From a phage: DNA of 64,000 nucleotides. Of the stretch, positions 1 through 64,000 are shown piece by piece. The first letter of the stretch is position 1, and every line of letters begins with the position of its first letter. A model generated the notes under the pieces. The model had not been told where the DNA came from. It was given only the letters and a program-made list of their open reading frames with translations, and did no database searches. Location of the stretch: the sequence record OZ346228.1. The stretch is one strand, 5' to 3'. Made by a program: the position numbers and the translations under genes.

Positions 1-351
1 ACATCTGACGGTCAAACTGAAAGAATTTATTACTCCAAGGCAAACACCTACCGCCTAGATGTAAGAATTACCTACTCCGGTGCTGCGCTTTCTACAACCG
101 AAAAAGATGCCATTATAGAGGCTCTTTTGCAGGTTGTTAACGGACTGGATGTTGCAGATACGTTGTATAATATCCAATTGGTAGGTGCTGCATCTGCTGC
201 TGTGTCAATAGGCAGATTTAATAGGCTGGTAATTCAAGTTAAATCCGTAGGAGCTTCTGATGAAGCTTACACTACAAACGATATTGTTGCGAACATGACC
301 GAGGTGTTTGACCTCGACGAAAGTAATATAACTTTCCAACAAACTATTTAA
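1..351 (+). CDS. C-terminal fragment of tail/baseplate-like structural protein (5' end outside window)
   Basis: Frame 1 is open from position 1 to the stop at 349-351; sits directly upstream of the tail-fibre module. Confidence 0.5.
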   Translation, partial: TSDGQTERIYYSKANTYRLDVRITYSGAALSTTEKDAIIEALLQVVNGLDVADTLYNIQLVGAASAAVSIGRFNRLVIQVKSVGASDEAYTTNDIVANMTEVFDLDESNITFQQTI

Positions 352-362
352 GGCGGCGAGAT

Positions 363-1049
363 ATGGCAGAGATTAAGTCGGATGTTAACCACATCCACAC
401 TCTGCCAGATTTTGTTCAGGGAGGTCTTGACTACCTGCCTGGAGATTTTCTGGCTGAGAAGGTTAATTTAGTCACATTCTTAACCGTATACCTTAAAAGG
501 TTGGAGGATGTTGATAAGATGCTGGTAGGTTTGGCTGAAGGAAGATTGCTTAACAATGCCAGCGGAAGATACCTTGACGAAGTTGGTAATCAACTTGGTA
601 TTCTTAGGAATGGACTTTCAGATGCTGATTTTCGTGCCACACTAATTATTCAGCAGGCCGCAGCATCAATGGGCGGGACTCGCGAAGATGTCATCTCCAC
701 CTTGCGACAATTGTTCGGAAGAGACAATTTCGATACGTGGAAAGGAGACAACTTCAGGTTTGACATAAATATTAGAAAAACTTGCTTTGACATATTGCAG
801 TCTATCGATCAGATCTTAGATATGCTACCATTGCCTTGTCATTTGCGTCTTACAGAATCGCAAGGGCAAGCTTTTGGTTTTGAAGGGGACTCTACAGCTC
901 TTGGCTTCGGATCAGTATGGGAAGAAAACCAGTTTGGAGTTGGTGGACTGGCTACTTTGCTGTATGTTCCTGACGTAAGACCTGATTGGGACACCACAAC
1001 CATTTATTGTGAAAGTATTACAGTAAACGCAACTAGACAGGAGGGTTAA
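363..1049 (+). CDS. hypothetical tail/baseplate-associated protein
   Basis: 228-aa ORF with ATG start; stop overlaps the next start (ATGA-style coupling); position in tail module. Confidence 0.5.
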   Translation: MAEIKSDVNHIHTLPDFVQGGLDYLPGDFLAEKVNLVTFLTVYLKRLEDVDKMLVGLAEGRLLNNASGRYLDEVGNQLGILRNGLSDADFRATLIIQQAAASMGGTREDVISTLRQLFGRDNFDTWKGDNFRFDINIRKTCFDILQSIDQILDMLPLPCHLRLTESQGQAFGFEGDSTALGFGSVWEENQFGVGGLATLLYVPDVRPDWDTTTIYCESITVNATRQEG

Positions 1050-3121
1050 TGGCAACAGCTGTTTTTAAACCTTACCGTGATTACTCTACAATGGCTGCAC
1101 GGTTTCATTACCGAACAGTTCAGGATACTGCCGTTCCTGGTAGGGATTATGATCATGTTGAGGGCGATGTAACTATCCCAGTTGGGGCAACCAGTATTGA
1201 GATCCCCGTGGAAATTGTTGACAAATTACCCAACAGGTTGCCAAGAAGCTTCTTTATGGAGTTTTCATCAAAATCTCAAGGGGTGATGATTGGAACACAA
1301 AGGGCGAAATGTACAATAGTTTCAGATGAGAATCTTGACAGGATATCTTGGGATACTGTTGAGGAGAGAATGTTTCACCCAAGATATTGGGTTACAACCA
1401 CTCAGCAGACTGAAAGTACCTGTATTGTTGCAGATAACAACTGTTGTATTAACCGTTTAGTGTCAAGAACATATGGAGGTATGGCTGGGTGCATTTGGGA
1501 AACAGTTGACAAGTATGACCATTTCGGTATTGGGTTTGATGATCACTATGAGATGAGAAACACCAAGCTTTGGTTCAGAATGTCAATAACCAACGCCAGC
1601 AACTTCTCCACTCCTGAAAAGATGATTATGACTGTAGACCTTGTTGATGGCACAATCATCTATGTTCCTTTAGCTCAATATGCTGTCAGCATCTCAGAGG
1701 ATAAGAATGTTGCAGAAATTCATATTGATTTTGAGGACTGCGTCGGGATGGACCAGAACAACAACATGATGGGTGTTGATCCTCGGCAGGTGAGAAGGAT
1801 TTTAATACCGCTTATGCCTAAAGACTGGGTAAGTAATAGCACAGACCCGAGAACGGAAAATGTAAAGTGTGAGTTGCGCCTAGATCTGCTTCAGCCAGAC
1901 ACAGGCTGGAAAATGATGCAACTTAACAATATCCAGGTGAGAGAGCACGATGTTGGGATCTGCACCGCATATGACGATATGTGGAACGTGTCTCCTTTAA
2001 GGGTGTTGAACAATATCAAGCGTCTGGGCTATACCGGAACCATAAACCATTATGTTGGTATGAGTCATTATTATGACTACACATGGTCAGGAACCCAATG
2101 GTCTATAAACAGAACAGGAGCGCTAAACGCTGCAGCTTATAAATGGCATGATGATTTTATGTACAATGCCAAACGACATAACTTCGACGTTATGCAATCT
2201 GTAAGTTTTGAGCTTTTCAGCGATGCCTGCCCGTTGGAATGGACCCAAAGAGACTGGAACGATAACTACGCTAAAACAGGGTATACACCTTGTAGCTACC
2301 TCCTGTCTCCAACCATTGAAGAGGGTATGAATTTCCTTACTGCAGTATTTAAGAATTTTGCATCAGCCGCTATGAGAAACAACCTGCCAGTGATTATGCA
2401 GGTTGGTGAACCGTGGTGGTGGTACAATACCGATACTCGTAGACCTTGTATTTATGATTACCCTACAAAACAGGCGTTTTATGATGAGACAGGCGAGTAT
2501 GCATTAGATATTGGGACTATTGACGATCCTAAAACTGGCGGTGTTTACGATAAGTATGTAGCATTTTGTCGTGGTAAGCTTGGCGCTCGTATTGCGGCTA
2601 TTTCAAAGGCAATAAAGGCACACGCTGCATCAGCTCAGATGACAGCTCTGCTGTTTTTCCCAACCATTATGGAAACCGAGCTTACGCAAAAGCTTAACCT
2701 TGCTGACCAATATAAAAAGGAAGCAGGTGCTCTTGATTTCTTCTGCACCGAGTGCTACGATTGGGTGATGCAGGGAGGTATTGAAAAGGCAAAAGAGTCT
2801 GTAAACATACCTATCGTTAAGTTAGGTTGGCAACCGTCTGAAATACAATACCTTGCAGGGTTCGTTCCTAGTAAAGAGCTTGCTCCGGTATATGGCTACG
2901 ACCCAACCAGGAATTACCAAGAATTTTTATGGAGATGTATCTGCGGAAACATGGCAACCATAGAGTATAGATACCCTGAGGTAAAACAGTATGTGTGGGC
3001 ATACCCGCAAGTAATGTCTGACAGCATCACTGTTACAGCCAGAGATTCTACCGTGCTTCATATGGGGCAGGTTGCTCTGAAAGGGTATGTAGAAGATGTT
3101 GTCCCTCCAGACTTCTCATAA
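1049..3121 (+). CDS. hypothetical structural protein (690 aa)
   Basis: Long uninterrupted ORF, translationally coupled to the upstream gene; lies before the tail-fibre genes. Confidence 0.55.
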   Translation: MATAVFKPYRDYSTMAARFHYRTVQDTAVPGRDYDHVEGDVTIPVGATSIEIPVEIVDKLPNRLPRSFFMEFSSKSQGVMIGTQRAKCTIVSDENLDRISWDTVEERMFHPRYWVTTTQQTESTCIVADNNCCINRLVSRTYGGMAGCIWETVDKYDHFGIGFDDHYEMRNTKLWFRMSITNASNFSTPEKMIMTVDLVDGTIIYVPLAQYAVSISEDKNVAEIHIDFEDCVGMDQNNNMMGVDPRQVRRILIPLMPKDWVSNSTDPRTENVKCELRLDLLQPDTGWKMMQLNNIQVREHDVGICTAYDDMWNVSPLRVLNNIKRLGYTGTINHYVGMSHYYDYTWSGTQWSINRTGALNAAAYKWHDDFMYNAKRHNFDVMQSVSFELFSDACPLEWTQRDWNDNYAKTGYTPCSYLLSPTIEEGMNFLTAVFKNFASAAMRNNLPVIMQVGEPWWWYNTDTRRPCIYDYPTKQAFYDETGEYALDIGTIDDPKTGGVYDKYVAFCRGKLGARIAAISKAIKAHAASAQMTALLFFPTIMETELTQKLNLADQYKKEAGALDFFCTECYDWVMQGGIEKAKESVNIPIVKLGWQPSEIQYLAGFVPSKELAPVYGYDPTRNYQEFLWRCICGNMATIEYRYPEVKQYVWAYPQVMSDSITVTARDSTVLHMGQVALKGYVEDVVPPDFS

Positions 3122-3133
3122 TCAGGAGATAAA

Positions 3134-4174
3134 ATGTCAAAACCTAGTTTTCCATTAGAGATTTGGGCAGAGGAGGATCAGGTTCTGCCTAACACCCACA
3201 GACAGAACAGGCTACGCCCGATCGATGATTTGTGGAGAAAAGGTTGGGATCTTGGTCAAAAGCCATCCTGTGAAGAACTTAACTATATTTTCAATATGCT
3301 CGGAACTTGGGCAAAATACATTGCTGACGAGCAGATCCCCGCTCAAGAAGGCCGTTATCTGGTACGTGATAATAACTTGAGCGATCTTTTGAACATCCCT
3401 GTTGCCCGTAGAAACCTTGGGATTATCACTAAGGAAGAGGCAGACGCCAGGTATGTAAAAGTTACAGGTGATACAATGACAGGCCCCTTGGGGTTGCAAC
3501 GTATCAACTTTAAAGCTGCCGAGACAGATAAGGCTTGGATAGAGACAACTATTGGCCCAGATAAGACAACTCTCGACTTTGGGTTAAGTGATAATACCGG
3601 GTCGTTTGATGATGGTGGTACATCTACAGTGGATGCGTTTCGTTGGAGATTCCAGCCAACTCAGCCGGATATTAATCCAGAGTTCACTTTGATGTACCTT
3701 AACGCGATCACGGCTAATCGTGCGCTGTTGAAAGTGGTAGGCAATGTTGAAGTTGTCGATAACATGAGGTGCAATAACCTTACTATCAGCAATACAGCAA
3801 CATTCACCAACTGTAATGTGGCTAGTCAGTTGACGGCTGGGTCAGTATATGTTAATGGTGGTGCAAGTTGTGACAGTATGGTTGTAAGAAGCCAGCACTG
3901 TGTTGTCGGTAACAGAAATGTGGTGCGCTCCGTGAATGGAGTGACGGCTAACGGTAACGGTGATGTAACGATCACTATCCCGCAGACAGGTGTGCAAGAC
4001 ATCAGAATCGGTGCAAGACTTGTGGACGGCGTTTCTGAATCTCCAATCCGCAACGGCTACGTTGTCACAGGCTGGCATTTCGGTGACAAAAAAGAGATGC
4101 GTGGTTCAACCTACTGGGCAGGACCCTTACAAAAACTTGTAAATGGTCAATGGATCACTGTTAATTATGCATAG
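3134..4174 (+). CDS. tail fibre protein (paralog 1)
   Basis: 346 aa; GDTMTG-type fibre motif (VKVTGDTMTGPLGL); N- and C-termini conserved with ORF 5184-6230 (C-terminal QKLVNGQWITVNYA); followed by a Tfa-like chaperone. Confidence 0.7.
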   Translation: MSKPSFPLEIWAEEDQVLPNTHRQNRLRPIDDLWRKGWDLGQKPSCEELNYIFNMLGTWAKYIADEQIPAQEGRYLVRDNNLSDLLNIPVARRNLGIITKEEADARYVKVTGDTMTGPLGLQRINFKAAETDKAWIETTIGPDKTTLDFGLSDNTGSFDDGGTSTVDAFRWRFQPTQPDINPEFTLMYLNAITANRALLKVVGNVEVVDNMRCNNLTISNTATFTNCNVASQLTAGSVYVNGGASCDSMVVRSQHCVVGNRNVVRSVNGVTANGNGDVTITIPQTGVQDIRIGARLVDGVSESPIRNGYVVTGWHFGDKKEMRGSTYWAGPLQKLVNGQWITVNYA

Positions 4175-4188
4175 ATCGGAGGACTAGC

Positions 4189-4773
4189 ATGAAAATACTT
4201 CAAGAGTTTAAACTTTACCAACCAGGATCTGGCGAATACCACTCCAACAAGGAAACCAAGGAGCTGACCCCTCAAGAGGTAGAGGATTACACCGCATACA
4301 CTGGGTATTTTTTACGTAATGATGATGGTGATTGGTATGTGCAGTCACGAACATTACGACAAGAAAATCCAGGGTGTATCTTCCTACTTGTTGACGAGAA
4401 GGGAATTCTTAAGACATCTACAGAAGAACCTGATGCCTTATGGCCTGCTCCAGGTCTTCGTGTGGTTATCGCCAAAAAAGAAGAGGTACCAGAAAACATT
4501 ATGCTTCACCACGACGCTTTGCGTTTAGTTGGTGATGAATTTGTCACAGACAATGAATTCTTTGTTCAACAGGCAGAGGGTGTCATAGAGACAGAACTTG
4601 CTTGGGCTACTGCTAGAATTGGTGCCTATCAAGACATGATTGACCTTGAATATGATCTTACTGATGACCAGAAACGTAACATCAGAGATTTGAAAATGTA
4701 CAGGGTAAAACTTCTTGAAATAGATACATCTAAAGCCCCTGACATTTTCTTCCCAGAGCGACCTACCCTCTAA
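4189..4773 (+). CDS. tail fibre assembly protein (lambda Tfa / P2 G-like)
   Basis: 194 aa; C-terminal KMYRVKLLEIDTSKAPDIFFP matches the conserved Tfa C-terminus ([21 protein letters not shown] in lambda); GGAGG RBS. Confidence 0.75.
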   Translation: MKILQEFKLYQPGSGEYHSNKETKELTPQEVEDYTAYTGYFLRNDDGDWYVQSRTLRQENPGCIFLLVDEKGILKTSTEEPDALWPAPGLRVVIAKKEEVPENIMLHHDALRLVGDEFVTDNEFFVQQAEGVIETELAWATARIGAYQDMIDLEYDLTDDQKRNIRDLKMYRVKLLEIDTSKAPDIFFPERPTL

Positions 4774-4784
4774 GAGGAGGTGTT

Positions 4785-5099
4785 GTGGAGTTGGATTTGG
4801 CGGCATTGTACGGTATCTGCATGGGTACCGTTGTCCCGATCTGTGTATGGGCTTTCAACCAGTGGCACACCAAATGGAAAGACATTTCCAAGAGGTTGGA
4901 TGAGCTGGAGAAAGACCTCATCTTAGTGAAAAACAGTATGGTTACAAAAGATAAACTTGATTCCGTTATAGAGACCCGGTTAAGCAAGCTAGAGGCCGAT
5001 ATTAACGACCTTAAGCAGGATGTCAGGACAGATGTCTCCGGCATCAGAGCCGATGTACAAAAGATTTTGCACATGCTCGTAGAGCATAGTAAAAGGTAA
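4785..5099 (+). CDS. hypothetical protein, N-terminal hydrophobic segment plus coiled coil
   Basis: 104 aa, probable GTG start after GAGGAGG; hydrophobic N-terminus and heptad-rich C-terminal half. Confidence 0.45.
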   Translation: MELDLAALYGICMGTVVPICVWAFNQWHTKWKDISKRLDELEKDLILVKNSMVTKDKLDSVIETRLSKLEADINDLKQDVRTDVSGIRADVQKILHMLVEHSKR

Positions 5100-5183
5100 A
5101 CAAAGGTCAGAACGGAAAGGACTCCTCTTGCATTTTGTTCCCTAAAGTGTTAAAATAGTCCTAAGGAATTTTCTCAGGAGAAC

Positions 5184-6230
5184 GTGATGACTAAACCAGT
5201 TATCCCTCTTGATATTTGGGCCAATCAGGATGTTGTGCTTGAAAATACGGGAGAGTTGAATAAGTCTCAACCAAAAAAAGAAGAGAGATTGAAAGGTTGG
5301 GATATGACACAAAGAGTGGCATGTGAAGTTGTTAACTTTGAACTTCACATGCTTTCTGCGTGGTTAAAGCATTTAACAGAAGATGTTGTCCCAGGATGGG
5401 ATAATAGATTCTTAAGGGTCACTAATAATCTAGCAGACGTTCCAGACAAAGCTGCTGCACGTCAAGTTCTCAATGTATACTCGCCTGAAGAAATGGACGA
5501 TCTGTATGTTGACAAGTCTGGAGACATAATGACTCAGACTCAAACTTTAGGCCTTCAAAGAATCGAGTTTGCATCTGCGTCAACAGACAATGCGGCAATA
5601 TATACCACCATAACTCCAGACAAGACGACGATGGACTTCTGGATTATGGACAACATCGGTGGTGCTGACGGCACAGACCTTGATGATCCTTCTCACCAAA
5701 TAGACGGGTTCCGTTGGAGATTTCAACCTTCTGGTGGGCAGCCTGTGTTTTCGGCTATGAAGCTCAATGCTATAACTGCCAACCGTGCAAGACTGGCTAT
5801 CCAAGGAAATCTTGAATGCAACGATGCAAAAAGTTCCTCTGCAAATGCCAATGCGGTCACGATACCAAGAGCCACTGTTAACGGACAACAATCCTGCGGA
5901 AGCGCTCAAATAGGTGGAAGAGTTGATTGTAACGATGAAACCGTTAGAGGCCAATATGCAACCGTTGGTGGAAGAAACGTGGTCCGCAGGGTAAACGGTA
6001 ACAGCGCAGACGGTAGTGGTAACCTTACTGTCCCTATGCCCAGTAGAGGGGTTGACGATGTAAGGATAGCGAACCGTTTCAAAACCACCTACAGAGAGTC
6101 AAGGGTCTACCCTGGACATGTGATGTGCTCTGGTAACTACGCTTATAAACACCCTTATCAAGGTGATTACTGGACAGGTGCTATCCAAAAACTTGTAAAC
6201 GGTCAATGGATCACTATATCTTATGCTTAA
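5184..6230 (+). CDS. tail fibre protein (paralog 2)
   Basis: 348 aa; shares N-terminus (PLDIWANQD, KGWD) and C-terminus (QKLVNGQWITISYA) with 3134-4174; middle region divergent; KSGDIMT motif. Confidence 0.7.
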   Translation: MMTKPVIPLDIWANQDVVLENTGELNKSQPKKEERLKGWDMTQRVACEVVNFELHMLSAWLKHLTEDVVPGWDNRFLRVTNNLADVPDKAAARQVLNVYSPEEMDDLYVDKSGDIMTQTQTLGLQRIEFASASTDNAAIYTTITPDKTTMDFWIMDNIGGADGTDLDDPSHQIDGFRWRFQPSGGQPVFSAMKLNAITANRARLAIQGNLECNDAKSSSANANAVTIPRATVNGQQSCGSAQIGGRVDCNDETVRGQYATVGGRNVVRRVNGNSADGSGNLTVPMPSRGVDDVRIANRFKTTYRESRVYPGHVMCSGNYAYKHPYQGDYWTGAIQKLVNGQWITISYA

Positions 6231-6241
6231 AAAGAGGGTAA

Positions 6242-6508
6242 ATGAAACTAACTCAGTTTTTATGGGGACTGGTTGCGGAATCTGATGACCCTACGAAAGT
6301 ATCCCAATCTAAGCTATGGTCGAACATAGGCATGGTGGTGATGACTGGGGTGTTTATTCATATGGGGTATAATGATACGCTTCCTGAATGGTATGCGTGG
6401 ATATATGCACCTTCAGTAGCCTGCCCCCAGCTTATTAGCAAATTCATCTCGCTCCGGTGGGGTTGCCAGCACCCTGACCACGTTAAAAACGAAGAGCAAA
6501 AAGCTTAA
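6242..6508 (+). CDS. hypothetical small protein
   Basis: 88-aa ORF with RBS (AGAGGG) upstream; between fibre paralog and the 581-aa gene. Confidence 0.4.
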   Translation: MKLTQFLWGLVAESDDPTKVSQSKLWSNIGMVVMTGVFIHMGYNDTLPEWYAWIYAPSVACPQLISKFISLRWGCQHPDHVKNEEQKA

Positions 6509-6517
6509 GGAGAAATC

Positions 6518-8263
6518 ATGGCGCAAGACATGACAAGCTTCGAGCAGGCGGTAGATCAAGTAATTGTTGATTCTGAACGTTTGCACTTGATTGTCAACGG
6601 TAACGCTGTGGATGAAGTTGTCGTAGAGGATGGGACCACTATCCCTACGGTACGAAAAGCCATGCTTGACACCCTTTATTTTAAAACGCCACCAATCCCT
6701 TGGGCGTATGGTGCATCCACAACAGTTTTTAACCAGTTGTATGAGTTTAAAGGGGATACAGGCACTCAGTGGTGGTACGCCCCAGCAGCATCAAAATCTA
6801 ACCCGGTTAGAATGCCAGCAGATCCTTCACAATCTCCAAACTGGAGATTATACACCGACTCTGCAGTAATGGCAAAATACTACGCAAAACTTAACAGCCC
6901 AAGGTTCGAAGGTGACCCGCGAGTACCTACACCTCCAATGGACGATAAGTCAGAGTCCATAGCAAACACAGAGTTTGTTGTTGACTATGTTGATAGCATA
7001 TTTAAAGCCATGGAGGGGATGAAAGTTACTGTAGGATCTTTGGTGGTAAAAGGTCTTACAGAACTCGCTAACACTATAGTTGGTGGCACCCTTACCTTAC
7101 ATGGACCTGTTAATGGGGCAGATTCTACTGCACGCTTTAGGAATCTAATCCTCACGGCAAATACTTCTACACTTACTTTTGCGTGGAGCGATCCTAAGCA
7201 TGCAGACTGGAGAAGTACAGAGCTGCAACCTCATGAAGTGTCCACCCACAGGGTTATAGCTGACACTATAACTTCTGGGAAACCAGTGGCTAATAATAAC
7301 GATGTGCATTTTGATGGTCTGGGTAATAACTTTTTTGACTACGTGTACATTCGTGGTAATGCCATGAAGGCAGCAACCGAACCGACATTGCAGGTAGATG
7401 GGACCACCAGGGTTAAGAACCTTGAGGTGACAGGTACCGTTACAGGGATAACATACTCTGTCGATGGCACCATGATCTACCCTAGCTATATTGAAAGCAC
7501 TGGTGATGCATTGATAAATGGCGATTTGGAGGTTGGCGGGTCTGTAGTTATTCGAGGTACGGCCTCTATCCAAAACATAGCTCTGAATACCTTAAGAGTC
7601 AATGAGCGTGCAACTTTTGAAGGAGAAGGGCTTACAGCCAACAAAGGTGTAATTACCGAGCTGACAACAACCACTTTAACTGCAACAGCTGCAAACTCTG
7701 AAAACTGCAACGTTACCCGCAACTTGCAGGTAAATGGAGATGTCAGTTTAAACGCAGCAGGGCCTGGCACCACCTCTGTTCACAACCTTGAAATATCCGG
7801 CACGGTGACTGGGTGGTTGCCTGACTTCTCTAATGTCACCTTTGTCTGTAATGGCATTAACTCCAGTGGCAAGATAACCACCTCTCAAGAAATTGAGGCG
7901 GGTAAAACCATTACTGCCCCTACTTTCCACGCAGGAAAGGTAGATTTTGATTTAGAGGAGGTTGACGCGTCCAGTGGGACATGGACACCTAACGGGCAGG
8001 CCAGTATGTATGTTGTTCACGCGAAAGGGGATTTTACAATAGGACAGTGGCCTGGGACATCAGCGGAAGATAAACCTTATCCATTCACTGCGGTTATCTA
8101 TGTAATTCAGGATGCTGTAGGTCACAACGTGACTTTGCACGATAAGTATGCTATCCTGTCGGCAACACCTGTTATTAACAACAAGGCTAACAGTGTTACC
8201 TTGCTGCAATTAACGTATTGTGGTGTTGGTGATATCGTAGACGTAGTAATTGCACAACGTTAA
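6518..8263 (+). CDS. putative tail fibre / tailspike-like protein
   Basis: 581 aa; Thr/Gly/Val-rich repetitive beta-type sequence (LEVTGTVTGITY, NLQVNGDVSL); followed by a rho-independent terminator. Confidence 0.55.
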   Translation: MAQDMTSFEQAVDQVIVDSERLHLIVNGNAVDEVVVEDGTTIPTVRKAMLDTLYFKTPPIPWAYGASTTVFNQLYEFKGDTGTQWWYAPAASKSNPVRMPADPSQSPNWRLYTDSAVMAKYYAKLNSPRFEGDPRVPTPPMDDKSESIANTEFVVDYVDSIFKAMEGMKVTVGSLVVKGLTELANTIVGGTLTLHGPVNGADSTARFRNLILTANTSTLTFAWSDPKHADWRSTELQPHEVSTHRVIADTITSGKPVANNNDVHFDGLGNNFFDYVYIRGNAMKAATEPTLQVDGTTRVKNLEVTGTVTGITYSVDGTMIYPSYIESTGDALINGDLEVGGSVVIRGTASIQNIALNTLRVNERATFEGEGLTANKGVITELTTTTLTATAANSENCNVTRNLQVNGDVSLNAAGPGTTSVHNLEISGTVTGWLPDFSNVTFVCNGINSSGKITTSQEIEAGKTITAPTFHAGKVDFDLEEVDASSGTWTPNGQASMYVVHAKGDFTIGQWPGTSAEDKPYPFTAVIYVIQDAVGHNVTLHDKYAILSATPVINNKANSVTLLQLTYCGVGDIVDVVIAQR

Positions 8264-8272
8264 TATATCTAA

Positions 8273-8297
8273 CCGCTCCTGACGGGGCGGTTTTCTT
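8273..8297 (+). terminator. rho-independent terminator after 581-aa gene
   Basis: Hairpin CCGCTCC-TGAC-GGGGCGG followed by TTTTCTT. Confidence 0.6.
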
Positions 8298-8311
8298 ATC
8301 TGGAGAACACA

Positions 8312-11300
8312 ATGCTTCCAATCCCTTTGCTAAAACTTGGTCGTCATTTCCTCGATAAGAGGGGTGGAATTAAGGAACTTGCTGTTCTGTCATACCCAAT
8401 AGACAACAGTGATGGTACAAGCAACACAGTATCCTATGTAAATAGCTTAGCTATACTTTTTGATGATGGTCAGCTTAATATTACTGGCTATAACAAGTTC
8501 GGAGAGTGCCGCACTGGGGATCGTAGCCCTATAAACTATCCGAGCGAAACAGCCTGGAATGTTGATCATGTGTGGAGAGCAGACCGCGCGTTTGTGATCC
8601 GGACTTTTGATAACCAGTTTTTCTACATCGGCTGCACTGCAGGTCTTATCGGATCCACTGCGGCAGGCGGTAATGATGTTTGCGTAAACGAGTGGACACC
8701 ACTCCCAGAGCAGATTGTTAAAGGATTGCACCTTGACACCCACCCAGAACGCCTTATTGAGGTGATGGGCGGTATTAACAACACTGTCTGGGTTATTGCA
8801 GAGGCAGAAGGTACTGGCATACTTAACCTGTATGGATCTGGTAACAACACCTACGGATCTTTGCATGTAGATAAAAATCAGCATGCAACCCCTGTAAAGA
8901 TTGGTGAGACATCGGAAAATCCTGAAACAGGCCCTTGGAAAAACCCAAGCATCAACTGTGAGGTGCATGACAACTCTGTTATTTTCGGTGGTCCTAGGGG
9001 TTTCTGGATTGCTGGATACGACTTTCTGAGAAATAACAGTAGAAACGACCTTGTTTGGCCTCCTGTGCAGATTACTCGTAACGATTTGAGGGGCATTCCT
9101 GCAGATGAGGAGTGGAAAGGGTTTATGTGTGGTCCTAACGGGGCAGTAATTGCTACACAGAGGATGCATAGACCCGATGACCAGCAGCTTGTTAACGTAT
9201 TTTATGGTCAAAACATTTGGGGAGATGATACATGGCGGGAACTGAATATCACCTACACCCATGAGGTAATGATGGCTCGTGGGTACGGCACAAGTGGCAT
9301 TTTCTTCAATAATGGCACTAAGCAGTATCGTGGGTTCTCTCGCAACTTATGTAATGATATTGGTGCACAATCTGCAAACAATAGTCCTAGGGCCGATTTT
9401 ATCCACTATCAAGCTCTTGCTACAGCTAAATATGTTGAGCAACGCCTGCCAGTCAGCTGGACAGAGAGTGTTTATTTCCAAGGCATCCACAGAGAAGGTT
9501 TCTTAGGGACCTTTACTGTTGTTAATGGTAAACTTTGGTGGTCAGGTATCCCAAGGGGAAGTTTTACAGGCTCTAATAACCTGTTTGGCGGCAGACTTAA
9601 TAGTCAGGGGTTCACAGAGGTTCCTGAGAATTGGTATAAAAATGTCCCAGTAGACAGTTGGGGCGTTGATGATATTTTCGACGTTAATGGTGTTAGCAGT
9701 GTTAGCAATATCTACATTGGTGACACGGTCAAGATGAAATTGAAGCCTCAGCCAGAGGGAGCTACGTTCATCATTGACAAGATTGAACTGGTGAATGCTG
9801 CAGGTACGGTTGTTACAGATGCAAATTACCAATTCTCCACCAACTGGAACCACGGCGGGGCCAACGAAGTTGTTGTTACCCAGTATAACAGAAATGTTAA
9901 CAGACGTGGCCTGTACTCTGTAAAAATAACCTATCATGACAAGCATGGCACAGGCAGAACTCACACGACAAGGACTTTGAACTGGAACACCATAGTTCCT
10001 GCGTATCCGTCCAACGGCAAGTGGCATACCGTTGGTAGAAACAAGCAGTTCCATGTTAACGATACTGTATACTTTGGGCTGAATGGGACCCAGCCTGCAG
10101 TAGAAGGGGATACATCGTATATGGTCAGACTCCACAGAATGGATGCTGGATCAGTCACTTATGATGTGACCCAAGAGATCTACGATCAAAGACGCGCCAC
10201 GTATGACAATATTGTGAAAACACAAGCCTTGTGGGAGTTCAATCCTAATGGCAAGGGTGGTAAAATGTTGCAGGTTAATGAGCAGAACGGAACGTCGTTG
10301 ACTGTTCACGAACACCCAGACCCTTGGCCTGATCCTGGAAAACCTCACCCGGGAGCTCGTACACTGAAAATTGTCAGCCATGATGCAGGATATTTCGGAA
10401 TACGCTGGGAAGCTACAGTAAGATATGTCGACGGGACAACAAACAACATAGGGATTACACTTGGCGGCACTAGTGAAGATAGCTCGCTGAAAATTGCCTA
10501 CACGCCCAGAGGTATCTCTATTGATAATATGGATGTTGTTCGCAATGGTTACGGCGATGTGAATGTCAAAGTTACTCTTGGCGAACATCTTGGTGGGGAA
10601 AGGATCATCATGTATGCCTTTGATCATGATCCACGCACCAATGGAACTTATGCAAATCAGGCATGGAGTTACCTGATAAATGCACCTGAGCCGAATACTA
10701 AAGAGTTCTACTATGGCATGAAGCGAGATGTGTGCAAGAAAACAGGAACACATGACTGGATTGCTATCTGCGTTAAAGATGAGCGCACAGCTTGGGATGA
10801 GCCTGTTAACAGATGGTTCATAGGTATTCCTACCAGAAGTGATAAGTATGTCGCAGAATATATTGTATGCATGGGCGGTACCAACCTAAACATGTGTTGG
10901 AACGAAGATGTAAACAAATACTCTGATTATGACTATATGAGGGATTACTCTTGTAATTTGTGGTTTAACCAAACTACAGGTTACCCTCCAAGACAGGCGA
11001 GAGTAAACCCTGCAATCTTCACAGACACGCAGGTTTTCTTGACAAAACAGGCCAACGAGGTTCAGACCTTCAAGAATAAATACGATCCTAACAAGTGGTT
11101 CTACAACTGTTACGGCGCATTTTTCTGGGGACCTGGTGAGTTACCTGGTGGTGGATCTTGCTTGAATGAGGCAACTTACGCAAGTGACTACATCATGGGG
11201 CAGGTCAAGAAGTATAAGATAATCCCCGGTCCTGAGACTTTGGGCAATGCCGTTGACCCTTATATCATCATGACTGCACTGAGATCAAACATGGATGGGA

Positions 11301-13948
11301 CATCCATGTCCATGCAAATTCCGGTAACAAACGGATACAAACGTGTTGTGATGATCATTAAGTGCGACCTGATAGGTAAACAAGTTCTTGCAGAAAACGG
11401 GACATCCACACATCCTTTTGAGATCGCTCTGCACTATCAGTTTGCTGACTCACCTTTTGCAGGGGATAAGAGAATATCTGATACAGACGCACAGCGTTGT
11501 AAGAAAGTATTGTTGGGTGCAGGTTGGTGGTGGTATGAGTTTGATTTAACAGACAAATTCACCGACACGTCTAAAGTTGTAACAGGACTTCGTCTAGACC
11601 TTGGCGAGAACATGCACAAAGCTGTTTGTGATGGCACCTATGGTGACCCTACAATATACCTAAAATATGTTTCTTTTGAGCATCCGGAAGATGTTGTCTA
11701 CGGTCCAAAACTGAGATTGTTTGGCAGCTGGATTGCAAAAGATAGGGTAGGCATGGGTAAGAAGGTAAGAGGGTTCTTGGTTGATGCAGGAACAGAAGAC
11801 ATGCTGGTTAATGCAGTATGGCCTGAATTACCTGGGACTCAGTGGGACAACTCAGCCAAATCTATAAACTGGTTTAACATTCATAGGGCCATGTGGACCA
11901 CTAACTGCTACTTGTGGAGAGAGCTTAACGATCAGGCCTTTGGATTCAGCGAGGGTAGAAGGATGGCGATCATTTGCTGGACAACACTGCAAAGATGTTA
12001 TGACCATGACTATGAGATTGGGGGCAGGGCATGGAAAAATATCAGGGATAGAATCATAACCAATTTTGCAGACGACAACGGTGGTGGAGCACATAACTTT
12101 GGCACAAGCCGACTCATCCATTTGAACGGATCCTCAGCCTACAAGAAAGAAGGTTACTCTGGGTCTATGATCGAGCGGGGTCTGGTGAAAGATGCTCGCG
12201 TATTGATGGGCCAGCAACTTGCTGCCGCAGTAGGTCCCAGCGCAGTGCAGTCGGTTAAACCAGCGTGGTTCGATATTCCATTGTGGTCACCCGGAACACC
12301 GGGAACTGCTGCAATCAACCCTACCACTGGGGATCTGGAAATCTCCTGGGAAGACCTGAAGCAGGTCGGTGGTTGGGACAAAACAGGGTATCAGGTTCAA
12401 TGGTGGAGGGCTGACGGATCTTTAGCCGCTGATGAGTTTGTTAAGGACAATTTCTACACTATGTCCTCTGCAAAAGCACAGCAATTATTTGGTCAGGCAA
12501 CTCCGTCAACGATCACCATGTCTATGTGCTGTAAAGACAACAGGACTGGAGCTTTGGGGCCAAGGGTTGCTAAAGTTTTCTCAGGTATTAAATGGAATCT
12601 ACCTGTCCAAAGTATTTCATGGAAGCAAATAGGTGATAACAAGCTGCTGGTTACCCCTGCCTGTCAGTTCAACGCAACTCTTAACGTTGATCCTGCTGTT
12701 GCGGCAAACTCAGCTAAAGCTTCTGACTTCTCTGTGTCTAACACTGCTATGGCAGATGTGAGGAAGATTGACACGCTGAACGCCAGAATTACCTGTAAAA
12801 ACACTTATGGCACATTCCAAATCATCAACAACTTCACAGATGCTGATTCTAAGGTAGTGAGGACAGCAAGCCAGACTCTGAGTTTAGGAACTCTGGCCTA
12901 TGCGGCCCTGATCACCGAACAGTCGGCAACACTCCAAGGAGGTGGTGTAGGCAAGTCCATTACAACACCTGTGTGGAAGCCAAATGAGTGGGTTGTGTTT
13001 GATTTGACTGTGGACTTCTCCAGCGATAATAACTGGACATGGGTAAGGAATTGTTTGTCACAGTTGATGGGCGGTCCAAGCTCCGTTAGTGATAGTCACG
13101 ACTCTACTGACCCGAGTGTGTTCCAGGTAGGTAAAACTCACCCAGAGACTGGAGAAACGTTGCCTGACAGGAAGTATGCTTTGGTTTGCATCTCTTACGG
13201 GAAGGCAGATGTCGCCTTCTCAGGGACACACACTTATAACGGAACCTACAACTTCTCAAGGAAGTATAGTCTCAAAGCAGGGAACATTATAGACGAGGTT
13301 GGTGCGCTGTATAATCCGGGCAACGGCATAGGGATTGTTGGTGGTAAACTGCAGATGCAGGAACCTTCTATTACCCCTTCCAACGTATCCGGGATTAGAA
13401 AGACTTGGGAAAGTAGTAATACCAACATTGCAACAGTGGATGCCACCACAGGACTGGTAACATTTAAAGCTACTGGGAATGTCACCATAAAGTTTGTAGT
13501 TACTGATGATGTAGGGCGCAAAACGTCTTCAACATCTTTTACTGTCAAACAGATGGCACCACAGTGGAGAATGTGGATAGGTACAGCAACAAACGGGGCA
13601 TACCCTAATCCGTCAGGTACTTCTGGTATGAAGACTTTCTCTACAAGCAAACCGATGGAGTACGGCAGCGGTCCTAAGGTAGGGCAGATGGTGTACTTTG
13701 GTGCGTATATTCCTGAAATTATAGGGCTTCCTAGAAGTCAGCTTCAGTTGCTGTTTGGGGCTGGTGTTGACGATCTTGCCACTTTCGGGTATAGCGACAA
13801 CATCGAGGCTGCAAGGAGTTCAGGATGGGTAGGGTTCAGAATGGAGTCTGGAAAGGAAGGCAGGATTCTAGGGACAGCCTCTATAGGTGTTATGTTCCCT
13901 GGTGACCAGCAGTATCGTCTAGAAGCCTACGCAACCTTTTCTCGTTAA
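8312..13948 (+). CDS. large virion-associated protein with C-terminal Big_2-like Ig domain
   Basis: 1878-aa ORF; residues near the C-terminus (IATVDATTGLVTFKATGNVTIKFVVTD) resemble a bacterial Ig-like group 2 domain; strong terminator follows. Confidence 0.6.
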   Translation: MLPIPLLKLGRHFLDKRGGIKELAVLSYPIDNSDGTSNTVSYVNSLAILFDDGQLNITGYNKFGECRTGDRSPINYPSETAWNVDHVWRADRAFVIRTFDNQFFYIGCTAGLIGSTAAGGNDVCVNEWTPLPEQIVKGLHLDTHPERLIEVMGGINNTVWVIAEAEGTGILNLYGSGNNTYGSLHVDKNQHATPVKIGETSENPETGPWKNPSINCEVHDNSVIFGGPRGFWIAGYDFLRNNSRNDLVWPPVQITRNDLRGIPADEEWKGFMCGPNGAVIATQRMHRPDDQQLVNVFYGQNIWGDDTWRELNITYTHEVMMARGYGTSGIFFNNGTKQYRGFSRNLCNDIGAQSANNSPRADFIHYQALATAKYVEQRLPVSWTESVYFQGIHREGFLGTFTVVNGKLWWSGIPRGSFTGSNNLFGGRLNSQGFTEVPENWYKNVPVDSWGVDDIFDVNGVSSVSNIYIGDTVKMKLKPQPEGATFIIDKIELVNAAGTVVTDANYQFSTNWNHGGANEVVVTQYNRNVNRRGLYSVKITYHDKHGTGRTHTTRTLNWNTIVPAYPSNGKWHTVGRNKQFHVNDTVYFGLNGTQPAVEGDTSYMVRLHRMDAGSVTYDVTQEIYDQRRATYDNIVKTQALWEFNPNGKGGKMLQVNEQNGTSLTVHEHPDPWPDPGKPHPGARTLKIVSHDAGYFGIRWEATVRYVDGTTNNIGITLGGTSEDSSLKIAYTPRGISIDNMDVVRNGYGDVNVKVTLGEHLGGERIIMYAFDHDPRTNGTYANQAWSYLINAPEPNTKEFYYGMKRDVCKKTGTHDWIAICVKDERTAWDEPVNRWFIGIPTRSDKYVAEYIVCMGGTNLNMCWNEDVNKYSDYDYMRDYSCNLWFNQTTGYPPRQARVNPAIFTDTQVFLTKQANEVQTFKNKYDPNKWFYNCYGAFFWGPGELPGGGSCLNEATYASDYIMGQVKKYKIIPGPETLGNAVDPYIIMTALRSNMDGTSMSMQIPVTNGYKRVVMIIKCDLIGKQVLAENGTSTHPFEIALHYQFADSPFAGDKRISDTDAQRCKKVLLGAGWWWYEFDLTDKFTDTSKVVTGLRLDLGENMHKAVCDGTYGDPTIYLKYVSFEHPEDVVYGPKLRLFGSWIAKDRVGMGKKVRGFLVDAGTEDMLVNAVWPELPGTQWDNSAKSINWFNIHRAMWTTNCYLWRELNDQAFGFSEGRRMAIICWTTLQRCYDHDYEIGGRAWKNIRDRIITNFADDNGGGAHNFGTSRLIHLNGSSAYKKEGYSGSMIERGLVKDARVLMGQQLAAAVGPSAVQSVKPAWFDIPLWSPGTPGTAAINPTTGDLEISWEDLKQVGGWDKTGYQVQWWRADGSLAADEFVKDNFYTMSSAKAQQLFGQATPSTITMSMCCKDNRTGALGPRVAKVFSGIKWNLPVQSISWKQIGDNKLLVTPACQFNATLNVDPAVAANSAKASDFSVSNTAMADVRKIDTLNARITCKNTYGTFQIINNFTDADSKVVRTASQTLSLGTLAYAALITEQSATLQGGGVGKSITTPVWKPNEWVVFDLTVDFSSDNNWTWVRNCLSQLMGGPSSVSDSHDSTDPSVFQVGKTHPETGETLPDRKYALVCISYGKADVAFSGTHTYNGTYNFSRKYSLKAGNIIDEVGALYNPGNGIGIVGGKLQMQEPSITPSNVSGIRKTWESSNTNIATVDATTGLVTFKATGNVTIKFVVTDDVGRKTSSTSFTVKQMAPQWRMWIGTATNGAYPNPSGTSGMKTFSTSKPMEYGSGPKVGQMVYFGAYIPEIIGLPRSQLQLLFGAGVDDLATFGYSDNIEAARSSGWVGFRMESGKEGRILGTASIGVMFPGDQQYRLEAYATFSR

Positions 13949-13961
13949 CAAGGGGATAAAT

Positions 13962-13990
13962 AAAAAGGGGCCAAACGGCCCCTTTCTTTT
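13962..13990. terminator. bidirectional terminator between convergent genes
   Basis: AAAAA-GGGGCC-AAAC-GGCCCC-TTTCTTTTT; A-tract upstream and T-tract downstream. Confidence 0.7.
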
Positions 13991-13995
13991 TATAG

Positions 13996-14196
13996 TTAGT
14001 AATACTCCCAACATGCCCCATCTTCAGACGGCTTGACGCGCTTACCTTTATGGTCAACATAGGTATAGCCACAACCTTCACAAATAACAGGTGCTGCATA
14101 GCCTTCCTTCCACTGATCCTCAGTGATCAGACCTTCCAAATCTTTGCAGTCAAAGCCAAACAACTCTTCAGAGCAATCTTTACAAAAATCAGCCAT
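13996..14196 (-). CDS. small zinc-ribbon protein
   Basis: 66 aa with CxxC...CxxC cysteine pairs (CKDC, CEGC). Confidence 0.45.
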   Translation of the reverse strand: MADFCKDCSEELFGFDCKDLEGLITEDQWKEGYAAPVICEGCGYTYVDHKGKRVKPSEDGACWEYY

Positions 14197-14199
14197 TTC

Positions 14200-14664
14200 T
14201 CAGTCCTCGCATTTAACAAATTTTTCTATAGATCCACCAAGCACAGCTTGTTGTTTGATGGCACTTTCTTCATCATAGTGGATAGACTTATGTTCCGTAC
14301 CTCCAAACTTACCTGTGTGGAAGGTGTGCACCCAAATCTCTTTAGGAAGGGATTTATTCTCTTCCTCCACCAACTCCCACATACCCCACAAGTGATCTGT
14401 GATATCTCTGATGAAATATCCCTCGCCGAGGTTTGTATTCACACTGTAAGCTGATTCGTGATCTCCGCAAATATAACGGAAGGCAGTGTACTCTTTACCT
14501 GGTGTGAAGTGAGTATCCATTAGTATGGCTGTTAAAGAATAAGGGTCTCGAAAGCCCAAGAACTTTAGTTTAACAATTTCGACATTTACATCTGCAAGAT
14601 TATCCATGACGATCTCCTCTGTTTGGTTGGTGAGAATTATATATAGATCTGGTGGTGGCGTCAA
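14200..14664 (-). CDS. hypothetical protein
   Basis: 154-aa ORF contiguous with neighbouring minus-strand genes; true start may be an internal Met. Confidence 0.45.
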   Translation of the reverse strand: MTPPPDLYIILTNQTEEIVMDNLADVNVEIVKLKFLGFRDPYSLTAILMDTHFTPGKEYTAFRYICGDHESAYSVNTNLGEGYFIRDITDHLWGMWELVEEENKSLPKEIWVHTFHTGKFGGTEHKSIHYDEESAIKQQAVLGGSIEKFVKCED

Positions 14665-14768
14665 GCTTAATTTTAAGAGATCTGAGAGGGTATTTTATTC
14701 AGGAAGGCAATCGCACAGGGTGGAGAAATTTATGAAGGCACAGGCCTCGTTTGAGGCCTTAAATTCTA

Positions 14769-15149
14769 TTATGACACTTTGACATAGCGCTCTGACAAAG
14801 CTGGGAAGCCAAAAGTAGTGCCTATACTACCATAGGCTATCCACCATTGGAGTTCATCGTGACACCATTTTCCGATCAGGAAGGTGCTGGGATAGCGGGT
14901 CAGTATTTTGGCATAAGCTTTAGGATCTGCATCTTCTGGGATAATGATGCTTGGAATATCTTTGTTATGACCACAGCAGCAGTTTAGCGTTTTCAAACCT
15001 GCTGCCCACAAACTCATGATAGGCTTAGCCATACACTTATCAAGGCACACACGTTTTTTGCCGTCACGAAGATTTTTAGGCACATCAACGATAACATTTG
15101 GATGCTTGGCACCTTTTACTTTCCAATTATAGGATTTACACTTGCACAT
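14769..15149 (-). CDS. hypothetical Cys-rich protein
   Basis: 126-aa ORF with several Cys clusters (CKCK, CCCGH). Confidence 0.45.
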   Translation of the reverse strand: MCKCKSYNWKVKGAKHPNVIVDVPKNLRDGKKRVCLDKCMAKPIMSLWAAGLKTLNCCCGHNKDIPSIIIPEDADPKAYAKILTRYPSTFLIGKWCHDELQWWIAYGSIGTTFGFPALSERYVKVS

Positions 15150-15199
15150 TTAATCAGTCTCCGTCTAGAAAGCCGCACTATACGTTTTTGAGGTATACT

Positions 15200-15370
15200 T
15201 TACTTAAAGTCTTTATCACCTGCCACGATTGCATGAATCCACTCATTGTGATGCTCAATAGCGGTGAGATGTAACATGATGTAGTGATCGTCATTGCCAA
15301 ACATGATATGATAGGCTTTGGCAGCATTTTGATATAACTTCCACATCAGGTAATGATATCTTCGCCTCAT
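15200..15370 (-). CDS. hypothetical small protein (not in ORF track)
   Basis: 56-aa ORF read manually (MRRRYHYLMWKL...); ATG 5 nt after the upstream TAA stop, GGAG upstream; fills an otherwise empty gap. Coordinates approximate. Confidence 0.3.
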   Translation of the reverse strand: MRRRYHYLMWKLYQNAAKAYHIMFGNDDHYIMLHLTAIEHHNEWIHAIVAGDKDFK

Positions 15371-15375
15371 GGCTC

Positions 15376-15846
15376 TTACTCCGGTTCAGGATCTGGGTAA
15401 TCTTCAATAATAAAGGGCCATCCGTTCCGCTTAGCCTCAGACTTATACTCAATCTCCTTCATTGCAAACTCTAACTGATTCTTAGCCGGAATACATGCCG
15501 GAGAATCATCAATCCAGATATCTGGGTAGATATCAAACTGCGCCAGGTAGGCTGCCTTCTGAACACCACCTGTGTAGAACACACCAACATCGAGCTCCTT
15601 GCGCCAATACTCAATGTCTACATTGTCTTGAGTAATGAATCGGAAAGTCACAAGGTAGACTGTCCACCCCTCCTTCTTCAGATCCCTGATCAGGCGGGAG
15701 AAGATGAAAGGGCTCGCATTAAACGTTCCATCAAAGTCGATGGCAATGATGTGCGTGCCGTGGCGAGTCTCATATGGATTGCTCGTGGTAAGATTGCTGT
15801 AATTAAAAGGGACTTCTTCCCCGCAGTAGCTGTAGTCCATATTCAC
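15376..15846 (-). CDS. HAD-superfamily phosphatase-like protein
   Basis: 156 aa; HAD motif I (IAIDFDGT) and a downstream acidic motif (IWIDDSP). Confidence 0.6.
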   Translation of the reverse strand: MNMDYSYCGEEVPFNYSNLTTSNPYETRHGTHIIAIDFDGTFNASPFIFSRLIRDLKKEGWTVYLVTFRFITQDNVDIEYWRKELDVGVFYTGGVQKAAYLAQFDIYPDIWIDDSPACIPAKNQLEFAMKEIEYKSEAKRNGWPFIIEDYPDPEPE

Positions 15847-16118
15847 ACCTTCTCGTTGATAAATTTACGGGCGGTTTGGTGAGTTGTTTCTGCTGTCTTC
15901 AGAATGATATTAATTTTATCGTCAAGATCATTCATCTCGGCAGTTAATTCAGGAATCTCTCCGGCATGCATGGTGAAATCATACATAGACATGCCCAAGA
16001 TCTCATTGATGCGGCGGTTGCATTCTGCAGCACGCTGGTTCATTTTCCAAGCTAACACCAAAGCCTCCTGCGTAGCCTCTAGTGCAAAATCTAATACGTC
16101 GGCCTCTTCTTTCGTCAT
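15843..16118 (-). CDS. hypothetical protein
   Basis: 91-aa ORF overlapping the downstream gene start by 4 nt. Confidence 0.45.
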   Translation of the reverse strand: MTKEEADVLDFALEATQEALVLAWKMNQRAAECNRRINEILGMSMYDFTMHAGEIPELTAEMNDLDDKINIILKTAETTHQTARKFINEKV

Positions 16119-16175
16119 CTTAGTCTCTCCTGTTGTATTGTTGGTAGGTGTATGAATACCTTATAACTCACCTTT

Positions 16176-16742
16176 TTATTCAAACTGCAATAGTAAGTCC
16201 ACCACCGCGCTAGGTCTGTCAACAAATTCCCCAGGTCCACATGCCCACAGAGGGTATCCGTCTACATACCGCCAAATCCAACCTGCAGTGTGGAGTTCGA
16301 GCAGGGCAGTACCGTCCTTACTGTCAACCACTCTTTCCCACAGTGTCGGGCAGCGAAGCTTGAGGATCGGATCCCCTCCCTTATACCCATCCATGTAGAT
16401 ACCCATTGCAAAGTTCAGCATCATCTTTTTGTGCACTGATCTTTTACTGAGGGTACTCATCACTTCCTCTTTGTGAATGTTTGTAAGCTTCTCCTTGGCT
16501 ACCCGCAGATCGTTGCAACCATTGTTCAGCAGATCTTCCAGACACTTGATCCGAAGGTCGTGAATGTCTTTGTCGTGTACCGTTGGCACAGGGTCGTAGC
16601 GGTATAGCACTGTTGATACAAGGTTGCTCGGGTGTGGGTCTGACAGCAACCCATAACCCCAATACTCTTCTGTATCTGAAAGGACAAGACACCCAATGTC
16701 TCTGTCAAGCTTTCCTGTGTTGTAAGCCACATTGACCGCCAT
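16176..16742 (-). CDS. hypothetical protein
   Basis: 188-aa ORF in the minus-strand operon; no motif recognised. Confidence 0.5.
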   Translation of the reverse strand: MAVNVAYNTGKLDRDIGCLVLSDTEEYWGYGLLSDPHPSNLVSTVLYRYDPVPTVHDKDIHDLRIKCLEDLLNNGCNDLRVAKEKLTNIHKEEVMSTLSKRSVHKKMMLNFAMGIYMDGYKGGDPILKLRCPTLWERVVDSKDGTALLELHTAGWIWRYVDGYPLWACGPGEFVDRPSAVVDLLLQFE

Positions 16743-16744
16743 GA

Positions 16745-16990
16745 CTATAGCTCCACTAGCAAAGTGCTTTCAAAGTGACGTTCATGCAGACCGTTGTAAG
16801 GGACCACTTCCACAACGCCATCACGGACATATGGGGCCATCATGGTGGTATAATCTCCAAACGGGTTGGTATTGTCACTAACCACAACCACCTTCTGCCC
16901 TTCCTTGGCAGAGTGCCAAATAGATCTGCACTTCATCAGGTGTTCGAGAGCCCCAGGTAAAATTTTGTTACGTTCTTTACGGGTCTTCAT
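16745..16990 (-). CDS. hypothetical protein
   Basis: 81-aa ORF, tight spacing with neighbours. Confidence 0.45.
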   Translation of the reverse strand: MKTRKERNKILPGALEHLMKCRSIWHSAKEGQKVVVVSDNTNPFGDYTTMMAPYVRDGVVEVVPYNGLHERHFESTLLVEL

Positions 16991-17436
16991 AACAGGTATA
17001 GCTCCTTATGAAAGTGATCTTTTAATTTCTCACTGAGAAACTTCTTGATACCTTCCTCTAAAGTGTTTTCGATGTAGTCCAGCTTAACTGCTTCGATGGA
17101 CATATCATAGATCGCCAGCTCTAAGCTGTCAAGTCCCATCATAGCATGAACCATAAGATTTTCATCTTCAGATACATTCAGGGGACTTCCTATAACATCT
17201 GGAGGCAGAATAGTTTCCCAATTATTCTGGGTGGTAGTTCTCCCTCCCTCTACTTTACGGCGCAGTTCGAATGTGTTCTTAGTGTAGAACACTTCATAAG
17301 AAACGATACGACTGTCGCTCTCGTAATAAACGAAGTTCAGGTAGGAGCCTAGCCGCAGTCGGCAAACTTCTACCCCAAACCATTGTTTCTTATAAGAATT
17401 CAGGCTAATGCTGTCGCATTCACGTTTGCTCAACAC
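16987..17436 (-). CDS. hypothetical protein
   Basis: 149-aa ORF, 4-nt overlap with downstream gene. Confidence 0.45.
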   Translation of the reverse strand: MLSKRECDSISLNSYKKQWFGVEVCRLRLGSYLNFVYYESDSRIVSYEVFYTKNTFELRRKVEGGRTTTQNNWETILPPDVIGSPLNVSEDENLMVHAMMGLDSLELAIYDMSIEAVKLDYIENTLEEGIKKFLSEKLKDHFHKELYLL

Positions 17437-17452
17437 GGCTCTCTCCTTTTTG

Positions 17453-17689
17453 TTAATCTTCGTAAATCAGGATTTCTGCTTTAGGTTTTCGTGCTTTCAT
17501 GTCCAGCTCTATCCAGTGCACCATAGCTGTTTCAAGAAAAACAGCCTGGATGCATCCGTCCTCAGCAGCGTGTCCTAGCAGCATAACAAGATCTTCTCCT
17601 TCGTCATCTGCACCACGAACATACAGAATCTCCCCGGGTTCAAAATCTTTAACAACCTGATTGTTGGATAATTTACGAATTTTCGCCAT
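17453..17689 (-). CDS. small protein, member of tandem paralog array
   Basis: 78 aa; shares a G.(I/V)V core and overall pattern with the three 87-aa ORFs upstream. Confidence 0.5.
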   Translation of the reverse strand: MAKIRKLSNNQVVKDFEPGEILYVRGADDEGEDLVMLLGHAAEDGCIQAVFLETAMVHWIELDMKARKPKAEILIYED

Positions 17690-17690
17690 A

Positions 17691-17954
17691 TTAGAAACCC
17701 TCTAAAAAGCTCTTGTAGAAAATAATTTCAGTATCTACACCAGTCACGATCTTATCGTTCCTGATTTCATCTGTAAGGTAGGTGTCAAAACGCAGAACCT
17801 GTGTGGTGTTGTCACACATCCACTCAGCTGTGACCATTGCGAAAATCTTAGCATCTTCATTATCTGGTGTGAATGTTACCACCTCACCGCACTTAAACTT
17901 TTCGATAGGCTGAGTGTTAGCTTTCGGTTCTGCGATAGTGATTTTTGTGGTCAT
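17691..17954 (-). CDS. small protein, member of tandem paralog array
   Basis: 87 aa; KFKCGEVVTF core; same length as two neighbours. Confidence 0.5.
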   Translation of the reverse strand: MTTKITIAEPKANTQPIEKFKCGEVVTFTPDNEDAKIFAMVTAEWMCDNTTQVLRFDTYLTDEIRNDKIVTGVDTEIIFYKSFLEGF

Positions 17955-18217
17955 TATTCTCCTCCTTCTTTTGAATAGCTTGTCTCTCCAAGGATGGTAA
18001 TTTTGGTGTCAAGCTCTGTAACTTTCATGTTTGGCGGCAGATCGTACAACTCATTATTTTCTAAATCGAACCCCCACACACAATGTTCTCCTGTTTTGAC
18101 AATCATAACTATGTTTTGAATGCCGTCTCCGTCGCAACTTACCACAGTCCCACACGGAAAGCTGTCTGCACGCTTTTTGTTCTTCACCTTAGAATTGAAT
18201 ACAATGCTGGTAGCCAT
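17954..18217 (-). CDS. small protein, member of tandem paralog array
   Basis: 87 aa; MATSIVFNSKVKNKK and GTVV core; start overlaps upstream stop. Confidence 0.5.
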   Translation of the reverse strand: MATSIVFNSKVKNKKRADSFPCGTVVSCDGDGIQNIVMIVKTGEHCVWGFDLENNELYDLPPNMKVTELDTKITILGETSYSKEGGE

Positions 18218-18480
18218 TATTGTTCCTCCACCATAACTTCGCCAATAATTTCTATGCAGGCATCCATTTCTGTAACAACCAAACTGTGAGGTAGTTCTAC
18301 AAACACCTTTCTGAACAGGTCAAATACCCCAACATATATGTTTGCAGGATGTGATTTTACAACAAGTGCTGTATTCACATCCCCAAGTTCATCAACAAAC
18401 ATCACCACAGTGCCTGGAGCTACTGAGGACAGATACTTCTTAGTTTTACGGTTTGATGCAAATTTTAACTCTGTTGCCAT
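18217..18480 (-). CDS. small protein, member of tandem paralog array
   Basis: 87 aa; MATELKFASNRKTKK and GTVV core; FDL motif shared with 17954-18217. Confidence 0.5.
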   Translation of the reverse strand: MATELKFASNRKTKKYLSSVAPGTVVMFVDELGDVNTALVVKSHPANIYVGVFDLFRKVFVELPHSLVVTEMDACIEIIGEVMVEEQ

Positions 18481-18495
18481 AAATAACCTCCTCTC

Positions 18496-19977
18496 TTACT
18501 TAGCGTACTCGATTAATTCCACAGTTTTACCAAAGCTCGGGATATAATTTTTATTATACCCCTCAGTGAGGACCCATAGAGTATCGTACTTTTTCCACTT
18601 GTTGTCAACAACCTTTTGTTCAAAGTTATGCTCAAAGTATAGGTCGGTCAGGACGATGACATCTTTTGCATTAGGTATGTTGGCATCCAGATACTCGAAC
18701 ACGCAAGCAGCTGTTGTGCCCCATGTTGAGTGGACCTCATAGTTGATCATCTCGTCTATGTTGCCGCGAGTGTATACTTTAACCTCTCCAACCTCAGTTG
18801 ACCAACAGAACATTGTAACCTTAAACTCTTTATACAGATTGCACAATCCGGTGATTTCATTGAACATTTTCTTTAAAGTTCTTTGAGAGATCGAGCCAGA
18901 AACGTCTAAAGCCACCACAATATCTATAGTGTTTTCCGGATTACGACCAGGAACAATAACGTGCTGGTTCTTGTTTATAGCCCCAACTTTTCGCATTGTG
19001 CTGGTCAAAGACCCAGATCGGCGACCAGGTTTTCTGTAGGTCAGTTCGGCCTTTCTTTTAGACAACATACGTTGCTTAATGATGTCTATATAGTTGATTA
19101 CAGGCTTACCTCTGTTCTTGACAAACTCACGCACCGCCTCAGGGCAACGGCCTCCGGACGCTTGCATTGCTGCCTCCAGCATATCACCAGAGTCCTGCAT
19201 GGCCTGATCTTTATCAGATTGGCTGATTACAGGTTGTGGCTGATCATACCCCATAGCCTTTCCAAGATTATCACTGGTGCCACCGTTCCCACTCATGTGA
19301 TCATCGGTTTGTCGCTTATCACTTTGAGAGTTCTCACCTTTACCGTTCTTACTTTTACCGTTATTCTGATCTCTTTGCTTATCAAGAACTGCATAAACGT
19401 TCTCAGCAATCCATCCATGAAACTTCATGTCGCAGTAGCAGCTGGCTAAGAAGCCAAAAGGCTTACCTTTCATGAACGTAGTGCTTTTCCCCTTCGGGAA
19501 GAAAACACAAGGGGGTTTGCTAAAGTCAACCACAAGGCCTGTGTTGATAACGTGATCACAAGCAATATTGAACAGTTCCGGCTCAAAGCTTTTACCACGG
19601 ACTAGGTGATCACAGATAATATGCCCCACCTCATGTGACAGAAGGAAGGCCACCTCTTTCACAGATTTTGGGGAATAGAAAACTTCAGCCATCTCAAACT
19701 GCTCGTCAGTTAGAGAAGCCTTAAGAATAGCCTTGCGCTCATCAGCCAATCCCATAATGAACTCAGGACTGTAATAGATGCGTTTATGGTCGGTTGCCAT
19801 GGTGGAGCACCATGTGTGGTTTTCTACGAACTGCAACCCTGACAGTAGTGTGCCATAAAACGGCAGCTTTTCAAGGAGATACATACGTGCAGCCTGCAAC
19901 ATTCTCAGGGCATCATCTTTCTGCGAGGCAATGATTTCTGAACTTCTGCTATCCATTAAAACTCCAGAAGGGGCCAT
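18496..19977 (-). CDS. VWA-domain protein with N-terminal HExxH metallopeptidase-like domain
   Basis: 493 aa; HExxH (LSHEVGHIICDH) in N-terminal half; MIDAS-type DxSGS (VVALDVSGSI) in C-terminal half. Confidence 0.75.
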   Translation of the reverse strand: MAPSGVLMDSRSSEIIASQKDDALRMLQAARMYLLEKLPFYGTLLSGLQFVENHTWCSTMATDHKRIYYSPEFIMGLADERKAILKASLTDEQFEMAEVFYSPKSVKEVAFLLSHEVGHIICDHLVRGKSFEPELFNIACDHVINTGLVVDFSKPPCVFFPKGKSTTFMKGKPFGFLASCYCDMKFHGWIAENVYAVLDKQRDQNNGKSKNGKGENSQSDKRQTDDHMSGNGGTSDNLGKAMGYDQPQPVISQSDKDQAMQDSGDMLEAAMQASGGRCPEAVREFVKNRGKPVINYIDIIKQRMLSKRKAELTYRKPGRRSGSLTSTMRKVGAINKNQHVIVPGRNPENTIDIVVALDVSGSISQRTLKKMFNEITGLCNLYKEFKVTMFCWSTEVGEVKVYTRGNIDEMINYEVHSTWGTTAACVFEYLDANIPNAKDVIVLTDLYFEHNFEQKVVDNKWKKYDTLWVLTEGYNKNYIPSFGKTVELIEYAK

Positions 19978-19989
19978 CGGCCCCTGTCA

Positions 19990-21033
19990 TTATTTAACGT
20001 GTTTGAAAATACCTGCCAACTCGGTCATTGTCATGCGGGTGGTCTTCATAAGATCTGTCATAGCTTTCTCCATAATTGGAGATACTACCATAAAGTTTCC
20101 TTTAGTGAAACCTTTATTCCAGTCGGTCACCAACAGGGGTTTAAGTCCAGCTCCAAGACGTTCACCAGTTAAAGCACAGCATTTGCGAATATACGAACTC
20201 TTAAATTGGCTGAACGACAGATCAACTTTCATACCTACATCGTAGAACGTTTGACAATAGAAAGTGTAAGCTTTGGCAATCTCAACATCATCAGGTAGTG
20301 CAGGAACCTCTTCTGTAAGCTCCTCTTCGACCTCCTGAGTCTCTTTTTCCTCTTCATGCACCTGTTGCGTCATTTCTTCAATCTCTTCTGTGATAGGCTC
20401 GTTTACAATGTCGGAAATGTGCTTCTTGGGTGCACGATAAGTAACTTTAGACATCGGTAGCATATCTTCCTCCTCTTCTTCGTCAAAGAGTGCTAGTTTA
20501 TCCTCTTCCGTTCCATATTGCAAGATGAAATCTTCAAAAGTATAATCACCTTTCAATTTCTCCATACGCTCTTCGCTCAGGTGGAGCATCATCTGCTGGA
20601 CAATTTTTCGATCAGTTTCGTCTTTAATCAAGACTGCAGTCTTTTTATCTACCAGACAGTCCTTTAGAGAGTTGCATCTCAATCCCACCACACAACAGTT
20701 ATCAACCGCATAAGGACCTTCATCATCTATCCGCTCCAGAGATGGGTAGAAAGGATTCCCCAGCCCGTTTTCATCTGTGTGCATGTCAAAAGGTATAAGG
20801 GTATAGTCGCATACTCCATCTCCTAAAAGTTTTTTACCAAATAGGAGGTATTCTTCCCATGACAGGTCGAACTCTATATCTCGTTTCCGTGCGTTATTCT
20901 GTTTGCGTCTATATTTTTTGAGCAAGCGCTCTAACTCTTCTGGTGTATAATATTTTTCAAGATTCATGAGTCGTCTCTCGTGCTCTGTAAGTGAAGAAAT
21001 CGTATCAATTGTCTCAACAGATGTCAACATCAA
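19990..21033 (-). CDS. hypothetical protein with degenerate HNH-like motif and acidic linker
   Basis: 347 aa; PSLERIDDEGPYAVDNCCVVGLRCN resembles the SIDRID...GY...N...C..CN nuclease-like motif; Glu-rich linker; internal SD plus ATG at residue 194 sits inside a 29-bp inverted repeat. Confidence 0.5.
   Translation of the reverse strand: MMLTSVETIDTISSLTEHERRLMNLEKYYTPEELERLLKKYRRKQNNARKRDIEFDLSWEEYLLFGKKLLGDGVCDYTLIPFDMHTDENGLGNPFYPSLERIDDEGPYAVDNCCVVGLRCNSLKDCLVDKKTAVLIKDETDRKIVQQMMLHLSEERMEKLKGDYTFEDFILQYGTEEDKLALFDEEEEEDMLPMSKVTYRAPKKHISDIVNEPITEEIEEMTQQVHEEEKETQEVEEELTEEVPALPDDVEIAKAYTFYCQTFYDVGMKVDLSFSQFKSSYIRKCCALTGERLGAGLKPLLVTDWNKGFTKGNFMVVSPIMEKAMTDLMKTTRMTMTELAGIFKHVK
20431..20459 (-). 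repeat. 29-bp inverted-repeat copy spanning an internal ATG of the 347-aa ORF
   Basis: Reverse complement equals TACCGATGTCTAAAGTTACTTATCGTGCA at 22293-22321; perfect 29/29 match. Confidence 0.7.
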
Positions 21034-21109
21034 AAACGTGTTGACTTTACTCTAACTCCACAATATAGTGCACCCATTCGAAAGAAAACTAACATAGGAG
21101 CACTTACTT

Positions 21110-22009
21110 ATGGCAAATCTTAACAGTTTTAGTACGCGGTGGAAACAGGACATAACAACCAATCTTTCAGCTGGGGACATCCTTTCTGCAATTTACGAGG
21201 CTTTAGATGATAAAGCTACTTCAAAAGCGGTTTGTACCAACCCATTAATTCCTATAGTGATGAAGGTTATTGAGCGTAGATTGGTATCTGGGTCTGATAA
21301 GTGGACATATTTAGATAATGAAGGACACACCTATTCCAATGGGTATGTCGATATAAAAGTAGAATACGCGGTATCATACCGCCGGAGCGGTTCTGTAACT
21401 TTCAACTTCTCTGGAGGTTTTCGATCTCTGGCTACCTCACCTTTTGTTTCCTCAGAGGAGAAGTATGAGCTGCCATTTCTTTGGATGATGGCTAACGCGA
21501 CAGGAAAAACCCCCGTTAGCATCCGAGTAAAATACAACTACAACGGATCTAGTAAGATCTATGCCGAAAGTGTCTCAGCAAGTTTTTATTTTGTGATGGG
21601 GGATGGAATCCTCAAACATATAAAGATGTGCGATATGCATGATGTTATAAATGAAGTGACTGATAAGAATGTTCTAGTGAAAGACCTCAACAATTTTTAT
21701 ACACCTGGAGACTATTACGTCAGCCGTCCACTGTGCATCTTTAATGCCGCACACCCTCTAGGTGAGTATTTGATCGCCAATAGCGATATTGCCAATAACC
21801 GCTTCGAGGTAGCAAGAGTTCAGAATGAGGTATTGACATCTTGCAAGAGCGGTGATAAGTTTACCGAAGAAGAGATGGGTGTTTTAGAAATGATGGGATA
21901 TAAGTGTAGCCTTTGGGTAGATGAGGTGTTTAATGATTGCATCTATGGACAGGATATTTACCCATTAAAGAAGTATACTGATACAAGTTTAATTTATGCG
22001 AGGGTTTGA
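21110..22009 (+). CDS. hypothetical protein
   Basis: 299-aa ORF, first gene of the rightward cluster. Confidence 0.5.
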   Translation: MANLNSFSTRWKQDITTNLSAGDILSAIYEALDDKATSKAVCTNPLIPIVMKVIERRLVSGSDKWTYLDNEGHTYSNGYVDIKVEYAVSYRRSGSVTFNFSGGFRSLATSPFVSSEEKYELPFLWMMANATGKTPVSIRVKYNYNGSSKIYAESVSASFYFVMGDGILKHIKMCDMHDVINEVTDKNVLVKDLNNFYTPGDYYVSRPLCIFNAAHPLGEYLIANSDIANNRFEVARVQNEVLTSCKSGDKFTEEEMGVLEMMGYKCSLWVDEVFNDCIYGQDIYPLKKYTDTSLIYARV

Positions 22010-22284
22010 CTATGATGAAGGCATGTGGTAATGTATATTACGTCGGTGAACATGTTCAGGCAGACAGTGTGTGGAAATCTATTAAGTCCACCACTGACGA
22101 TGCCCTTCTGAGTGGACTATGTTTCCCCAATCCGGGAGACATCCTCCCTCATCCTGGAGATTTTGTTGTCAACAAGATGGACGGTTATACCGTGTGCCTG
22201 ATGGTTGAAAAAATCTTTTTAGACACTAGACACAATCACCGTCTTGTGTTAAAATTTCAAGAATGTAAAATGACAATTGCCTAA
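22006..22284 (+). CDS. hypothetical protein
   Basis: 92-aa ORF overlapping upstream stop by 4 nt. Confidence 0.45.
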   Translation: MTMMKACGNVYYVGEHVQADSVWKSIKSTTDDALLSGLCFPNPGDILPHPGDFVVNKMDGYTVCLMVEKIFLDTRHNHRLVLKFQECKMTIA

Positions 22285-22292
22285 GGAGACCT

Positions 22293-22321
22293 TACCGATG
22301 TCTAAAGTTACTTATCGTGCA
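22293..22321 (+). repeat. 29-bp inverted-repeat copy spanning the start codon of ORF 22298-22654
   Basis: TACCGATGTCTAAAGTTACTTATCGTGCA; partner at 20431-20459 on the opposite strand. Confidence 0.7.
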
Positions 22322-22654
22322 GCTATTTACTGCAATGAACACCCAATCAATAATGATGGTCACTGCCTTTTTAAAGAAAATCAATTGGGCTGTATTGTCC
22401 TCCCTGATGAAGGGGAAGGTTATCTGATTGCATTGACAGGGTTTGAACCTGAGGCTCTGGAAGCCAATCTGGACTACCTGGTAGAAGAGGGTGCTGCAGA
22501 CCTGGTTGCCAATGGCCTCTCCATAAGCCTTGACGAAGTAGAGCGCTTCATGGGCAATTACCGTGTAGTGCGTGAGTTTACTATCGAGGTGGAAACTCCC
22601 GAGTGGAGTAGCCATGAAACTAATGCCGAAGAAAAAGAAGAGGAGGTAGAATAA
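22298..22654 (+). CDS. hypothetical acidic protein
   Basis: ATG at 22298 preceded by AAGGAG; the track start at 22277 is TTG; the first 8 codons (MSKVTYRA) are identical at DNA level to an internal segment of 19990-21033. Confidence 0.5.
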   Translation: MSKVTYRAAIYCNEHPINNDGHCLFKENQLGCIVLPDEGEGYLIALTGFEPEALEANLDYLVEEGAADLVANGLSISLDEVERFMGNYRVVREFTIEVETPEWSSHETNAEEKEEEVE

Positions 22655-22911
22655 TGAAAGTGCAGATCTTGACTAATGCCGAGAAGATGTTTATTGAAGA
22701 TACACCTTTTGAAGCTGGTGAGCTACAGTTCGTTTATTTTGTTGACTTAGATAAGGTGTTTCCTGCACTGAATCTAGGTTTGGATGAAGTTCCTCATAAG
22801 GTTTTGTGCCAAGTTGTTCGTGCCTTAGCGGCAGAGGGGGAGTTCCACACCCTTCAAGATGTCCAGACCTACGGGTATCTTGAACTACAACGAGAAGAAG
22901 AGGTGGACTGA
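22654..22911 (+). CDS. hypothetical protein
   Basis: 85-aa ORF, coupled to upstream gene. Confidence 0.45.
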   Translation: MKVQILTNAEKMFIEDTPFEAGELQFVYFVDLDKVFPALNLGLDEVPHKVLCQVVRALAAEGEFHTLQDVQTYGYLELQREEEVD

Positions 22912-22913
22912 TA

Positions 22914-23294
22914 ATGGCTCAGTGGAAGACGACAGTTGACCTTCATGATCAGTGGTTAGGACGCATCACTGAAGACGGGAAGCTAGTGGAGTGGGACAAT
23001 AAGCATGTTAGCGAGTTGGCAAGTATTGTGGCTGGCAAGTTACGCTCCAAGTTCCCTGAACAACTGGATCCTGATAGTTCAAAGTTCGATCCTGAGTTGG
23101 AGGATGTTGTATACTACTTCGATACCGTGGATGACTACGATGCGTGGTTTGCAGCACGGGAGCTTTACCCACAAGGCTCTGCTATGCGCCAGATGGAAGA
23201 AGATTATCCTCCGTGTGAGCAATTCAATAGTGCAATGACTTGCCTCTATGATTGGGCAGATAAGAACCTTGTCTGGATTCGGACTGCATTTTAG
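22914..23294 (+). CDS. hypothetical protein
   Basis: 126-aa ORF. Confidence 0.5.
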   Translation: MAQWKTTVDLHDQWLGRITEDGKLVEWDNKHVSELASIVAGKLRSKFPEQLDPDSSKFDPELEDVVYYFDTVDDYDAWFAARELYPQGSAMRQMEEDYPPCEQFNSAMTCLYDWADKNLVWIRTAF

Positions 23295-23338
23295 TGGGCA
23301 GGAATGGCGGCAAGGATGCCGCTTAAGGAGTAGTAGAG

Positions 23339-23608
23339 ATGTTATACCAGCAATATGAACTTCGTGCAGAAAAAGAGTTAAATTTTGACAAAGATATTCA
23401 CAGATATTATTATGGGAAAGTTAGAGGGCAAGCAAGAAAGTGTACTCCAACACTCTTTTATGCCAGCAGACGACTAGCGCCAGAAGAGGCAACAGCAGAA
23501 AGGGTTGCGTACAACTGGAGAGTCACGTATGATATTGACAGATTCGATGTGATATCTGTTTTGGAAAACTTTGAAAACACTTACACACAAGTAGAGGACT
23601 TTTACTAA
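23339..23608 (+). CDS. hypothetical protein
   Basis: 89-aa ORF immediately upstream of the AAA ATPase. Confidence 0.45.
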   Translation: MLYQQYELRAEKELNFDKDIHRYYYGKVRGQARKCTPTLFYASRRLAPEEATAERVAYNWRVTYDIDRFDVISVLENFENTYTQVEDFY

Positions 23609-24792
23609 TGTCAAGAAACGTATTCGAAAGTGGTCAAATCACTGTCCGTGAGTTGCCAGCTATTATTCAGTTTGCCCAACGTCATAGCCGATCTGTCCTA
23701 ATTTTGGGACCAATGGGTGTGGGTAAAAGCCAGGTGATGAAGCAGATCGCTGATAATATGTTCGGTGAGCGAGATGACAACCTTGTTGACGTGCGACTGT
23801 CAGATAAAGATCCTGCCGACTTATCTGGGCTACCTATCCCTGTAGAAGCGGATGGAACTACACGTACAGTGTTTGCAATTCCAGAATTTTGGCCTGCGGA
23901 TCCTGACTGGAGCGGAATTATCTTTCTGGATGAGCTCACTCATGCAGATAACTACCTGCAAAAGGTTGCAATGCAAATTATGCTTGACCACAAGTGCGGC
24001 ACCTATGCATTCCCTAAGGGTTCTGTTTTTGTGGCTGCGGGTAACCGTTCTACAGATGGTGCGGTTCTTTCGGCGCTCGAAGCCCCTCTGGCTAACCGTT
24101 TTATCATTGTAGAGGTTACAAGCAATGCAGAGGTGTTTATTGAGGACTACGCATTCCTCAACGGGGTTCACTCCTCTGTAATTGGGTATCTGAAAAGAGT
24201 TCCATCAGCTATTGATAATTATGAGGCTATGGCTGAGATTAATTGTCCATCTTTTGCCACACCACGATCTTGGGTTGCTGCATCTGACATCTTGCACGAT
24301 TTTGACAGCGGTATTATTTCTGACGCTATGGCCCGTGTTCTTCTGCAAGGTGCTATTGGTCACACTGCAGCGGTAGAGATCTGGACATACCACACCAAGA
24401 AACGCAATTTACCGGAAATCGGTCGGATTATGGCAGGTGGCTGCAAAGAATACGTAGGCCCTAAGCAGCCAGACATTTTGTGGATTCTTGGATCTGAAGG
24501 TTGTATCGCTATTCGTAATATGATGGAAAATGCAAGTATCTCAGACGAAGATCTTGTCAGCTGTGTGGCAAACTTCCTCGATTTCCTTTGGGAAAACTTC
24601 AAGGACGAGAACCGAGATTTTGTATTCTCAGTCTTTATGGCGATGATGAAACCTAATGCCTTAGGAAATGCCTTGCTTATCGGTAAAGGGCGTGACAAGA
24701 TTGTTGCTCAGCTGATCAAAGCATACCCAAACCTGATGAAGATTGTAAAAGAGTTTGGTGAAGAGTTTAGCGCCATTTTGGCTAAAGCTTAA
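23608..24792 (+). CDS. MoxR-like AAA+ ATPase
   Basis: 394 aa; Walker A GPMGVGKS, Walker B IIFLDEL, AAGN sensor segment; fits MoxR/AAA_5-type ATPases. Confidence 0.8.
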   Translation: MSRNVFESGQITVRELPAIIQFAQRHSRSVLILGPMGVGKSQVMKQIADNMFGERDDNLVDVRLSDKDPADLSGLPIPVEADGTTRTVFAIPEFWPADPDWSGIIFLDELTHADNYLQKVAMQIMLDHKCGTYAFPKGSVFVAAGNRSTDGAVLSALEAPLANRFIIVEVTSNAEVFIEDYAFLNGVHSSVIGYLKRVPSAIDNYEAMAEINCPSFATPRSWVAASDILHDFDSGIISDAMARVLLQGAIGHTAAVEIWTYHTKKRNLPEIGRIMAGGCKEYVGPKQPDILWILGSEGCIAIRNMMENASISDEDLVSCVANFLDFLWENFKDENRDFVFSVFMAMMKPNALGNALLIGKGRDKIVAQLIKAYPNLMKIVKEFGEEFSAILAKA

Positions 24793-24802
24793 GGGGGGTT
24801 GT

Positions 24803-25183
24803 ATGGCTAAAGTAGGTAAGCGGGGAAACTACCTGGTGGTATTGACCGAGGAGCCGGAGAAGGAGTACGAATGCAGCTCCACTTGCGTGATCGATATCCG
24901 AGAAAAAGATGTAGATGAAATCTGGTTTAAAATATTGGACGCTTGCGATAGCAGTGATTATTTCTTCATTTATGTCAACGATAAGGCTGGATTCTTCCAT
25001 GACGACGGAGAGTTGCCGTATGAAATCTATGAACTTGTAGAGGCTTGCCATCGTGGAGATGCGGAGTTGTTTGGCCTACGGCTGAAAAGCGGTAAATTCT
25101 TCTATCAAGATGAGTGCATGAATCTTCATAACTTTGTAGAGGGAACTTGCAACGATGGAGAGATTTTGGCACACTACGATTAA
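24803..25183 (+). CDS. hypothetical protein
   Basis: ATG at 24803 after a G-rich RBS; the track start at 24755 overlaps the ATPase gene; terminator follows. Confidence 0.5.
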   Translation: MAKVGKRGNYLVVLTEEPEKEYECSSTCVIDIREKDVDEIWFKILDACDSSDYFFIYVNDKAGFFHDDGELPYEIYELVEACHRGDAELFGLRLKSGKFFYQDECMNLHNFVEGTCNDGEILAHYD

Positions 25184-25192
25184 TTTCTAAGA

Positions 25193-25222
25193 CCTCCCCC
25201 GCTTCGGCGGGGATTTTCTATT
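25193..25222 (+). terminator. rho-independent terminator
   Basis: CCTCCCCCGC-TTCG-GCGGGGGATT followed by TTCTATTT. Confidence 0.65.
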
Positions 25223-25232
25223 TGGAGTCATT

Positions 25233-25733
25233 GTGAAAATTAAGATCTTTGCTATTATTTTGAGCGCACTTTTATCGCTGCCTGTTGTTGCAGCACCAAA
25301 ACAAAAAGTATATCATACTTGCAAGCCCTCAGATACTAAGGAAAACATTCTGGCATGCAATATCTACAGGGAGGCTAGAGGGGATGGCACGATGGGTATG
25401 CTGGCATCAGGGTTTGCCACACTAAACAGGAAATCTCACCCCAAATACCCAGACACTATAAGAAAGATTGTCTACCAACCTAACCAGTTTTCGTGGACAA
25501 ACCACGGCAAAACTTTTAAGGTGACAGAAAAAGATTCATGGGATCACGCTAAAAGTCTTGCAAAGATGCTTCTAAAGGTCTATAATAACAACCATGTTGC
25601 ATACATGGCTATGGACATAACAGGTGGAGCAACACACTACCATACAACCAAAGTACGACCGAAATGGGCAAAAAAGATGCAGAGGACAGCTCAATTCGGG
25701 AGTCATATCTACTACAAGGAGCGCAATAAATGA
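25233..25733 (+). CDS. SleB-like cell wall hydrolase with signal peptide (endolysin candidate)
   Basis: 166 aa; N-terminal signal-like segment (KIFAIILSALLSLPVVAAP); CNIYREARGDG and QFSW motifs typical of SleB/Hydrolase_2 family; GTG start after GGAG. Confidence 0.7.
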   Translation: MKIKIFAIILSALLSLPVVAAPKQKVYHTCKPSDTKENILACNIYREARGDGTMGMLASGFATLNRKSHPKYPDTIRKIVYQPNQFSWTNHGKTFKVTEKDSWDHAKSLAKMLLKVYNNNHVAYMAMDITGGATHYHTTKVRPKWAKKMQRTAQFGSHIYYKERNK

Positions 25734-26275
25734 TTGTAAACAGTAATGAAACTAAAGCAGTACTAACCGGAAATATGGAGGTCACCAGGGGCTCAATTTC
25801 TCTGAACAAAGAGACTTTTGGGCTAATCATTAAAGGGATTTACGAAGATAAGGTGCTGGCAAGCTGCCGTGAACCAATCTTCAATGCTGTGGACTCCCAT
25901 GTTGAGTCTGGACGGGGTGATGTACCGATCATCATTCACTCTCCTACAGACCTTGAACCATACTTCTTTGTGCAGGACGTTGGATTGGGCATGTCGGAAG
26001 AGATGGTCCGCAACACTTTCATGAACCTCGGGGAGTCAACCAAGCGCAACAGCAACGCTCTGGTAGGTAATAAAGGTGTAGGTTCAAAGGCCCCGTTCAG
26101 CATGGTGGACACTTTCGATGTGATCAGTGTGCCATACCAACACAACAGTGCTAAGTGCCGTGCATGCCGCTACGAAATAGTAGCAGCACCGGAATCACGC
26201 AAAGATGGCGATCCGATTGAATACGTAGTTGACCGTGATGGTAACATCATCGACATTATCTACGAGGAGGCGTAA
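25730..26275 (+). CDS. stand-alone GHKL (Bergerat-fold) ATPase domain protein
   Basis: 181 aa; N box EPIFNAVDSH, G1 box VQDVGLGMS, G2 box GNKGVGSKAPF in canonical order; resembles Hsp90/MutL-type ATPase N-domain. Confidence 0.6.
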   Translation: MIVNSNETKAVLTGNMEVTRGSISLNKETFGLIIKGIYEDKVLASCREPIFNAVDSHVESGRGDVPIIIHSPTDLEPYFFVQDVGLGMSEEMVRNTFMNLGESTKRNSNALVGNKGVGSKAPFSMVDTFDVISVPYQHNSAKCRACRYEIVAAPESRKDGDPIEYVVDRDGNIIDIIYEEA

Positions 26276-27645
26276 TGGAAAAAGGGCAGTATGACGTAGG
26301 CACAGATGCTGCCCTCATTGCAATCATGAGTGGTGAGAATGTCTTCGTTTCAGGACCTGCAGGTTGTGGGAAGACGTATCTCATCAACATGATCCAGTCA
26401 ATGTATGGAGACTCTTGCATAACGGTTGCCCCGACAGGGGTAGCCGCTTTAAACGTTAATGGAGCAACAGCACACCGAACATTCGATCTTGCAGCAGGTG
26501 TGAGCATGGAGTCGGACTGGACCGCAATAAGGGCAAAAACAGCAAAGCCTTTGAAAAGCAAGGCATTTACCATCCTAATTATCGATGAAATCTCTATGAT
26601 CCGTGCTGATAAGTTTATAGAGATGGATAGGAAACTCCGCTTCCTTCGAAAAAATGACAAACCTTTCGGAGGCATACAGGTCATATTGTTTGGCGATTTT
26701 TACCAGGCACCTCCTGTTGTCTCTTCTATGGAGAAGGAAGCCTACTTCAACTTCTACCATACGGACCTGTGTTGCTACACCGAATCTTGGAAAGAGCTTG
26801 ACCTCCACAACATAGCCCTAATAGATCAGTTCCGACAGGAGTCTATTCGATTTGCCACAATGCTTAACTGTGTTCGTGAGGGTCGTCGCATAAAAGAGGT
26901 TGTAGCAGAACTTAATGCTCGCTGTTACAAAGGTGGTGTACCAACAGATGCTCTCACAATTTGCGCCACCAACAAACAAGCAGAGGAAGTAAACAGAAGG
27001 TTCTATGATGCCATCAACGCCCCAGAGAAGGTATACACTGGTGAAATGAAGGGTAAGTTTCCCTCCACCCTGCCAGTTGAGCAGGAGATGAAGTTGAAAA
27101 TTGGCATGAAAGTTATGATAACCGCCAACGATGTTGACCCGACGCACAAAGTACCTTATTATGTTAACGGAACACGTGCCACAATTGTTAAATTTAAGAA
27201 CAAGGCGGTGGTGGTAGAGCTTGAAGATGGAACACAGGTTGACATAGAGCAGAGGTTGTGGGAGAATAACGAGTATAAGCCCTCTCAGAGATACAACATT
27301 GCAGAAAGGAAGATGGAGAAGTTTATAGAGAGGGTAGTGATTGGGTCATACAAGCAACTTCCTCTGAAATCTGGGTACGCCGTAACATCTCATAAAAGTC
27401 AAGGACTTACGCTAGATTGTTACAACCTAGACCTTGGAAAGAACGGAGCTTTCTCTCCTGGGATGACGTATGTCGCTTTGAGTAGAGTTAAGACAATACA
27501 AGGAATAAACTTGTTGCGTCCCCTAAGAGAAGTTGACATTATTGTTGACCCGCGAGTAGTAGAGTTTTACAATACAACATTCCCTGACTTAGACAAAATT
27601 GTCAGGAAAGATTTTGAAACCAGAGCAGAAGAGGGGGACGTATGA
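26275..27645 (+). CDS. Pif1/RecD-family (Dda-like) DNA helicase
   Basis: 456 aa; Walker A GPAGCGKT, IIDEISM, FYQAPPV, SHKSQG, YVALSR helicase motifs. Confidence 0.8.
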   Translation: MEKGQYDVGTDAALIAIMSGENVFVSGPAGCGKTYLINMIQSMYGDSCITVAPTGVAALNVNGATAHRTFDLAAGVSMESDWTAIRAKTAKPLKSKAFTILIIDEISMIRADKFIEMDRKLRFLRKNDKPFGGIQVILFGDFYQAPPVVSSMEKEAYFNFYHTDLCCYTESWKELDLHNIALIDQFRQESIRFATMLNCVREGRRIKEVVAELNARCYKGGVPTDALTICATNKQAEEVNRRFYDAINAPEKVYTGEMKGKFPSTLPVEQEMKLKIGMKVMITANDVDPTHKVPYYVNGTRATIVKFKNKAVVVELEDGTQVDIEQRLWENNEYKPSQRYNIAERKMEKFIERVVIGSYKQLPLKSGYAVTSHKSQGLTLDCYNLDLGKNGAFSPGMTYVALSRVKTIQGINLLRPLREVDIIVDPRVVEFYNTTFPDLDKIVRKDFETRAEEGDV

Positions 27646-27983
27646 GTTTGTGGAGAAATATCGTTAACTACGTGTGTGGCAATCCGACTCCTGAAGAGAA
27701 GGATGTTGTGATTCACGATTTTACTAAAAGATCTCGTGAAAAAGATCTACTGCTAACAAAGGTGACTGATAAAGATCCTGCAGTAGGGGACTGGGCAGGT
27801 TTTGCGTTTACATCGGACAAATACACCTTTAACAAAGGTGACTACCTTGTTGTGGATTTTAACGAAGACATTGAGGGTGCTGAACCTTACTATCAAACCC
27901 TTATTGTTGCAGGGTGTGTTAATCTCTCTGCAGGTATGCACAGTTTGATTCTTTTTGAGCTTGACTCTGAAGACCTTGAGTAG
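27642..27983 (+). CDS. hypothetical protein
   Basis: 113-aa ORF overlapping helicase stop by 4 nt. Confidence 0.45.
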   Translation: MSLWRNIVNYVCGNPTPEEKDVVIHDFTKRSREKDLLLTKVTDKDPAVGDWAGFAFTSDKYTFNKGDYLVVDFNEDIEGAEPYYQTLIVAGCVNLSAGMHSLILFELDSEDLE

Positions 27984-28044
27984 TAAGATGTGAGTATAAA
28001 GGGGAGGCACTCCTCCCCACAAAAACTAAGGAGAGCACCAAACG

Positions 28045-29370
28045 ATGAGTAAAACCAAATTAGAACTAACCTGGATAGGTAAAAACGAGCGCAAAAAGTT
28101 AGAGCCGCACATTTTGTTAGAAGATTCTAGCAAGTCTTACCACAGCCAGAAAGTGACCGAAAACGATATTTTTGATAATAAACTGATTTTTGGAGATAAC
28201 TTATTAGCATTGAAGGCGCTAGAGCAAGAGTATGCAGGCAAAGTGAAGTGTGTTTACATAGACCCGCCATTCAATACCGGGAGGGCTTTTGAGCACTACG
28301 ATGATAGCCTGGAGCATTCCATTTGGCTGGGCTTAATGAGGGATAGGTTAGAAATAATTCGTAATCTTCTAAGTGATGATGGGGTAATATTCGTTCACTT
28401 AGATGATTGCGAAATGGCGTATTTAAAAGTTTTGATGGACGAGATTTTTGGTCGTGCAAATCAGTTAAATACCATATCGATGACCACAAATTCCCCTTCG
28501 GGATTTAAGGCAACAGGAGCCACAGTTTTCTCCACAGCAAACTTTTTGCTTGTATATGCAAAAGATCGCACCCAGAAACCGCTTAATAAAATCTATATAC
28601 CTAAAGGGTACGATACAGGATATAACAAATACCTATTAAACCCGGATGACCATTATAAAAATTGGACGTGGTGCAGTATTGCCGATGCGTTTGCAAAGGC
28701 CAATGGCTATAAGGATGCAAAAGAAGCCAAGAAAAAACTGCCTGACACATTCGATGATGAATTAGCACAATTCGCAATTGATAATGCAGAACGTGTATTT
28801 CAATCTGTTGCAATTGGTGGTGGTGCTAAAATAAAGAGAAAAGAAACTATCGAGAAGTCAAAGAAAGATAGGGATAAGGTTTATGTACATCCAAATGAGG
28901 ATGTTGAAGGATTTTATATCGCAAATGGTAGGCAAATGGTCTTTTACTCCAATAGGCTTTTGGAAATTGACGGTGAGATGCAACCTGCGGAACTAATAAC
29001 TGATGTTTGGACAGACATTAGTTGGAATGGAATAGCAAATGAAGGCGGCGTTAGTTTCAAAAATGGGAAAAAACCAGAAGCGCTTTTGAAGCGGATTTTC
29101 GAAATGTGTACGCGAGAAGGCGATTTGGTATTGGATTCATTCGGTGGTTCGGGAACTACTGCTGCTGTAGCTCACAAGATGAAAAGACGTTGGATCTCAA
29201 TCGAGCTAGGTGATCATTGTCATACCCATATTATTCCGCGCTTGGAAAAAGTGATCGATGGCGAAGATCAAGGTGGTATTTCTAAGTCTGTAAGCTGGCA
29301 AGGTGGTGGTGGCTTCCGTTATTACAAACTCACCCCGGCCTTAGTTGCGAAAGATAAGTCTGATCAATAA
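28045..29370 (+). CDS. DNA amino-methyltransferase (beta-class; N6-adenine or N4-cytosine)
   Basis: 441 aa; catalytic DPPF motif N-terminal (VYIDPPFNTG), AdoMet motif FGGSGTT C-terminal: order IV then I as in Mod/beta-class enzymes. Confidence 0.8.
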   Translation: MSKTKLELTWIGKNERKKLEPHILLEDSSKSYHSQKVTENDIFDNKLIFGDNLLALKALEQEYAGKVKCVYIDPPFNTGRAFEHYDDSLEHSIWLGLMRDRLEIIRNLLSDDGVIFVHLDDCEMAYLKVLMDEIFGRANQLNTISMTTNSPSGFKATGATVFSTANFLLVYAKDRTQKPLNKIYIPKGYDTGYNKYLLNPDDHYKNWTWCSIADAFAKANGYKDAKEAKKKLPDTFDDELAQFAIDNAERVFQSVAIGGGAKIKRKETIEKSKKDRDKVYVHPNEDVEGFYIANGRQMVFYSNRLLEIDGEMQPAELITDVWTDISWNGIANEGGVSFKNGKKPEALLKRIFEMCTREGDLVLDSFGGSGTTAAVAHKMKRRWISIELGDHCHTHIIPRLEKVIDGEDQGGISKSVSWQGGGGFRYYKLTPALVAKDKSDQ

Positions 29371-29383
29371 AGAGTACAATCAA

Positions 29384-29689
29384 ATGATGAAACGTTATAA
29401 ACCATACACTTTTGAAATCGATTTCGAACTTGACGATATGTTCACTGTGGAAGCTCAGGCAGTTGTCCAGTTGCCAGACCCAGAGTGTCGTGATTCTGAT
29501 GTTGACTATTATGGATTTAGACAGATCACTGATGTGCATGTTTACCACAACGGTGAAGAGGTGGACTTCCACCAATTGCCAAACGATATGCGCCACTCAA
29601 TTTACAAACGTGCAGCCCGTGAACTAGAGTCCTATCTGGATGCAGCGACGACAGCAGCTGCATTTGCTGAAGAAGTGGGAGGTTTCTGA
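29384..29689 (+). CDS. hypothetical protein
   Basis: First ATG after the MTase stop; the track start at 29345 is TTG inside the MTase gene. Confidence 0.4.
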   Translation: MMKRYKPYTFEIDFELDDMFTVEAQAVVQLPDPECRDSDVDYYGFRQITDVHVYHNGEEVDFHQLPNDMRHSIYKRAARELESYLDAATTAAAFAEEVGGF

Positions 29690-30084
29690 TGATTACAGGT
29701 GTGAAGATTATCCAATACCACTTAACCAAATTGGAAGATGCTGAAAAAGAGCTTGCAGAAGTTCTAAATAGTGGATATACTTTGCTATCATGCGCCTGCT
29801 CAGACACCTACGCTGTGTGGACACTTATCCGGAAGGAGGAGCCTGCAGGGATCTTGGTGCCAAACCCTAAGATTATCAGTGAAGTGGATGACTGCTCTCA
29901 GGACGGCCTGTCAGAAGACTGGGAAGCATGGGAAGGTGGTGAAAACCCTGCACCAGGTAAGTGGGTAAAATACAAACTACGTAGCGGTGCACAGCACGCT
30001 GGATACTCTGATAACCTGGACTGGAGTCATTCTTCACCGGAATCATTGGTAAGTGCATATGATATCGTTGCTTTTCAGGAATAA
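29689..30084 (+). CDS. hypothetical protein
   Basis: 131-aa ORF, start overlaps upstream stop. Confidence 0.45.
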   Translation: MITGVKIIQYHLTKLEDAEKELAEVLNSGYTLLSCACSDTYAVWTLIRKEEPAGILVPNPKIISEVDDCSQDGLSEDWEAWEGGENPAPGKWVKYKLRSGAQHAGYSDNLDWSHSSPESLVSAYDIVAFQE

Positions 30085-30096
30085 GGAGAGAGTGTT

Positions 30097-30579
30097 ATGT
30101 CAGATTTTATGTGGAAAGTAGGTTATGCCTCTCCTGAAATGTGCGAGGCTTGCTTTGTAAAAATAGGCCGCGAGGATATTGACAAAGTGATCTTTAAGTT
30201 TCGTGATGTATCTGTGATCGGCAACCGAGTGCTTAAGCACTTAAAGAATCTGAAGCTCACCAAAAAGAAGTTCTTCGGACTTTTCGAAGAGAAAGTTGAT
30301 GCTTGGACCCATTGCATTCAGGAAGCTAAATCTCACTACAGTGCTATCGTTACCCCAGAACGGGTAGCCAAGATGGAAGGATTCATCAACAGCACAGAGT
30401 TTGAGTGCCTAAAGGCTGCCCTTAATAGTTATCCAAAGTGCCTCAAACACCTTGACAAGTATGTAGAAAAGGATGGGGAAATGTATCTCACCCTGGACGC
30501 ATATTATGAGATGCAAGAAATTTTAAATTTAGATTTGACATTGGTATCCACCGAGTATACAATAGGTATCCGGGTTTAA
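30097..30579 (+). CDS. hypothetical protein
   Basis: 160-aa ORF with GGAGAG RBS; terminator follows. Confidence 0.5.
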   Translation: MSDFMWKVGYASPEMCEACFVKIGREDIDKVIFKFRDVSVIGNRVLKHLKNLKLTKKKFFGLFEEKVDAWTHCIQEAKSHYSAIVTPERVAKMEGFINSTEFECLKAALNSYPKCLKHLDKYVEKDGEMYLTLDAYYEMQEILNLDLTLVSTEYTIGIRV

Positions 30580-30585
30580 CACTAG

Positions 30586-30612
30586 GCCCTGCCCGAAAGG
30601 GTGGGGCTTTTT
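30586..30612 (+). terminator. rho-independent terminator
   Basis: GCCCTGCCC-GAAA-GGGTGGGGC then TTTTTG; near-identical to the terminator at 41575. Confidence 0.65.
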
Positions 30613-30630
30613 GCATTAGGAGACAGCAAA

Positions 30631-31395
30631 TTGAAATTTATCTACAAAGAACACTACCACAAAGGTGTTGTGTGGAGTCTATTTGACGGGTCTGGTGGTG
30701 CAGTCATTGACTGGGCAAAAGCTGGGTACCTGTGCCTGTGCTTTAATGCAGAAGGCGCTGATCACGGCAGTTATGCAGAGGTTATAACCGATCATCCCAA
30801 CATTCACTATGTGGATTATTGGATTGACCCATGGTTCCCTCAGGAAACTTTTTGCATGTACCCAGCTCCAGACTTTATTCTTGCATTTCCTCCGTGCACG
30901 CATTTAGCGGTATCAGGTGCTGCACATTTTAAGAAAAAGCTGGCTAAGGACCCTCTGATCCAAATTAATGCCGTAAAGGATGCTCGGGTTGCGGAAGAGC
31001 TGGGAGAGATTTACGATTGCCCGTGGCATGTAGAGAATCCTGTGGGTGTTATGTCCACACTGTGGCGCAAACCTGATTACCGTTTTCATCCTTCTGACTA
31101 TGGTGGGTATTTACCGGAGGATGATGTAAACCCTTGGTTTCCTGAATTTATAGCTCCACGTGATGCCTATCCAAAAATAACTTGCGGCTGGATAGGTAAT
31201 GGATTTATAATCCCGCCCACAAAACCTGTCCCGCAAATAGTTGACGCGGTTAGCGGGTATTCTATGCAACACGCCAAGCTGGGTGGAAAGAGTGCAAGAA
31301 CGAAGATGATTCGAAGTCTCACACCACGTGGCTGGGCAAAAGCCGTATTCTTAGCAAACGAGCCTGTAGTAAGGAGCAGAATTAATGGGAAGTAA
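30631..31395 (+). CDS. C5-cytosine methyltransferase-like protein (short)
   Basis: Motif I LFDGSGG, motif IV FPPCTHLAVSG (PC), motif VI HVENPVG (ENV); probable TTG start after AGGAGA, since the track start GTG 30601 lies inside the upstream terminator hairpin; too short for a typical target-recognition domain. Confidence 0.5.
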   Translation: MKFIYKEHYHKGVVWSLFDGSGGAVIDWAKAGYLCLCFNAEGADHGSYAEVITDHPNIHYVDYWIDPWFPQETFCMYPAPDFILAFPPCTHLAVSGAAHFKKKLAKDPLIQINAVKDARVAEELGEIYDCPWHVENPVGVMSTLWRKPDYRFHPSDYGGYLPEDDVNPWFPEFIAPRDAYPKITCGWIGNGFIIPPTKPVPQIVDAVSGYSMQHAKLGGKSARTKMIRSLTPRGWAKAVFLANEPVVRSRINGK

Positions 31396-33463
31396 ATTTA
31401 TGGCATCTGCATACAACCGTTTCGGTGAGCCAAACCCGAAAGCAACTAAGTATAAAAGTGGGGGGAGTGTGAAACGAGACTATCGTGATGAAAAAGAAGT
31501 TGAAACTGTAGAGACTGTTTTAGAAAATACTAAAATTGTCCCTGTCCCACAACAAAATATCGGTCTGATGGCTGCACAATATTTTGGTGTGCGATCAGCA
31601 TTGTCCCAAGAAGACGGTGTGACAGTCACTGCAACATATTTCCCATATTACGACCGCTACGGAAATCTGTCTGGTTTCAAAAAGCGTGACTGGACTATTC
31701 CTAAAGAGCAAAGGGGCCATTTCTCCGTTGTTGGCATCGTAAAGGCCAACTCCCAGATGTTTGGTCAAAAGCTGTGTGCATCTTCCAACAACCGTAAGCA
31801 GATTAATGTTTGTGAGGGAGAAGGTGATGTTATTGCAGCATGGCAGGCTGCATATCAAATACAAGTAAAAGGGATTCTCACCAACGCTAAAGCCCCGGCA
31901 AAGGTGAAACAGTGGGCTAAAGAGGTCCAGGACGGGATCGATGCAGTTATCAACGGGGGTGATTTGGCAGGAAAACCCTGCCTGCCTTTTGTTGGAATTA
32001 ACTGTGGATGTGCAAACGCAGTAGATACTTTTGCAAACAATGAGAAATTTATCCGTAGCTACGGAACAGTGGTCCTTGCAATGGACAACGATGCGGCTAA
32101 CGAGGTAGAGAAGCAAAAACACGTTATCAAAGGTGTTGAAGCCACACATAATATTGCAGCATTTTTGATGGCTGACAACGTTTACCACGTGGAATATCCT
32201 GGCGAGGTAAACGACCCTGATGGTGTAAAAGATATCCGTGACATGCTGAAGGCTAAAAAGCTGGAAGATATTGTAAACATGTTCCGGCATCCTGTTAAGT
32301 ATGTGCCTGATGCTGTGTCGGATTTAGAAGACTTCTCTATCGAATCTTTGCGGAAAAAGACTTCCAACGGGGTAGATATCAGCGCAGAGTTTCCAAAACT
32401 GCAAAAAATGCTAAAAGGCTTGCACAAAGGGACACTCGTAATGCTTACAGGTCCATCAGGAGGTGGTAAAACAACTGTAGCCAAAAAACTGGAACACTGT
32501 ATTGCAAGATACCTAATGGACCCGACATGTCCAAAGGCCGATGACTACGAAGAGGATGATCGTCTATGCATGATTCATCTTGAGGAGGACCCAGAGGAAG
32601 CAATTAACTCCTTGTATGCAAACCAGTTAGGGTTTGATGTTAAAGAGTTTGTTGAAGATCCTAGCCAGTTTTTAACTGATCAAGAACATGCAGAGATTCA
32701 CCAATCATGGGCAAAAGCTGGAAAAATCAAAGTGTTCAAACATTTCGGGTCTATTCCAGTGGACGAGTTGATTACCAAGCTTAAGCAAATGGTCTGCCTG
32801 TACCATTGTCGCTATATTGTGCTGGATCACCTGTCTATGGTAATTTCAGGGCTTAATGTTAAAGATGAGCGAAAAGAACTGGACATGGCTATGACTCAGC
32901 TGGCTGCGTTTTGTAAGCAGTTTAACGTGTTTATCTTGGTGATCGCTCACCTCAAACGTACAGAGATTGTGCCTCCTAAGGACAAGGATGGTAACCCATT
33001 ACCTTTCTGGTATCCTGTGCGAAAAGAGAATTTGCGAGGATCGGCTGGGCTTGAACAGTTGAGTTGGGTAGTCATAGGTGTCGAGGCCGAAGAAATGGTG
33101 GATCGTTCTCGTGGGCGTGTCCGTCTGGTAGGTCTTAAAAACCGTCCAGCAAAAACTTTAGGTATTGCTGACACTTTAGTTATGGACCCACATACAGGTA
33201 AGTTCCATGATGCCAGTAATTGGTACTGGGACAAAGAAATGCAGATGTTTACAGACGGAGAAGGTGGGGAGGTTGTTTGGAGACCTCAGGCCATGTTTGA
33301 GGACCAAGAGCATGCAGTTGTAGAAACACCTATGGGCAAGGTTGTAGCCGATAAGGTTGTAACTCCTACTATTAAGCCTGTTGACACGCAGGAAGACCTT
33401 CAGTACGATGATCCATCCTCTGATCCGGTCCCCGGTTTTGAGGATGATGAAACACCTTTTTAA
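31385..33463 (+). CDS. primase-helicase (T7 gp4-like; TOPRIM plus DnaB-type helicase)
   Basis: 692 aa; TOPRIM-like CEGEGDVIAAWQ, Walker A LTGPSGGGKTT, Walker B IVLDHL; AAGGAG RBS. Confidence 0.8.
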   Translation: MGSKFMASAYNRFGEPNPKATKYKSGGSVKRDYRDEKEVETVETVLENTKIVPVPQQNIGLMAAQYFGVRSALSQEDGVTVTATYFPYYDRYGNLSGFKKRDWTIPKEQRGHFSVVGIVKANSQMFGQKLCASSNNRKQINVCEGEGDVIAAWQAAYQIQVKGILTNAKAPAKVKQWAKEVQDGIDAVINGGDLAGKPCLPFVGINCGCANAVDTFANNEKFIRSYGTVVLAMDNDAANEVEKQKHVIKGVEATHNIAAFLMADNVYHVEYPGEVNDPDGVKDIRDMLKAKKLEDIVNMFRHPVKYVPDAVSDLEDFSIESLRKKTSNGVDISAEFPKLQKMLKGLHKGTLVMLTGPSGGGKTTVAKKLEHCIARYLMDPTCPKADDYEEDDRLCMIHLEEDPEEAINSLYANQLGFDVKEFVEDPSQFLTDQEHAEIHQSWAKAGKIKVFKHFGSIPVDELITKLKQMVCLYHCRYIVLDHLSMVISGLNVKDERKELDMAMTQLAAFCKQFNVFILVIAHLKRTEIVPPKDKDGNPLPFWYPVRKENLRGSAGLEQLSWVVIGVEAEEMVDRSRGRVRLVGLKNRPAKTLGIADTLVMDPHTGKFHDASNWYWDKEMQMFTDGEGGEVVWRPQAMFEDQEHAVVETPMGKVVADKVVTPTIKPVDTQEDLQYDDPSSDPVPGFEDDETPF

Positions 33464-33521
33464 TGTTTAACAAAGAGTGGGAGGGGTAGTACAACCGCCT
33501 CCCCTTTAAGGAGAACTGTAT

Positions 33522-35945
33522 ATGAGCATGTGGTCGTTCGACTTTGAGTCATCCGGTTTGCTGGAAGACCCAGATCTTTATTATCACTGCGGCCTGTTTA
33601 AAGAGCTGAATAAGAACCGTTTTATGCTGTTCCTTCCTCTAAATGACCGCACACACTACTCCGAGGAGGATATAGAAAAGGCTAAGAACTTCATTCTGGC
33701 AAAGAAAACTCTTTATAAAGATTTTGAAGTTCGCATAGCAGATTTTTCAGAGTTGGAAGGTTGGCTTACAGGAAATTCTGACTGGTCACCAACAGCTTTG
33801 AACTGCCATAACTGCTACAGTTATGACTTTATGCTGATGGAAAGATTATCTGGTATTCATTTTGATATGTTCCGTGATCCTAAGTGTATGGGGACTATCA
33901 ACGATCACCAGGTTAACCTGTTTGATACGTTGGCGATGAGCCGAATCTTGTGGCCTGATCGCCCTTTACCAAAAGGTTGTCCGGACTCTGTATTCAACCC
34001 GGTTACTAAGAAAATGCAGCCTGTTGGTCCTCACGGCCTTATGGCATGGGGCTACGCCCTTGGTAACCAGAAAGTTCAAATTGATGACTGGCGCGATCTT
34101 CCGTTATGGAAGTATGTGGATCGTGTATTTGAGGACGTTATCATCCAGGAGCTGCTCTGGAAAGAGCTGGTAGCGGAATCAAAAGGTGTATTCTACGGCA
34201 AATCTGACATGCAGAACTTTATGTACGATCCTGCCAAAGAGAAGCCGAAAGGGTTCAAGAAGATCACCTGGAAGAACGCATTACGTCGAGGCATGTTGCA
34301 GCACTTCCTGATGGAGCTGCAGGCCCGTCAGGGTGTATACTTCGACATAGATGGGGCTATTGCTTTACGTGACCGCTGCGATGCGTGGATGAAAGAGATC
34401 GCTGATCGTGTTGAACCACAACTGCCTTTAAAAGAGCTGTCAATGTCTCAGCGGCCCAAGTTCCCTGAAAAGCCGTTTAACCAAGATGGGACAATCTCTA
34501 ATAATGGTTGGAAATGGTTAAAAGATAAGCTTGGCTATCCTGTGGACATGAGTGCTTTAGAGTTCAAAGCCCCACCTAAGCGAGCATTTACCTCTACAGG
34601 AGATGTCAGTAAGATGGGGATAAAATGGTGTGAAGAGATGGGCTGCAAAGACCACGATAAGATGGCTGATTTCTTGAGAGGTTATATTAAGGGCACCTCC
34701 ACACCACAACCTTTACCTAAAGAGCTGATGGATCAGGCAATAAGCGATCTGCAACAGAAGCGAATGCCTGACTGCAAGATACCTATGAAAATCAGCAATC
34801 AGGACGACATTAAGCGATACCTGATCAGTGCTGGTTGGCTTCCGACAATGTGGAGAACTAAGGATGTAACTAAGGACAGCAAGAAGAAAGCTCTACCTGA
34901 TGCAGATGTTGATGCACGAGTATATGCATACATGGACGAGCTTTTAGAGTCAGAGTATTGTGACCTAATTATCAACTTCTGGAACAAAACTGATGCTAAG
35001 TTTCAGACAACAGTGCACAAGTTCCGAAGCTTTCCTAACTCCGAAAGGATTAAAAAGGAAGTGTTCGGGAAAATACGCAGAAAAGCCAGGGCACTTATTA
35101 CTTCTCCGCAACTGAAAGATACGTTTGGACACCTATGTCCGAATCTTGAAAAATTGAACGGAGAGATGGCTAAAGATATCGTCTTGTGGTTATCATTGCG
35201 AAACCGCAGATCGGTCCTTGATCCAATCAAGGAGGATAAGGTTGATACTGGTCTTCTTAATCACCCACGTTTGAAGATTGACCATAAGCTTCCTGCTAAA
35301 AGCTCTGGATTAACAAACACTTCCCGACAGAAACACAGTATTTGTGCAAACATGCCTAAACCATCTCCTAAAGTGGTTATGGGTAAAGAGATGCGTAGCT
35401 TGTGGGGTGTTCCTCCTGGATACTTTGAGATCGGTATTGACGGGTCCAACTTAGAGCAGCTTATCGGGGCTTGGGGTGCCTTTGAGTTCGACAACGGCTT
35501 GTACTATGATGTTGTAAGTAACGGGGACGCACACCAAAACAATGCTGAGGCATATACAAAAGTAGCAGGCAGAGAGGTGTCTCGTAACGACGGTAAACCT
35601 ATCACGTATGGGGTTATGTACGGGGCACAAAAAGATAAAGTTGCAGATATGCTGGATATCTCCCCAGAGTTGGGGCAAAGGGTGATCGATGCACTTTGGG
35701 ATGCCAACCCAGGTCTTAAGGGGCGCAAAGAGGATCTGGAGAAATTCTGGGAAGCAACAGGTAAGAAGTTTATCTACTCTTTTGATGGTCATGCTATCTG
35801 GACCCGATCTAAACACTCTTTACTTAATGCATACCAACAAAATGGCGGCGCATCGTTGTGTGACTTAGTTGGGATACTCATGCACCATCAAATGGTGAAG
35901 CGTGGGTGGTACGATGAAGGTGTTCGTCGTATTATCTATTACCAT
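33522..35945 (+). CDS. DNA polymerase family A, exon 1 (ORF continues to in-intron stop at 35951)
   Basis: 3'-5' exo motif FDFESSG, pol motif A IDGSNLEQL, motif B K..ITYGVMYG; ORF stops right after ...IIYYH-K, before motif C. Confidence 0.8.
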
Positions 35946-36787
35946 AAATAACATTGTGGCTTCGTGCAGTGATGCACGTCGAAAACCTCTTTAATTGACG
36001 GGAAGGCTAAGTTGACTTTTACACCTAAACATGGTAAAAGCTCAATATGCTAATCCGCAGCGAAGACTAAAGGGGTGTAGTTAAAATGGCTAGATCAGTT
36101 GAGTATCACGGATATACCGTGTTTGATGATGGAACAATACCTTTATCGAAACGTGATCATACAACAATGTTTTGTTTTGATAATGGTCGAGGTTACCTTT
36201 GCGTAACCATGTTCATCGAGGGGAAGCAGTGCACAAAAGGTGTCCACCACTTGGTTGCTGAATGCTTTGTATCAAACCCTGATCCTGAAAGGCTCACATG
36301 GGTGAACCATAAGGACGGAAACAAATACAACAATGCATACTGGAACCTTGAATGGACCACCCCTGGTGGAAATATCAAACACGCTTATGATAATGACCTC
36401 AGAGTAAGGCCAGTCGGTGAGTATAATGCCAACGCTGTACTGACCGAGGATGAGGTAACGGAGATTTGCGAACTGTTACAAAGTGGTTTACGACAATGCG
36501 AGATTAGGGATCTTGGGTATCCTTATGAGACGGTCAGAGCCATAAAGCAAAGAAGACAGTGGAAACATATCTCTAAAAACTACACCTGGTAGTAACGTTC
36601 AGAGACTATCGAAAGCATAGCGCCAACATAAATTGGTGCGAAGAAGCGAGTAGAGTAGACCAGCAAGTGCGGTCGAAATGGGAGGTGCCTTGGTAACAAG
36701 GTAGTGAGATAGTCCGATCCATACAGGAAACTGTATGGCTGTGCACGTAATGGTGCGGGGTAGCTTAACGACCTACCTGAACTATTG
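35946..36787 (+). ncRNA. group I self-splicing intron (842 nt) in DNA polymerase gene
   Basis: 5' exon ends in U, intron ends in G; IGS UUGUGG (about 35954-35959) complementary to CCAU|AA; P/Q/R/S-like elements aattgacgggaaggc (~35993), aatccgcagc (~36052), gttcagagacta (~36597), gagatagtcc (~36706); HNH ORF between Q and R. Confidence 0.8.
36086..36592 (+). CDS. HNH homing endonuclease (intron-encoded)
   Basis: 168 aa; HHLVAECF ... NHKDGNKYNNAYWNLEWTT HNH signature; out of frame with polymerase exons; lies within the intron. Confidence 0.8.
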   Translation: MARSVEYHGYTVFDDGTIPLSKRDHTTMFCFDNGRGYLCVTMFIEGKQCTKGVHHLVAECFVSNPDPERLTWVNHKDGNKYNNAYWNLEWTTPGGNIKHAYDNDLRVRPVGEYNANAVLTEDEVTEICELLQSGLRQCEIRDLGYPYETVRAIKQRRQWKHISKNYTW

Positions 36788-37141
36788 GATGAGTACCAAC
36801 TTCAAGTCCCTGACACACCGAAGTATAAGACTGTGTACACCTTCGACACAATCGAAGAACTGGAAGCATTTAAGGCAGAGCAGGAGGCCAAACTTCATGT
36901 GTTCGACGGTCATAAGTACAAAAAGGCACGCAAGGATGAGGACGGAAACGAAGTGGTTGACAGAGACGGAAACACGGTGTACGATCCTATCCTGAACGAT
37001 GACGGAAAGCTTGAACTTATCTGGAGCCCTGTGGGTGAAATGGTGGTGCATTGCTTCTGGCAAGCTTCTAAAATGATGGGCGTCCCGTTCCAGATCACGG
37101 GTGAATACCTGTGTGGTCGTAATTGGGGTGATTGTCACTAA
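36788..37141 (+). CDS. DNA polymerase family A, exon 2
   Basis: Reading frame open from 36764; DEYQLQV supplies the DE of motif C (YYH|DE) when joined to exon 1; ends GRNWGDCH like PolA C-termini (T7 ...GPNWAICH). Confidence 0.7.
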   Translation, partial: DEYQLQVPDTPKYKTVYTFDTIEELEAFKAEQEAKLHVFDGHKYKKARKDEDGNEVVDRDGNTVYDPILNDDGKLELIWSPVGEMVVHCFWQASKMMGVPFQITGEYLCGRNWGDCH

Positions 37142-37190
37142 TGTAAACTATCAACACATGGAAGTGTTGTTGAGCAAAGAGGAGACTTTT

Positions 37191-37475
37191 ATGGTAGTAG
37201 AACCAACAAAAACATTTACATCCATGACTATCCCTGTTATTATGCAGGTGGAGTGTGTTCAGGTATCTCAAGTGTGGCCTGGCACCAAAATCCCGACAGG
37301 GCCTGATTTCTTTCAGGTTGGCAAAGTGTACAATGTCTGGAAGGCACCAGATTGTTACCCTTTCATCAAAGATGACCGTGGGATGCTGTGGTATCTTGGA
37401 AATGATTTGACACTGCACCTTGGGAATGCTATTATTGCAGTATTCAGACTTAACAAGAAGGAGACTGATCAATGA
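37191..37475 (+). CDS. small protein, KDD-motif family
   Basis: ATG after AAAGAGGAG; GKVYNVW...FIKDDRGMLWYL motif shared with neighbouring paralogs; track start 37101 overlaps polymerase exon 2. Confidence 0.45.
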   Translation: MVVEPTKTFTSMTIPVIMQVECVQVSQVWPGTKIPTGPDFFQVGKVYNVWKAPDCYPFIKDDRGMLWYLGNDLTLHLGNAIIAVFRLNKKETDQ

Positions 37476-37699
37476 CGACTTTGGTTAAAGCTACCTTTGT
37501 AGAAGAAAAGATGACAGACCTGTCATTCTTTAAAGAAGGAAAGACCTACGAGGTTTATTACGATAAAGCTCGTGCAAATAAAATGATTAAAGACGAGGAA
37601 GGGGTTGCCTGGTTTATCTCCCATCTGGCAAACGGTGAGTATCATATCTACGGAACCACCCTGCTTGCCAAGTTTGTAGCTGTTGAAGAGGACCTATGA
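37472..37699 (+). CDS. small protein, KDD-motif family
   Basis: 75 aa; GKTYEVYY...MIKDEEGVAWFI. Confidence 0.45.
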   Translation: MTTLVKATFVEEKMTDLSFFKEGKTYEVYYDKARANKMIKDEEGVAWFISHLANGEYHIYGTTLLAKFVAVEEDL

Positions 37700-37890
37700 A
37701 AGTAAAGTATCTGGCTGAGGGTATGAGTAGGTATTTCACCCTTGGTGAAGAATATTGGCCATTTACAAGCAACGGCGATGTCTACGTGAAAGATAATTTC
37801 GGCACGCCATGGTTTTTGCACCCTAACGGGTTAGGGTATTCTATTTATCGCAGTGCAATGAGCGACACAACCCTTGCAGAGTTTGTATAG
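37696..37890 (+). CDS. small protein, KDD-motif family
   Basis: 64 aa; VYVKDNFGTPWFL. Confidence 0.45.
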   Translation: MKVKYLAEGMSRYFTLGEEYWPFTSNGDVYVKDNFGTPWFLHPNGLGYSIYRSAMSDTTLAEFV

Positions 37891-37900
37891 AGGAGGTAGA

Positions 37901-38272
37901 ATGTTAGTAAAAGGTACTCACACAGTCAAACAACGTATCGAAGTTGAGATCGATGACTGCGAGCTGAAGCATATTTTACGGTCATGTTCCAACGTTTTGC
38001 TCCTTAGTATTCTCCAGGAGCGAGCGGAGAACGAGTTCTTAAATGCACTGGCAGGCCGCCCTGGTGATTTCTGTGTGCGTAAGCGTGGTGACAACAAGTC
38101 ATGGCTGTGGGAGATAGACGCAGAATGGGATTACCATAAAAATGAGGGTATAGATGAACCTATTCGTGAATTGACGGACAACGAGGTTCAGATGTACAAT
38201 GAAGTTTGTCAGTGGGCAAAAAGTCAACAAACTTATCTTGATCCTTGGTGGATGATCGAAAATAGTCGTTGA
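37901..38272 (+). CDS. hypothetical protein
   Basis: ATG after GAGGAGG; the track start at 37874 overlaps the upstream gene. Confidence 0.45.
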   Translation: MLVKGTHTVKQRIEVEIDDCELKHILRSCSNVLLLSILQERAENEFLNALAGRPGDFCVRKRGDNKSWLWEIDAEWDYHKNEGIDEPIRELTDNEVQMYNEVCQWAKSQQTYLDPWWMIENSR

Positions 38273-38348
38273 CAGGAAGTAAGATTAGATATAAGATGCT
38301 TCACACAAACAGAGCGTTGATTGTTTAACACTTAAGGAGACCGCTAAG

Positions 38349-38603
38349 ATGAAAATTACTCTGAAGCCAGAATGCGTTGAAAATGACCGAGCTTTTAAAG
38401 ATTGCACAATCGGTGCAATTTATGAAGCAGAGTTTTGTGAGAACCCTTTGGTAAAAGCCCTTCTGGAAGAAGGAGCTCCTCTATCACAGGAAGAGCTTGA
38501 TGAGTTGGAAAACTCAGCACAGTGCCTTACCTTTAAAGATGATGAAGGAGACTCTGTCTGGTGCACTGTTAATGAAGTAGTTTTTGTAAAACCTGAACAT
38601 TAA
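38349..38603 (+). CDS. small protein, KDD-motif family
   Basis: 84 aa; AFKDCTIGAIYEA...TFKDDEGDSVWCT; AAGGAG RBS. Confidence 0.45.
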   Translation: MKITLKPECVENDRAFKDCTIGAIYEAEFCENPLVKALLEEGAPLSQEELDELENSAQCLTFKDDEGDSVWCTVNEVVFVKPEH

Positions 38604-38606
38604 TGC

Positions 38607-38641
38607 TTGACAACAGTCATAGGGCCTACTATAATGGCCCT
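38607..38641 (+). promoter_or_regulatory. sigma70-type promoter with palindrome overlapping the -10
   Basis: TTGACA, 17-nt spacer, TATAAT; palindrome AGGGCC-TACTATAAT-GGCCCT spans the -10. Confidence 0.55.
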
Positions 38642-38666
38642 ATCAAAACGAAAGGGGACCACAGCA

Positions 38667-38939
38667 ATGACCAAACAATATCAACGAATTAAAGCCAAGG
38701 TTAAGCCAGACTATCTGGAGAAGGACTCTGCTTTTCGGGACTGCACAGCTGACAAAGTTTACACAGGGGCCGTCCTGTTGAACGATGAACTTGAAGTAGA
38801 TATTCTGGGTAAAGAGGCCACTATTAAGGACGACCAAGGCGATTATGTTTGCTGCACCACACGTGAGCTAGAAATCTTAGAATACTTCGGTGAAATCTTC
38901 ACCTCTCTTGATGATTACTTAGATGATGAGGAAGCGTGA
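38667..38939 (+). CDS. small protein, KDD-motif family
   Basis: Start at the internal ATG after AAAGGGGA; the track start at 38607 lies inside the promoter; AFRDCTADKVYTG...TIKDDQGDYVCCT. Confidence 0.45.
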   Translation: MTKQYQRIKAKVKPDYLEKDSAFRDCTADKVYTGAVLLNDELEVDILGKEATIKDDQGDYVCCTTRELEILEYFGEIFTSLDDYLDDEEA

Positions 38940-39328
38940 TGAAAAATATTTGGGATATCGATATCTTTGAAGCCTCTAAGCTTGATGGTGCTGATGGAGT
39001 GATTATGGTGTCTGATGGCAAAGCAACACTAACTTCCGGAGATATCATCTATGCCTTGGACGAGCTGGCGCTTCTGAAATCTACCGGTAACACTTTAGAG
39101 GAGCGTCTTCAAGGCTTCGCCTTCAAAGAAGGCACAAATACCGCCATGATGTGCACCACACGGACAGTTCAAGTTGGTAACGGTGTCTATATGATCATTG
39201 CTGTGTGTCCTAAATTCAGCAACGTCAACAAAGATGATGCTGACGCTGTCAACGATGTGGTTGTTCTCTTCGTGGGTGACGCTATGGCAGATCTGATGAA
39301 TGCAGGAGAAGCAGCAAATGAAGACTGA
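38936..39328 (+). CDS. hypothetical protein
   Basis: 130-aa ORF coupled to upstream gene. Confidence 0.45.
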   Translation: MMKNIWDIDIFEASKLDGADGVIMVSDGKATLTSGDIIYALDELALLKSTGNTLEERLQGFAFKEGTNTAMMCTTRTVQVGNGVYMIIAVCPKFSNVNKDDADAVNDVVVLFVGDAMADLMNAGEAANED

Positions 39329-39620
39329 AAACATCACCCCCGCAGGGTTCTTAAAAGTATACCGTGAACTGCTATATACTACAGAGGACAGTGTTCTAGA
39401 GTATCCAGAATATCTTTTGCTGTATAAGTATCTGCAGGAGGCTGGTGAAAATCTGCCAGTTAGTGCAGAAGGTGGTCCGAACTGGATATACAGCGCATGG
39501 AGAAAGGTTGACATTCTCCCAGATCCGGGTAAAGATATGGTAGTTTGGCAGCTTATCAACAACATCGGGATTCCAATCTTTGATGAAGCTGTTAAAATCT
39601 ATTTTGAACTTGACGATTAA
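39318..39620 (+). CDS. hypothetical protein
   Basis: ATG after AGGAGA; the track start at 39300 overlaps the upstream gene. Confidence 0.4.
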   Translation: MKTENITPAGFLKVYRELLYTTEDSVLEYPEYLLLYKYLQEAGENLPVSAEGGPNWIYSAWRKVDILPDPGKDMVVWQLINNIGIPIFDEAVKIYFELDD

Positions 39621-39637
39621 TATCAGGAGACCTTAAG

Positions 39638-39883
39638 ATGGCTGAAGTAGTTGCTCGCGCAGGACAGAAAGTACGTTGTGTGGAAGTAGGTTTTGGTGGC
39701 AAAGGGTGTCAAAACTTGACTCAAGGTAAGGAATACGCTGTTATTTCTGGTGGTGGCGACGAGAGTATTGTGTTCGAGGGCCACATCCTGGATGCTGAAA
39801 ACTTTGAAATCTTTGACGACGATGGAGATCCGATCACCTGCCTGCTGGACGGGAATTGGGGAACTTTCGAAGTGATTGGCTAA
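39638..39883 (+). CDS. hypothetical small protein
   Basis: 81 aa with AGGAGA RBS. Confidence 0.45.
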   Translation: MAEVVARAGQKVRCVEVGFGGKGCQNLTQGKEYAVISGGGDESIVFEGHILDAENFEIFDDDGDPITCLLDGNWGTFEVIG

Positions 39884-39966
39884 CAAATACCTATTGTAAT
39901 TTACAGAAGGGGATGCTAAAATAGTGTCTCCTTCTATGTTGTTCAAATAAAATCGGAGATTCCATA

Positions 39967-40332
39967 ATGGAACAAATGAACGATCAAGCGTCGGTTGCGA
40001 TGAACGAGCAAGAACAACCTCAAGAATTTTTCTTAGGGTTAAGTAAAGATCAAGTGTCTCTTCTGCTAGTGCTTTCTTCTTTCATGGGAAGACTTCAGGA
40101 GCTCACACAACAGCCAGAGGCTGAACAATTATTCCAAGCTTTGCGTGAAGAAGAAAAATATCGTCGTTTGGACTATGCCTTAGGTTGGGTAGCTCAACAA
40201 CGAGATATGCTGATGGCCCTCTCTGGGACCACAAGTTTTGCAATGGGGCTGTTGGCTCAAGTTCAGGACAAATTAATTCAAGCAGGGTTTGCACACACGG
40301 CAAACACTAACGAAGAACAAGGAGACAAATAA
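39967..40332 (+). CDS. hypothetical protein
   Basis: 121 aa, Gln/Glu-rich, immediately upstream of SSB. Confidence 0.45.
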   Translation: MEQMNDQASVAMNEQEQPQEFFLGLSKDQVSLLLVLSSFMGRLQELTQQPEAEQLFQALREEEKYRRLDYALGWVAQQRDMLMALSGTTSFAMGLLAQVQDKLIQAGFAHTANTNEEQGDK

Positions 40333-41558
40333 TGAGCGTTATTCAACAATTCGCTAACCCGATGAATCCGCGTGAAACTGTTTTACTGGCTCACGGCATG
40401 ATTAAACGTGTCAGCATCAAGCCTATCAAAGGTGCTGATCCTACAACAGGTATTAAAACCACTGTGTGGCAAGGTAAGAAAATTGAATCCAGCCACACCA
40501 TCTCTTTACTGATTTCTGAACTGGATTCCTCTGATAACCTGCTTCAAGGTGGTGAAGAAGTTTGGATCAGCATGGGTGATAAGCTGCTTAAACCTGGTCA
40601 TCAAGACTCTGTCTCTGTTAAAATTGATGACAAGTGGGAAACCGTAACGCCGGGATGGATCGTAAATATTCCTTTGAAGGCAAACGAGCATAACGGTAAG
40701 ACCTATTACAAAGGCTCACTGGCTAAGATGGTCAAGCTGGGTGCAGGAGAGGCTCCAGCAGCGACTCAGCAGCAAAAACAGCAACAAGGTGCACAATCAC
40801 AAGGCCAGAAGCAGAAACCTCAGCAGAATGCCAATCAGGACGTTTTACGCATCTATGGTGATGTGACTCAGATTGTTGGCAACGTGGTTACTGTTAATGA
40901 CCACAAGATTGGCGAAGGTGCTATGGTTGTAACTGATGAGCAGCTTAAAGACCTGGTGGTAGGTGGTCGTGTTGCAGCCATTGTTGACAAAGACACCGGA
41001 AACATTATCAGTGGTTTCAAGGCCTATCCTCCTAAGGCAGAGAACGGCACTCAAGGCTCTGGTGGCAAGCGTAAATCCTCTTACGACCCTATCGGTGTGG
41101 AAACGGGGCATAGCATCAATGCGTTGCAGATCATCCTGGATCGCGGGTTTAAGGTAGACGACCCACTGGGCGTGGCTAAAACACTGCACGTAGTCACCAT
41201 TGAGCTTAAGAAAGAGTATGCTCAAGCCACCAACCGAGCTGAAGATGAAGTAGGTGCCAGTGTCGGTAATGCGGTGTTGAACGCTTGTCGCCGTATTGAC
41301 AAGAAAACGAAAGTTGATGATTTTGCAGTGGCAATTACTGCAGAAGCAAAAGATGTCTTGACTAATCTAGCTGAGCCGTTGTACGATTGGATCAAGAACG
41401 GTGCTGAGTCCACTGACCATCAAGAACCTCAGGCTGCCAAACAGGAAGCAGCTCCACAGCAAAACACTGTAGACGCTCCTCCTGTAAATGATGCGGAAGA
41501 TGACCCAATGGATCAGAATCCAGCACAGTACGTCTTTGATGATGACATCCCATTTTAA
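40332..41558 (+). CDS. ssb: single-stranded DNA-binding protein (SSB-like) with acidic C-terminal tip
   Basis: 408 aa; C-terminus ...YVFDDDIPF matches the bacterial SSB tail (DDDIPF); Gln-rich flexible linker; AGGAGA RBS; terminator follows. Confidence 0.65.
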   Translation: MSVIQQFANPMNPRETVLLAHGMIKRVSIKPIKGADPTTGIKTTVWQGKKIESSHTISLLISELDSSDNLLQGGEEVWISMGDKLLKPGHQDSVSVKIDDKWETVTPGWIVNIPLKANEHNGKTYYKGSLAKMVKLGAGEAPAATQQQKQQQGAQSQGQKQKPQQNANQDVLRIYGDVTQIVGNVVTVNDHKIGEGAMVVTDEQLKDLVVGGRVAAIVDKDTGNIISGFKAYPPKAENGTQGSGGKRKSSYDPIGVETGHSINALQIILDRGFKVDDPLGVAKTLHVVTIELKKEYAQATNRAEDEVGASVGNAVLNACRRIDKKTKVDDFAVAITAEAKDVLTNLAEPLYDWIKNGAESTDHQEPQAAKQEAAPQQNTVDAPPVNDAEDDPMDQNPAQYVFDDDIPF

Positions 41559-41574
41559 CATTTAGTTAACATAG

Positions 41575-41602
41575 CCCTGCCAGAAAGGGTGGGGTATTTT
41601 TG
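41575..41602 (+). terminator. rho-independent terminator after ssb
   Basis: GCCCTGCC-AGAAA-GGGTGGGG then TATTTTTG. Confidence 0.65.
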
Positions 41603-41620
41603 TATAAGGAGATCTAAAAA

Positions 41621-42037
41621 ATGACATTAGAAGATATCATTGTTAAACCTGAGAACTATGACCAATACAACCTGTCAACTCAATCTGTAGACCTTGGATG
41701 CGCCACGGTCAGTGCGTGGCTGGTTAACGGAAAAGAGCTGGATAAATGCTTAGAAGCTCACATGTCTATTAACAAGTTTCTGGATGAAAATACTCACTGG
41801 CTTGAGGGTGCAGGAGTATATGCTTCATGGTTGGAAAGTATGGGATTCGACTACCAATCTGAAGAAGGGTGGTGGAGCTATTTAGCTATCTGCCCAGAGA
41901 CGCTGCAATGCTTCATGAAATATTCTGAAGATTTGGAGTACCGGGCGGTGGTTGATAGTGCTATTGCCCGTTATAGCCGTAAACCTTTTTCCCACGACAT
42001 TAAAACTGTGGAAGAGTTTGTTGAAGTTTTCTGTTGA
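41621..42037 (+). CDS. hypothetical protein
   Basis: 138 aa with AAGGAG RBS. Confidence 0.45.
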   Translation: MTLEDIIVKPENYDQYNLSTQSVDLGCATVSAWLVNGKELDKCLEAHMSINKFLDENTHWLEGAGVYASWLESMGFDYQSEEGWWSYLAICPETLQCFMKYSEDLEYRAVVDSAIARYSRKPFSHDIKTVEEFVEVFC

Positions 42038-42133
42038 CACAGGTGGAAAGGTGTGCAATTATAACTTCATAGAACGGGAGGACGTGATGAACGAAGAAAA
42101 CTGGGATGTATAACTAACAGGAGGCCACTGCCC

Positions 42134-42331
42134 ATGATTTATCGAATCCGTGTAAGAGAAGATGCACCAGGCTGTTACTTTGACTGGCGTGGGTGGTGGT
42201 TTCTCCACCCAATGGATGGACTCACAGATAGAATGCTGGATGCTGCCCTTTATACAGATACCGACATAGAATATAATCTCTATCTGAAGGACGGTATAGA
42301 TAACGGCCTGTTTGAAGCAATTCCTGTGTAA
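42134..42331 (+). CDS. hypothetical small protein
   Basis: 65 aa with GGAGG RBS. Confidence 0.4.
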   Translation: MIYRIRVREDAPGCYFDWRGWWFLHPMDGLTDRMLDAALYTDTDIEYNLYLKDGIDNGLFEAIPV

Positions 42332-42399
42332 GAGACTGTAATAGCTATGTTTTATGATCTTCCTGTAGCACCACCACCTGTTGAACCCGGAGAACTAAG

Positions 42400-42825
42400 A
42401 TGATCTATGAAATGCCAAAACTGATTCGTGACGATGCCCAAAACGCCCACACCTTTATCATGGGCAAGCGCATGGATATTATTTGTCATAAAGATTTCTG
42501 GGAAGGTAGTTACTTCACAGAATATTTTGGTAAACTGGATAATGGTCTGCTGATCCAGTTCTACACCGATGCGGAAAACAATATCTGCTGGGAGTTCGAA
42601 ACTGAAGATATCCATAAACTTTTCACCTTCCTAGGTATTAAGGTTGAGGCCAAGTTTGAAGAAGGCGAGTGCGACGATTGTGGATTCTACGAGGTAACAG
42701 ATTTCTATCTCCCAAGTGGTGAGAACCTTTACTATGAAAGCCACTTCGGCAACTCAAATATGCCACAAGGTTGGGATGAGTTTTTTGAAATTGCGGAAGA
42801 GGAGCTGACATACCGTGATTATTGA
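42400..42825 (+). CDS. hypothetical protein (coupled to macrodomain gene)
   Basis: 141-aa ORF; 3' end overlaps the start of the macrodomain ORF. Confidence 0.45.
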   Translation: MIYEMPKLIRDDAQNAHTFIMGKRMDIICHKDFWEGSYFTEYFGKLDNGLLIQFYTDAENNICWEFETEDIHKLFTFLGIKVEAKFEEGECDDCGFYEVTDFYLPSGENLYYESHFGNSNMPQGWDEFFEIAEEELTYRDY

Positions 42826-43273
42826 TACTGTAGCGGGAGATTTAATCTCCCTTTTTAAGAGCGGTGCTGGTCACCTGATCCACGGTTGTAACTGCTTTCA
42901 TACAATGGGTGCAGGCATAGCGAAAGATATTGCCCGTGAGTTCCCTCAAGCACTGGCAGCCGACAAAGAGACTGCCTATGGTAATCTGGACAAGCTGGGT
43001 ATGTTTTCTTGTTGGGAGCATTTTGCCAAGAACAGGGTCGTATATGGAATCAACCTGTATACCCAGTTCTACCCAGGGCCCAATGCTGAATACTTCTCAA
43101 TAATGAAAGGTTTTGAGCGAGTCAACGAGGTATTCAAAGGTGTGTCATTGCCGTTCTACATTCCTAAAATTGGATGCGGTATTGGCGGTCTAAAGTGGGA
43201 ACATGTAGAAGATGTAATTAATCTTGCAACCACAGATATTGATGTGGTTGTAGTAGAGTACAAAAAGTGTTGA
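42815..43273 (+). CDS. macrodomain protein (TARG1/OARD1-like ADP-ribose hydrolase fold)
   Basis: 152 aa; HGCNCFHTMGAGIAKDI and PKIGCGIGGLKWEHV resemble the two signature segments of TARG1/OARD1-type macrodomains; probable GTG start. Confidence 0.7.
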   Translation: MIIDTVAGDLISLFKSGAGHLIHGCNCFHTMGAGIAKDIAREFPQALAADKETAYGNLDKLGMFSCWEHFAKNRVVYGINLYTQFYPGPNAEYFSIMKGFERVNEVFKGVSLPFYIPKIGCGIGGLKWEHVEDVINLATTDIDVVVVEYKKC

Positions 43274-43524
43274 CGACCATCTTCTGAGGTGATATAGTTT
43301 CCACAACAACTAAGAGAGGAGAGCACTGTGGAGACTAAAATCTTAATTCTTGCTGTGGTAGATACAACCGAAGGAGCTATATTCGAATCTGCAGGGGGGT
43401 ATTTCTACCTACCATACGGAAAAAGAACTTCCGAGCCAAGTAAAGATTCAATCCTCAAGGTGTTCCCGTGTGCTTTCTGGCTGGAGATTTTGGTATAAGA
43501 TTGCAGAGGATTTGGGAGAGAATT

Positions 43525-43719
43525 ATGAGAAACAAGAAAGAGCTTTACTCTGGTGAGTGGATCAACGATCAACAGGTGGGAGAGGTAACCTGCTTCCGAT
43601 GTTTTACCAGGTACAATCTTAAAACTGCACCAAAAAGTGTTCCAAAGACTGACGGTTATTACATAAAAGAACCTCATTGCCCAAAATGTAAATGCCGATT
43701 ATACTGGAGTAACCTGTAA
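43525..43719 (+). CDS. small zinc-ribbon protein
   Basis: About 64 aa from internal ATG (MRNKKELYS...); CFRC...CPKCKC cysteine pairs; start approximate. Confidence 0.4.
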   Translation: MRNKKELYSGEWINDQQVGEVTCFRCFTRYNLKTAPKSVPKTDGYYIKEPHCPKCKCRLYWSNL

Positions 43720-43782
43720 AAGATTGACATCTGAAAACTGCAGTGTATAATATATGCATAAACTAACAGAGAGTGATGTATT

Positions 43783-43974
43783 ATGGTAATTTTTAACCGG
43801 GATGGTATCATAGTTAGACAGCACCCGTTCCTTGAATACTATCAAATTGAGCAATGGTGCTACGGGGATTGCAGTCACTCCTATGGGCAAAGTTGGGGAT
43901 ATCGTACAGTTTTTGAATCCACAGACCTTGACAAAGTAAAACAGAAAGTTTTAGAACTTCTTAACAACAAGTGA
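43783..43974 (+). CDS. hypothetical small protein
   Basis: 63-aa ORF. Confidence 0.4.
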   Translation: MVIFNRDGIIVRQHPFLEYYQIEQWCYGDCSHSYGQSWGYRTVFESTDLDKVKQKVLELLNNK

Positions 43975-43984
43975 GTATCGTGCC

Positions 43985-44317
43985 ATGGTAACATTGGAAA
44001 GACGTAAAGCTATTGCCGCCACACTGGCAGACATCTTTTGGGATTGTAATTTAAAATCTACCCGAAATTGTGGTGCATCTGTAGATGTATTATTCCCACG
44101 GCCTACTATTGTTGCAATGGGCAACCTGCTCGATGTGGTATATGGAGCATGGGACAAGGAAGGTGGATTCTATATCTGGCAACCTGACTACGGGACTTGG
44201 AAAGAGGTTAGTGGTTCTTCGGACTTCACTCCTGCAGTGGCTAAAATGGATGGCTGGAAAATCTATGTCGGTAACGACATGGAACTGAAAGGCGAAATTG
44301 TTTACTGGTTACCTTAA
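43985..44317 (+). CDS. hypothetical protein
   Basis: 110-aa ORF. Confidence 0.45.
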   Translation: MVTLERRKAIAATLADIFWDCNLKSTRNCGASVDVLFPRPTIVAMGNLLDVVYGAWDKEGGFYIWQPDYGTWKEVSGSSDFTPAVAKMDGWKIYVGNDMELKGEIVYWLP

Positions 44318-44338
44318 GAAAGTCCAGGAGATAAAGTT

Positions 44339-44584
44339 ATGAACAAAGGGTGGACATTTGTAGACGGCGTTAAAAACATGCCTCTAGGAAAGTATATTGT
44401 AGCCATGGCAGATGAGAATGGCAAGGTTGATTTCGGAGTTTGCGAGGTTGTTCTTGCAGGATCTGGTGACTATGCTCACAAAACTGGGATAATTAACGGT
44501 CATTTCTACTTTGATTACAACCCTGTTGTGGCGTATATGGCTATGCCAGAGTTCGAGCTCCCAAAGGAAGGTGCAGATGTTTAA
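44339..44584 (+). CDS. hypothetical small protein
   Basis: 81 aa with GGAG RBS. Confidence 0.45.
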   Translation: MNKGWTFVDGVKNMPLGKYIVAMADENGKVDFGVCEVVLAGSGDYAHKTGIINGHFYFDYNPVVAYMAMPEFELPKEGADV

Positions 44585-44774
44585 GCTTAAATCTGCATGG
44601 AACATCGCTGTGGGGGACGAGATCCGTATCCCAGGTGGAAAGACCATTATGAAAATATCTCGTATCGAGTACGAAGGTGATCGTGTATTTCATATCTTTG
44701 CAGAAGATGGTCGAGAGATTTATATACAGGCAGGATCTCACATCTATATTCGTAAGAAAGGGGAGGACAAATGA
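44577..44774 (+). CDS. hypothetical small protein
   Basis: ATG overlapping upstream stop (ATGTTTAAG); the track start at 44511 is inside the upstream gene. Confidence 0.4.
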   Translation: MFKLKSAWNIAVGDEIRIPGGKTIMKISRIEYEGDRVFHIFAEDGREIYIQAGSHIYIRKKGEDK

Positions 44775-45100
44775 CAGAGATCATCATTTCAACTGCAGGG
44801 TATGTATTCCTGACAATCATTGCACTGGCTATTTTGGTGACAGTGTATGGGTTTGTTATCCTTCCTATCCTTGAGACATTTAGTTTGTGTCGGTGTTGGA
44901 GAAAAGCTTACGGTCCACAACCATGGAAGGACTGGCCCCACCTGGTGCGCTTAGCGTTCTCTTATGCTTACGATCACTCCAGTAGTGCATGCATAACCGG
45001 ATACCACGCCCACAACTGGAGCTGGGAAGGGTTGAGGAAATGGAATGTTACAAAGACCATACCTCTGCGCATGTACAAACCTAAAAACAAAGACAACTGA
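44771..45100 (+). CDS. hypothetical membrane protein
   Basis: 109 aa; N-terminal hydrophobic helix (YVFLTIIALAILVTVYGFVILPIL). Confidence 0.45.
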   Translation: MTEIIISTAGYVFLTIIALAILVTVYGFVILPILETFSLCRCWRKAYGPQPWKDWPHLVRLAFSYAYDHSSSACITGYHAHNWSWEGLRKWNVTKTIPLRMYKPKNKDN

Positions 45101-45139
45101 TACTTGAAAATTCCTGGCATATCAAGTATAAGGGGGATT

Positions 45140-45667
45140 TCTAAAATGGATTTCCTCCTTTTGATATTTCACCGGGCTGGATATTTTAAAATTCTTAGAA
45201 AATCAGAAAATGGATCGAAAACTAAAATGGATTTTTCAGAGTAGGCGCGACAAGCTGAATAACTCATCCTATCGTTTGCACCATATTCCAGGCCACCATT
45301 ATAGATTTCCCACACATGCTAACCTCTCCCTACTAGAACTTCCTCCACTTACCCTTGACCTTCTATGGTAACAATCTAACCGCTATCTTGAAGTTGCGGT
45401 GCAGCTTTCCAGGTACTCGATCTACTTTTCATTTCAGGGCTTGGATTTTCTGAAAATTTTTCTCGATAAATTTCTCAGTACTCGATCTGTTTTTCGTTTT
45501 CTGAATCGGATTTTCTGGAAATCGTTCCGGCTCTCAACCTGAAATTTTTGGGGACGAAATCGATTTTTCGTTTTCAGAAATGGATTTTTAAAATTTCTAT
45601 ATGGGAATATTTTAGTGGATACTGTTTTATAGGAAATTGTTACGGAGGGTAATTAGCATGCTAATTA
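45140..45667. repeat. AT-rich iteron-like repeat block with 18-bp perfect palindrome (origin-like)
   Basis: Three copies of TCGATCT-N-TTTTC-R-TTTTC-W-G (~45411, ~45476, ~45555); four AAAATGGAT motifs; GGATTTTCT twice; palindrome TAATTAGCATGCTAATTA at ~45650-45667; no ORF over 60 aa. Confidence 0.45.
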
Positions 45668-45702
45668 AATTTATTAAATGCGAGGAGTTCTCATTTAGAA
45701 TT

Positions 45703-45930
45703 TTGAATGATAATCATTCTCGTTTGCAGAATAACGGGCAGGCCCGGTGATTGTCTCCCGGCCCCTGTTGCCCCGGCTTGTTATTATAGTATCACACAGG
45801 ACAAAGAAAGCAAGGACTTTTTGCATAAATTTTTAAATGATAATGATAACCGTTCTCATTTTATGCAGCGCCCATCCCCGGTGGTTGTCTCCCCCGTCAC
45901 CGGTGCCTGCCGTCCTTTCGATATGTATAT
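45703..45930 (+). promoter_or_regulatory. two direct ~90-nt repeat units, each with a Fur-box-like GATAAT array and a GC-rich hairpin segment
   Basis: Unit 1 GAATGATAATCATTCTC ... CCCGGTGATTGTCTCCCGGCCCC ... TTATTATAGT; unit 2 GATAATGATAACCGTTCTC ... CCCGGTGGTTGTCTCCCCCGTCACCGG ... TATGTATATTGT. Confidence 0.35.
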
Positions 45931-46121
45931 TGTGCCACCTGGCGGGGCCGCTGTCAACACTTTTCAAAAAATTTTTCTAACCTGGTGCGCTAACCGTTGC
46001 AACCTGGCGGGGCCAGCCTGGCAGGACCTAACTGACCAGGTAGGGGAGAATGAAGGCTTGTAAACCTGGTGGGCCTATGCTACAGGATAGGTAACAATTG
46101 AAGAGGAGGTACAAAAATGAT

Positions 46122-46232
46122 ATGATCCCCCTGGAAAATGTAGCTATTAATGACTCTGAGGCTATCGCCCTGGTTGAAAAGGCTATGGCGGGAGCGTTGG
46201 AACATAAAGAAGAGTACGAAAATGGTGGTTAA
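46122..46232 (+). CDS. hypothetical micro-protein (not in ORF track)
   Basis: 36 aa read manually (MIPLENVAINDSEAIALVEKAM...); GAGGAGG RBS 11 nt upstream. Coordinates approximate. Confidence 0.3.
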   Translation: MIPLENVAINDSEAIALVEKAMAGALEHKEEYENGG

Positions 46233-46286
46233 CCTGGCGGGGGCGGCAGGTGGATTCTATCATAAAAATAATTTAAAATAGTAGTT

Positions 46287-46312
46287 GACAACAAGGTTAA
46301 TCATGGTATTAT
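46287..46312 (+). promoter_or_regulatory. sigma70-type promoter
   Basis: TTGACA, 16-nt spacer, TATTAT. Confidence 0.45.
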
Positions 46313-46362
46313 TACCCTACAAGGTGAACAACACCGCACTAACCAGTAAAGAGGATAAATTT

Positions 46363-46560
46363 ATGAACGCATACGGGATCAAAGTACGTCGCAACACTCG
46401 CCAGGTGGTCACCAATCAAGTGATTTGCCGGGTGGATGTAACCATCAACAACGGGCAAGGCCTTTATAAATTTCGTCGCGGTCATAGCTATACCCTGCAA
46501 CAGCTTAATCGTTGCGCCCTGACAAAAGGTCAGATCAACCACTGGTTTAATAAAAAATAA
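46363..46560 (+). CDS. hypothetical small protein
   Basis: ATG after AAAGAGGATAA; the track start at 46285 lies in the promoter region. Confidence 0.4.
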   Translation: MNAYGIKVRRNTRQVVTNQVICRVDVTINNGQGLYKFRRGHSYTLQQLNRCALTKGQINHWFNKK

Positions 46561-46563
46561 GTA

Positions 46564-46592
46564 TTGACATACAGTCAGACACCAAATACACT
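46564..46592 (+). promoter_or_regulatory. sigma70-type promoter
   Basis: TTGACA, 17-nt spacer, TACACT. Confidence 0.45.
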
Positions 46593-46624
46593 AAAAGCAC
46601 AAAAGACACTAAGAGGATAAAATC

Positions 46625-46810
46625 ATGAAAACCACTACCTTTAATTTTGATAATGCAGACTTTTCTTTTTCTGATGTCAAGAACTGCCGCCGTGATCGTG
46701 GATTTTACAAGGCTTATAATCTGGTGGGCCTGGACGATGACAATAATTTGCACGAAGTAGCTGAGATCCAGCTTGACAGATTGGACGGGAAAGTACTAAA
46801 AACTTATTGA
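46625..46810 (+). CDS. hypothetical small protein
   Basis: 61 aa; AGAGGATAAAATC RBS; promoter 46564-46592 upstream. Confidence 0.45.
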   Translation: MKTTTFNFDNADFSFSDVKNCRRDRGFYKAYNLVGLDDDNNLHEVAEIQLDRLDGKVLKTY

Positions 46811-46812
46811 GT

Positions 46813-46857
46813 TTATTTTTAGATGGCCTTGACACCAGGGCCATCAATAAAGTAAAC
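46813..46857 (+). repeat. palindromic promoter-associated repeat element, copy 1
   Basis: TTATTTTTAGATGGCCTTGACACCAGGGCCATCAATAAAGTAAAC; inverted repeat GATGGCC/GGCCATC around a TTGACA; identical to copy 2. Confidence 0.6.
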
Positions 46858-46890
46858 TAACCACAGTTGAGCGGAAAAGGAGGCTTAAAG

Positions 46891-47010
46891 ATGAGCACTA
46901 CACGCCAGCACACAAAGGTAACCATCATCGTTTGCATCATTGGGTACATCCTGGCGCAAATGTTGATGGGTAGCGCCAACGGTGTCGCAAAATTTTTCTT
47001 AAACTTTTAA
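46891..47010 (+). CDS. hypothetical small membrane peptide (not in ORF track)
   Basis: 39 aa read manually (MSTTRQHTKVTIIVCIIGYILAQMLMG...); AAAAGGAGG RBS; single hydrophobic helix. Confidence 0.4.
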   Translation: MSTTRQHTKVTIIVCIIGYILAQMLMGSANGVAKFFLNF

Positions 47011-47038
47011 TTGACAAGCTAACTTAAATCGATATAAT
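47011..47038 (+). promoter_or_regulatory. sigma70-type promoter (consensus -35 and -10)
   Basis: TTGACA, 16-nt spacer, TATAAT. Confidence 0.6.
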
Positions 47039-47089
47039 AAGCACATAAACGGGAAAACTTCCCAGAACACACAAAAGGAGAAAAACACC

Positions 47090-47431
47090 ATGACTACTAT
47101 GACCGCCTCAGAAAAAGCTATGCAGATCGCTGAACTGAAAAAACAGATCGCAGACCTTGAGAATAAGATCGATAACTTTGAAATCGACGAGGACAAGTAC
47201 GACGAAAACTATGATGAATGGTTAGACGAGATCTACGGCGAAATTATGATCGGAAACATTTCTTTTCTTCCGTCGCGTATCCTCAAGGAGCTAGATCCTA
47301 TCGCTTACCGCTGCGGATTTAGCGACTACATCGACAGCCTGGATATTGAGGACGATGAAGAATACCAGGAATTACAGACAGAGTTAGAAGAAGCAAAAGA
47401 AGAGCTTGCGGAGCTGGAAGAAAACGAGTAA
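47090..47431 (+). CDS. hypothetical acidic coiled-coil protein
   Basis: 113 aa; strong promoter at 47011-47038 and AAAGGAGA RBS upstream. Confidence 0.5.
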   Translation: MTTMTASEKAMQIAELKKQIADLENKIDNFEIDEDKYDENYDEWLDEIYGEIMIGNISFLPSRILKELDPIAYRCGFSDYIDSLDIEDDEEYQELQTELEEAKEELAELEENE

Positions 47432-47433
47432 GC

Positions 47434-47478
47434 TTATTTTTAGATGGCCTTGACACCAGGGCCATCAATAAAGTAAAC
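47434..47478 (+). repeat. palindromic promoter-associated repeat element, copy 2
   Basis: Identical 45-nt sequence to copy 1; intergenic between 47090-47431 and 47521-47766. Confidence 0.6.
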
Positions 47479-47520
47479 TTTATACTGTTAACACTGAACT
47501 AATGCATAGGAGTTAAAACC

Positions 47521-47766
47521 ATGGCAGCACTAATCACCAAATATTATGCCCCTACCAACACCAAAAGCGCCCGTATCATGGTAAAAGGCTTCGGACGTAA
47601 AAAGGTGTACACCTGGGATTATGCCTTAGACACGGAAGACAACTACACCAACGCAATGACCGATTTTATTAATGAACTAAATAAGCAGATCTTGACAAGT
47701 TATAAAGTGACCGATATTGCTTATATAGGTGAAGGCGGGATCTGTTTTGTAGGCATTGTGAAATAG
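47521..47766 (+). CDS. hypothetical small protein
   Basis: 81 aa; follows the palindromic repeat element and an AGGAG RBS. Confidence 0.5.
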   Translation: MAALITKYYAPTNTKSARIMVKGFGRKKVYTWDYALDTEDNYTNAMTDFINELNKQILTSYKVTDIAYIGEGGICFVGIVK

Positions 47767-47812
47767 TTATTTTTTCGGTGGTCCTGGTTGCAGGGCCATC
47801 TATAAAGATAAT
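47767..47812 (+). repeat. degenerate relative of the palindromic repeat element
   Basis: TTATTTTTTCGGTGGTCCTGGTTGCAGGGCCATCTATAAAGATAAT; same architecture, diverged sequence. Confidence 0.4.
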
Positions 47813-47840
47813 TTATTAACACCATGAAAGGAGAAAGTAC

Positions 47841-48194
47841 ATGATCAGCGGGGCAAGTTTTATTATTGGCGCTATTGCTACGGCTTTAATTGTAAATAAG
47901 ATCCAGGATAAAAAGGAAAGAGGAAGTACCGCCCTTGCAGAATATCCATTTTGGGCATTCAACGATAACGAAGATTATATTATAAAGTATAAAAATAAAG
48001 AAGGTGACCAAGTAACACCGCGACCGATCCCGGCTTACAAAATGCAGGAAACACTATACCGCCTGGAGGCGGGTGGCGCAAAAATTGTAGACTTTTGGGG
48101 ATACGACCACACAGATCAGGAAGTTATAAAGCGCCGTATCCGGGCTATTCAGGCCAATATTGAAGTTAGCAAGGGGGGAATATATGAAAATTAA
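47841..48194 (+). CDS. hypothetical protein with N-terminal TM helix
   Basis: 117 aa; AAAGGAGA RBS; hydrophobic N-terminus. Confidence 0.5.
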   Translation: MISGASFIIGAIATALIVNKIQDKKERGSTALAEYPFWAFNDNEDYIIKYKNKEGDQVTPRPIPAYKMQETLYRLEAGGAKIVDFWGYDHTDQEVIKRRIRAIQANIEVSKGGIYEN

Positions 48195-48381
48195 TTTCGA
48201 GAAAATTGTAAAGCGCCCTCATGATTCCGAAGAGCTGCCAGAACGCCGCCAGCGTAACAATAAACTGAATAAGCCAAAAAGGTTTGGGAAGATCTGGCGT
48301 AATCATTATGATCGTAAATTGCCCGGCCTACTTTTGGAACGTGAACGACAGGCAGAACGATACCGCCATAAAGACAAATAA
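48184..48381 (+). CDS. hypothetical basic protein
   Basis: ATG at 48184 after GGGGGGA; the track start at 48160 overlaps the upstream gene; Arg/Lys-rich; terminator follows. Confidence 0.4.
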   Translation: MKINFEKIVKRPHDSEELPERRQRNNKLNKPKRFGKIWRNHYDRKLPGLLLERERQAERYRHKDK

Positions 48382-48389
48382 CAACCAAC

Positions 48390-48418
48390 GCCCCGCCATT
48401 GTGCGGGGCTTTTTATTT
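48390..48418 (+). terminator. rho-independent terminator
   Basis: GCCCCGC-CATTGT-GCGGGGC then TTTTTATTT. Confidence 0.7.
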
Positions 48419-48538
48419 CTATCCTACGAATAGCGCCCCTGGTTGGCCCTGTAAGCGCCAAAAAGGCCCCCACCTATGCAATCGCCCCTTTAACCTGAAA
48501 ACATCGCCCAGGGCCGTTTCATGGCGTTAAAAATATCA

Positions 48539-48566
48539 TTGACATCGTCAACAGGTTAGCTATACT
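48539..48566 (+). promoter_or_regulatory. sigma70-type promoter
   Basis: TTGACA, 16-nt spacer, TATACT. Confidence 0.5.
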
Positions 48567-48598
48567 AACCACATCAAAGAGAGAAAGGAGTAAACGCC

Positions 48599-48859
48599 AT
48601 GCGTAAATTAAAAAATTTTGATAAAGTTGATGTTATCCTGAATAATTTTTACTACTGCAACAACAAGGCTATTTGGTGGCGTGATAGTTCCACCGATAAA
48701 GTCAGGGCGCGCTTTCTTCAGGGGCACTGGCAAGGCCGCCCAGTGATTAAAATCATGGGGCAATCGGTAGCGTTTAAAAATTGCCGCCGTGTTGATGACG
48801 TTGAGGAGATTTTAAACATTTTGCGCCACAATAATTTAAAAAATAGTGTTGACAAGTAA
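48599..48859 (+). CDS. hypothetical protein
   Basis: 86 aa; promoter 48539-48566 and AAAGGAG RBS upstream. Confidence 0.5.
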   Translation: MRKLKNFDKVDVILNNFYYCNNKAIWWRDSSTDKVRARFLQGHWQGRPVIKIMGQSVAFKNCRRVDDVEEILNILRHNNLKNSVDK

Positions 48860-48876
48860 GCCTCAATAAGTATACT
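48849..48876 (+). promoter_or_regulatory. sigma70-type promoter
   Basis: TTGACA, 16-nt spacer, TATACT. Confidence 0.5.
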
Positions 48877-48933
48877 TAAACACACAGGCGGGAAAACTTC
48901 CCGCCACTAACAAAGAAAATAGGAGAAAATATC

Positions 48934-49557
48934 ATGACCACCGTTAACATTACCGCAGGTTACAATTTATCTTTCGACGTGCTGACCGACGAACAAAAAG
49001 AAAAAGCCGTTGAAATGGTCCGCGAAAGAGAAGAACACAGCGGGGATAACTTTTTTGCAGAAAGTGTAATTGAATACTATAAAGAATATGTTTTTCCAGA
49101 GTATGGCCTTGAAGATACCGAAGTACATTGGTCAGGCTTTTGGTGCCAGGGTGACGGCGCGTCAATCAGTGCTGAAAACGTGGATTTAGAAAAATTTTTA
49201 CGTAAAGTAAAGGCCCTGACCAAGTTCCGATCAATTCGTCACTTGTTCGGCACAATGCACGATGGCGAGTTATCAGCCAGTGTTGAACGCGACAAGTACA
49301 GCCATTACAGCCATGAAAACACTGTAAGCGGGTACATTGATACCACTTGGCTAGATCTGACCGCCAAACAAGAAAACAAAGTGGAAGACCTGGAAGAACT
49401 GATCACCGAGACGGTACGGGAGCTATCCCGCAAGGTTTACGTAGACCTGGAGGAGGCCTATCTAGAACAGTTCACCGCAGAAAACCTGATCGGCCTTATC
49501 GAGGCCAATGATTGGCGGTTTGATGTCGATGAATATGGTGAGATGACTTTTTCATAA
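48934..49557 (+). CDS. hypothetical protein
   Basis: 207 aa; promoter 48849-48876 and AGGAGAAAA RBS upstream. Confidence 0.5.
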   Translation: MTTVNITAGYNLSFDVLTDEQKEKAVEMVREREEHSGDNFFAESVIEYYKEYVFPEYGLEDTEVHWSGFWCQGDGASISAENVDLEKFLRKVKALTKFRSIRHLFGTMHDGELSASVERDKYSHYSHENTVSGYIDTTWLDLTAKQENKVEDLEELITETVRELSRKVYVDLEEAYLEQFTAENLIGLIEANDWRFDVDEYGEMTFS

Positions 49558-49647
49558 ATAAAGTGTTGCAATAACCTAAAAACCTGCTATATTAAAACTC
49601 AAGGGGGCAAGACGTTTGCCCCAACACAAAACAAAGAGGATAACATC

Positions 49648-50028
49648 ATGAAAAACACTACCAAGGCTATTGACACCGTTATGTTTAACCTGGTTACATT
49701 CCGTGAAGATATGAAAGATCTTCCTCGTGAAACAGTGTGCGACCATATCGAAAACTATCGCAAACTAATCAAAGAGTTGCCTTTAAAACGTGATCAATAT
49801 GCGGCTAACGCCATGCTTAATGCCATGATCAAAAAGATGATCCAGTGTGATTTAACCCTGGCCTATGATTATGCAGGCGGTCGTTTTGCAGTATACAATC
49901 AGCCCGTGCCCGGTATGAGCACCACCGAAGAATTGCACGCGCTCAATCTAAAACAAGACGTGTGGGATAGTATGCCTCGCGTGGTGGTATGGGTAGAAAG
50001 CGGAAAGATTTACGGCGATAATTTTTAA
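49648..50028 (+). CDS. hypothetical protein
   Basis: 126 aa; AAAGAGGATAA RBS; terminator follows. Confidence 0.5.
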   Translation: MKNTTKAIDTVMFNLVTFREDMKDLPRETVCDHIENYRKLIKELPLKRDQYAANAMLNAMIKKMIQCDLTLAYDYAGGRFAVYNQPVPGMSTTEELHALNLKQDVWDSMPRVVVWVESGKIYGDNF

Positions 50029-50037
50029 TCAGGTAGC

Positions 50038-50064
50038 AGGCGGCATATTTGCCGCCTTATTGTT
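50038..50064 (+). terminator. rho-independent terminator
   Basis: AGGCGGC-ATATTT-GCCGCCT then TATTGTT. Confidence 0.5.
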
Positions 50065-50092
50065 AATCAGAACTGTAAAAGAGGTACATAGA

Positions 50093-50464
50093 ATGGAATT
50101 TATTATTTTGGCTGTATTGGTTGCCTTGTTTAACGCCTGGATCGCTGGCAAGATGGGAAGATCCGCCTTTTTATGGTTTATTATATCTATTTTCCTGGGG
50201 GTGGTTGCAACTATTGTATTGGTTATCCTTGCAATTGTTGACAAGGGGAATAATAGAAAGGGTAAAGTATTTTCAGACCTGTACGACGCTCAAACGTTTG
50301 TCAACGCCTATTATAGTGATCTTCCAGTCTCCCTACGTTGCAGCCTTGCACAACAGGTTTTCGATGAAGCTAAAACCAGAGATCACGCCCATGAGATTTG
50401 TTTAACTGAGGCGGATCGCCTATTTGAGAGGAATAGAAAATATGTGGACCAGCCGTTTAAATAA
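50093..50464 (+). CDS. hypothetical membrane protein (two predicted TM helices)
   Basis: ATG after AAAGAGG; the track start at 50060 lies in the terminator. Confidence 0.45.
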   Translation: MEFIILAVLVALFNAWIAGKMGRSAFLWFIISIFLGVVATIVLVILAIVDKGNNRKGKVFSDLYDAQTFVNAYYSDLPVSLRCSLAQQVFDEAKTRDHAHEICLTEADRLFERNRKYVDQPFK

Positions 50465-50683
50465 TGCCACGTTAATTAACCCCTTTAGTAAAGATTTGAA
50501 GCCAGCCGCCTGGCGGGATGGATTCAATAACGAACGCTTTATTTTCAGGCCTGATCTTGAGGAATTTTATAACAATGGATCGAACAACAGCGGAGATAAT
50601 TTTTCTTGTGGTGTGTGTCGTGATAGGACTCCTGGGGGGCCATTGTAGATCGCGTCACTACTACCAGAAGGAAAGGGGAGACG

Positions 50684-50803
50684 ATGACAACCAAGGATAA
50701 GCCCCGCACCGATAAGGTGCGCCGTGTTATGGTATGGCTTGAGATCATCGCCCTTGAAATATTGTTAGGCGTAGGGATGTATTTTATCTCTGTAAGTAAC
50801 TGA
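50684..50803 (+). CDS. hypothetical small membrane peptide (not in ORF track)
   Basis: 39 aa read manually (MTTKDKPRTDKVRRVMVWLEIIALEILLGVGMYF...); AAAGGGGAG RBS; terminator follows. Confidence 0.35.
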   Translation: MTTKDKPRTDKVRRVMVWLEIIALEILLGVGMYFISVSN

Positions 50804-50807
50804 TAAC

Positions 50808-50838
50808 GGCCCCCGATCCCTGGGGGGCCTAACTTTTT
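50808..50838 (+). terminator. rho-independent terminator
   Basis: GGCCCCC-GATCCCT-GGGGGGCC then TAACTTTTTTC. Confidence 0.6.
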
Positions 50839-50946
50839 TCAAAAAATTTTTCTTCCGGGGTGTTGCAATCCGGTCCTGAATATGGATAATAACAATCAAC
50901 GGGGAAACATCCCCACCAACACAAAAACCAGAAAGGAGAAACAAAA

Positions 50947-51147
50947 ATGAGCAACAATATCCGCGTTATTAACTTCAAAAAAGAAGAAAAAATTGCCGTG
51001 CTGATTGACGGTCAAGAAATCTTCAAGGGCGACTATGAAGATCATCAAACGGCGATTAGTATCACTCGCGTGATTGGTTACCATAATTTTTACCCCCAAG
51101 GCGCTGAGGCGGCGGTTAAACGAATCAAAGAGATTGTAGGCCTGTAA
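50947..51147 (+). CDS. hypothetical small protein
   Basis: 66 aa; AAAGGAGAAAC RBS; followed by palindromic repeat copy 3. Confidence 0.45.
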   Translation: MSNNIRVINFKKEEKIAVLIDGQEIFKGDYEDHQTAISITRVIGYHNFYPQGAEAAVKRIKEIVGL

Positions 51148-51150
51148 AAT

Positions 51151-51194
51151 TTATTTTTAGATGGCCTTGACTCTAGGGCCATCAATAAAGTAAA
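51151..51194 (+). repeat. palindromic promoter-associated repeat element, copy 3
   Basis: TTATTTTTAGATGGCCTTGACTCTAGGGCCATCAATAAAGTAAA; 3 substitutions from copies 1 and 2, all in the loop. Confidence 0.6.
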
Positions 51195-51240
51195 TTTAAA
51201 CCCTGTTAAAATACCACGCAGTTAACAAGGAGTAATGATC

Positions 51241-51540
51241 ATGTTTATCCAGGCTAATAATCTTTATTTCTTTGATGGTCAGATCGTAGATGGTGTGGAA
51301 GTGGAGATCACTGGGTGCCCTGGTGGTCAGGCTATGACTTTTCGGAATAATGCCTTTGATGATTCTCATATCGTTATGAGAATGGAAGTTACAAAGCTGG
51401 ACGACAAGAAAACGCTCATTGACTATTCCGTGAAAGATCATCCAGACTACCACATGATCTATGGTGATTTGTGCATTGTTGACCGTGACAAGGTGGGCGG
51501 CATTGTGATCGCTATTGTGAACGATGTTTTCTCTGTATAG
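51241..51540 (+). CDS. hypothetical protein
   Basis: ATG after AAGGAG; terminator follows at about 51598-51631. Confidence 0.45.
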   Translation: MFIQANNLYFFDGQIVDGVEVEITGCPGGQAMTFRNNAFDDSHIVMRMEVTKLDDKKTLIDYSVKDHPDYHMIYGDLCIVDRDKVGGIVIAIVNDVFSV

Positions 51541-51597
51541 TTCCGCAAATGATGCAAAAGAAGGCCCCTAGCAGGGCCTACAGCGATATAATCACAT

Positions 51598-51631
51598 AAA
51601 GGCCATGCAACCGCATGGCCTTTATTATTTT
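51598..51631 (+). terminator. rho-independent terminator
   Basis: AAAGGCCATGC-AACC-GCATGGCCTTT then ATTATTTT. Confidence 0.65.
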
Positions 51632-51763
51632 GGCGTTACAGCGGCCCCAAGGCGCTTAAAAATTTTTTAAAGAAGTACTTGCATCAAGCCCTACAATATG
51701 GATAATAGGACGTGTCAGGGGGGGAGGCCCCAATCATTAACCGGATAGATAGGAGTTAAAACC

Positions 51764-52048
51764 ATGGCTATTGTTACCGCTGGCGATGTAGTAGAAATGG
51801 AAGCAAAATACTTAAAAGCGGGTATGCATATCCTACGCAACGATCTTGAACTGGTCCTGACAATGGTTGACTATAACCCAGGGCAAGATTATCCAAGTGT
51901 TGACTACTTTTTTGAGTATGTTGATGAAGAGTTGAAAGAGGATGAGGCCTATTGCGGTGAGTTCTGCAACTTCTTTTGTCCTGATGAGGTTGTAAAGGTT
52001 ATCTATCAACCTGGCGTAGCTTTCCCGCTGCACGCTATCAATAAATAA
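51764..52048 (+). CDS. hypothetical acidic protein
   Basis: 94 aa; AGGAG RBS; terminator follows. Confidence 0.45.
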   Translation: MAIVTAGDVVEMEAKYLKAGMHILRNDLELVLTMVDYNPGQDYPSVDYFFEYVDEELKEDEAYCGEFCNFFCPDEVVKVIYQPGVAFPLHAINK

Positions 52049-52052
52049 ACCT

Positions 52053-52080
52053 GGCGGGGCCGAAAAGGCCCCCGCCTGAA
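52053..52080 (+). terminator. terminator-like hairpin
   Basis: GGCGGGGCC-GAAAA-GGCCCCCGCC with a weak U-tract (TGAAATT). Confidence 0.45.
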
Positions 52081-52110
52081 ATTATGAAAAATAAAAAGAG
52101 GCAAACTATC

Positions 52111-52344
52111 ATGATGGAACAAATTAAACGCGCTGAGGCTATTAATGGCAATGTAATCTATTTTGTCAGCAAAAACGAAAAAGGCGTACCCTATGCGGCG
52201 GTAATAGTACAGCCTGACGGCGATTATTGGTGCACTGTGTACGGCGCTTATTCTTTTGGGCGTCCAGTGCATGATAAAATTTTGAAAGTAGCGAACCCTA
52301 CCGGGAAAAATATTACAGCAGAAAAATTTTTTGAAAAAAGTTGA
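52111..52344 (+). CDS. hypothetical small protein
   Basis: ATG after AAGAGG; the track start at 52084 has no RBS. Confidence 0.45.
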   Translation: MMEQIKRAEAINGNVIYFVSKNEKGVPYAAVIVQPDGDYWCTVYGAYSFGRPVHDKILKVANPTGKNITAEKFFEKS

Positions 52345-52368
52345 CATGACCATATAAAACTGTAGTAT
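52341..52368 (+). promoter_or_regulatory. sigma70-type promoter
   Basis: TTGACA, 16-nt spacer, TAGTAT. Confidence 0.45.
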
Positions 52369-52421
52369 ATAAATCAAAAGGGGGCAACAAGCCCCACCAA
52401 CCACAAAGAGGATAAAAAATC

Positions 52422-52601
52422 ATGGCTATTATTGCAAAGACCGAGATCGTAGGCTTAGATTCTATTCTCCTCGCATATGAGGAAGCTATAGAAATGTATG
52501 TGGTTTCCTATGGTGAGTATATCCGTGAATATGAATCTATTGATCTAGCTTTTGAATGTTATATTCGCCAGGTTAATAAAGCGTACGATGATTATCGTTA
52601 A
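52422..52601 (+). CDS. hypothetical small protein (not in ORF track)
   Basis: 59 aa read manually (MAIIAKTEIVGLDSILLAYEEAIEMYVVSYGEY...); AAAGAGGATAAAAAATC RBS; promoter at 52341-52368. Coordinates approximate. Confidence 0.35.
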   Translation: MAIIAKTEIVGLDSILLAYEEAIEMYVVSYGEYIREYESIDLAFECYIRQVNKAYDDYR

Positions 52602-52692
52602 AATAGTTTGACAACAAACAACCATCTAACAAAGCATAATACATAAGGTGGTAGAATGATCCGCCACCCGGAACAAAGAAGAGGTAAACACC

Positions 52693-52938
52693 ATGAAAAG
52701 CAATAAAGGTTATAACGGTTACAAAAACAAAACTCATTGGAATGTAAGCCTTTGGATTAATAACGATGAGTCATTGTACCGGTTGGCCCAAGGATTTATT
52801 AACGCTAATGCTAATCGTAATGATGCGGCGCGGGATATGATGCTTTTTCTGGAGCTAACCGGACAAGATAAGACCCCGGACGGCTTCAAGTACAGCACTA
52901 CGGCGATCCGTGCCGCGATGGTTGGAATGAAACACTAA
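52693..52938 (+). CDS. hypothetical small protein
   Basis: 81 aa; AAGAAGAGG RBS; last + strand gene before the large non-coding region. Confidence 0.45.
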   Translation: MKSNKGYNGYKNKTHWNVSLWINNDESLYRLAQGFINANANRNDAARDMMLFLELTGQDKTPDGFKYSTTAIRAAMVGMKH

Positions 52939-53256
52939 AAGCACATAGCCGCCAGATCTCAGAATTTACGTACGCTCACCAGTCTATAGCCTGCTAAGTA
53001 TTTATTCCAACCATAGAATAACGGAATAGTCAATACCTGCATAAAATAATTATTCGTGTAAACTGCATAACATAAATCGGCTAGGATGTCAACATTTTTC
53101 GTAAACAGCTCGAAATTATAACGGTGAGTTATAATAAACAGAGAAATCTTTAGTCGTCTAATGTTTACTGTACATTACTATACTGACTGGAATCATTAGA
53201 TGACTAAGAGAAAGATAAGAAATCATTAACAATGCAATTGTTTTATTCGTAACAAT

Positions 53257-53692
53257 AAGGCAACTATGCAAACGGATGGCATGGCGCGACGGAGTCGCGA
53301 CATAATATAAAAGCAGTAACCATCACCCCCGTGATAGTTTGTCTGCAAACTATTAATCAGATCATAGTTGCCTTGTATTTAGTTAATCATGACATAACAA
53401 GCAAGGCAACTATAGATCTGCTAATAGTTGCCCTGCTTTTATATTATGTCATAGATTATTAGCCTGTTAATTGTTAGTCAGTCAAATCAACAACGTTATC
53501 ATTTCAGTCTTTATTGTTGTTGATCGTTATTGTTATCATGCAAACGAATGGCATGGCTTATCATTTTTGAGTAAACAATCTATACGTGAACAGTGAGGCA
53601 TGCAATAGTAAGGGCGGGAATAATGAGAGTGTAAACTGTCAGGCATGTCAATTATATCAATCGTGTCAGTTATGTCACCATTATGTCAGACA
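53257..53692. repeat. iteron and hairpin cluster within the large non-coding region
   Basis: GGCAACTAT motif four times (two forming a 12-bp stem hairpin at ~53364-53413); direct repeat ATGCAAACGRATGGCATGGC at ~53266 and ~53538; five spaced TGTCA repeats at ~53636-53692. Confidence 0.5.
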
Positions 53693-54215
53693 AGTTTTTC
53701 TCCTCTTTGTCAAGTGCTGCATGAAAAATTTACAATCTTGTATGGTAGCATTTTTGCGGCCCTGTTTACATTCAGTATTGTATGTATAATCCTTGTTGTG
53801 TGGGCGTTTAGACGTCTAGACGGTCAGAAGTCTGCAGGTTAATATCTAATCTATCGGCTGCTAACTATATCCCACACAAATAGTAAGAAATATAATTGTT
53901 ATGTGCGTAAACAGTAACTCATGTTATCAATCCCTGTATGTATCGCCAGTGGTGCGCATAATGGGTATTATGTTAAATTGCCCGTAATGATAATGGTTCT
54001 CACAATGATAGGTATTCTCATTCCCCCACACAAAATAGATTGCAAATGTTGTGCCACTATGTGAACGGCCTCACCTATTAATTTGCCTCACTGCCTCGAT
54101 ATTTGAGAATTATCATAAGAATGAGAAGTATTCCCATTTCGTCCGCCTGGCAGCACTCCAGTCGCTACGGCTCAGAACAGGGCAGAATTGTGTCCATTCA
54201 GATATTTCTGTCTGG

Positions 54216-55423
54216 CTCTTCAGGTCTGTGTGGGAAAAGTCCACCTCTCTGGCGGGGCATGGGGTCATGACGGGAAAATTGCAGGTCAATTAAAAAATTT
54301 ACGTGGTGTATGAAGCGCTCTTCAGGTAAGGCATGTATTATGGGATGAAACCCTCTTCAGGCAATGATATTTGTGGGTGTGATATTTGCTGGAAAGCCAG
54401 ATATGACGGGACTCCCGGCGGGGCAGGGGTAGTACAGACAGGGGAAATATGGAGGATGTGGTTAGGTGAATTGATCAGACAGGTAGAGTATGGAATATGT
54501 TACAGGTATGTTAAATAGGGCGGCTGAATATCTGTAGGATTTGTGTGTAAAATCAAAGACTTAAGTGGTGTTGTGGTATTTTCTATAAATAATTCAAGTT
54601 TAATAGGTAATATTTGTCTCTATTCGCTTTGTGTGGTAAACAGATTCAGATGAGATTGGTTTACAAGCGTATACATAATATACAAATTAAAGATACAAGA
54701 AACCCCCCTCCCCCTTCGGCTACCATTCACCTTTTCCTCTGACTGGTACTTAAACACTTATTCAGACTCTTCAGGTTATCACCCATATATCATATGGCAG
54801 TGACTGGTGTCCTCCGGCCCCTCTTTCGTCACCCGTCCGCTTCGCCATGCTAATGCCATAGCCAATGGTTCGGTTGTTCACCCTGTTCACTCAGGTGTAT
54901 CTCCATACCCCTTCAAAACGAAGAGAACAGAAAACCCGAATTACTCGGTAAAAGAAAAGAGAAGAACTTAATTTTATCAGGATAGGCAAGAATGTCAAGG
55001 CATGACTGCTCACTAAACAAGCAAACAGTCATGTGTGGGAGGTAAGTGATTGTGGTGGTAGGAAATTTAGTTGAAAGATGTGTTATAGGTGCTTCCAGCA
55101 CTTTAGCCGGGCAGCTAATTGTGTGTCAGTCCAGCGGTTCATCCTCTACTTCACTGAAATCAATGTTCATGGTCTCTTCCCAACCATCGATCTCAGCACA
55201 AGAGTGGAGTTCTTTAGGGTTTACTCCTAAAGCCTCAGCAACAGAGTCTATATTTAACACCTCTGGCAGGTATGATTCATCAAATTCAAGGTAAATCAGG
55301 CCACGAGTGTTGTCAGCTCCACCAAATATTTCTATCTTCATAAAATCTCCTCTGGAAATGAGAGTGTGAACAGGGTTTTATACGTCCCAATGCACAGGAA
55401 TTATGCACGTTTTCCTCTTCAGG
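54216..55423 (+). repeat. five same-orientation copies of the 9-mer CTCTTCAGG
   Basis: Copies at about 54216, 54318, 54353, 54767 and 55415, all on the + strand, in a region without convincing ORFs. Confidence 0.5.
55126..55341 (-). CDS. hypothetical acidic protein
   Basis: 71 aa; first minus-strand gene after the non-coding region. Confidence 0.4.
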   Translation of the reverse strand: MKIEIFGGADNTRGLIYLEFDESYLPEVLNIDSVAEALGVNPKELHSCAEIDGWEETMNIDFSEVEDEPLD

Positions 55424-55462
55424 CCATGCTTTAGCATGAGGAACCTGTGTGGGCTCGGTGCT

Positions 55463-55675
55463 TCATAGTCTACCACCTCTGAACTCTTCGTGCTCAGGCA
55501 TAATAGAGAACCAGATATCTACGATGTCCTCCCACGTCAGGTCATCAGCCTCAGGATCTGTCTGGGACGAAGATGAAGAGTCCTCAGAATCTAAGTTTTC
55601 CTCTTTAACTGGCTCATCCAAGGGACATATGGTCACTCCTTCGGATGTCTCTTCAGATGCATGTGTGTTGATCAT
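55463..55675 (-). CDS. hypothetical acidic protein
   Basis: 70 aa, Ser/Glu/Asp-rich. Confidence 0.4.
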   Translation of the reverse strand: MINTHASEETSEGVTICPLDEPVKEENLDSEDSSSSSQTDPEADDLTWEDIVDIWFSIMPEHEEFRGGRL

Positions 55676-56035
55676 GTTCCACCCGTGAGTATTCCGGCAA
55701 CAGCTGCTATGGACGTAATGATCATCAGGATCACCACTAAAACTTCGGACAATGTTCTCATTGTGTACTCCATATTCTACAAACTATGTGTGGATACTAT
55801 CACTGGATCGGTAATGTGTCAACAGAAACGCCGCGAGGGTTTGGTTAAAATCCGAGCGTATGGTGATTTGGGTCAAAACGGACGTGCGTTCTCGCTACGC
55901 TCGAAAGAGAGATTTGTTTGTAGGAAGCTCTTAAACGCTCTGTAATGAGATTATCTGTCCAAGGTATGCAATCGTGCACCAGATAAAGAAAAGGACGCCA
56001 CAGAGCGTCCTAGGTGTCTTAAATTTGATATTTTG

Positions 56036-56347
56036 CTATACCCATGAGGGCTTATCAAGGTTGGAGTAGCTGAAAGGTGTCAAAAGGTGACTGTCAAAAT
56101 CTCTCAAACTATCTAAATCTTTTTCCTCGTCCTGACACCATCTGTGCCTACATTTATTGTTGTAGTGCATAGAATGCATAGCGTTCTGCAACTTAACAGG
56201 TACAAGTGATTCAGGAGTAGATAGTATTGTTGGGTATGCCAGAATCACCTCAAACAGTGGAAACACATCGAAACTAAAGTCTACCTCTGCAGAGGTTGAT
56301 GGCATATAGGAGTATTTAGCCGCCTTTGTAGACATAATCCACCTCAC
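56036..56347 (-). CDS. hypothetical protein
   Basis: 103-aa ORF overlapping the upstream gene by 4 nt. Confidence 0.45.
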   Translation of the reverse strand: MRWIMSTKAAKYSYMPSTSAEVDFSFDVFPLFEVILAYPTILSTPESLVPVKLQNAMHSMHYNNKCRHRWCQDEEKDLDSLRDFDSHLLTPFSYSNLDKPSWV

Positions 56348-56670
56348 ACAGGTTTGATAATACCTTTACCGAATAATTCTTCGTATCTAATCTTATCCGG
56401 ATCCCACTCTTGGATAATTTCGAAGACAATATCCAACCCAGGGATAATCACTTCTCCAGTGTCAAGTTTGGCAAGAACAAAACCAGAAGGCTGAATGGTT
56501 TCCCAGTTGCGCCGATTGGAATAGAAGACCTCGAAAATATCGCCGACCTTTATCTGTTGATCAAGATGTTCAAGATTCTCTTTCATATAGACGCAGCGGA
56601 TTTTTCGTGCAGGCCATAGACCACCTGCATCACGTTCATTTAGCTCTTTTACAGTAATCGGTATACCCAT
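56344..56670 (-). CDS. hypothetical protein
   Basis: 108-aa ORF; GAGATTTGAG RBS-like region; downstream of the bidirectional terminator. Confidence 0.5.
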   Translation of the reverse strand: MGIPITVKELNERDAGGLWPARKIRCVYMKENLEHLDQQIKVGDIFEVFYSNRRNWETIQPSGFVLAKLDTGEVIIPGLDIVFEIIQEWDPDKIRYEELFGKGIIKPV

Positions 56671-56692
56671 CTCAAATCTCCTTCATAGATAG

Positions 56693-56722
56693 TAAAAAGA
56701 GGGGCCCAAGCCCCCTCTTTGT
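56693..56722. terminator. bidirectional terminator-like hairpin
   Basis: AAAAAGAGGGG-CCCAAGC-CCCCTCTTTG; A/T tracts on both sides. Confidence 0.55.
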
Positions 56723-56724
56723 CA

Positions 56725-57030
56725 TCATTCTACAGAGCGTTTGAACAGAATGTCTGCCTCAGACATGTGCTCAACCTCTTCTTCGATTTTAGCGCGACGT
56801 TTTTCAGCCTCATAGCGAATATCGAACTCGGTAGCCACCAGAGATTTGATGAATTTAGGAGAATACAGGTGATCCTGCTTCTCAACGAGAATGATATCCT
56901 TAATGGCATCTTTCAGATCTTTAATCTGAAGTTGGAGTTCTACCAGTTCTTCGATTGTTTTGCGAAGGCGATCACGCTCTGCAGTGTCAGAAGGAAGAGA
57001 GGTGAACAGTTCAACTTTAGATTTAGCCAT
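56725..57030 (-). CDS. hypothetical coiled-coil protein
   Basis: 101 aa; AAGGAGA RBS; heptad-like pattern. Confidence 0.5.
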   Translation of the reverse strand: MAKSKVELFTSLPSDTAERDRLRKTIEELVELQLQIKDLKDAIKDIILVEKQDHLYSPKFIKSLVATEFDIRYEAEKRRAKIEEEVEHMSEADILFKRSVE

Positions 57031-57058
57031 AGTAAGAGTCTCCTTATGTTGTTTTAAA

Positions 57059-57310
57059 TTAACGTTCTACAAAAATACCGTTCAGTTCAATAACCAGGAA
57101 TTTCTGGTCTTCACTATCGTCTCGTGCCAGCACCTCACAGACGTATCGGTCATCCCCATCATCATCGCAGTCAAATACAAGACTGAGGACTTTATCATGG
57201 TAAACCTTCGCCACTACCGCCTCGTAAGTATTGCCGATTGTGAATCCAAGATAATCTCCGATGCATTTGACAACAACATGGTCTCCAGCATTTAAGTCAA
57301 TCTTCGTCAT
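57059..57310 (-). CDS. hypothetical protein
   Basis: Start at internal ATG (MTKIDLNAGDHVVV...) preceded by AAGGAG; the track start at 57376 is further upstream. Confidence 0.45.
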   Translation of the reverse strand: MTKIDLNAGDHVVVKCIGDYLGFTIGNTYEAVVAKVYHDKVLSLVFDCDDDGDDRYVCEVLARDDSEDQKFLVIELNGIFVER

Positions 57311-57465
57311 TACTGCGCTCCTTGGGTAATAATACTGTATGTAAAACTTTAACCAGAGATGTGAATAACGCCCCAAAACACACCGATAGCGCTAAAACAG
57401 ACAAGGCCATCATTAAAGCTTCAGTAAAATCAGTCATTCCTCACCTCTTGTTAGCCACTATACTA

Positions 57466-57729
57466 TCATTTATCCTTTTCGTCAAGAACTTTTTTAAATC
57501 TTTCAGGGATATCTCCCGTTCTTAGATAGTTCATGACCTCGCAAGGTTCCCACTTGAATTTCTTACAGAGCAGGGCGGCTGAGATTGTTTCATTGCGAAA
57601 AGAAAGGATATTAATATCCCACTCTGAGAACCCCAACTTCCGAAGGGTAGCTACAGAAATCCTCACCGCAACCCAGCAGCAAAAACATGCAACAAACGCC
57701 ACTGCTACAACCCACATCAGGATGTTCAT
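57466..57729 (-). CDS. hypothetical membrane protein
   Basis: 87 aa; N-terminal hydrophobic helix (ILMWVVAVAFVACFCCWVAV). Confidence 0.45.
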   Translation of the reverse strand: MNILMWVVAVAFVACFCCWVAVRISVATLRKLGFSEWDINILSFRNETISAALLCKKFKWEPCEVMNYLRTGDIPERFKKVLDEKDK

Positions 57730-57818
57730 ATAAGCACCTTACTGAAATACAAGACACAGTGTTAAGGTTACTGACCAGCAAATAATTAGCAGGACCATTG
57801 CAACCTTGGCAAGATTTA

Positions 57819-58106
57819 TCATAGTGCCTCTAAGATTTCATATCCTTCAGGTCGAAATACAAGCCACTCCGTGGCTCCGTTTGGTCGATACGCTTTATAC
57901 AGAACAACCTGATCTCGGCACATGCACATGGCTACATAGTTTTCATCCACACCTGCAGCCTGCATTGCATCTTCTTCTCCGGCAACTGCTTTGCTTACAA
58001 CTTCCTTGGTAGGTAGGTGTGCGATCAGCTCGTCACCATCATTAATTCCAAAATGACTGAGTTCTCCATTGGTATCTTTAATCTTAATCTTAACCAGATC
58101 TTTCAT
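57819..58106 (-). CDS. small acidic protein (paralog family)
   Basis: 95 aa; MK..KIKIKD start and acidic EILEAL end. Confidence 0.45.
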   Translation of the reverse strand: MKDLVKIKIKDTNGELSHFGINDGDELIAHLPTKEVVSKAVAGEEDAMQAAGVDENYVAMCMCRDQVVLYKAYRPNGATEWLVFRPEGYEILEAL

Positions 58107-58435
58107 TAGTCTTTCTCCAGGTTCAAAGGTCCTAAGATTTCATATGCCAGATTAGAAGTTACCAGAGGGTCTTCTGCATCTTTAGTATTGTACCACCCGT
58201 GAATAACCAGAGTCCCACTTTGTTTCATATCCAACTGGAACTGTTCTGCAGTTTCCTCATCCAGCTCCAAGATTTCCATAAGGTATTTGATGTTAGGAAG
58301 GTATGCAGCTGTTACAGTTCCCTCCACCAAACCTTCGGGCCAACCTACATCCGGATGACAAGTAGGAACCAGGTTGGTCAACTTAATGGTGTACGCTTTT
58401 TCTGCACGAGCCTTCAGTAACGGGTCAATCTTCAT
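58106..58435 (-). CDS. small acidic protein
   Basis: 109 aa; start overlaps upstream stop. Confidence 0.45.
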   Translation of the reverse strand: MKIDPLLKARAEKAYTIKLTNLVPTCHPDVGWPEGLVEGTVTAAYLPNIKYLMEILELDEETAEQFQLDMKQSGTLVIHGWYNTKDAEDPLVTSNLAYEILGPLNLEKD

Positions 58436-58785
58436 TATTCGTCCTCCTCTTCGGTGCCTGCTTCCAGTAATAAGTTAAGAATATCTTCTGCACAAGGCTC
58501 ATAGAACTCTTGGCCTTCATTATCGATGATTTTGTAGTCATCTCCACGAATAATCAGGGGATCACTCTCAAAATTATCGAGACCTTTAACAACGACAACA
58601 CGATCGATTGCCATCATTGTAAGAACTTTATCGACATCTTCCTCTGCTACACCATACTGCAGCAGAATGTCTTTGGTAGGAGGAACAGCATCCACCACAA
58701 CGCCGTTACCAAAACCTTCTGGAAGTTTAGCTAAAATATCTTCCGGAACCACATTCACATCAAAACCGGTAATTTCTACTTTCAT
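58435..58785 (-). CDS. small acidic protein (paralog family)
   Basis: 116 aa; MKVEITGFD start; poly-Glu C-terminus. Confidence 0.45.
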   Translation of the reverse strand: MKVEITGFDVNVVPEDILAKLPEGFGNGVVVDAVPPTKDILLQYGVAEEDVDKVLTMMAIDRVVVVKGLDNFESDPLIIRGDDYKIIDNEGQEFYEPCAEDILNLLLEAGTEEEDE

Positions 58786-59046
58786 TTACAGCACCTCTTC
58801 GTCAACTACTTCATAAAAATGGCCTGGGATTGCAATAGCGTTCTCACCTTCACCTGCAAACACAGTTCCGTCAAGAATCAACATCATAAGAATTTCTGTA
58901 ATATCCTCTTCCGGAACGTTGCCAAAACCTTTAATCAGCTCGTAGGTTGGAATATTTACATCTAAGATGTCACCATCTTTAGAACGGAAATCAACACCGT
59001 CCTGAATCTCTGCCGTTTCAAGGTTTTTCAATTTAATCTTCATCAA
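58786..59046 (-). CDS. small acidic protein (paralog family)
   Basis: 86 aa; MMKIKLKNLE start; YEVVDEEVL end. Confidence 0.45.
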   Translation of the reverse strand: MMKIKLKNLETAEIQDGVDFRSKDGDILDVNIPTYELIKGFGNVPEEDITEILMMLILDGTVFAGEGENAIAIPGHFYEVVDEEVL

Positions 59047-59122
59047 TCGGTCTCCTGTCTTGTTAAGATGAAGGTATTATTTCACACAGGGTTGGCGTTG
59101 TCAACACCTGTGTGCAAGAAAA

Positions 59123-59518
59123 TTACTGAAACAGTGCGGATAAATTACCTTCTGGTGGGAACTTATCTGCCAAAAACGGTGTTAGCACAGTAGCCTTCTG
59201 AAGATCTGGGGTCCACTCGTTGTTCAGAACATCCCAGTAGTACGCAATGTTGCTGTGTGGGTGCCGCATTACGAACTTTTTCCCTTCGTAGTCGTCTGAA
59301 ACCTCTACAGAAGAAATAACAACAGAATCTTCAAGGGTTTCTTCATAGAAAGATCCCCCTTCAAATTTCCAACGAGATGCAAGAGCCCCTGCCTTGAACG
59401 CTGCAGATAACGGACTGTCGGCAAGAACATACATTTCTTGCACTCTGTCGCTGCGATCTTTGCTTCTTACGTTGTATACAGTATCTGAGCTATACTCAAC
59501 ACGGTATAGGCTTACCAT
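59123..59518 (-). CDS. hypothetical protein, paralog of 61330-61728
   Basis: 131 aa; FVMRHPHSNIAYYWDVLNNEWTP matches FVIVHPDSRVKHYWNSRTKTWTP in the other ORF. Confidence 0.5.
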   Translation of the reverse strand: MVSLYRVEYSSDTVYNVRSKDRSDRVQEMYVLADSPLSAAFKAGALASRWKFEGGSFYEETLEDSVVISSVEVSDDYEGKKFVMRHPHSNIAYYWDVLNNEWTPDLQKATVLTPFLADKFPPEGNLSALFQ

Positions 59519-59850
59519 TACCGCACCTCCTCAATAACTTCCACATCTGAACCTACCACAAATGCAAAAGGACAGGTTTCATGAAAGACATCTGGATCGC
59601 CGCCAAGCTTGCTAACAATCTCTCCACCACTAATAAACACAAGCTCACCGATATTCATCAGATTGCTGAAATAGTACCCATAATGATTAAAGAATGCAGC
59701 AGGGTCAGGTAGACTGGTAGCCTCAAGCACTACATCGGTTGAGGTTACTTTCTTATCATAACCTCTCGCCTTTTGAGATGCAAGATCTGCAGAATCCTCA
59801 GGAGACCGGAGATGCACAGGAATTGTTTCACCAATAAAGCGTACTTTCAT
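59518..59850 (-). CDS. small acidic protein (paralog family)
   Basis: Start at ATG (MKVRFIGE...) 4 nt after the upstream stop; the track start 59877 is TTG; ends VGSDVEVIEEVR. Confidence 0.45.
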   Translation of the reverse strand: MKVRFIGETIPVHLRSPEDSADLASQKARGYDKKVTSTDVVLEATSLPDPAAFFNHYGYYFSNLMNIGELVFISGGEIVSKLGGDPDVFHETCPFAFVVGSDVEVIEEVR

Positions 59851-59854
59851 ATTA

Positions 59855-60118
59855 TCACCCAACAACCATAGCTTCAAAAGGAGTCATGAACGAATAAACG
59901 GCATCATCATCTGCTTCAGGGAATGCTCCCAAAGACTTCATATCTGAACCCTTGACAAATACAAGGTTTTGATCAAAGGCTTCTTGGGGGTCAATCCGAT
60001 ACATATTTCGTAGAATATCGCTTACCTCCTCATCAAGAGGTGAGTATGCTGTGCACGTTTTTCCGATCAAGCTTTGAGAATCAGGGTATCCACCTGAAGT
60101 TTTAAAATAAACAATCAT
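59855..60118 (-). CDS. hypothetical small protein
   Basis: 87-aa ORF. Confidence 0.45.
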   Translation of the reverse strand: MIVYFKTSGGYPDSQSLIGKTCTAYSPLDEEVSDILRNMYRIDPQEAFDQNLVFVKGSDMKSLGAFPEADDDAVYSFMTPFEAMVVG

Positions 60119-60209
60119 ATAGTATCACCTCTGGTAAGAGATTGGGATTCCTTTCCCACAAATAATTACAAATCTTCCTTATCGAGGAAGTATGCTAATC
60201 CAAGCAGGA

Positions 60210-60479
60210 TTATTCCTCTACAATCTCATACACATCAGGAGTTACAATCAACTCTTCTCCGTTACCCGGTGCAACAAACACCACCAAACCTTCAGGTGTG
60301 TGCTTTTTAGCCATCTCGATAACATCTTCTCGCAGAGCTGGCTCCATCAGATCAAAACCTTCACCCAGGGCATCACGAACCACCTTCATATAGTCAACTG
60401 GTTGTGCTTCAACAATCATGCCTTCAACCAGTCCACAGTTTTTGTCTGCCAGCTCAGTTTTGAATAATTTAATTTTCAT
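60210..60479 (-). CDS. small acidic protein (paralog family)
   Basis: 89 aa; MKIKLFKTELAD start; TPDVYEIVEE end. Confidence 0.45.
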   Translation of the reverse strand: MKIKLFKTELADKNCGLVEGMIVEAQPVDYMKVVRDALGEGFDLMEPALREDVIEMAKKHTPEGLVVFVAPGNGEELIVTPDVYEIVEE

Positions 60480-60616
60480 TTAGAGGTCTCCTCAATTATT
60501 TGATATTAATAGCCGTAACCTAACACATTAACTACAACTGCGATTGCAAACATAATTTCAAAGCATGCAATCTCTACATTTGGGACTAATTTCTTAATCA
60601 CACCCATTGTAGCACC

Positions 60617-60937
60617 TCATTCTCCAAAGTCAATCTTTACTTTGCCTTTCCCCTTACCTTTCTTTCCACCGCATTTAGCCAGCTGACGTGCTGCAACATC
60701 TACCATACGGTCAGTTGCCTCGTAAGCATCACTGCCTTTAGCCTTGGCAATAACTTCTTTTCCAGAATTGTCAAAAATGAACGCCATAACTTCCTGGTGA
60801 TCATTTTCAACTTTTACACTTACACGTGCATAGTTAACAGAGGGATGTAAACGCTCCAGCTTGGACATTTTGCGGGAAATAAAAGATACCATACCTTCTG
60901 TGATTTCTACATTGTTGCCAGTGATTTCAATTTGCAT
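60617..60937 (-). CDS. hpf: ribosome hibernation promoting factor / RaiA-like protein
   Basis: 106 aa; MQIEITGNNVEITEG...KLER...VKVE...GSDAYEATDRMVDVAARQLAK aligns along its length with bacterial HPF/YfiA (MQLNITGNNVEITEA...KLE...LKVEK...GQDMYAAIDGLIDKLARQL); Lys/Gly-rich tail. Confidence 0.75.
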   Translation of the reverse strand: MQIEITGNNVEITEGMVSFISRKMSKLERLHPSVNYARVSVKVENDHQEVMAFIFDNSGKEVIAKAKGSDAYEATDRMVDVAARQLAKCGGKKGKGKGKVKIDFGE

Positions 60938-61021
60938 AACGTGTTCCTTTTAAGGAAGAGGGAATAACTATCTCTCTTTGAAAACAATGATACTAAATCT
61001 GAAGCGTTGTGTCAACAGTTT

Positions 61022-61312
61022 TTACAGCTTGTTGTCGATAGTTTTTAAAATATCCACAGCAAGATCTGCCATTTTTCGAACATACTCTGCAAACTCAACA
61101 GGATCCTTGATCAAAGAATTCACAGGGTCGTACCCTAGAGCGTTTAAAATGGCTGCAGCATCTACAACCTTCTCATCATTTGCGAAGATCTCTCCGTCAA
61201 ACTTGTAGGTCCATTTTGAGTCAACCTTAGCAGAGCAGGGTTTGTCCATGCTTGTTACACCATCGTCTTTAAACTCTCCTGCGTTATCAATATTTAGAAT
61301 TAAATCCATCAT
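61022..61312 (-). CDS. hypothetical protein
   Basis: 96-aa ORF. Confidence 0.45.
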   Translation of the reverse strand: MMDLILNIDNAGEFKDDGVTSMDKPCSAKVDSKWTYKFDGEIFANDEKVVDAAAILNALGYDPVNSLIKDPVEFAEYVRKMADLAVDILKTIDNKL

Positions 61313-61329
61313 GGTGACACCTCACTGTT

Positions 61330-61728
61330 TCAGTTTAGCTTTTCTTCAACAACCCCATAACTTGGGGCAGAGTCAAGAGCTTTCTGGTTTAAAAGTGGCG
61401 TAGCAGAATCTGCAAACGGTGTCCAAGTTTTTGTTCTGGAATTCCAGTAATGCTTCACTCTGGAATCTGGATGCACTATAACAAAAACTTTTTCACTTGT
61501 CAACACATTAATTTCTTCTACACCCTTGCTGATAATTTCTCCGTCATAGCCCCCAGTCTGGTATCCTTCGTACCAGGTTCTTGCATAGGCATAGCCAGCC
61601 TGCCAGCATGCAGCCTCCTCCGAGGTGGAGACTACGTAGAAGTCTTTCTCAAATTCCGGAATACGCCCTTGCTTTACGCTCCAAGCTCCGCGAATTTTCA
61701 TTGTTACTTTGAAAAGCTTGTTCTTCAT
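61330..61728 (-). CDS. hypothetical protein, paralog of 59123-59518
   Basis: 132 aa; shared HP.S...YW.....WTP segment. Confidence 0.5.
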   Translation of the reverse strand: MKNKLFKVTMKIRGAWSVKQGRIPEFEKDFYVVSTSEEAACWQAGYAYARTWYEGYQTGGYDGEIISKGVEEINVLTSEKVFVIVHPDSRVKHYWNSRTKTWTPFADSATPLLNQKALDSAPSYGVVEEKLN

Positions 61729-61729
61729 A

Positions 61730-61984
61730 CTACCGCTCTACAATCTCTACGTCTGTTCCTACACCGAAGGCATAGTAATGTTCTTCCCCAAAGTAATACT
61801 TGGGGACACCCGCTTTGATCAGATCTAACCCGCGAATAAATACCACACCGTGTGATACAGTGGAATGCTTCTGACGCACAGGATCGTTGTCAGGCAACCA
61901 TTCAAAGTACACCGCAGGTACAACCTTTCCCTTCAGGAAGGATTGTCCCAAGTAGACGTTAGAATCAAGAATTTTAACCTTCAT
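61730..61984 (-). CDS. small acidic protein (paralog family)
   Basis: 84 aa; MKVKILDSNVYLGQ start; GVGTDVEIVER end. Confidence 0.45.
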   Translation of the reverse strand: MKVKILDSNVYLGQSFLKGKVVPAVYFEWLPDNDPVRQKHSTVSHGVVFIRGLDLIKAGVPKYYFGEEHYYAFGVGTDVEIVER

Positions 61985-62201
61985 TCTCGTCCTCCACTAT
62001 CTCTGCATCCTCACCAAGGGCAAAGTTGTAGGTCCACTGGCTGTCAAAGCAGTCTTGAGATGCACCAGCGGCAATAAGATCTGCACCTTTTATTTTTAAA
62101 AGGTCAGGATAATCTTCGTTAGGGATAGCGGTAAACACTTTCCCCACTAAGGGCTCCTGACCAATATAGAAGCTTGAATCTAAAACTTTAACTTTCATCA
62201 A
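61974..62201 (-). CDS. small acidic protein (paralog family)
   Basis: 75 aa; MMKVKVLDSSFYIGQ start; EDAEIVEDENEG end. Confidence 0.45.
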   Translation of the reverse strand: MMKVKVLDSSFYIGQEPLVGKVFTAIPNEDYPDLLKIKGADLIAAGASQDCFDSQWTYNFALGEDAEIVEDENEG

Positions 62202-62485
62202 CGGTCTCCCTCAGGCGGTTGTGGGACGTAAACACTGTTACGAATATCGTCAGCAGTGTAGTAATAAGTGGTTCCAACCCTATCTCGGGCTGCAATGTAC
62301 TCTGCTATACCAACAAGTGCCATTGATTTGGTGGCGTATCTTCCCCACTCGTTAGCTCCCCAGTAGAATTTAGACCAGTAGGGAATAAGACCGAACAAAT
62401 ATACCTTTTGACGAACTTCCCAGTAAGTGCCTTTTCCGACAAGTTTAAACTCTACTTCACTACTGTTAATCTTTTTCATTATCAA
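62198..62485 (-). CDS. hypothetical protein
   Basis: 95-aa ORF, 4-nt overlaps on both sides. Confidence 0.45.
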   Translation of the reverse strand: MIMKKINSSEVEFKLVGKGTYWEVRQKVYLFGLIPYWSKFYWGANEWGRYATKSMALVGIAEYIAARDRVGTTYYYTADDIRNSVYVPQPPEGDR

Positions 62486-62778
62486 TCTCCCTCTACCGTG
62501 GTCGGATTGTCAGTAAGAAATTGAGCATTGGCTGGAGGCACGCCTGACATTTTCCACACAACCATAAGTTTATAACCAGGCACTCTATTAAGTGCAGATC
62601 GAGTAGAGTTTGTGCACGTATACTTTCGCTTTCCAAACCCGTTCTCCATCATAATCCAGTACCCAGTATCTTTGTCACCAGGTATCGGTAGACCACCTTC
62701 ATCAACCCACTGAATTGACCACGGCACGATGGCTACAGCTTTATATTTAAACTTTTTAAACCACTCAAAAAGTTTCAT
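62482..62778 (-). CDS. hypothetical protein
   Basis: 98-aa ORF. Confidence 0.45.
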   Translation of the reverse strand: MKLFEWFKKFKYKAVAIVPWSIQWVDEGGLPIPGDKDTGYWIMMENGFGKRKYTCTNSTRSALNRVPGYKLMVVWKMSGVPPANAQFLTDNPTTVEGD

Positions 62779-63078
62779 AATTCAGCCCCGCATAGACATA
62801 ATCACTATAAATAGGCAAACAATGAATCCGAATGCCACGCCACCCATAAACGTTAATATTGATGCAATCATAGTCAATCAGCCTCGCCTGGCAACTCTTC
62901 TACCTTAACATGCCGAAAAGTGTTACCGTAATGGTTGATCCATGACATCAGCTCACTTTCTTGCTCTTCCTCTGGGATGAACTCTCGAATACTGACAAGT
63001 TTTAAGAAAACCTAATCACAATCTGCACCCATTCTACCAGACAGACAATAGTGCTTCATAAAAACCCTCCCGCCCGGT

Positions 63079-63273
63079 TTAGAATATTGCTTCTTCCATT
63101 GCGCCTGAGAGCAACAAAGAGGTGATCTGGCTAACATTCATCTCAGACTCTACTTCCTCCCCTTTGAAAGGTTCGCGGCAGAATAGGACTGTTTCAGGAC
63201 TTTTACTTCGAACAATATAATACAAATCATTCAATGTGTTGTAGTAATAAGTGTTAAAACGTAAGTTTTTCAT
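63079..63273 (-). CDS. hypothetical small protein
   Basis: 64-aa ORF overlapping upstream stop. Confidence 0.4.
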   Translation of the reverse strand: MKNLRFNTYYYNTLNDLYYIVRSKSPETVLFCREPFKGEEVESEMNVSQITSLLLSGAMEEAIF

Positions 63274-63557
63274 TTTCTAGTCCTCTTCTTAGATTTTTGG
63301 GGAGAAACGCTTTCTGCAATACGAGACAGACGTTCTTCTGAAGCCTTACCTACTCCAGGTTTTTTGAGTGGATTATCTTTATGACCACAATCCAACTGGA
63401 TATTGGATACCTCTCCAACTTTGTAAGTCAATTCTAGCAAAAGGTTGTCGTCCTTGTCAAATGTTTTTACGATAAATTTTTTATCGTTCTCCTGAACTTC
63501 ATATCTGGTACCTGCAGTATACAGCATGGTGCCATCAGCATAGGATATCCAGATCAT
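63270..63557 (-). CDS. hypothetical protein with basic C-terminus
   Basis: 95 aa; C-terminal KSKKRTRK. Confidence 0.45.
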   Translation of the reverse strand: MIWISYADGTMLYTAGTRYEVQENDKKFIVKTFDKDDNLLLELTYKVGEVSNIQLDCGHKDNPLKKPGVGKASEERLSRIAESVSPQKSKKRTRK

Positions 63558-63901
63558 TGAGCCTCCTTTTGCTGCAACAGCATTAACTCTTTGTTAGAGA
63601 TCTTTACTGCTGTTTTTATTGTTCCATCTTCACGAAACCACGACCAGAACTCTACAGTGTCACCACTATCAAGTAAAGCATGCCCATGGTAAAAATCTTT
63701 GTCCTTAGACAGTTTCTCATCTATATCTGCATCAACACATTCGTGATCCAGAGCATTTTGCCTGAACGCATCGGTTATGCCAATGCACGCCTTGCTCTCA
63801 AGACTGGTATATCCGATATCTTTTAATTCAGTTTCCCAAGTCCAGTACCCTATAAAAGCTAAAACAGCTACCCACAGTAATAACGTTTTAATCTTTGGCA
63901 T
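63554..63901 (-). CDS. hypothetical secreted/membrane-anchored protein
   Basis: 115 aa; N-terminal hydrophobic signal/anchor (LLLWVAVLAFIGYWTW). Confidence 0.5.
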   Translation of the reverse strand: MPKIKTLLLWVAVLAFIGYWTWETELKDIGYTSLESKACIGITDAFRQNALDHECVDADIDEKLSKDKDFYHGHALLDSGDTVEFWSWFREDGTIKTAVKISNKELMLLQQKEAQ

Positions 63902-64000
63902 TCTCTCTACCTCTTTCTTAGTTTATTTCACTATGGCACATCCTTTGTGCCATATCTCAACTACTACTTAAATAGTAGTTCAAAATAGTGCAAAATTAAC

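Follow-up and report, generated by a model that had tools for sequence, protein, structure and literature searches.

A perfect 29-bp inverted repeat in a phage genome is most probably a one-off templated-mutation scar

The 64-kb stretch of DNA analysed here (the window), from Escherichia phage naswa (Vequintavirus, rV5-like), contains a perfect 29-bp inverted repeat. The repeat is very probably a one-off mutational scar, in which one arm (arm A, inside the gene naswa_85) is a derived, non-reciprocal, reverse-complement copy of the other (arm B, at the start of the gene naswa_88). Such an origin bears out one option of an earlier note on this DNA, a recent recombination scar, with arm A as a lineage-restricted copy of arm B. 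The repeat is best explained as having no dedicated function of its own.

The repeat and the genes it touches

The 29-mer TACCGATGTCTAAAGTTACTTATCGTGCA occurs as exact copies at both sites where a perfect inverted repeat had been reported (Table 1), and these are the only copies in the window even when up to 3 mismatches are allowed. No inverted repeat of the window is longer, all other perfect ones being 23 nt or shorter, and two matches to the 29-mer arose in 0 of 100 dinucleotide shuffles. On both arms the sequence reads TACCG followed by ATG and the codons TCT, AAA, GTT, ACT, TAT, CGT and GCA, so that M-S-K-V-T-Y-R-A is encoded by each copy in the frame of its own gene, as the earlier note had it. 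The arms are separated by a spacer of 1,833 bp, which was correctly described as holding the 5' half of the minus-strand gene, divergent promoter-like sites and two plus-strand genes.

Table 1. Features at and around the repeat (window coordinates)
Feature	Position	Strand	Remarks
Arm A, recipient copy	20431-20459	-	Probable templated patch; residues 172-179 (MSKVTYRA) of the 325-aa naswa_85; exact match
naswa_85, rV5 gp11 orthologue	19990-20967	-	325 aa, two domains (MN850595 annotation); arm A in the inter-domain linker
Hypervariable acidic linker block, 'type-1' allele with patch	20250-20530	-	Exchanged as a block by recombination among genomic backgrounds
Divergent sigma-70-like promoters (predicted)	20999-21069		In the spacer; promoter scan
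Shine-Dalgarno sequence (AAGGAG) of naswa_88	22283-22288	+	9 nt upstream of the ATG; direct sequence reading
Arm B, donor copy	22293-22321	+	Last 5 nt of the leader, ATG and codons 2-8 (MSKVTYRA) of naswa_88; exact match
naswa_88	22298-22654	+	118 aa, putative protein (PHROG 12908); start region is the donor

Arm B is an established part of its gene. It was kept in all 19 of 19 aligned relatives and in 3 extra contigs, with at most 1-3 substitutions, and was found in essentially all of the approximately 117 related GenBank records; a 33-nt query of the region was covered to at least 80% in 111 phage records. All tblastn matches to the naswa_88 protein (117/117) begin at residue 1, and tblastn detected no homologues outside Vequintavirus-like records. 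The Shine-Dalgarno sequence of naswa_88 lies 5 nt outside the repeat, so the claim that both copies carry the same one does not hold.

The internal Met in arm A was confirmed as residue 194 of a 347-aa minus-strand ORF. This ORF is probably over-extended, because the equivalent of the rV5 promoter P11 falls inside the extension and because most records, that of naswa included, start the gene at the ATG at 20967, giving 325 aa with the internal Met as residue 172. The GAGGAGG said to precede this Met is present at 20475-20469, where it forms Glu codons; lying 14 nt from the MSKV ATG and 5 nt from another ATG (20463-20461), it is too far from the former to be likely as its normal Shine-Dalgarno sequence. 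Met codons also stand at the arm A position in unconverted alleles, and the patch therefore adds nothing specific for internal initiation.

Annotations of naswa_85 vary between anti-sigma factor (Srd-like), HNH endonuclease and anti-termination protein. The protein gives a full-length profile match to phrog_3118 (E=6.5e-113 across residues 3-324), from which any function would be a prediction by similarity, and its N-terminal domain also matches the Srd anti-sigma (2.3e-10), decoy-of-sigma70 (3.3e-13) and endonuclease VII phrogs. The rV5 orthologue, gp11, was described as a probable Srd homologue (PMC3606486). Pfam and PDB sequence searches with naswa_85 and Pfam searches with naswa_86-89 returned no match, and an NCBIfam search of naswa_85 and naswa_88 returned sub-threshold noise only; the single match of the Pfam, NCBIfam and PDB searches was a neighbouring metallopeptidase/VWA protein. 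An internal duplication in naswa_85 was considered and rejected, as similarity between the N- and C-terminal domains was not significant (E=2.4). A tRNA scan of the window found none.

The divergent promoter-like sites comprise a minus-strand site at 21027-20999 (TTGACA-17-TACGAT), predicted to serve naswa_85 and with its equivalent annotated as P11 in the rV5 record, and a plus-strand site at 21041-21069 (TTGACT-17-TATAGT), predicted to serve naswa_86-88. Promoter-like matches in the region number 8, compared with 7.1 in shuffles. The patch, with its first base, completes one further match, TTGACG-16-TATGCT (20486-20459), which is at chance level; a leaderless mRNA starting from it was rejected as a candidate on the same ground, and also because the ATG lies only 4-5 nt past the -10 element.

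Distribution and alleles among relatives

Arm A has a restricted distribution. Of 108 matching phage records, 28 carry it together with its flanks and about 80 do not, and it occurs in one of three environmental contigs (L022, from a gut metagenome). Relatives that lack it have the same genes in the same order; the earlier note had named such phages, without the repeat but otherwise identical in gene structure, as evidence that would refute a functional role, and about three quarters of the sequenced Vequintavirus genomes are of this kind.

Alleles without arm A are 12 nt longer at the site (…MQDFKNFMADRAA…) and have a core unrelated to the patch; this long core is common to the two other allele types, rV5-type and FV3-type. 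The patch takes the place of a 41-nt ancestral stretch (…PMQDFKNFMADRA…) and has sharp boundaries, its flanks remaining alignable in a 19-relative alignment with few substitutions per 30-40 nt relative to the FV3-type allele. The unconverted site of rV5 and JES2013 shares with arm B only ACCGATG (7 nt) and ATCGTGCAGC (10 nt), both in the right order and orientation relative to arm B, and these microhomology anchors are weaker in FV3-type alleles. The linker core was found at the arm B site in no relative examined.

Where the arms have changed, they have drifted independently. Arm B has 2 mismatches in Alma, 1 in PMBT16 and 1 in A51.2, none with a parallel change in the other arm, and ECP32 shares only 24 nt, the change again not being mirrored.

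The linker between the two conserved domains of naswa_85 varies in length within the genus, and its type-1 block forms one cluster in gene trees, with mosaicism in inoa and ECP32. In a sliding-identity comparison with naswa, JeffSchatz, which has a type-2 linker, reaches 99-100% over 20832-22654 and only 82-89% in the linker block, whereas ECP32 and inoa resemble naswa in that block and FV3 or ev168 elsewhere. Most of the linker is lacking in the homologues of PVP-SE1 and Av-05 (Seunavirus, Avunavirus), and naswa_88 offers no outgroup either, having no detectable homologue beyond Vequintavirus-like records; for this reason the polarity of the change, from arm B to arm A, rests on distribution and identity arguments rather than on outgroup rooting.

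The reverse polarity, in which the genus originally had the inverted repeat and other lineages replaced it with the longer, derived MQDFKNFMADRAA form, is improbable. Midpoint-rooted gene trees do not unambiguously nest type 1 within the other types, and the outgroups, having no linker, cannot polarise the change, both of which leave room for this reading. Against it, the arms are identical at 29 of 29 nt, synonymous sites included, within a linker block that differs by 10-18% from other alleles, and the long core is common to two deeply separated allele groups. Since the arms drift independently where they have changed, an old repeat should also have decayed.

The copy from arm B to arm A

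A derived arm A would be accounted for by a single B-to-A event in the ancestor of the type 1 allele (Murica, naswa, FFH2, LL12 and others), by which about 41 nt of the naswa_85 linker would have been replaced with 29 nt templated from the naswa_88 start, 1.8 kb away and on the opposite strand. The switch points coincide with short inverted microhomologies that would have existed beforehand and are still seen in unconverted alleles such as rV5 and JES2013, namely ACCGATG at one end and ATCGTGCAGC at the other end. The copying would have been a template switch or a short-patch conversion. Most likely, a nascent 3' end switched to the other template and returned, either across the replication fork or in recombination-dependent or double-strand-break repair synthesis; we infer this molecular mechanism. 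Thirteen linker residues would thereby have been exchanged for 9 in a region under little constraint, and the patch is presumably neutral. The reading frame was preserved, since both anchors (…P-M…R-A…) already shared it before the copy. The allele would afterwards have spread into other backgrounds via ordinary homologous recombination.

All 29 nt of the patch are the reverse complement of arm B, and the donor is unchanged and present in lineages without the patch, which makes the event non-reciprocal. Bipartite quasi-repeats of the kind formed by the two anchors number 52 in the window and 16-29 in shuffles; being common by chance, such a substrate needs no special explanation. A scan in the style of 'four-point' mutation searches, based on maximal exact matches, was run on naswa against JeffSchatz, with about 2,800 differing positions in about 58 kb of alignment, and recovered the patch and one other inverted candidate, an A/T-rich promoter-type motif, while its distance controls gave no candidates. 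A variant of the scan that demanded a match of the whole mismatch cluster missed the patch. The result fits a rare, one-off event.

Several observations sit less easily with a template switch. The donor-recipient distance of 1,833 bp is far greater than the tens to hundreds of bp, within one fork, of documented short-range template-switch mutations, so that the event would have to be a long-range variant; such a distance may fit within the 1-2 kb Okazaki gaps of bacteria and phages. The exact ancestral recipient allele is absent from the sample, and type-1 flanks are FV3-like, yet the best microhomologies are in rV5-type alleles. Two type-1-specific substitutions directly 3' of the patch (GCC AAC to CCC AAG) are unexplained by the copy.

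The proposed event would be a long-range form of the classic quasipalindrome-associated or 'four-point' template-switch mutation, reportedly treated by Ripley in 1982 and by Dutra and Lovett in 2006. As in such mutations, one reverse-complement copy of a nearby sequence explains a substitution cluster together with an indel, an imperfect inverted repeat (here two microhomology anchors) is made perfect, and the donor is left unchanged in a non-reciprocal event. Unlike them, the naswa donor and recipient are 1.8 kb apart instead of tens to hundreds of bp, the pre-existing quasi-repeat amounted to only 7 + 10 nt with unrelated cores of 27 and 15 nt, and the change is in-frame and coding, placing a start-codon region inside another gene. 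'Four-point' template-switch mutations have been described by Löytynoja and Goldman (2017), with template switching generating perfect inverted repeats (PMC5453318), and leading-to-lagging strand switching is limited by the size of the Okazaki gap (PMC10766183). In the ODIRA model of the latter work, where the switching takes place at short interrupted inverted repeats, and in microhomology-mediated repair synthesis (MMBIR/SDSA), a short inverted microhomology on the opposite strand captures a nascent 3' end by annealing, within a single-stranded fork gap or during repair synthesis. The naswa event would differ in that the polymerase went back after about 15-29 nt, leaving a patch in place of an inverted duplication or amplification and no change in copy number.

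Functional readings and the meaning of the repeat

The 29 nt might instead be a translational operator or initiation module. Bound by a single trans-acting factor (RegA-like repressor or sRNA), it would place naswa_88 under joint control with a C-terminal product of naswa_85 made by internal initiation. The sense sequence around the ATG is indeed identical in both mRNAs, as in T4 RegA-type operators; the internal ATG lies at a domain boundary, where a stand-alone C-terminal domain is conceivable; and the patch completes the chance-level promoter-like match mentioned above. We nevertheless consider the shared translational operator of the earlier note quite improbable. About 75% of the relatives, though colinear in other respects, lack arm A, and the presence in 64 kb of two copies at up to 3 mismatches, one of them inside a gene, means that there is no regulon; in both respects, and in the pair not being conserved, the locus is unlike RegA-type operators. 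The Shine-Dalgarno sequence of naswa_88 was left uncopied, and GAGGAGG is 14 nt from the arm A ATG. The independent divergence of the arms, the Met codons at the same position in unconverted alleles and the shuffle-level number of promoter-like matches in the region (8 versus 7.1) likewise speak against it.

Another option of the earlier note, a site-specific inversion site, would make the repeat a crossover site at which 20460-22292 is inverted, by site-specific or by homologous recombination. As in Gin/Cin/Hin systems and shufflons, the inverted repeats flank a segment with gene 5' ends, and a hypothetical inversion would yield alternative in-frame proteins, namely a fusion of the naswa_85 N-domain with naswa_88, and the C-domain made from the naswa_88 ribosome-binding site. 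Simulated inversion gave two intact in-frame ORFs (317 and 162 codons, stop to stop), and a perfect 29-bp inverted repeat is at about the minimal length for homologous recombination. This reading is nonetheless very improbable. None of 116 full-length GenBank genomes, the 28 repeat carriers included, is inverted, all being one colinear piece, and no inversion isomers were found among these assemblies or in three extra contigs. A scan with a 24-nt core yielded one contig from IMG/VR and two from metagenomes, and the junctions are normal in all of them, L022 included. Pfam and PHROG scans matched no recombinase family, whether among the four gene products encoded at least in part between the arms or in the two encoded next to them. 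The repeat, unlike those of the known inversion systems, is neither conserved nor maintained in relatives, decaying in Alma, PMBT16, A51.2 and ECP32, and inversion would destroy a conserved two-domain protein. The predicted inversion junctions are AAGGAGACCT-(29 nt)-CCCAAGAAG, with the other written form GGAGACCT-(29 nt)-CCCAAGAA, and GATATGC-(29 nt)-GCTATTTAC; exact-pattern scans of IMG/VR gave 0 matches to both, but the normal type-1 arm A junction, used as a positive control, also gave 0, so that these zeros carry no weight for or against inversion.

We regard as more improbable still that the Murica/naswa repeat acts as a low-frequency homologous-recombination switch, producing an N-domain-gp88 fusion and a free C-terminal domain from the naswa_88 ribosome-binding site, or, in a related proposal, that the patch gave rise to an internal start from which the C-terminal domain is made on its own. 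If true, such a switch would amount to a 'shufflon' of recent birth that works without a recombinase, in a lytic phage. The probability that the repeat is a sequencing or assembly artefact is negligible, as the patch recurs across 28 records, which come from many different laboratories and countries, and also in an independent contig of a gut metagenome.

As a templated copy of arm B, the repeat gives a cautionary case: a perfect repeat over a start codon, however striking statistically, can be the scar of a neutral templated mutation and not a regulatory or recombination site. It would be a clean natural example, if one of modest value, in that the donor, the unconverted alleles with their microhomology anchors and the converted allele have all been sampled, and it would represent an in-frame inverted template switch of unusually long range (1.8 kb) by which a protein linker was rewritten in a virulent phage. 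Within Vequintavirus, the patch is a convenient marker of one recombining linker allele.

Sequence and gene context of the repeat

Region 19900-22800 of the window had 100% identity to Escherichia phage naswa (MN850595), an rV5-like myovirus classified as Vequintavirus murica, and was matched at at least 90% identity by 119 phage records, 116 of them as a full-length single colinear piece. Sixteen GenBank records (MG0656xx; C12, C2, D1 and A147 among them) carry the label 'Campylobacter phage' and the host name C. jejuni, and in this region they share 93-99.7% identity with rV5-like phages of E. coli; probably either the hosts were mislabelled or coliphages contaminated the samples.

The 29-mer TACCGATGTCTAAAGTTACTTATCGTGCA occurs exactly twice in the window, in opposite orientations (arms A and B; see table), and no third copy was found in the 64 kb at up to 3 mismatches. 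No dinucleotide-preserving shuffle (0/100) gave two matches. The perfect inverted repeat reported in the earlier note is confirmed; it is the longest in the 64 kb, every other perfect one being 23 nt or shorter. As that note described, the arms are separated by 1,833 bp containing the 5' half of naswa_85, a region of divergent promoters and two genes on the plus strand.

Arm A lies in naswa_85, the orthologue of rV5 gp11, annotated variously as an anti-sigma factor (Srd-like), HNH endonuclease or anti-termination protein. A match to PHROG 3118 (E=6.5e-113) spanned the whole protein, its N-terminal domain also matched Srd and decoy-of-sigma70 phrogs, and Pfam and PDB sequence searches gave no match. 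Arm B is the beginning of naswa_88, a 118-aa protein recovered by tblastn in 117 records, every match starting from residue 1 and only in the same Vequintavirus-like set. Both arms are in the frame of the host gene and encode MSKVTYRA (ATG plus seven codons). The arms had been described as sharing a Shine-Dalgarno sequence as well; the repeat begins 5 nt ahead of the naswa_88 ATG, and the AAGGAG of that gene lies outside it. The GAGGAGG noted ahead of the internal ATG is present, but it consists of Glu codons and stands 14 nt from that ATG.

The 347-aa ORF previously taken as the arm A gene is probably over-extended. Listed mechanically, it begins with TTG at 21033, upstream of the gene's own promoter, which falls within the extension (20968-21033). 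Most records, naswa's own included, start at ATG 20967, and the resulting 325-aa form, in which the internal Met is residue 172, is likely the true gene. The over-long form is annotated in several GenBank records (A51.2, PMBT16, MiataMamis, 10C2).

Coordinates of the repeat arms and other sequence features in the window
Feature	Position	Strand	Remark
Arm A	20431-20459	-	inside naswa_85
Arm B	22293-22321	+	start of naswa_88
AAGGAG	22283-22288	+	Shine-Dalgarno of naswa_88
GAGGAGG	20475-20469	-	Glu codons
Sigma-70-type promoter	21027-20999	-	annotated as P11 in rV5 record
TTGACG-16-TATGCT	20459-20486	-	promoter-like
A/T-rich motif AGAAAAATTTTTTGAAAAAAGTTGACA	45952-45978, 50831-50862, 52320-52346	both orientations	repeat listing
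49-nt direct repeats (four) AGTTTATTTTTAGATGGCCTTGACACCAGGGCCATCAATAAAGTAAACT	46810-46858, 47431-47479, 47765-47813, 51148-51196		repeat listing
naswa_82 and naswa_83	~17954-18480 (L001 2055-2581)	-	adjacent 264-nt genes, downstream of metallopeptidase/VWA gene

Each 49-nt direct repeat has a GGCC…GGCC stem that encloses a -35-like hexamer, TTGACA; many small ORFs surround these repeats, which resemble the PeSL-like (promoter-in-stem-loop) elements of T4-type phages. Genes naswa_82 and naswa_83 are apparently a tandem duplication, since both are assigned to VOG5597.

Distribution of the arms among relatives

The homologous 2.7-kb region was aligned for 18 relatives (91-99% identity). Arm B was present in all, with at most 1-3 substitutions, and arm A only in naswa, Alma, inoa, MiataMamis, PMBT16, A51.2 and ECP32 (type 1 alleles of the naswa_85 linker). 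In the remaining relatives gene order and flanks were unchanged and the arm A site was 12 nt longer. Type 2 (rV5, JES2013, ev168, V18, phiWec193, JeffSchatz, 10C2) reads …GATATGTCACC(A/G)ATGCAGGA(C/T)TTTAAAAATTTCATGGCTGATCGTGCAGCC… at this site; type 3 (FV3, SYGMH1, JEP1, YP-6, phita32) is a close variant with single core substitutions and …(A/C)GTG(G/A)AGCC at the 3' anchor. The protein carries DMLPMSKVTYRAPKKH in type 1 where the other alleles have DMSPMQDFKNFMADRAANKH. In a search of the complete phage database, 28 records covered at least 80% of an 81-nt query that had arm A in its middle, and 80 further records matched only via 27-30 nt of arm B; with a 33-nt arm query, the Murica/naswa group alone gave two sites in each record, and rV5 and the others gave one. 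Three further environmental contigs were one each of type 1 (a 137-kb human-gut contig), type 2 and type 3. Arm A is lineage-restricted, about three quarters of the genus lacking the repeat with gene structure otherwise identical (a pattern that the earlier note had named as refuting evidence), and the suggestion that the repeat is a recombination scar was borne out.

Trees and sliding-window identities show that the type-1 linker block (~20250-20530) arose once and travels as a recombination cassette. JeffSchatz is 99-100% identical to naswa over 20832-22654, yet its type-2 linker is only 82-89% identical, and the type-1 block sits in an ev168-like background in inoa and an FV3-like one in ECP32. 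Sharp mosaic blocks also occur elsewhere and indicate frequent short-tract recombination across the early region. Within naswa_86 ('fucosyltransferase-like'), rV5, JES2013 and phita32 fall to 81-82% over a single 150-bp stretch, 21732-21881 (neighbours 93-98%). Over 22032-22181, PMBT16 and A51.2 fall to 87%.

Patch boundaries and mechanism

The edges of the 29-nt arm A patch are those of the repeat; just outside it, type-1 flanks can again be aligned to the other alleles and differ from the FV3-type one by a few substitutions per 30-40 nt. Arm B and the unconverted rV5/JES2013 site share exactly two stretches, ACCGATG at one edge and ATCGTGCAGC at the opposite edge, alike in order, orientation and reading frame, around unrelated cores of 27 nt in the linker and 15 nt in arm B. 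Bipartite 10+7-nt inverted quasi-repeats within 3 kb numbered 52 in the window and 16-29 in shuffles; because they are common by chance, the pre-existing anchors need no functional explanation.

A patch bounded by microhomologies in this way is the signature of templated mutation. A nascent strand would quit its template at one microhomology, copy a short piece of the opposite strand elsewhere and rejoin the original template at the second, so that an imperfect inverted repeat would become perfect. The event is non-reciprocal, since the donor (arm B) is unchanged. The process is the quasipalindrome mechanism of Ripley and Lovett, of which the four-point model (PMC5453318) is a generalisation. 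Its unusual feature is the 1.8-kb donor-recipient distance, beyond the usual range of short template switches. Okazaki fragments in bacteria and phages measure 1-2 kb, which this distance would fit; template switching in repair synthesis (SDSA/MMBIR-like) during recombination-dependent replication would be an equally good candidate. In ODIRA, inverted-repeat spacing in leading-to-lagging switches tracks Okazaki-gap size (PMC10766183).

When the whole window was scanned against JeffSchatz in four-point style (~58 kb aligned, ~2,800 differing positions), this patch and one other inverted candidate only were recovered, the latter an A/T-rich promoter-type motif at 50831/52320, and distance controls gave none; long-range templated patches are therefore rare here, not pervasive. 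The motif is probably an UP-element plus -35 promoter module. Its difference from JeffSchatz at 50831-50853 agrees with the inverted copy at 52320-52342, which may reflect either another templated patch or convergence of a promoter motif.

Polarity and possible functions

The opposite polarity, an ancient repeat replaced in other lineages, is unlikely: the arms are identical at 29/29 positions while the linker block around arm A is 10-18% diverged from other alleles, and the long core is common to two deeply separated allele groups. Outgroup homologues in Seunavirus (PVP-SE1) and Avunavirus (Av-05) are without this linker segment and so do not help on polarity.

Nothing observed points to a function of the repeat. 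Identity between the arms is not maintained: in arm B, Alma has two substitutions and PMBT16 and A51.2 one each, the ECP32 arms have only 24 nt in common, and in no case does the partner arm carry the matching change. The patch fell in an acidic linker of varying length that joins two conserved domains of naswa_85 and is dispensable in other genera. Unconverted alleles also have Met codons there (DMSPMQ…), so the patch adds no new internal-initiation potential. The promoter-like TTGACG-16-TATGCT, whose final T is the patch's first base, is absent in type-2 and type-3 alleles (spacing or T6 position differs); it is probably due to chance, since promoter-like matches are no commoner in the region than in shuffles (8 vs 7.1).

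Simulated inversion between the arms gave two intact in-frame ORFs, the naswa_85 N-domain fused to naswa_88 and the naswa_85 C-domain after the naswa_88 RBS, and 29 bp is about the lower length limit for homologous recombination. No inverted isomer was found among the 116 full-length matches, all colinear, and the extra type-1 contig had normal junctions. Beyond a trivial reading there remain only rare inversion isomers in a lysate and internal initiation, and both are very improbable. A site-specific inversion site, as proposed in the earlier note, is not supported, given this colinearity and the lack of any recombinase family in Pfam and PHROG scans of six gene products (four lying at least partly in the spacer and the two that flank it); nor is a shared translational operator, with only two copies in 64 kb and a copy without the Shine-Dalgarno sequence.

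The repeat is real, non-random and explained. It is best read as a lineage-specific, non-reciprocal inverted copy of the naswa_88 start in the linker of a neighbouring gene, probably neutral and apparently the product of template switching guided by microhomology: a new instance, of unusually long range, of an already known mutational process.

Follow-up and report, generated by a model that had tools for sequence, protein, structure and literature searches.

Within the window, a stretch of 64,000 nucleotides from the genome of a Vequintavirus (rV5-like) phage of Escherichia coli, two methyltransferase (MTase) genes of different classes, ORF A and ORF E, flank ORFs B, C, and D, all three annotated as hypothetical proteins; this arrangement is as a sequence-only reading had described it (Table 1). 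The 3.4-kb region is 90 to 100% identical in 118 phage records, and the gene that follows ORF E in rV5-like phages is conserved as a DNA primase/helicase, whose start is overlapped by the 3' end of ORF E by 11 nt. A near-consensus promoter match sits within the 3' end of ORF D, but it is a pattern match only, and the total of such matches across the region equals chance expectation in our consensus scan. A terminator-like hairpin lies between ORF D and ORF E, where the related records EdH4, Alma, and Murica carry annotated "Terminator" features. We regard it as likely that this early/replication gene cluster of Vequintavirus holds two independent orphan DNA methyltransferases, one a captured Type III Mod and the other a compact C5-MTase. 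The finding is real but ordinary: >80 public genomes already carry both ORFs annotated as methyltransferases, and the phage family of the cytosine enzyme is common and has been tested before.

Table 1. Features of the methyltransferase region, in window coordinates
Feature	Position	Strand	Basis
ORF A ribosome-binding site, AAGGAGAG	28028..28035	+	Read from sequence; 9 nt before ATG
Segment shared with bacterial Type III RM locus	28032..29379	+	blastn, 94.0% over 1363 bp to E. coli locus L022, 7987-9349
ORF A, putative orphan beta-class N6-adenine DNA MTase, Type III Mod without C-terminal ~127 aa	28045..29370	+	PF01555, PADLOC, homology
ORF B, 101 aa, ancestral small phage gene	29384..29689	+	phrog_4240
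ORF C, 131 aa, ancestral small phage gene	29689..30084	+	phrog_11995
ORF D, 160 aa, Vequintavirus-specific	30097..30579	+	phrog_12900
Sigma-70-like promoter match	30535..30563	+	Consensus scan; TTGACA, 17 nt, TACAAT; 11/12
Intrinsic-terminator-like hairpin	30584..30609	+	Sequence scan; 11-bp stem, 7 G-C pairs, then T-run
ORF E ribosome-binding site, AGGAGA	30618..30623	+	Sequence; 7 nt before TTG start
ORF E, predicted short "Dcm-like" C5-cytosine DNA MTase, 254 aa	30631..31395	+	Motifs, phrog_757, fold
DNA primase/helicase	31385..33463	+	phrog_239 (6.6e-160), DnaB_C; synteny with Salmonella phage locus L021

ORF A encodes 441 aa from an ATG start. Its DPPF motif (aa 73-76, nt 28261-28272) lies upstream of FGGSGTT (aa 366-372, nt 29140-29160), and since motif IV thus precedes motif I, the order is that of the beta class; the earlier assignment to the beta-class amino-MTases, made from these two strings, is correct, and PF01555 (N6_N4_Mtase) spans aa 67-393 with an E value of 3.8e-42 (145 bits against a cut-off of 26.7). 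The best PDB sequence matches are the Type III Mods 6k0w and 4zcf. The PADLOC profile MTase_III (PDLC03636) was recovered at 2.1e-204, though only over profile positions 2-444 of 575, so that ORF A falls short of a full-length Type III Mod match; the E. coli Mod discussed below covers positions 2-572 of the same profile. More precisely, ORF A is a Type III Mod gene taken from a host restriction-modification (RM) system, with its C terminus lost.

Several observations document this capture. The segment shared with the bacterial locus, into which the ribosome-binding site of ORF A partly falls, comprises the mod ribosome-binding site together with the first ~450 codons, and it recurs at ~94.8% identity in 24-29 of 5426 complete E. 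coli genomes, the Type III system of the source type being rare in this species. At the protein level, ORF A has 96% amino acid identity over aa 1-439 to the E. coli Mod P0273 (567 aa), whose gene is directly followed by one for a 912-aa REase_III (8.8e-191) in an island where AbiD/AbiU and a DrmD-like SNF2 helicase are also encoded. Across phyla, bacteria have full-length homologues (557-637 aa) at 58-76% identity, and in the bacterial orthologues a REase_III gene stands immediately downstream. No Res gene adjoins ORF A, the downstream genes being small phage ORFs, and we therefore class it as an orphan. An 11-bp deletion near 29359 shifts the reading frame and creates a stop codon, removing the last ~127 residues, and homology to the bacterial mod gene ends at 29379. 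The phage lineage took up the mod gene of an enterobacterial Type III RM system together with its ribosome-binding site, and the 11-bp deletion and a recombination breakpoint cost the gene its last ~127 codons. ORF A and the Type III Mods (E. coli P0273-type, EcoP15I Mod 4zcf, and Helicobacter pylori Mod 6k0w) have in common the beta-class motif order, an N-terminal TWxGK region, a catalytic core, and a central recognition region; unlike them, ORF A has neither a neighboring Res nor the C-terminal ~127 aa, and it is a gene of a lytic phage expressed among replication genes.

The start of ORF E is the TTG codon that had been proposed from the sequence, giving the expected 254 aa; an alternative GTG start at 30601 lies inside the terminator hairpin. 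Motif I, LFDGSGG (aa 17-23; FDGSGG, aa 18-23; FDGSG, nt 30682-30696), has the FxGxG pattern and aligns with DLFAGLGG of M.HhaI, and motif IV reads FPPC, with PPC at aa 87-89 (nt 30889-30897) and Cys89 as the catalytic cysteine. Motifs I and IV (PC) had been noted in the sequence-only reading, but the "ENV" given there for motif VI is absent from the protein as a literal string, the motif being ENP (aa 135-137, nt 31033-31041). In hhalign, Cys89 and Glu135 fall on C81 and E119 of M.HhaI. ORF E is 53-81% identical to 26 aligned relatives of 226-262 aa, G20 and S21 are invariant in 27 relatives, and P87, P88, C89, E135, N136, and P137 are likewise invariant, as is the block LGGKSxRTKxIRSLTPRG, which contains the conserved C-terminal IRSLTPRG (nt 31309-31332).

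Other parts of the canonical C5-MTase layout are absent from ORF E. The protein has no QxRxR (motif VIII), and the strand at that place reads PRDAYPK(K/I)TC, with R177, D178, Y180, K182, and T184 conserved. A variable target-recognition domain (TRD), which would span at least ~80 aa from motif VIII to motif IX, is lacking, only ~45-70 mostly conserved residues separating the beta-7 strand from RSLTPRG. The latter aligns in hhalign, with low confidence, with motif IX (RKLHPRE) of M.HhaI; no motif X could be identified by the same method, and no GN follows RSLTPRG before ORF E ends ~20 aa later. The terminal helix (aa 233-251) might conceivably take the structural place of motif X. A Pfam scan returned no hit to ORF E at E <= 0.1, which places it below the PF00145 threshold, while 18 of the 27 relatives gave PF00145 hits (24.7-28.5 bits for three scanned singly, against a 22-bit cut-off) that cover only profile positions 4-94 of 324. 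The best fold matches of ORF E are nevertheless all C5-MTases, with the catalytic-domain folds of DNMT3A/B at the top.

Homology over its full length places ORF E in a very large phage family, the short (~225-260 aa) "Dcm-like" C5-MTases. It matches phrog_757 at 6.3e-87, over aa 10-261 of the 264-aa GTG-start translation, and a database search returned 3553 homologues (1021 clusters at 50% identity), nearly all of 210-260 aa; these matches are far beyond chance, and the family is present in 1504 of 50,697 phage records. The remark in the sequence-only reading that the protein leaves little room for a TRD was fair, but all of the family is short and ORF E is no exception in this.

A known member of this family is the Dcm-like C5-MTase of the Drexlerviridae phages K42 and KarlJaspers, which is the trigger of retron Ec86/Eco1. 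In published LC-MS measurements, 5mC in msDNA rose with K42 Dcm but not with a quadruple mutant (C82, E128, K175, and K176). The wild-type enzyme was active when a plasmid supplied it alone; its CCWGG specificity was assumed, not mapped. ORF E is 54% identical over 235 aa (E value of 2e-87) to the KarlJaspers protein bas06_0055, which is encoded by a 711-bp gene and has C82, E128, K175, and K176 where the K42 Dcm mutant was altered. The two belong to the same length class (236 and 254 aa), both are orphan genes in a replication region, and the spacing of C82, E128, and K175 matches that of C89, E135, and K182 in ORF E. K176, on the other hand, corresponds to Ile183 in ORF E and to Leu in its closest clade, and ORF E, which starts with TTG, is longer by 10 residues at its N terminus. 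A variable loop (aa 196-215) also differs (DKDNPGWAKTGG against VSGYSMQHAKLGG), so the specificity of ORF E may differ as well. The phages themselves are dissimilar, a 136-kb myovirus in the case of ORF E and a 51-kb siphovirus for the K42/KarlJaspers type. Compared with the PF00145 enzymes M.HhaI and M.HaeIII, ORF E shares motifs I, II, IV (PC), and VI (EN-) and the motif IX-like RxLTPR, with Asn39 in motif II where most of its family has Asp, but it is ~70-100 residues shorter than canonical C5-MTases and is without the large TRD, QxRxR, and GN. Its sequence identity to the catalytic domains of DNMT3A and DNMT3B, which are eukaryotic, multidomain, and oligomeric, is only 12-14%.

The activity of ORF E is predicted from homology, motifs, and fold. 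In the mechanism that we propose, which is the standard one, SAM would bind at FDGSGG, Cys89 would attack C6 of the flipped cytosine, and Glu135 of ENP would contact N3/N4. The conserved RDAYPK(K/I)T strand would replace the canonical QxRxR, and, as in DNMT3A/B, a short, basic, conserved segment (~aa 161-232) may take the place of the usual large target-recognition domain.

The three genes between the methyltransferases have no Pfam or NCBIfam family match. Homologues of ORF B were found only in Vequintavirus in a search of 5.8 billion proteins. A Salmonella rV5-like phage without ORF A has a 34%-identical homologue at the corresponding place. ORF C has a weak N-terminal homologue in Salmonella phage locus L021, and no homologue of ORF D was found in L021 or L020. 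In the Salmonella rV5-like phage PQ002171 the order is helicase, B, C, short MTase, and primase/helicase, with no ORF A or ORF D. We conclude that ORFs B to D are unrelated small phage genes, neither partners of the methyltransferases nor parts of a module with them, and that the flanking arrangement of ORF A and ORF E is coincidental; ORF A is a later insertion that is absent from the related phage.

It could be argued instead that the five genes form one module in which one of the small proteins B, C, and D provides the TRD-less short MTase with DNA recognition. The genes are adjacent on the same strand, ORF E offers only ~70 residues in place of a canonical TRD, and ORF B weakly matches two small PHROG families annotated as "DNA methyltransferase" (2e-5 and 0.008). 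We consider this reading extremely improbable, as ORF D and ORF E have the terminator hairpin between them, the boundaries of ORF A are set by the captured bacterial fragment, the related phage keeps ORF E without A and D, and K42 Dcm was active on its own from a plasmid. Further, short MTases of this family have differing neighbors in lambdoid prophages, T1-like phages, Phapecoctavirus, and rV5-like phages, and this variety speaks against the partner-dependent enzyme that had been listed as an option for ORF E. The other option, a nucleotide-modifying enzyme of the same fold, was not borne out either, and the one that prevails is the short C5-MTase, given the alignment of its Cys and Glu with those of M.HhaI, its fold, and its 5mC-producing homologue. 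A product other than 5mC in DNA, with ORF E either transferring another group (e.g., carboxymethyl from Cx-SAM, as in CmoX) or acting on RNA or free nucleotides, is very unlikely. CmoX (PDB 8yf3), a phage DNA cytosine C5-carboxymethyltransferase of 372 aa, is defined by SPPC, has Arg350 in motif X, and usually comes with CmoA and an amide ligase; ORF E has FPPC, hhalign puts RSLTPRG on motif IX and not on motif X, and the annotation of the complete Vequintavirus genome of JeffSchatz includes neither a CmoA nor an amide-ligase gene. Arginine stands at the motif X position in DNMT3A/B too, and these enzymes use SAM.

For ORF A the competing readings concern function. One holds that it is a decaying, inactive remnant of the captured mod gene, a pseudogene that still reads as an ORF, and the frameshifting deletion that cost it ~127 of 567 aa, together with the lack of restriction resistance among Vequintavirinae in the BASEL collection, could be taken in that sense. 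This is unlikely: comparison with the E. coli mod gene gives a dN/dS of 0.10 (45 synonymous and 19 nonsynonymous changes) and that within Vequintavirus gives 0.09, values of ~0.1 that argue for a functional gene, and at least 86 phage genomes retain the reading frame undamaged, with its ribosome-binding site and every catalytic motif. Forms likewise truncated to ~440-450 aa recur at 60-93% identity, one of them at a different locus in another large phage. On the other side, ORF A might depend on the missing C-terminal domain for dimerization or activity. It is distinctly improbable that ORF A is mainly a decoy, pairing with the full-length Mod of the host or competing for DNA sites and so poisoning Res-Mod assembly, in which case protection would be methylation independent. 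Type III enzymes work as Mod2Res complexes, as in the EcoP15I structure 4zcf, and what was removed is a discrete C-terminal domain, leaving an MTase core and recognition region 96% identical to those of the host; yet the SAM-binding and catalytic motifs are all under purifying selection, which a pure decoy would not need, and the missing domain found no sequence relative in the PDB. We hold it quite improbable that the truncated Mod, beyond being a protective methylase, is a dominant-negative partner or site competitor that disables the cognate Type III Res-Mod complex of E. coli and perhaps also the DrmD-like helicase island that houses it. If this were so, ORF A would be a direct anti-restriction protein built from the defense system's own subunit, and the recurrent truncations in other phages would be convergent.

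Our preferred reading remains that ORF A is an active orphan methyltransferase, and self-modification against restriction, which had been suggested for both ORF A and ORF E, is plausible. The BASEL study reported exceptional sensitivity of Vequintavirinae to each of the six RM systems that it tested, two of them Type III, so their MTases confer no broad protection and any protection must be narrow. Purifying selection, the capture event, fold, motifs, and homology are demonstrated, whereas we infer the enzymatic activity of these two proteins, their target sequences, and any benefit against restriction. The target-recognition region of ORF A is almost unchanged from that of Mod, and on this ground ORF A would N6-methylate adenines at the site of the cognate host Res-Mod system, so that progeny DNA would be protected from this one Type III system. 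Virion DNA of the Vequintavirus Bas51 has been found to carry m6A at 509-511 GTAC sites and 349-576 others, independently of the small GATC MTase, and at least one further phage adenine MTase must therefore be active. This m6A could stem wholly from the fourth MTase of the genus, bas55_0193, a 272-aa gamma-class enzyme encoded outside the window that is as good a candidate as ORF A.

Both methyltransferase (MTase) genes picked out by the sequence-only reading are real and correctly placed, and both have counterparts in public databases. The interval 28000-31400 has 100% identity to the Escherichia phages naswa and magaca and 90 to 99% identity to 116 further records, nearly all of them Vequintavirus (rV5-like myoviruses of ~136 kb). 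Sixteen near-identical records carry the label "Campylobacter phage" with C. jejuni as host, and these look like mislabelled E. coli phages. The locus lies in the early/replication cluster, in the order rII, PIF1/Dda-like helicase, a 113-aa open reading frame (ORF), ORFs A to E, primase/helicase, and DNA polymerase. The main interpretation of the sequence-only reading is largely right, and self-modification of the phage DNA against restriction is plausible; however, both genes were already annotated, ORF A as "putative adenine methyltransferase," [quoted passage not shown] or "putative N6 adenine methyltransferase" and ORF E as "putative site specific DNA methylase" or "Dcm-like C5 cytosine methyltransferase," and the ORF E family already has one characterized member.

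Coordinates and main attributes of the features discussed (window positions unless another record is named)
Feature	Coordinates	Strand	Details
rII deletion	25730-26275, junction 26126-26132		flanked by 7-bp microhomology AGTGTGC
ORF A	28045-29370	+	441 aa; good ribosome-binding site; DPPF at aa 73-76, FGGSGTT at aa 366-372
ORF B	29384-29689	+	
ORF C	29689-30084	+	
ORF D	30097-30579	+	
ORF E	30631-31395	+	254 aa; TTG start 7 nt after AGGAGA; FDGSGG, FPPC, ENP
DNA polymerase gene	exons ~33522-35945 and ~36788-37141		interrupted by 842-bp insert; region 35936-36737
168-aa ORF in insert	36086-36592		weak HNH_3 match, E 0.003
177-aa NPPY enzyme	JeffSchatz MZ501082 105265-105798 (L004 36266-36799)		outside window
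272-aa gamma-class protein bas55_0193	JeffSchatz MZ501082 119040-119858 (L018 41-859)		outside window; EPSAGRGSF ... GNPPFGK

The order of motifs in ORF A, DPPF before FGGSGTT, is that of the beta class, and the protein matches PF01555 (3.8e-42); its closest solved relatives are the Type III Mod subunits of H. pylori (6k0w, 1.3e-28) and EcoP15I (4zcf, 2.2e-24). A search of 5.8 billion proteins recovered bacterial homologues from many phyla that are 557 to 637 aa long, ~130 to 160 residues longer than ORF A, and have 58 to 76% identity across its whole length; a 567-aa E. coli Type III Mod (P0273) reaches 96%. The PADLOC MTase_III model matches ORF A at 2.1e-204, at profile positions 2 to 444 of 575 only. 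At the DNA level, identity to the E. coli locus is 94.0% over 28032-29379, beginning 13 nt 5' of the ATG; an 11-bp deletion near 29359 causes a frameshift that brings a stop codon into frame, and beyond 29379 the two loci are no longer homologous. These comparisons identify ORF A as a captured, truncated mod gene from a Type III system that is rare in E. coli; the bacterial gene occurs in 29 of 5426 complete genomes (chromosomal in all, ~94.8% identity). We rejected ORF B as an out-of-frame Mod C-terminus, since just 12 junction residues match and the remainder is unrelated, and the missing C-terminal domain had no sequence relative in the PDB. Other forms of ~440 to 450 aa resembling ORF A recur elsewhere, in one case flanked by PhoH and ClpP in a different large phage.

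In the recognition region (~aa 179-340), ORF A and its E. coli counterpart differ at only 3 of ~160 positions, so that the phage enzyme is expected to have the same target sequence as the host Mod. The dN/dS of ORF A is 0.10 relative to the E. coli gene (45 synonymous and 19 nonsynonymous differences) and 0.09 between two Vequintavirus genomes, values that argue against decay of the gene. Type III Mod subunits such as EcoP1I and EcoP15I methylate without Res, and the simplest function of ORF A would therefore be self-methylation against the cognate Type III system.

In E. coli and Acinetobacter, a 910- to 933-aa ResIII protein is encoded directly downstream of the mod homologues of ORF A, and in the E. 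coli pair PADLOC assigns Mod to MTase_III over its full length (6e-284) and Res to REase_III (8.8e-191). Other members of the E. coli island include a mad1-type helix-turn-helix (HTH) protein, a DrmD-like SNF2 helicase (9e-209), and AbiD/AbiU genes. The HTH and helicase genes always precede the Mod-Res pair (E. coli loci L022-L025 and L028, Acinetobacter locus L026), and the cassette between helicase and Mod is variable: in E. coli it holds AbiD and AbiU/AIPR, in Acinetobacter DUF4276 and an AAA_15/21 ATPase. The locus looks like a composite defense island with a swappable slot. Assignment of the E. coli island to MADS was rejected, the canonical system having a Type I-like MTase, a specificity subunit, and a bipartite site, as was assignment to ARMADA II, which has YprA/DUF1998 and UvrD components; its PADLOC matches are a Type III Mod-Res pair and a DrmD-like helicase.

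The three genes between the MTases match no Pfam or NCBIfam family, and PHROGs places them under "unknown function" only. In the search of 5.8 billion proteins the sole homologues of ORF B were near-identical ones, and ORF D had no match in the two related phage loci compared. Weak matches of ORF B to phrog_1573 and phrog_2060 (2e-5 and 0.008) bear the label "DNA methyltransferase"; ORF B contains no MTase motif, and the labels may be carried over from neighboring genes. ORFs A to E do not form a module. Between ORFs D and E lies a terminator hairpin, and in the Salmonella rV5-like phage PQ002171 the order is helicase, B homologue, C homologue, short MTase, primase/helicase, and polymerase, with ORFs A and D absent. 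The neighbors of the short MTase are unrelated in a Phapecoctavirus, a T1-like phage, and a lambdoid prophage, and together with the synteny in PQ002171 this indicates that ORF E has long belonged to the rV5-like replication cluster. ORF A was inserted later, its ends set by the bacterial fragment. Directly upstream of the hairpin is a near-consensus sigma-70 promoter match (TTGACA, 17 nt, TACAAT; match and hairpin together span 30535-30609), a transcript from which would reach the terminator ~15 to 40 nt later; this arrangement could be chance, a 5' stabilizing hairpin, or an attenuator.

In ORF E, the motifs FDGSGG and FPPC are present, and the "ENV" of the sequence-only reading in fact reads ENP. 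An alternative upstream GTG start falls within the terminator hairpin. Database searches returned 3553 homologues (1021 clusters at 50% identity), and the family is found in 1504 of 50,697 phage records, with members in Drexlerviridae, Dhillonvirus, Kagunavirus, Phapecoctavirus, and Vequintavirus as well as in lambdoid prophages. Nearly all members have 210 to 260 aa, and the shortness of ORF E is therefore a family trait. Invariant positions in the alignment are G20, S21, P87, P88, C89, E135, N136, P137, and a C-terminal LGGKSxRTKxIRSLTPRG block. ORF E itself has no Pfam match; of 27 relatives, 18 matched PF00145, and the ones scanned individually exceeded its threshold. These matches were confined to the first ~100 positions of the profile, and C-terminal fragments did not match PF00145. 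Alignment by hhalign to a canonical profile built from M.HhaI (sequence verified against 10mh) and nine phage C5-MTases gave 90.7% probability (E 1.3e-6), compared with just 1.9% for a single-sequence HhaI template. The aligned pairs are SLFDGSGG with DLFAGLGG, Cys89 with Cys81, and Glu135-Asn136 with Glu119-Asn120; Asn39 aligns with Glu40 and is Asp in most of the wider family, and RSLTPRG falls on motif IX of this 10-sequence profile, with low confidence at the C-terminus. ORF E has neither a QxRxR nor a GN motif. Of two relatives, P0244 and P0264, one bears a C-terminal HNH_2 endonuclease domain (PF13391, 5.9e-8), forming an MTase-nuclease fusion, and the other, of 414 aa, lacks both catalytic residues, Cys and Glu (AAPPGRD, ISNP), and is probably inactive.

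The characterized member comes from a preprint on retron Ec86, in which the mutants of phage K42 (related to KarlJaspers) that escaped no longer had a 711-bp gene, "Dcm." When expressed, this gene raised 5mC in msDNA by LC-MS, an effect not seen with a C82A/E128A/K175A/K176A mutant; the AlphaFold model of K42 Dcm was also superposed on DNMT3A by the authors, and its CCWGG specificity was assumed on the basis of host Dcm, not mapped. The KarlJaspers gene bas06_0055 is likewise 711 bp and has the same residues at the positions mutated in K42 Dcm, and ORF E is 54% identical to it (E 2e-87). ORF E retains C89, E135, and K182, but its second lysine is replaced by Ile183. It also differs from K42 Dcm in the family's only variable loop (aa 196-215), so that its target sequence may be a different one. 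A rival assignment, that ORF E is a CmoX-like carboxymethyltransferase, is unlikely: the Arg near its C-terminal helix is not diagnostic of CmoX, because DNMT3 enzymes carry one too, its motif is FPPC and not the SPPC of CmoX, no CmoA or ligase gene is annotated in the complete JeffSchatz genome, and its homologue K42 Dcm makes 5mC.

The BASEL study found the subfamily "exceptionally susceptible" to six RM systems, so protection by its MTases is not broad. Published nanopore 6mA calls on virion DNA of the Vequintavirus Bas51 comprise 1405 GATC, 509 GTAC, and 576 other sites; a T83P substitution in the Bas51 "N6 adenine methyltransferase" reduced GATC to 35, with GTAC (511) and other sites (349) retained. 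We rejected this GATC enzyme and retron trigger as the orthologue of ORF A, because D69, D79, and T83 fit the 177-aa NPPY protein bas55_0173, and the mutated gene is therefore not ORF A. In JeffSchatz, ~41 kb separate ORF A from the downstream gene for the 177-aa enzyme, which in Bas51 makes GATC m6A and triggers Retron-Asa1 and Retron-Squ1. Vequintavirus genomes thus have four putative DNA MTases, not two, the fourth being the 272-aa gamma-class protein, which has no Pfam match.

The 125 GTAC sites in the 64-kb window extrapolate to ~530 adenines per genome, close to the 509 to 511 observed, so that GTAC appears to be fully methylated in Bas51. E. coli K-12 is not known to have a GTAC methylase, so a second adenine MTase encoded by the phage is active. 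The two candidates in the genus are ORF A and bas55_0193, and assignment of GTAC m6A to ORF A was not upheld given the latter. Speculatively, a 4-bp palindrome would be an uncommon target for a Type III Mod, and the "other" sites, which number several hundred, would fit recognition of an asymmetric 5-bp sequence. GTAC is under-represented in the window (125 sites against 200 expected from a Markov model and 241 from base composition) although apparently fully methylated in the related Bas51; GAATTC (5 sites) and CTAG (62 sites) are also scarce. Literature searches turned up no restriction-digest or methylome data on rV5-like phages other than those of the retron paper.

The practical value of these findings is modest, and the understanding of these enzyme families is unchanged; the only addition to what is known is the exact origin of ORF A as a truncated Mod. 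Vequintaviruses are common phage therapy candidates, and their methylases affect which hosts support growth. The near-identity of ORF A to a rare E. coli Type III Mod predicts strains that the genus is preadapted to infect. Phage methylases are also known to trigger retron defenses, and a relative of ORF E triggers Ec86.

Elsewhere in the window, identity to naswa is exact from the rII junction to 31806 and ~98% from 31807 on; the window is therefore not the naswa isolate but a mosaic relative. The rII deletion takes out 2653 bp that naswa and all of 120 related phage records retain. The greater part of rIIA and almost the whole of rIIB are lost, and the first ~134 rIIA codons are joined in frame to the last ~47 rIIB codons; the result is reminiscent of T4 r1589, the classic rIIA-rIIB fusion. 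The insert in the DNA polymerase gene is absent from naswa and matches the Rfam group I intron model RF00028 over its full length at 39.1 bits (gathering score, 50; E 3e-8), and the ORF within it probably encodes a homing endonuclease.

Follow-up and report, generated by a model that had tools for sequence, protein, structure and literature searches.

Organisation of the interrupted polymerase gene

The window analysed here, a stretch of 64 kb (64,000 nucleotides), comes from an rV5-like Escherichia coli phage of the genus Vequintavirus that is 98% identical to the BASEL phage Bas58. It holds a gene for a family-A DNA polymerase which is divided into two coding segments, here called exons, by an intervening sequence with a gene for an HNH endonuclease inside it (Table 1). 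The open reading frame of the unspliced first exon (33522..35951) is listed with 809 aa and the C-terminus ..RRIIYYHK, while the coding part of exon 2 (36788-37138, DEYQLQV...GRNWGDCH) begins 836 nt past the stop of exon 1 and, as 842 leaves a remainder of 2 on division by 3, is read in another frame. The listed TTG start at 36785 is an ORF-calling artefact.

Table 1. Coordinates of the polymerase exons, the intron and the intron elements in the window
Feature	Position	Strand	Remarks
Exon 1, family-A DNA polymerase	33522..35945	+	808 codons; exonuclease region, motifs A and B; ends at the motif C His codon
P1 hairpin	35942..35959	+	exon CCAU (35942-35945) and intron AA with guide sequence UUGUGG (35954-35959); Rfam alignment
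Group I intron	35946..36787	+	842 nt, IA2-like; starts after the P1 U.G wobble; last base is the terminal G (omega G)
In-frame UAA stop	35949..35951	+	intron nt 4-6
P2 hairpin CGUGCA / UGCACG	35963..35978	+	6/6 pairs with compensatory double changes
P3 5' strand CCUCUU	35986..35991	+	partner GGGAGG 36680-36685; 3/6 pairs compensatory; 100% paired
P4-P5 domain	35993..36061	+	P element 35993-36006, extended P5 hairpin, Q element 36052-36061; Rfam alignment
P6a stem GGUGUAG 36074-36080 / CUACACC 36580-36586	36074..36586	+	encloses the endonuclease ORF; read from the sequence
HNH homing endonuclease ORF, I-HmuI type	36086..36592	+	168 aa; P6a loop, between Q and R; C-terminal DNA-binding-like region
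R element and P7 5' strand GUUCAGAGACUA	36597..36608	+	pairs with S element 36706-36715; Rfam alignment
P7.1 GCGCCAA / UUGGUGC, GUA linker 36655-36657, P7.2	36620..36674	+	
P3 3' strand 36680-36685, P8 hairpin 36686-36703, S element and P7 3' strand 36706-36715	36680..36715	+	
P9 36719-36738, P9.1 36742-36757, P9.2 36759-36777, 3' tail to terminal G	36719..36787	+	
Exon 2	36788..37141	+	117 codons and stop (37139-37141); starts with motif C Asp-Glu

Joining the exons at 35945/36788 gives an uninterrupted protein of 925 aa which reads ..IYYH/DEYQ.. at the junction, with exon 1 ending in ..UAUUACCAU and exon 2 starting with GAUGAGUACC.. in the predicted ligation product. Residues 633-813 of the spliced protein align with residues 468-658 of T7 gp5, the T7 DNA polymerase (E 7e-16), and the alignment runs in order through GIDGS (motif A), KPITYGVMYGA (motif B) and YYHDE (motif C), placing HDE on the HDE of T7. 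The spliced protein therefore has motifs A, B and C of family-A polymerases in sequence, with the catalytic Asp and Glu, whereas, going by the ORF listing, the product of unspliced RNA would be a polymerase of 809 aa in which the motif C Asp and Glu are missing. At the level of profiles, exon 1 matches the phrog_17 DNA polymerase (E 1.3e-90) and covers positions 1-185 of the polymerase profile phrog_8888, which exon 2 continues over positions 186-295; exon 1 alone reaches 27.9 bits against Pfam DNA_pol_A, under the cut-off of 34.3.

The insertion separates the His codon from the Asp codon of polymerase motif C (HDE). Its boundaries are exact, because intron-less alleles match the predicted ligated exons: the junction is ..TATTACCAT/GATGAGTAC.. 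in near-identical phages that lack the insert, and the intron-less phage JeffSchatz reads ..TATTACCAT/GATGAGTACC.., the same as the predicted ligation. Murica and Bas55 are likewise intron-less. In several further phages the junction is spanned by one uninterrupted tblastn piece with 99.5-100% protein identity. Public protein sets contain, under the label 'DNA polymerase', the spliced protein of 925 aa in its exact sequence as well as a variant that differs in one residue, so that both the intron-less alleles and a known protein attest that precise excision restores the reading frame of the host gene. A first-pass annotation made from the sequence alone had placed the exon 1 stop, the 836-nt gap and the out-of-frame second exon at these same positions and had proposed the junction after 35945 that the intron-less alleles and the public protein now bear out. 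It had also predicted that joining the exons would rebuild motif C and that the product would align with family-A polymerases through this motif, as the T7 alignment and the continuity of phrog_8888 over both exons confirm.

Structure and conservation of the ribozyme

The intervening sequence gives a full-length match to the group I intron family RF00028 of Rfam (model positions 1-253) with 39.1 bits and a local E of 3e-8, corresponding to an E of 1.8e-6 when both strands of the complete 64-kb window are searched with 4227 families; the match includes the core elements P, Q, R and S. It is the sole match at E <= 0.01 in the 64-kb window, in which no other group I introns, no tRNAs and no other RNA families were found at this threshold. 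The covariance search suggested in the first-pass annotation thus yielded a significant full-length match, but one below the gathering score. At the gathering threshold, the default scan with Rfam returned no matches, because 39.1 bits is less than the gathering score of 50 for RF00028. ORF-less introns at the same site in other phages do pass it, with 72.5 bits in JLBYU08, 64.7 in rV5, 91.2 in TH18 and 65.0 in Vibrio phage 424E50-1. What lowers the score of the window copy is most likely the 510-nt insertion of the ORF, together with additional sequence in P5 and P7.1.

Covariation was assessed in an alignment of 10 introns inserted at this site, taken from four genera of the Vequintavirinae and from Vibrio phages and trimmed of their ORFs. 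RNAalifold recovered P1-P5, P7.2, P8, P9, P9.1 and P9.2, with compensatory changes in 30 of 66 pairs. In a hand-drawn structure that includes the P7 pseudoknot, 99.7% of cells are paired, as against 34-41% when the partners are slid along each other, and double changes occur in 28 of 59 pairs, a value reached by none of 500 shuffles. P5, P6a and P7.1 stand outside this formal pair count, being too divergent and length-variable for MAFFT; as proposed helices they rest on complementarity within single sequences.

The core helices P3-P9 and the P3/P7 pseudoknot are backed by covariation, to which the individual helices contribute unequally. Compensatory changes are seen in 4/6 pairs of P8, 5/8 of P9, 1/5 of P9.1 and 4/5 of P9.2, in one pair of P4 and in two pairs each of P7.2 (GACC 36658-36661 / GGUC 36671-36674) and the P7 pseudoknot, which is 100% paired; the pairs of P5 were recovered with RNAalifold. 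P1 is a case of its own, since none of its 6 pairs varies among the 10 sequences, in which pairing is 100%, and covariation hence lends it no support. The wobble between U35945 and G at the 5' splice site and the terminal G, which is G36787 in the window, are likewise invariant in the 10 same-site introns. P6a can be followed by eye in Av-05, where GGUAUAG / CUAUAC keeps the stem with a change from G-C to A-U, and P7.1 is seen as complementarity in the window sequence alone. For P10, at best 3 bp can be drawn by eye between C7-A8-U9 of the intron and A2-U3-G4 of exon 2, as a possible pairing.

The hallmark of subgroup IA2 is the presence of P7.1 and P7.2 between the 5' strand of P7 and the 3' strand of P3, joined by G-U-A (PMC3428280). 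The window intron has a GUA immediately 5' of P7.2, which is invariant in the 10 sequences, and the arrangement P7.1-GUA-P7.2, as read from the sequence, indicates a probable assignment to IA2. The subgroup offered in the first-pass annotation, likely IA, fits this arrangement. Its identification of a group I intron is carried by the full-length RF00028 match, by the ORF-less copies above the gathering score and by the strong covariation; the guide-like UUGUGG that it paired with CCAU/AA and the P/Q/R/S-like elements that it picked out are all present in the Rfam alignment.

The HNH endonuclease

The closest solved structure to the product of the intron ORF is I-HmuI (PDB 1U3E, E 4.4e-6), with the HNH motif aligned. 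The ORF aligns with I-HmuI residues 15-100 and has the conserved His and Asn positions of the catalytic motif (His75, Asn87 and Asn96 are matched), with Asn in place of Asp74; the putative active-site His stands in VNHKDG. It also matches the phrog_59 HNH endonuclease profile (E 6.5e-38), while Pfam HNH_3 gives 17.7 bits (E 0.0027), under the cut-off of 24.8. These matches, together with the location in P6a, uphold the earlier reading of a 168-aa HNH ORF between Q and R. In GEC_vB_MG and PBES02, full-length homologues with about 55% identity are found at the corresponding place in the intron. A Shine-Dalgarno-like AGGGGUG at 36071-36077 overlaps the 5' strand of P6a, and translation of the ORF is probably limited by intron folding, because its ribosome-binding site is within the P6a stem. 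The endonuclease activity and its target, like this translational control, are what we infer for the 168-aa ORF.

Distribution among related phages

The spread of the intron was surveyed in 60 evenly spaced records out of 117 for Vequintavirus, the exons of which are at least 89% identical. About 29 of the 60 have no intron, about 16 have an intron of 276 nt, about two have one of about 329 nt, and about 13 have the 842-nt form with the HNH gene. Such patchy presence among near-identical phages may be read as a signature of mobility. The HNH gene is not established as the mover of the intron, because the ORF-less forms are as patchy as the HNH form. Exon co-conversion was looked for at six loci, where the few flanking SNPs (for example ATTATC versus ATTATT upstream) showed no correlation with the intron state.

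In rV5, JLBYU08, TH18 and Vibrio phages the intron at this site has no ORF, and at least four states of cargo can be distinguished at this position: no ORF, an I-HmuI-like HNH gene in P6a, the HNH gene of CB7 in P5-P6a, and a LAGLIDADG gene in P7.1 of SEW_6S. The polymerase intron of Pectobacterium phage CB7 (Certrevirus) has the identical insertion point (..TATTACCAT/AAGTAACATTGTGG ... CTTTTG/GATGAATACCAG) and a ribozyme core homologous to that of the window, and splicing of the CB7 polymerase introns in vivo was demonstrated by RT-PCR and cDNA sequencing (PMC7344957). Its HNH protein, CB7_50, is of a different lineage from that of the window, the two having only the HNH motif in common (38% identity over 53 aa). 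The position of the gene differs as well: the CB7 ORF begins in the loop of P5, runs across the Q element and terminates in P6a, whereas the window ORF is located in P6a.

Site 881 of E. coli Pol I is the motif C His, the same His/Asp boundary as that of the window intron. According to PMC3428280, the introns of the T7-like coliphages ΦI and W31 (GenBank AY769989 and AY769990) are reported at this site 881, belong to IA2 with P7.1 and P7.2, have the HNH ORF I-TslI in P6a, and are called 'self-splicing' by the title under which they were first reported (Bonocora & Shub 2004). The likeness to the window is one of site and described architecture only, and the hosts of these introns are podoviruses unrelated to rV5. 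Introns of the same class, IA2 with an HNH nickase in family-A polymerase genes, occur in phages of Gram-positive hosts, from which the nearest solved structure, I-HmuI, comes; these are inserted elsewhere in the gene, within the fingers at Pol I site 674 (PMC3428280). Two phages of about 43 kb with core matches (ECO104 4-5-2 and 'Campylobacter phage A126', Ounavirinae) were tried as a link to ΦI and W31, but their introns sit elsewhere, at ..SASNP/N.. (equal to Pol I site 674) and at a site close to motif B, and are uninformative on 881.

All of these introns at the His/Asp boundary could belong to one ribozyme lineage with at least four cargo states, found in no fewer than four genera of the Vequintavirinae, in Vibrio myoviruses and perhaps in ΦI and W31; we consider the chances of this to be evenly balanced.

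Splicing and its alternatives

The segment 35946-36787 is almost certainly a mobile, HNH-bearing group I intron of IA2 type in motif C that is excised to give an intact polymerase. Group I introns splice by a standard pathway, in terms of which the locus can be understood as follows. The whole locus would be transcribed into a single pre-mRNA, in which the intron would fold as the P1-P9.2 core. An exogenous guanosine held in P7 would attack after U35945, at the P1 U.G wobble, and the free 3'-OH of exon 1 would then attack after the terminal G36787, ligating the exons into an mRNA for the 925-aa polymerase. On unspliced RNA, translation would end two codons into the intron. By analogy with its characterised relatives, we infer that splicing of the window intron is guanosine-dependent and autonomous. 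Where a co-infecting phage has an intron-less allele, the HNH enzyme presumably nicks or cuts it close to the site of insertion, after which recombinational repair would copy the intron into the cut allele (homing).

The gene could instead be truly split by a free-standing HNH gene, with polypeptides of 809 and about 117 aa made separately and assembling afterwards; nrdA of Aeromonas phage Aeh1 is reportedly split by mobE in this way into separate polypeptides. The stop two codons past the junction would suit such an arrangement, and the TTG at 36785, 3 nt before exon 2, could in principle start translation, although no Shine-Dalgarno-like sequence was seen before it on reading the sequence and exon 2, out of frame as it is, starts exactly at the Asp of HDE. 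That many GenBank records hold two separate polymerase CDSs also speaks for a split gene, but the intervening sequence is a complete and covarying group I ribozyme, and in rV5, JLBYU08, TH18 and Vibrio phages it persists with no endonuclease gene at all, which a split by a free-standing endonuclease gene leaves unexplained. CB7 offers evidence in both directions, since an HNH-associated intervening sequence in its nicotinamide phosphoribosyl transferase gene did not splice, whereas its intron at the very site of the window intron does (PMC7344957). A split gene is therefore regarded as very improbable.

It is also unlikely, if not to the point of neglect, that the intron is intact but not autonomous, needing a protein cofactor or splicing inefficiently and so acting in part as a brake on polymerase expression. 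Folding could be slowed by the long ORF insertion in P6a and by a P10 that has 3 bp at the most, the covariance score lies under the gathering score, and the splicing of the window copy itself is argued by analogy. Against this stand the clear purifying selection on the core helices of an intron in a presumably essential polymerase gene, the maintenance of same-site HNH-bearing introns of similar size in at least four genera, and the ΦI and W31 introns, IA2 introns with an HNH gene in P6a that are reported from this site and are called self-splicing by the title of their first description (PMC3428280). That the insert is an element of another kind, an intein or a group II intron for instance, has a negligible probability: the same polymerase gene does contain an intein in the relative VB-EcoM-WM, but the insert in the window has a length of 842 nt, which is no multiple of 3, and stops in the polymerase frame, and it is matched by the group I model and by no group II model. 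Reading frame and covariance models thus refute both the intein and the group II reading.

Implications for annotation and intron evolution

The mobile group I intron described here is already known, as it is annotated in near-identical phages and its relatives have been characterised experimentally. Between the window and Bas58 HeinrichReichert (MZ501073), the polymerase locus is 98.2% identical across 3620 nt and the spliced polymerases differ in one residue; the Bas58 record has a two-piece joined polymerase CDS with a 'putative homing endonuclease' inside. AlexBoehm and EmilHeitz are further BASEL Vequintaviruses with an annotated intron, and nothing substantive separates the window from these examples. 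The intron boundaries in the BASEL Vequintaviruses were set through comparative genomics, in a paper which is without a description of the ribozyme structure or a test of splicing (PMC8594841).

In many GenBank records, the polymerase is entered as two separate CDSs. The RefSeq entry of rV5 and many public rV5-like genomes give it as at least two CDSs, with spurious small ORFs within the ribozyme, and the original rV5 paper reported a truncated polymerase of 775 aa. The ORF insertion most likely drops phage introns of this kind below the gathering threshold, so that they are missed in default Rfam scans. The main value of the finding is thus one of annotation, as recognition of the intron leads to the correct 925-aa enzyme with its catalytic motif intact.

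We found no published write-up of the comparative picture of the motif C intron series. Bonocora and Shub proposed in 2009 that endonuclease genes invade pre-existing introns. If the single-lineage reading is true, the motif C introns would form a compact natural series for repeated and independent invasion of a pre-existing intron by homing endonuclease genes, which would illustrate the accepted model rather than a new mechanism. For phage biology, the locus is a further case in which a mobile intron targets an essential phage gene where its codons are most conserved.

The polymerase gene and its splice junction

The ORF map matched the layout that the first-pass annotation had described for a polymerase gene split within motif C (see table). 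Joining U35945 to G36788 takes out 842 nt (842 mod 3 = 2) and yields a conceptual product of 925 continuous amino acids with the junction ..IYYH/DEYQ.. (a slash marks the insertion point throughout). The insert is unambiguously 35946-36787, because its first and last bases differ from the neighbouring exon bases. The junction predicted at 35945/36788 equals the sequence of intron-less relatives and keeps the 925-aa frame open; in JeffSchatz this sequence reads ..CGTATTATTTATTACCAT/GATGAGTACCAACTTC.. In a tblastn search, 214 junction-spanning residues gave a single unbroken match in several Vequintaviruses, with 100% identity in JeffSchatz and nomo and 99.5% in Murica and CarlMeissner. Public protein collections contain the exact spliced protein plus a one-residue variant, which is called 'DNA polymerase' in DrSchubert and nomine and occurs on 33 contigs.

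The spliced protein also aligns through motif C with family-A polymerases: residues 633-813 match T7 DNA polymerase 468-658 (phmmer against the PDB, E 7e-16), pairing GIDGS with GIDAS in motif A, KPITYGVMYGA with KTFIYGFLYGA in motif B and iyyHDEyql with awvHDEiqv in motif C. The match to the PHROG polymerase profile phrog_8888 (295 positions), in which 1-185 correspond to the end of exon 1 and 186-295 to exon 2, continues exactly across the splice junction.

Features of the window and of other phage polymerase loci (L numbers; coordinates local to each locus)
Feature	Position	Length	Content or source
Primase/helicase ORF	end at 33463	692 aa	ORF map
Polymerase exon-1 ORF, C-terminus ..RRIIYYHK-stop	33522..35951	809 aa	ORF map
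Intron ORF	36086..36592	168 aa	ORF map
Frame-shifted exon-2 ORF, DEYQLQV...GRNWGDCH	36788..37141		ORF map
Same-site intron, JLBYU08		329 nt	no ORF
Same-site intron, rV5 (NC_011041)	L005 892-1167	276 nt	no ORF
Same-site intron, TH18		317 nt	no ORF
Same-site intron, Av-05 (Avunavirus)		843 nt	HNH ORF
Same-site intron, GEC_vB_MG (Seunavirus)		771 nt	HNH ORF
Same-site intron, PBES02 (Certrevirus)		772 nt	HNH ORF
Same-site intron, CB7 (Certrevirus)	L009 minus strand, 22480-21794	687 nt	HNH ORF, 127 aa
Same-site intron, Salmonella phage SEW_6S (PQ002171)	L011 1501-2419	919 nt	LAGLIDADG ORF
Same-site intron, Vibrio phage qdvp001		253 nt	no ORF
Same-site intron, Vibrio phage 424E50-1		254 nt	no ORF
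Second intron, 424E50-1 (OX241437)	L013 1144-1393		RF00028 93.3 bits
Intron, ECO104 4-5-2 (OR844702)	L014 ~950-1680
Intron, 'Campylobacter phage A126' (Ounavirinae)	L015 ~1590-1810
In-frame exon-1 insertion, Escherichia phage VB-EcoM-WM (PQ014731)	L003 ~3514-4482	969 bp	323-aa segment
rv5_gp222 'hypothetical protein'	L005 922-1080
rv5_gp221 'hypothetical protein'	L005 1115-1375

The ribozyme

No Rfam family matched the window at its gathering threshold. In E-value mode the proposed intron was matched by RF00028 (group I intron) at 35936-36737 over model positions 1-253, with 39.1 bits against a gathering score of 50 (E 3e-8 locally, 1.8e-6 for the whole window); this was the sole Rfam match at E <= 0.01 in the 64-kb window, where no further family was found. 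The alignment contains the guide pairing P1 with its U.G wobble and all four canonical core elements, P (AAUUGaCGGGAAGG), Q (AAUCCGCAGC), R (GUUCAGAGACUA) and S (GAGAUAGUCC). Two insertions are seen as well, one of 510 nt in the P6 loop and one of ~70 nt separating the P7 5' strand from the P3 3' strand. The low score most likely reflects the penalty for these insertions, because ORF-less introns at the same site exceed 50 bits (JLBYU08, with a core ~94% identical to the window's, 72.5; rV5 64.7; TH18 91.2; Vibrio phage 424E50-1 65.0).

Homologous introns occupy the identical His/Asp codon boundary in ten phages. An alignment of ten same-site introns with the ORF loops cut out (380 columns; CB7 excluded because of its long P5 insertion) was given to RNAalifold with no prior structure, which found P1, P2, P3, P4, P5, P7.2, P8, P9, P9.1 and P9.2, with 30 of 66 pairs changed on both sides. 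In a hand-drawn structure that includes the P3/P7 pseudoknot, 99.7% of cells are paired, compared with 34-41% in a control in which the 3' partners were shifted by 1-3 columns, and double changes occur in 28 of 59 pairs (88 cells). None of 500 shuffles equalled the observed pairing, double changes or covariation score. The invariant P1 and the 2-bp P6 are the only helices that lack a compensatory pair. GUA is invariant directly before P7.2, and the P7.1-GUA-P7.2 arrangement, with P7.1 drawn in the window copy only, fits the signature of subgroup IA2 (PMC3428280), in line with the likely IA-type assignment made earlier.

The same-site ribozyme carries endonucleases that differ in kind and position between phages. 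In SEW_6S the LAGLIDADG ORF occupies the P7.1 position, flanked by the P7 5' strand and P7.2. The unrelated HNH of CB7 has its start codon just 5' of the Q element and its stop codon within the P6a 3' strand. The cores of window and JLBYU08, and those of Av-05 and TH18, are otherwise similar within each pair; both pairs differ by P6a, which is either a short CAUCC-loop-GGAUG hairpin or an ORF-bearing module.

A truly split polymerase gene, with the HNH gene as a free-standing homing endonuclease gene, does not fit these data, as what separates the two exons is a ribozyme, conserved and covarying, which persists without any ORF. The frame and the stop codons rule out an intein at this position, and the model matches rule out a group II intron. 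The split of the polymerase gene seen at first is confirmed, and its reading as a group I intron with an HNH ORF in motif C is supported in all the details originally proposed; this ORF-bearing copy would probably splice autonomously and efficiently.

The intron-encoded endonuclease

The best solved relative of the 168-aa ORF product is I-HmuI (1U3E; E 4.4e-6), the HNH nicking enzyme encoded by the SPO1 polymerase intron, of which His75, Asn87 and Asn96 are matched. The product also matches phrog_59 'HNH endonuclease' (E 6.5e-38), and Pfam HNH_3 below cut-off. GEC_vB_MG has a full-length homologue at the same position (55% identity); the CB7 HNH has only the catalytic motif in common with the window protein. 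The loop of P6a contains the ORF: GGUGUAG (36074-36080) pairs with CUACACC (36580-36586), the latter within the final ORF codons. A Shine-Dalgarno-like AGGGGUG overlaps the P6a 5' strand, so that folding of the intron could hold back endonuclease translation, as proposed for the introns of ΦI/W31 and Pf-WMP3 (PMC3428280).

Among 117 phage records matching the ligated exons, an evenly spaced sample of 60 (exon identity to the window of 89% or more) comprised ~29 without an intron, ~16 with the 276-nt intron, ~2 with a ~329-nt intron and ~13 with the HNH intron of 842 nt. Such patchiness among near-identical phages would be expected if a mobile intron had been gained and lost repeatedly; it speaks for mobility, not specifically for the window HNH as the agent.

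Introns and a probable intein in related genes

The CB7 intron between CB7_51 and CB7_49 has the identical boundary and a homologous core. Motif C of E. coli Pol I is H881-D882-E883, and the Pro/Asn description of 'site 674' fits P674/N675 of that enzyme. 'Site X' therefore means after residue X, which makes site 881 the same H/D boundary as in the window. PMC3428280 puts its authors' own intron at site 674, between Pro and Asn. For the T7-like phages ΦI and W31 it reports IA2 introns that have an HNH ORF in P6a and lie at site 881; their boundary is likened to the window's from this published site number. These introns are termed self-splicing in the original report's title, as cited in PMC3428280. 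Both HNH-bearing introns of the CB7 polymerase gene splice, as seen by RT-PCR and cDNA sequencing (Buttimer et al., PMC7344957).

Other insertions occur in family-A polymerase genes. The second group I intron of 424E50-1 precedes the one in motif C by ~100 codons (..FNYLD/QGTEAAC..), at a site without an intron in the related qdvp001. The group I introns of ECO104 4-5-2 and A126 have related P9.x or P4-P7 core segments. One, with an HNH ORF, lies at ..SASNP/NMQQLP.., equivalent to Pol I site 674, the position also used in SPO1, Bastille and Pf-WMP3; the other, in a Felix O1-like phage, is at a site close to motif B. A Q-P6-R segment that is 84.6% identical also occurs in the terminase intron of the rV5 group. 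With no other Rfam match at E <= 0.01 in the window, rV5-type terminase introns lie outside it or are absent from this phage; ARAGORN found no tRNA genes in 1-64000.

The VB-EcoM-WM insertion, also present in Mangalyan (OR449013) as judged by size, corresponds to a point after codon 671 of the window gene (..NGDAH/QNN.., ~35534/35535). It begins with Cys and ends in ..VCGN, and the +1 residue after it is Cys, against Gln in the window. It looks like an intein, so that the polymerase gene would host both an intein and a group I intron; the window polymerase is without it.

Existing annotation

Megablast of the 3.6-kb locus hit 121 phage records, almost all of them from Escherichia Vequintaviruses, which are rV5-like myoviruses. 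The closest, BASEL phage Bas58 HeinrichReichert (98.2% identity), has its polymerase annotated as a two-piece joined CDS around a 'putative homing endonuclease', and intron boundaries in BASEL phages were placed by comparative genomics (PMC8594841). The original rV5 paper reports introns in the terminase gene only and a polymerase of 775 aa (PMC3606486); the polymerase intron was therefore missed there. RefSeq lists the rV5 polymerase as two separate CDSs; rv5_gp222, entirely within the 276-nt ribozyme, and rv5_gp221, which straddles the intron/exon 2 border, are very probably spurious ORFs.

Sixteen MG0656xx records (e.g. MG065690, MG065644, MG065654) are titled 'Campylobacter phage' with host C. 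jejuni. At the polymerase locus they are mostly 96-97% identical to E. coli Vequintaviruses (three 87%), with the same intron polymorphism, and at least one record of the series (A126) carries an UNVERIFIED flag; the host labels look doubtful.

The window element belongs to a well-characterised class and is itself known and annotated already; its practical worth lies in fixing the many public records that still divide the polymerase into separate CDSs.
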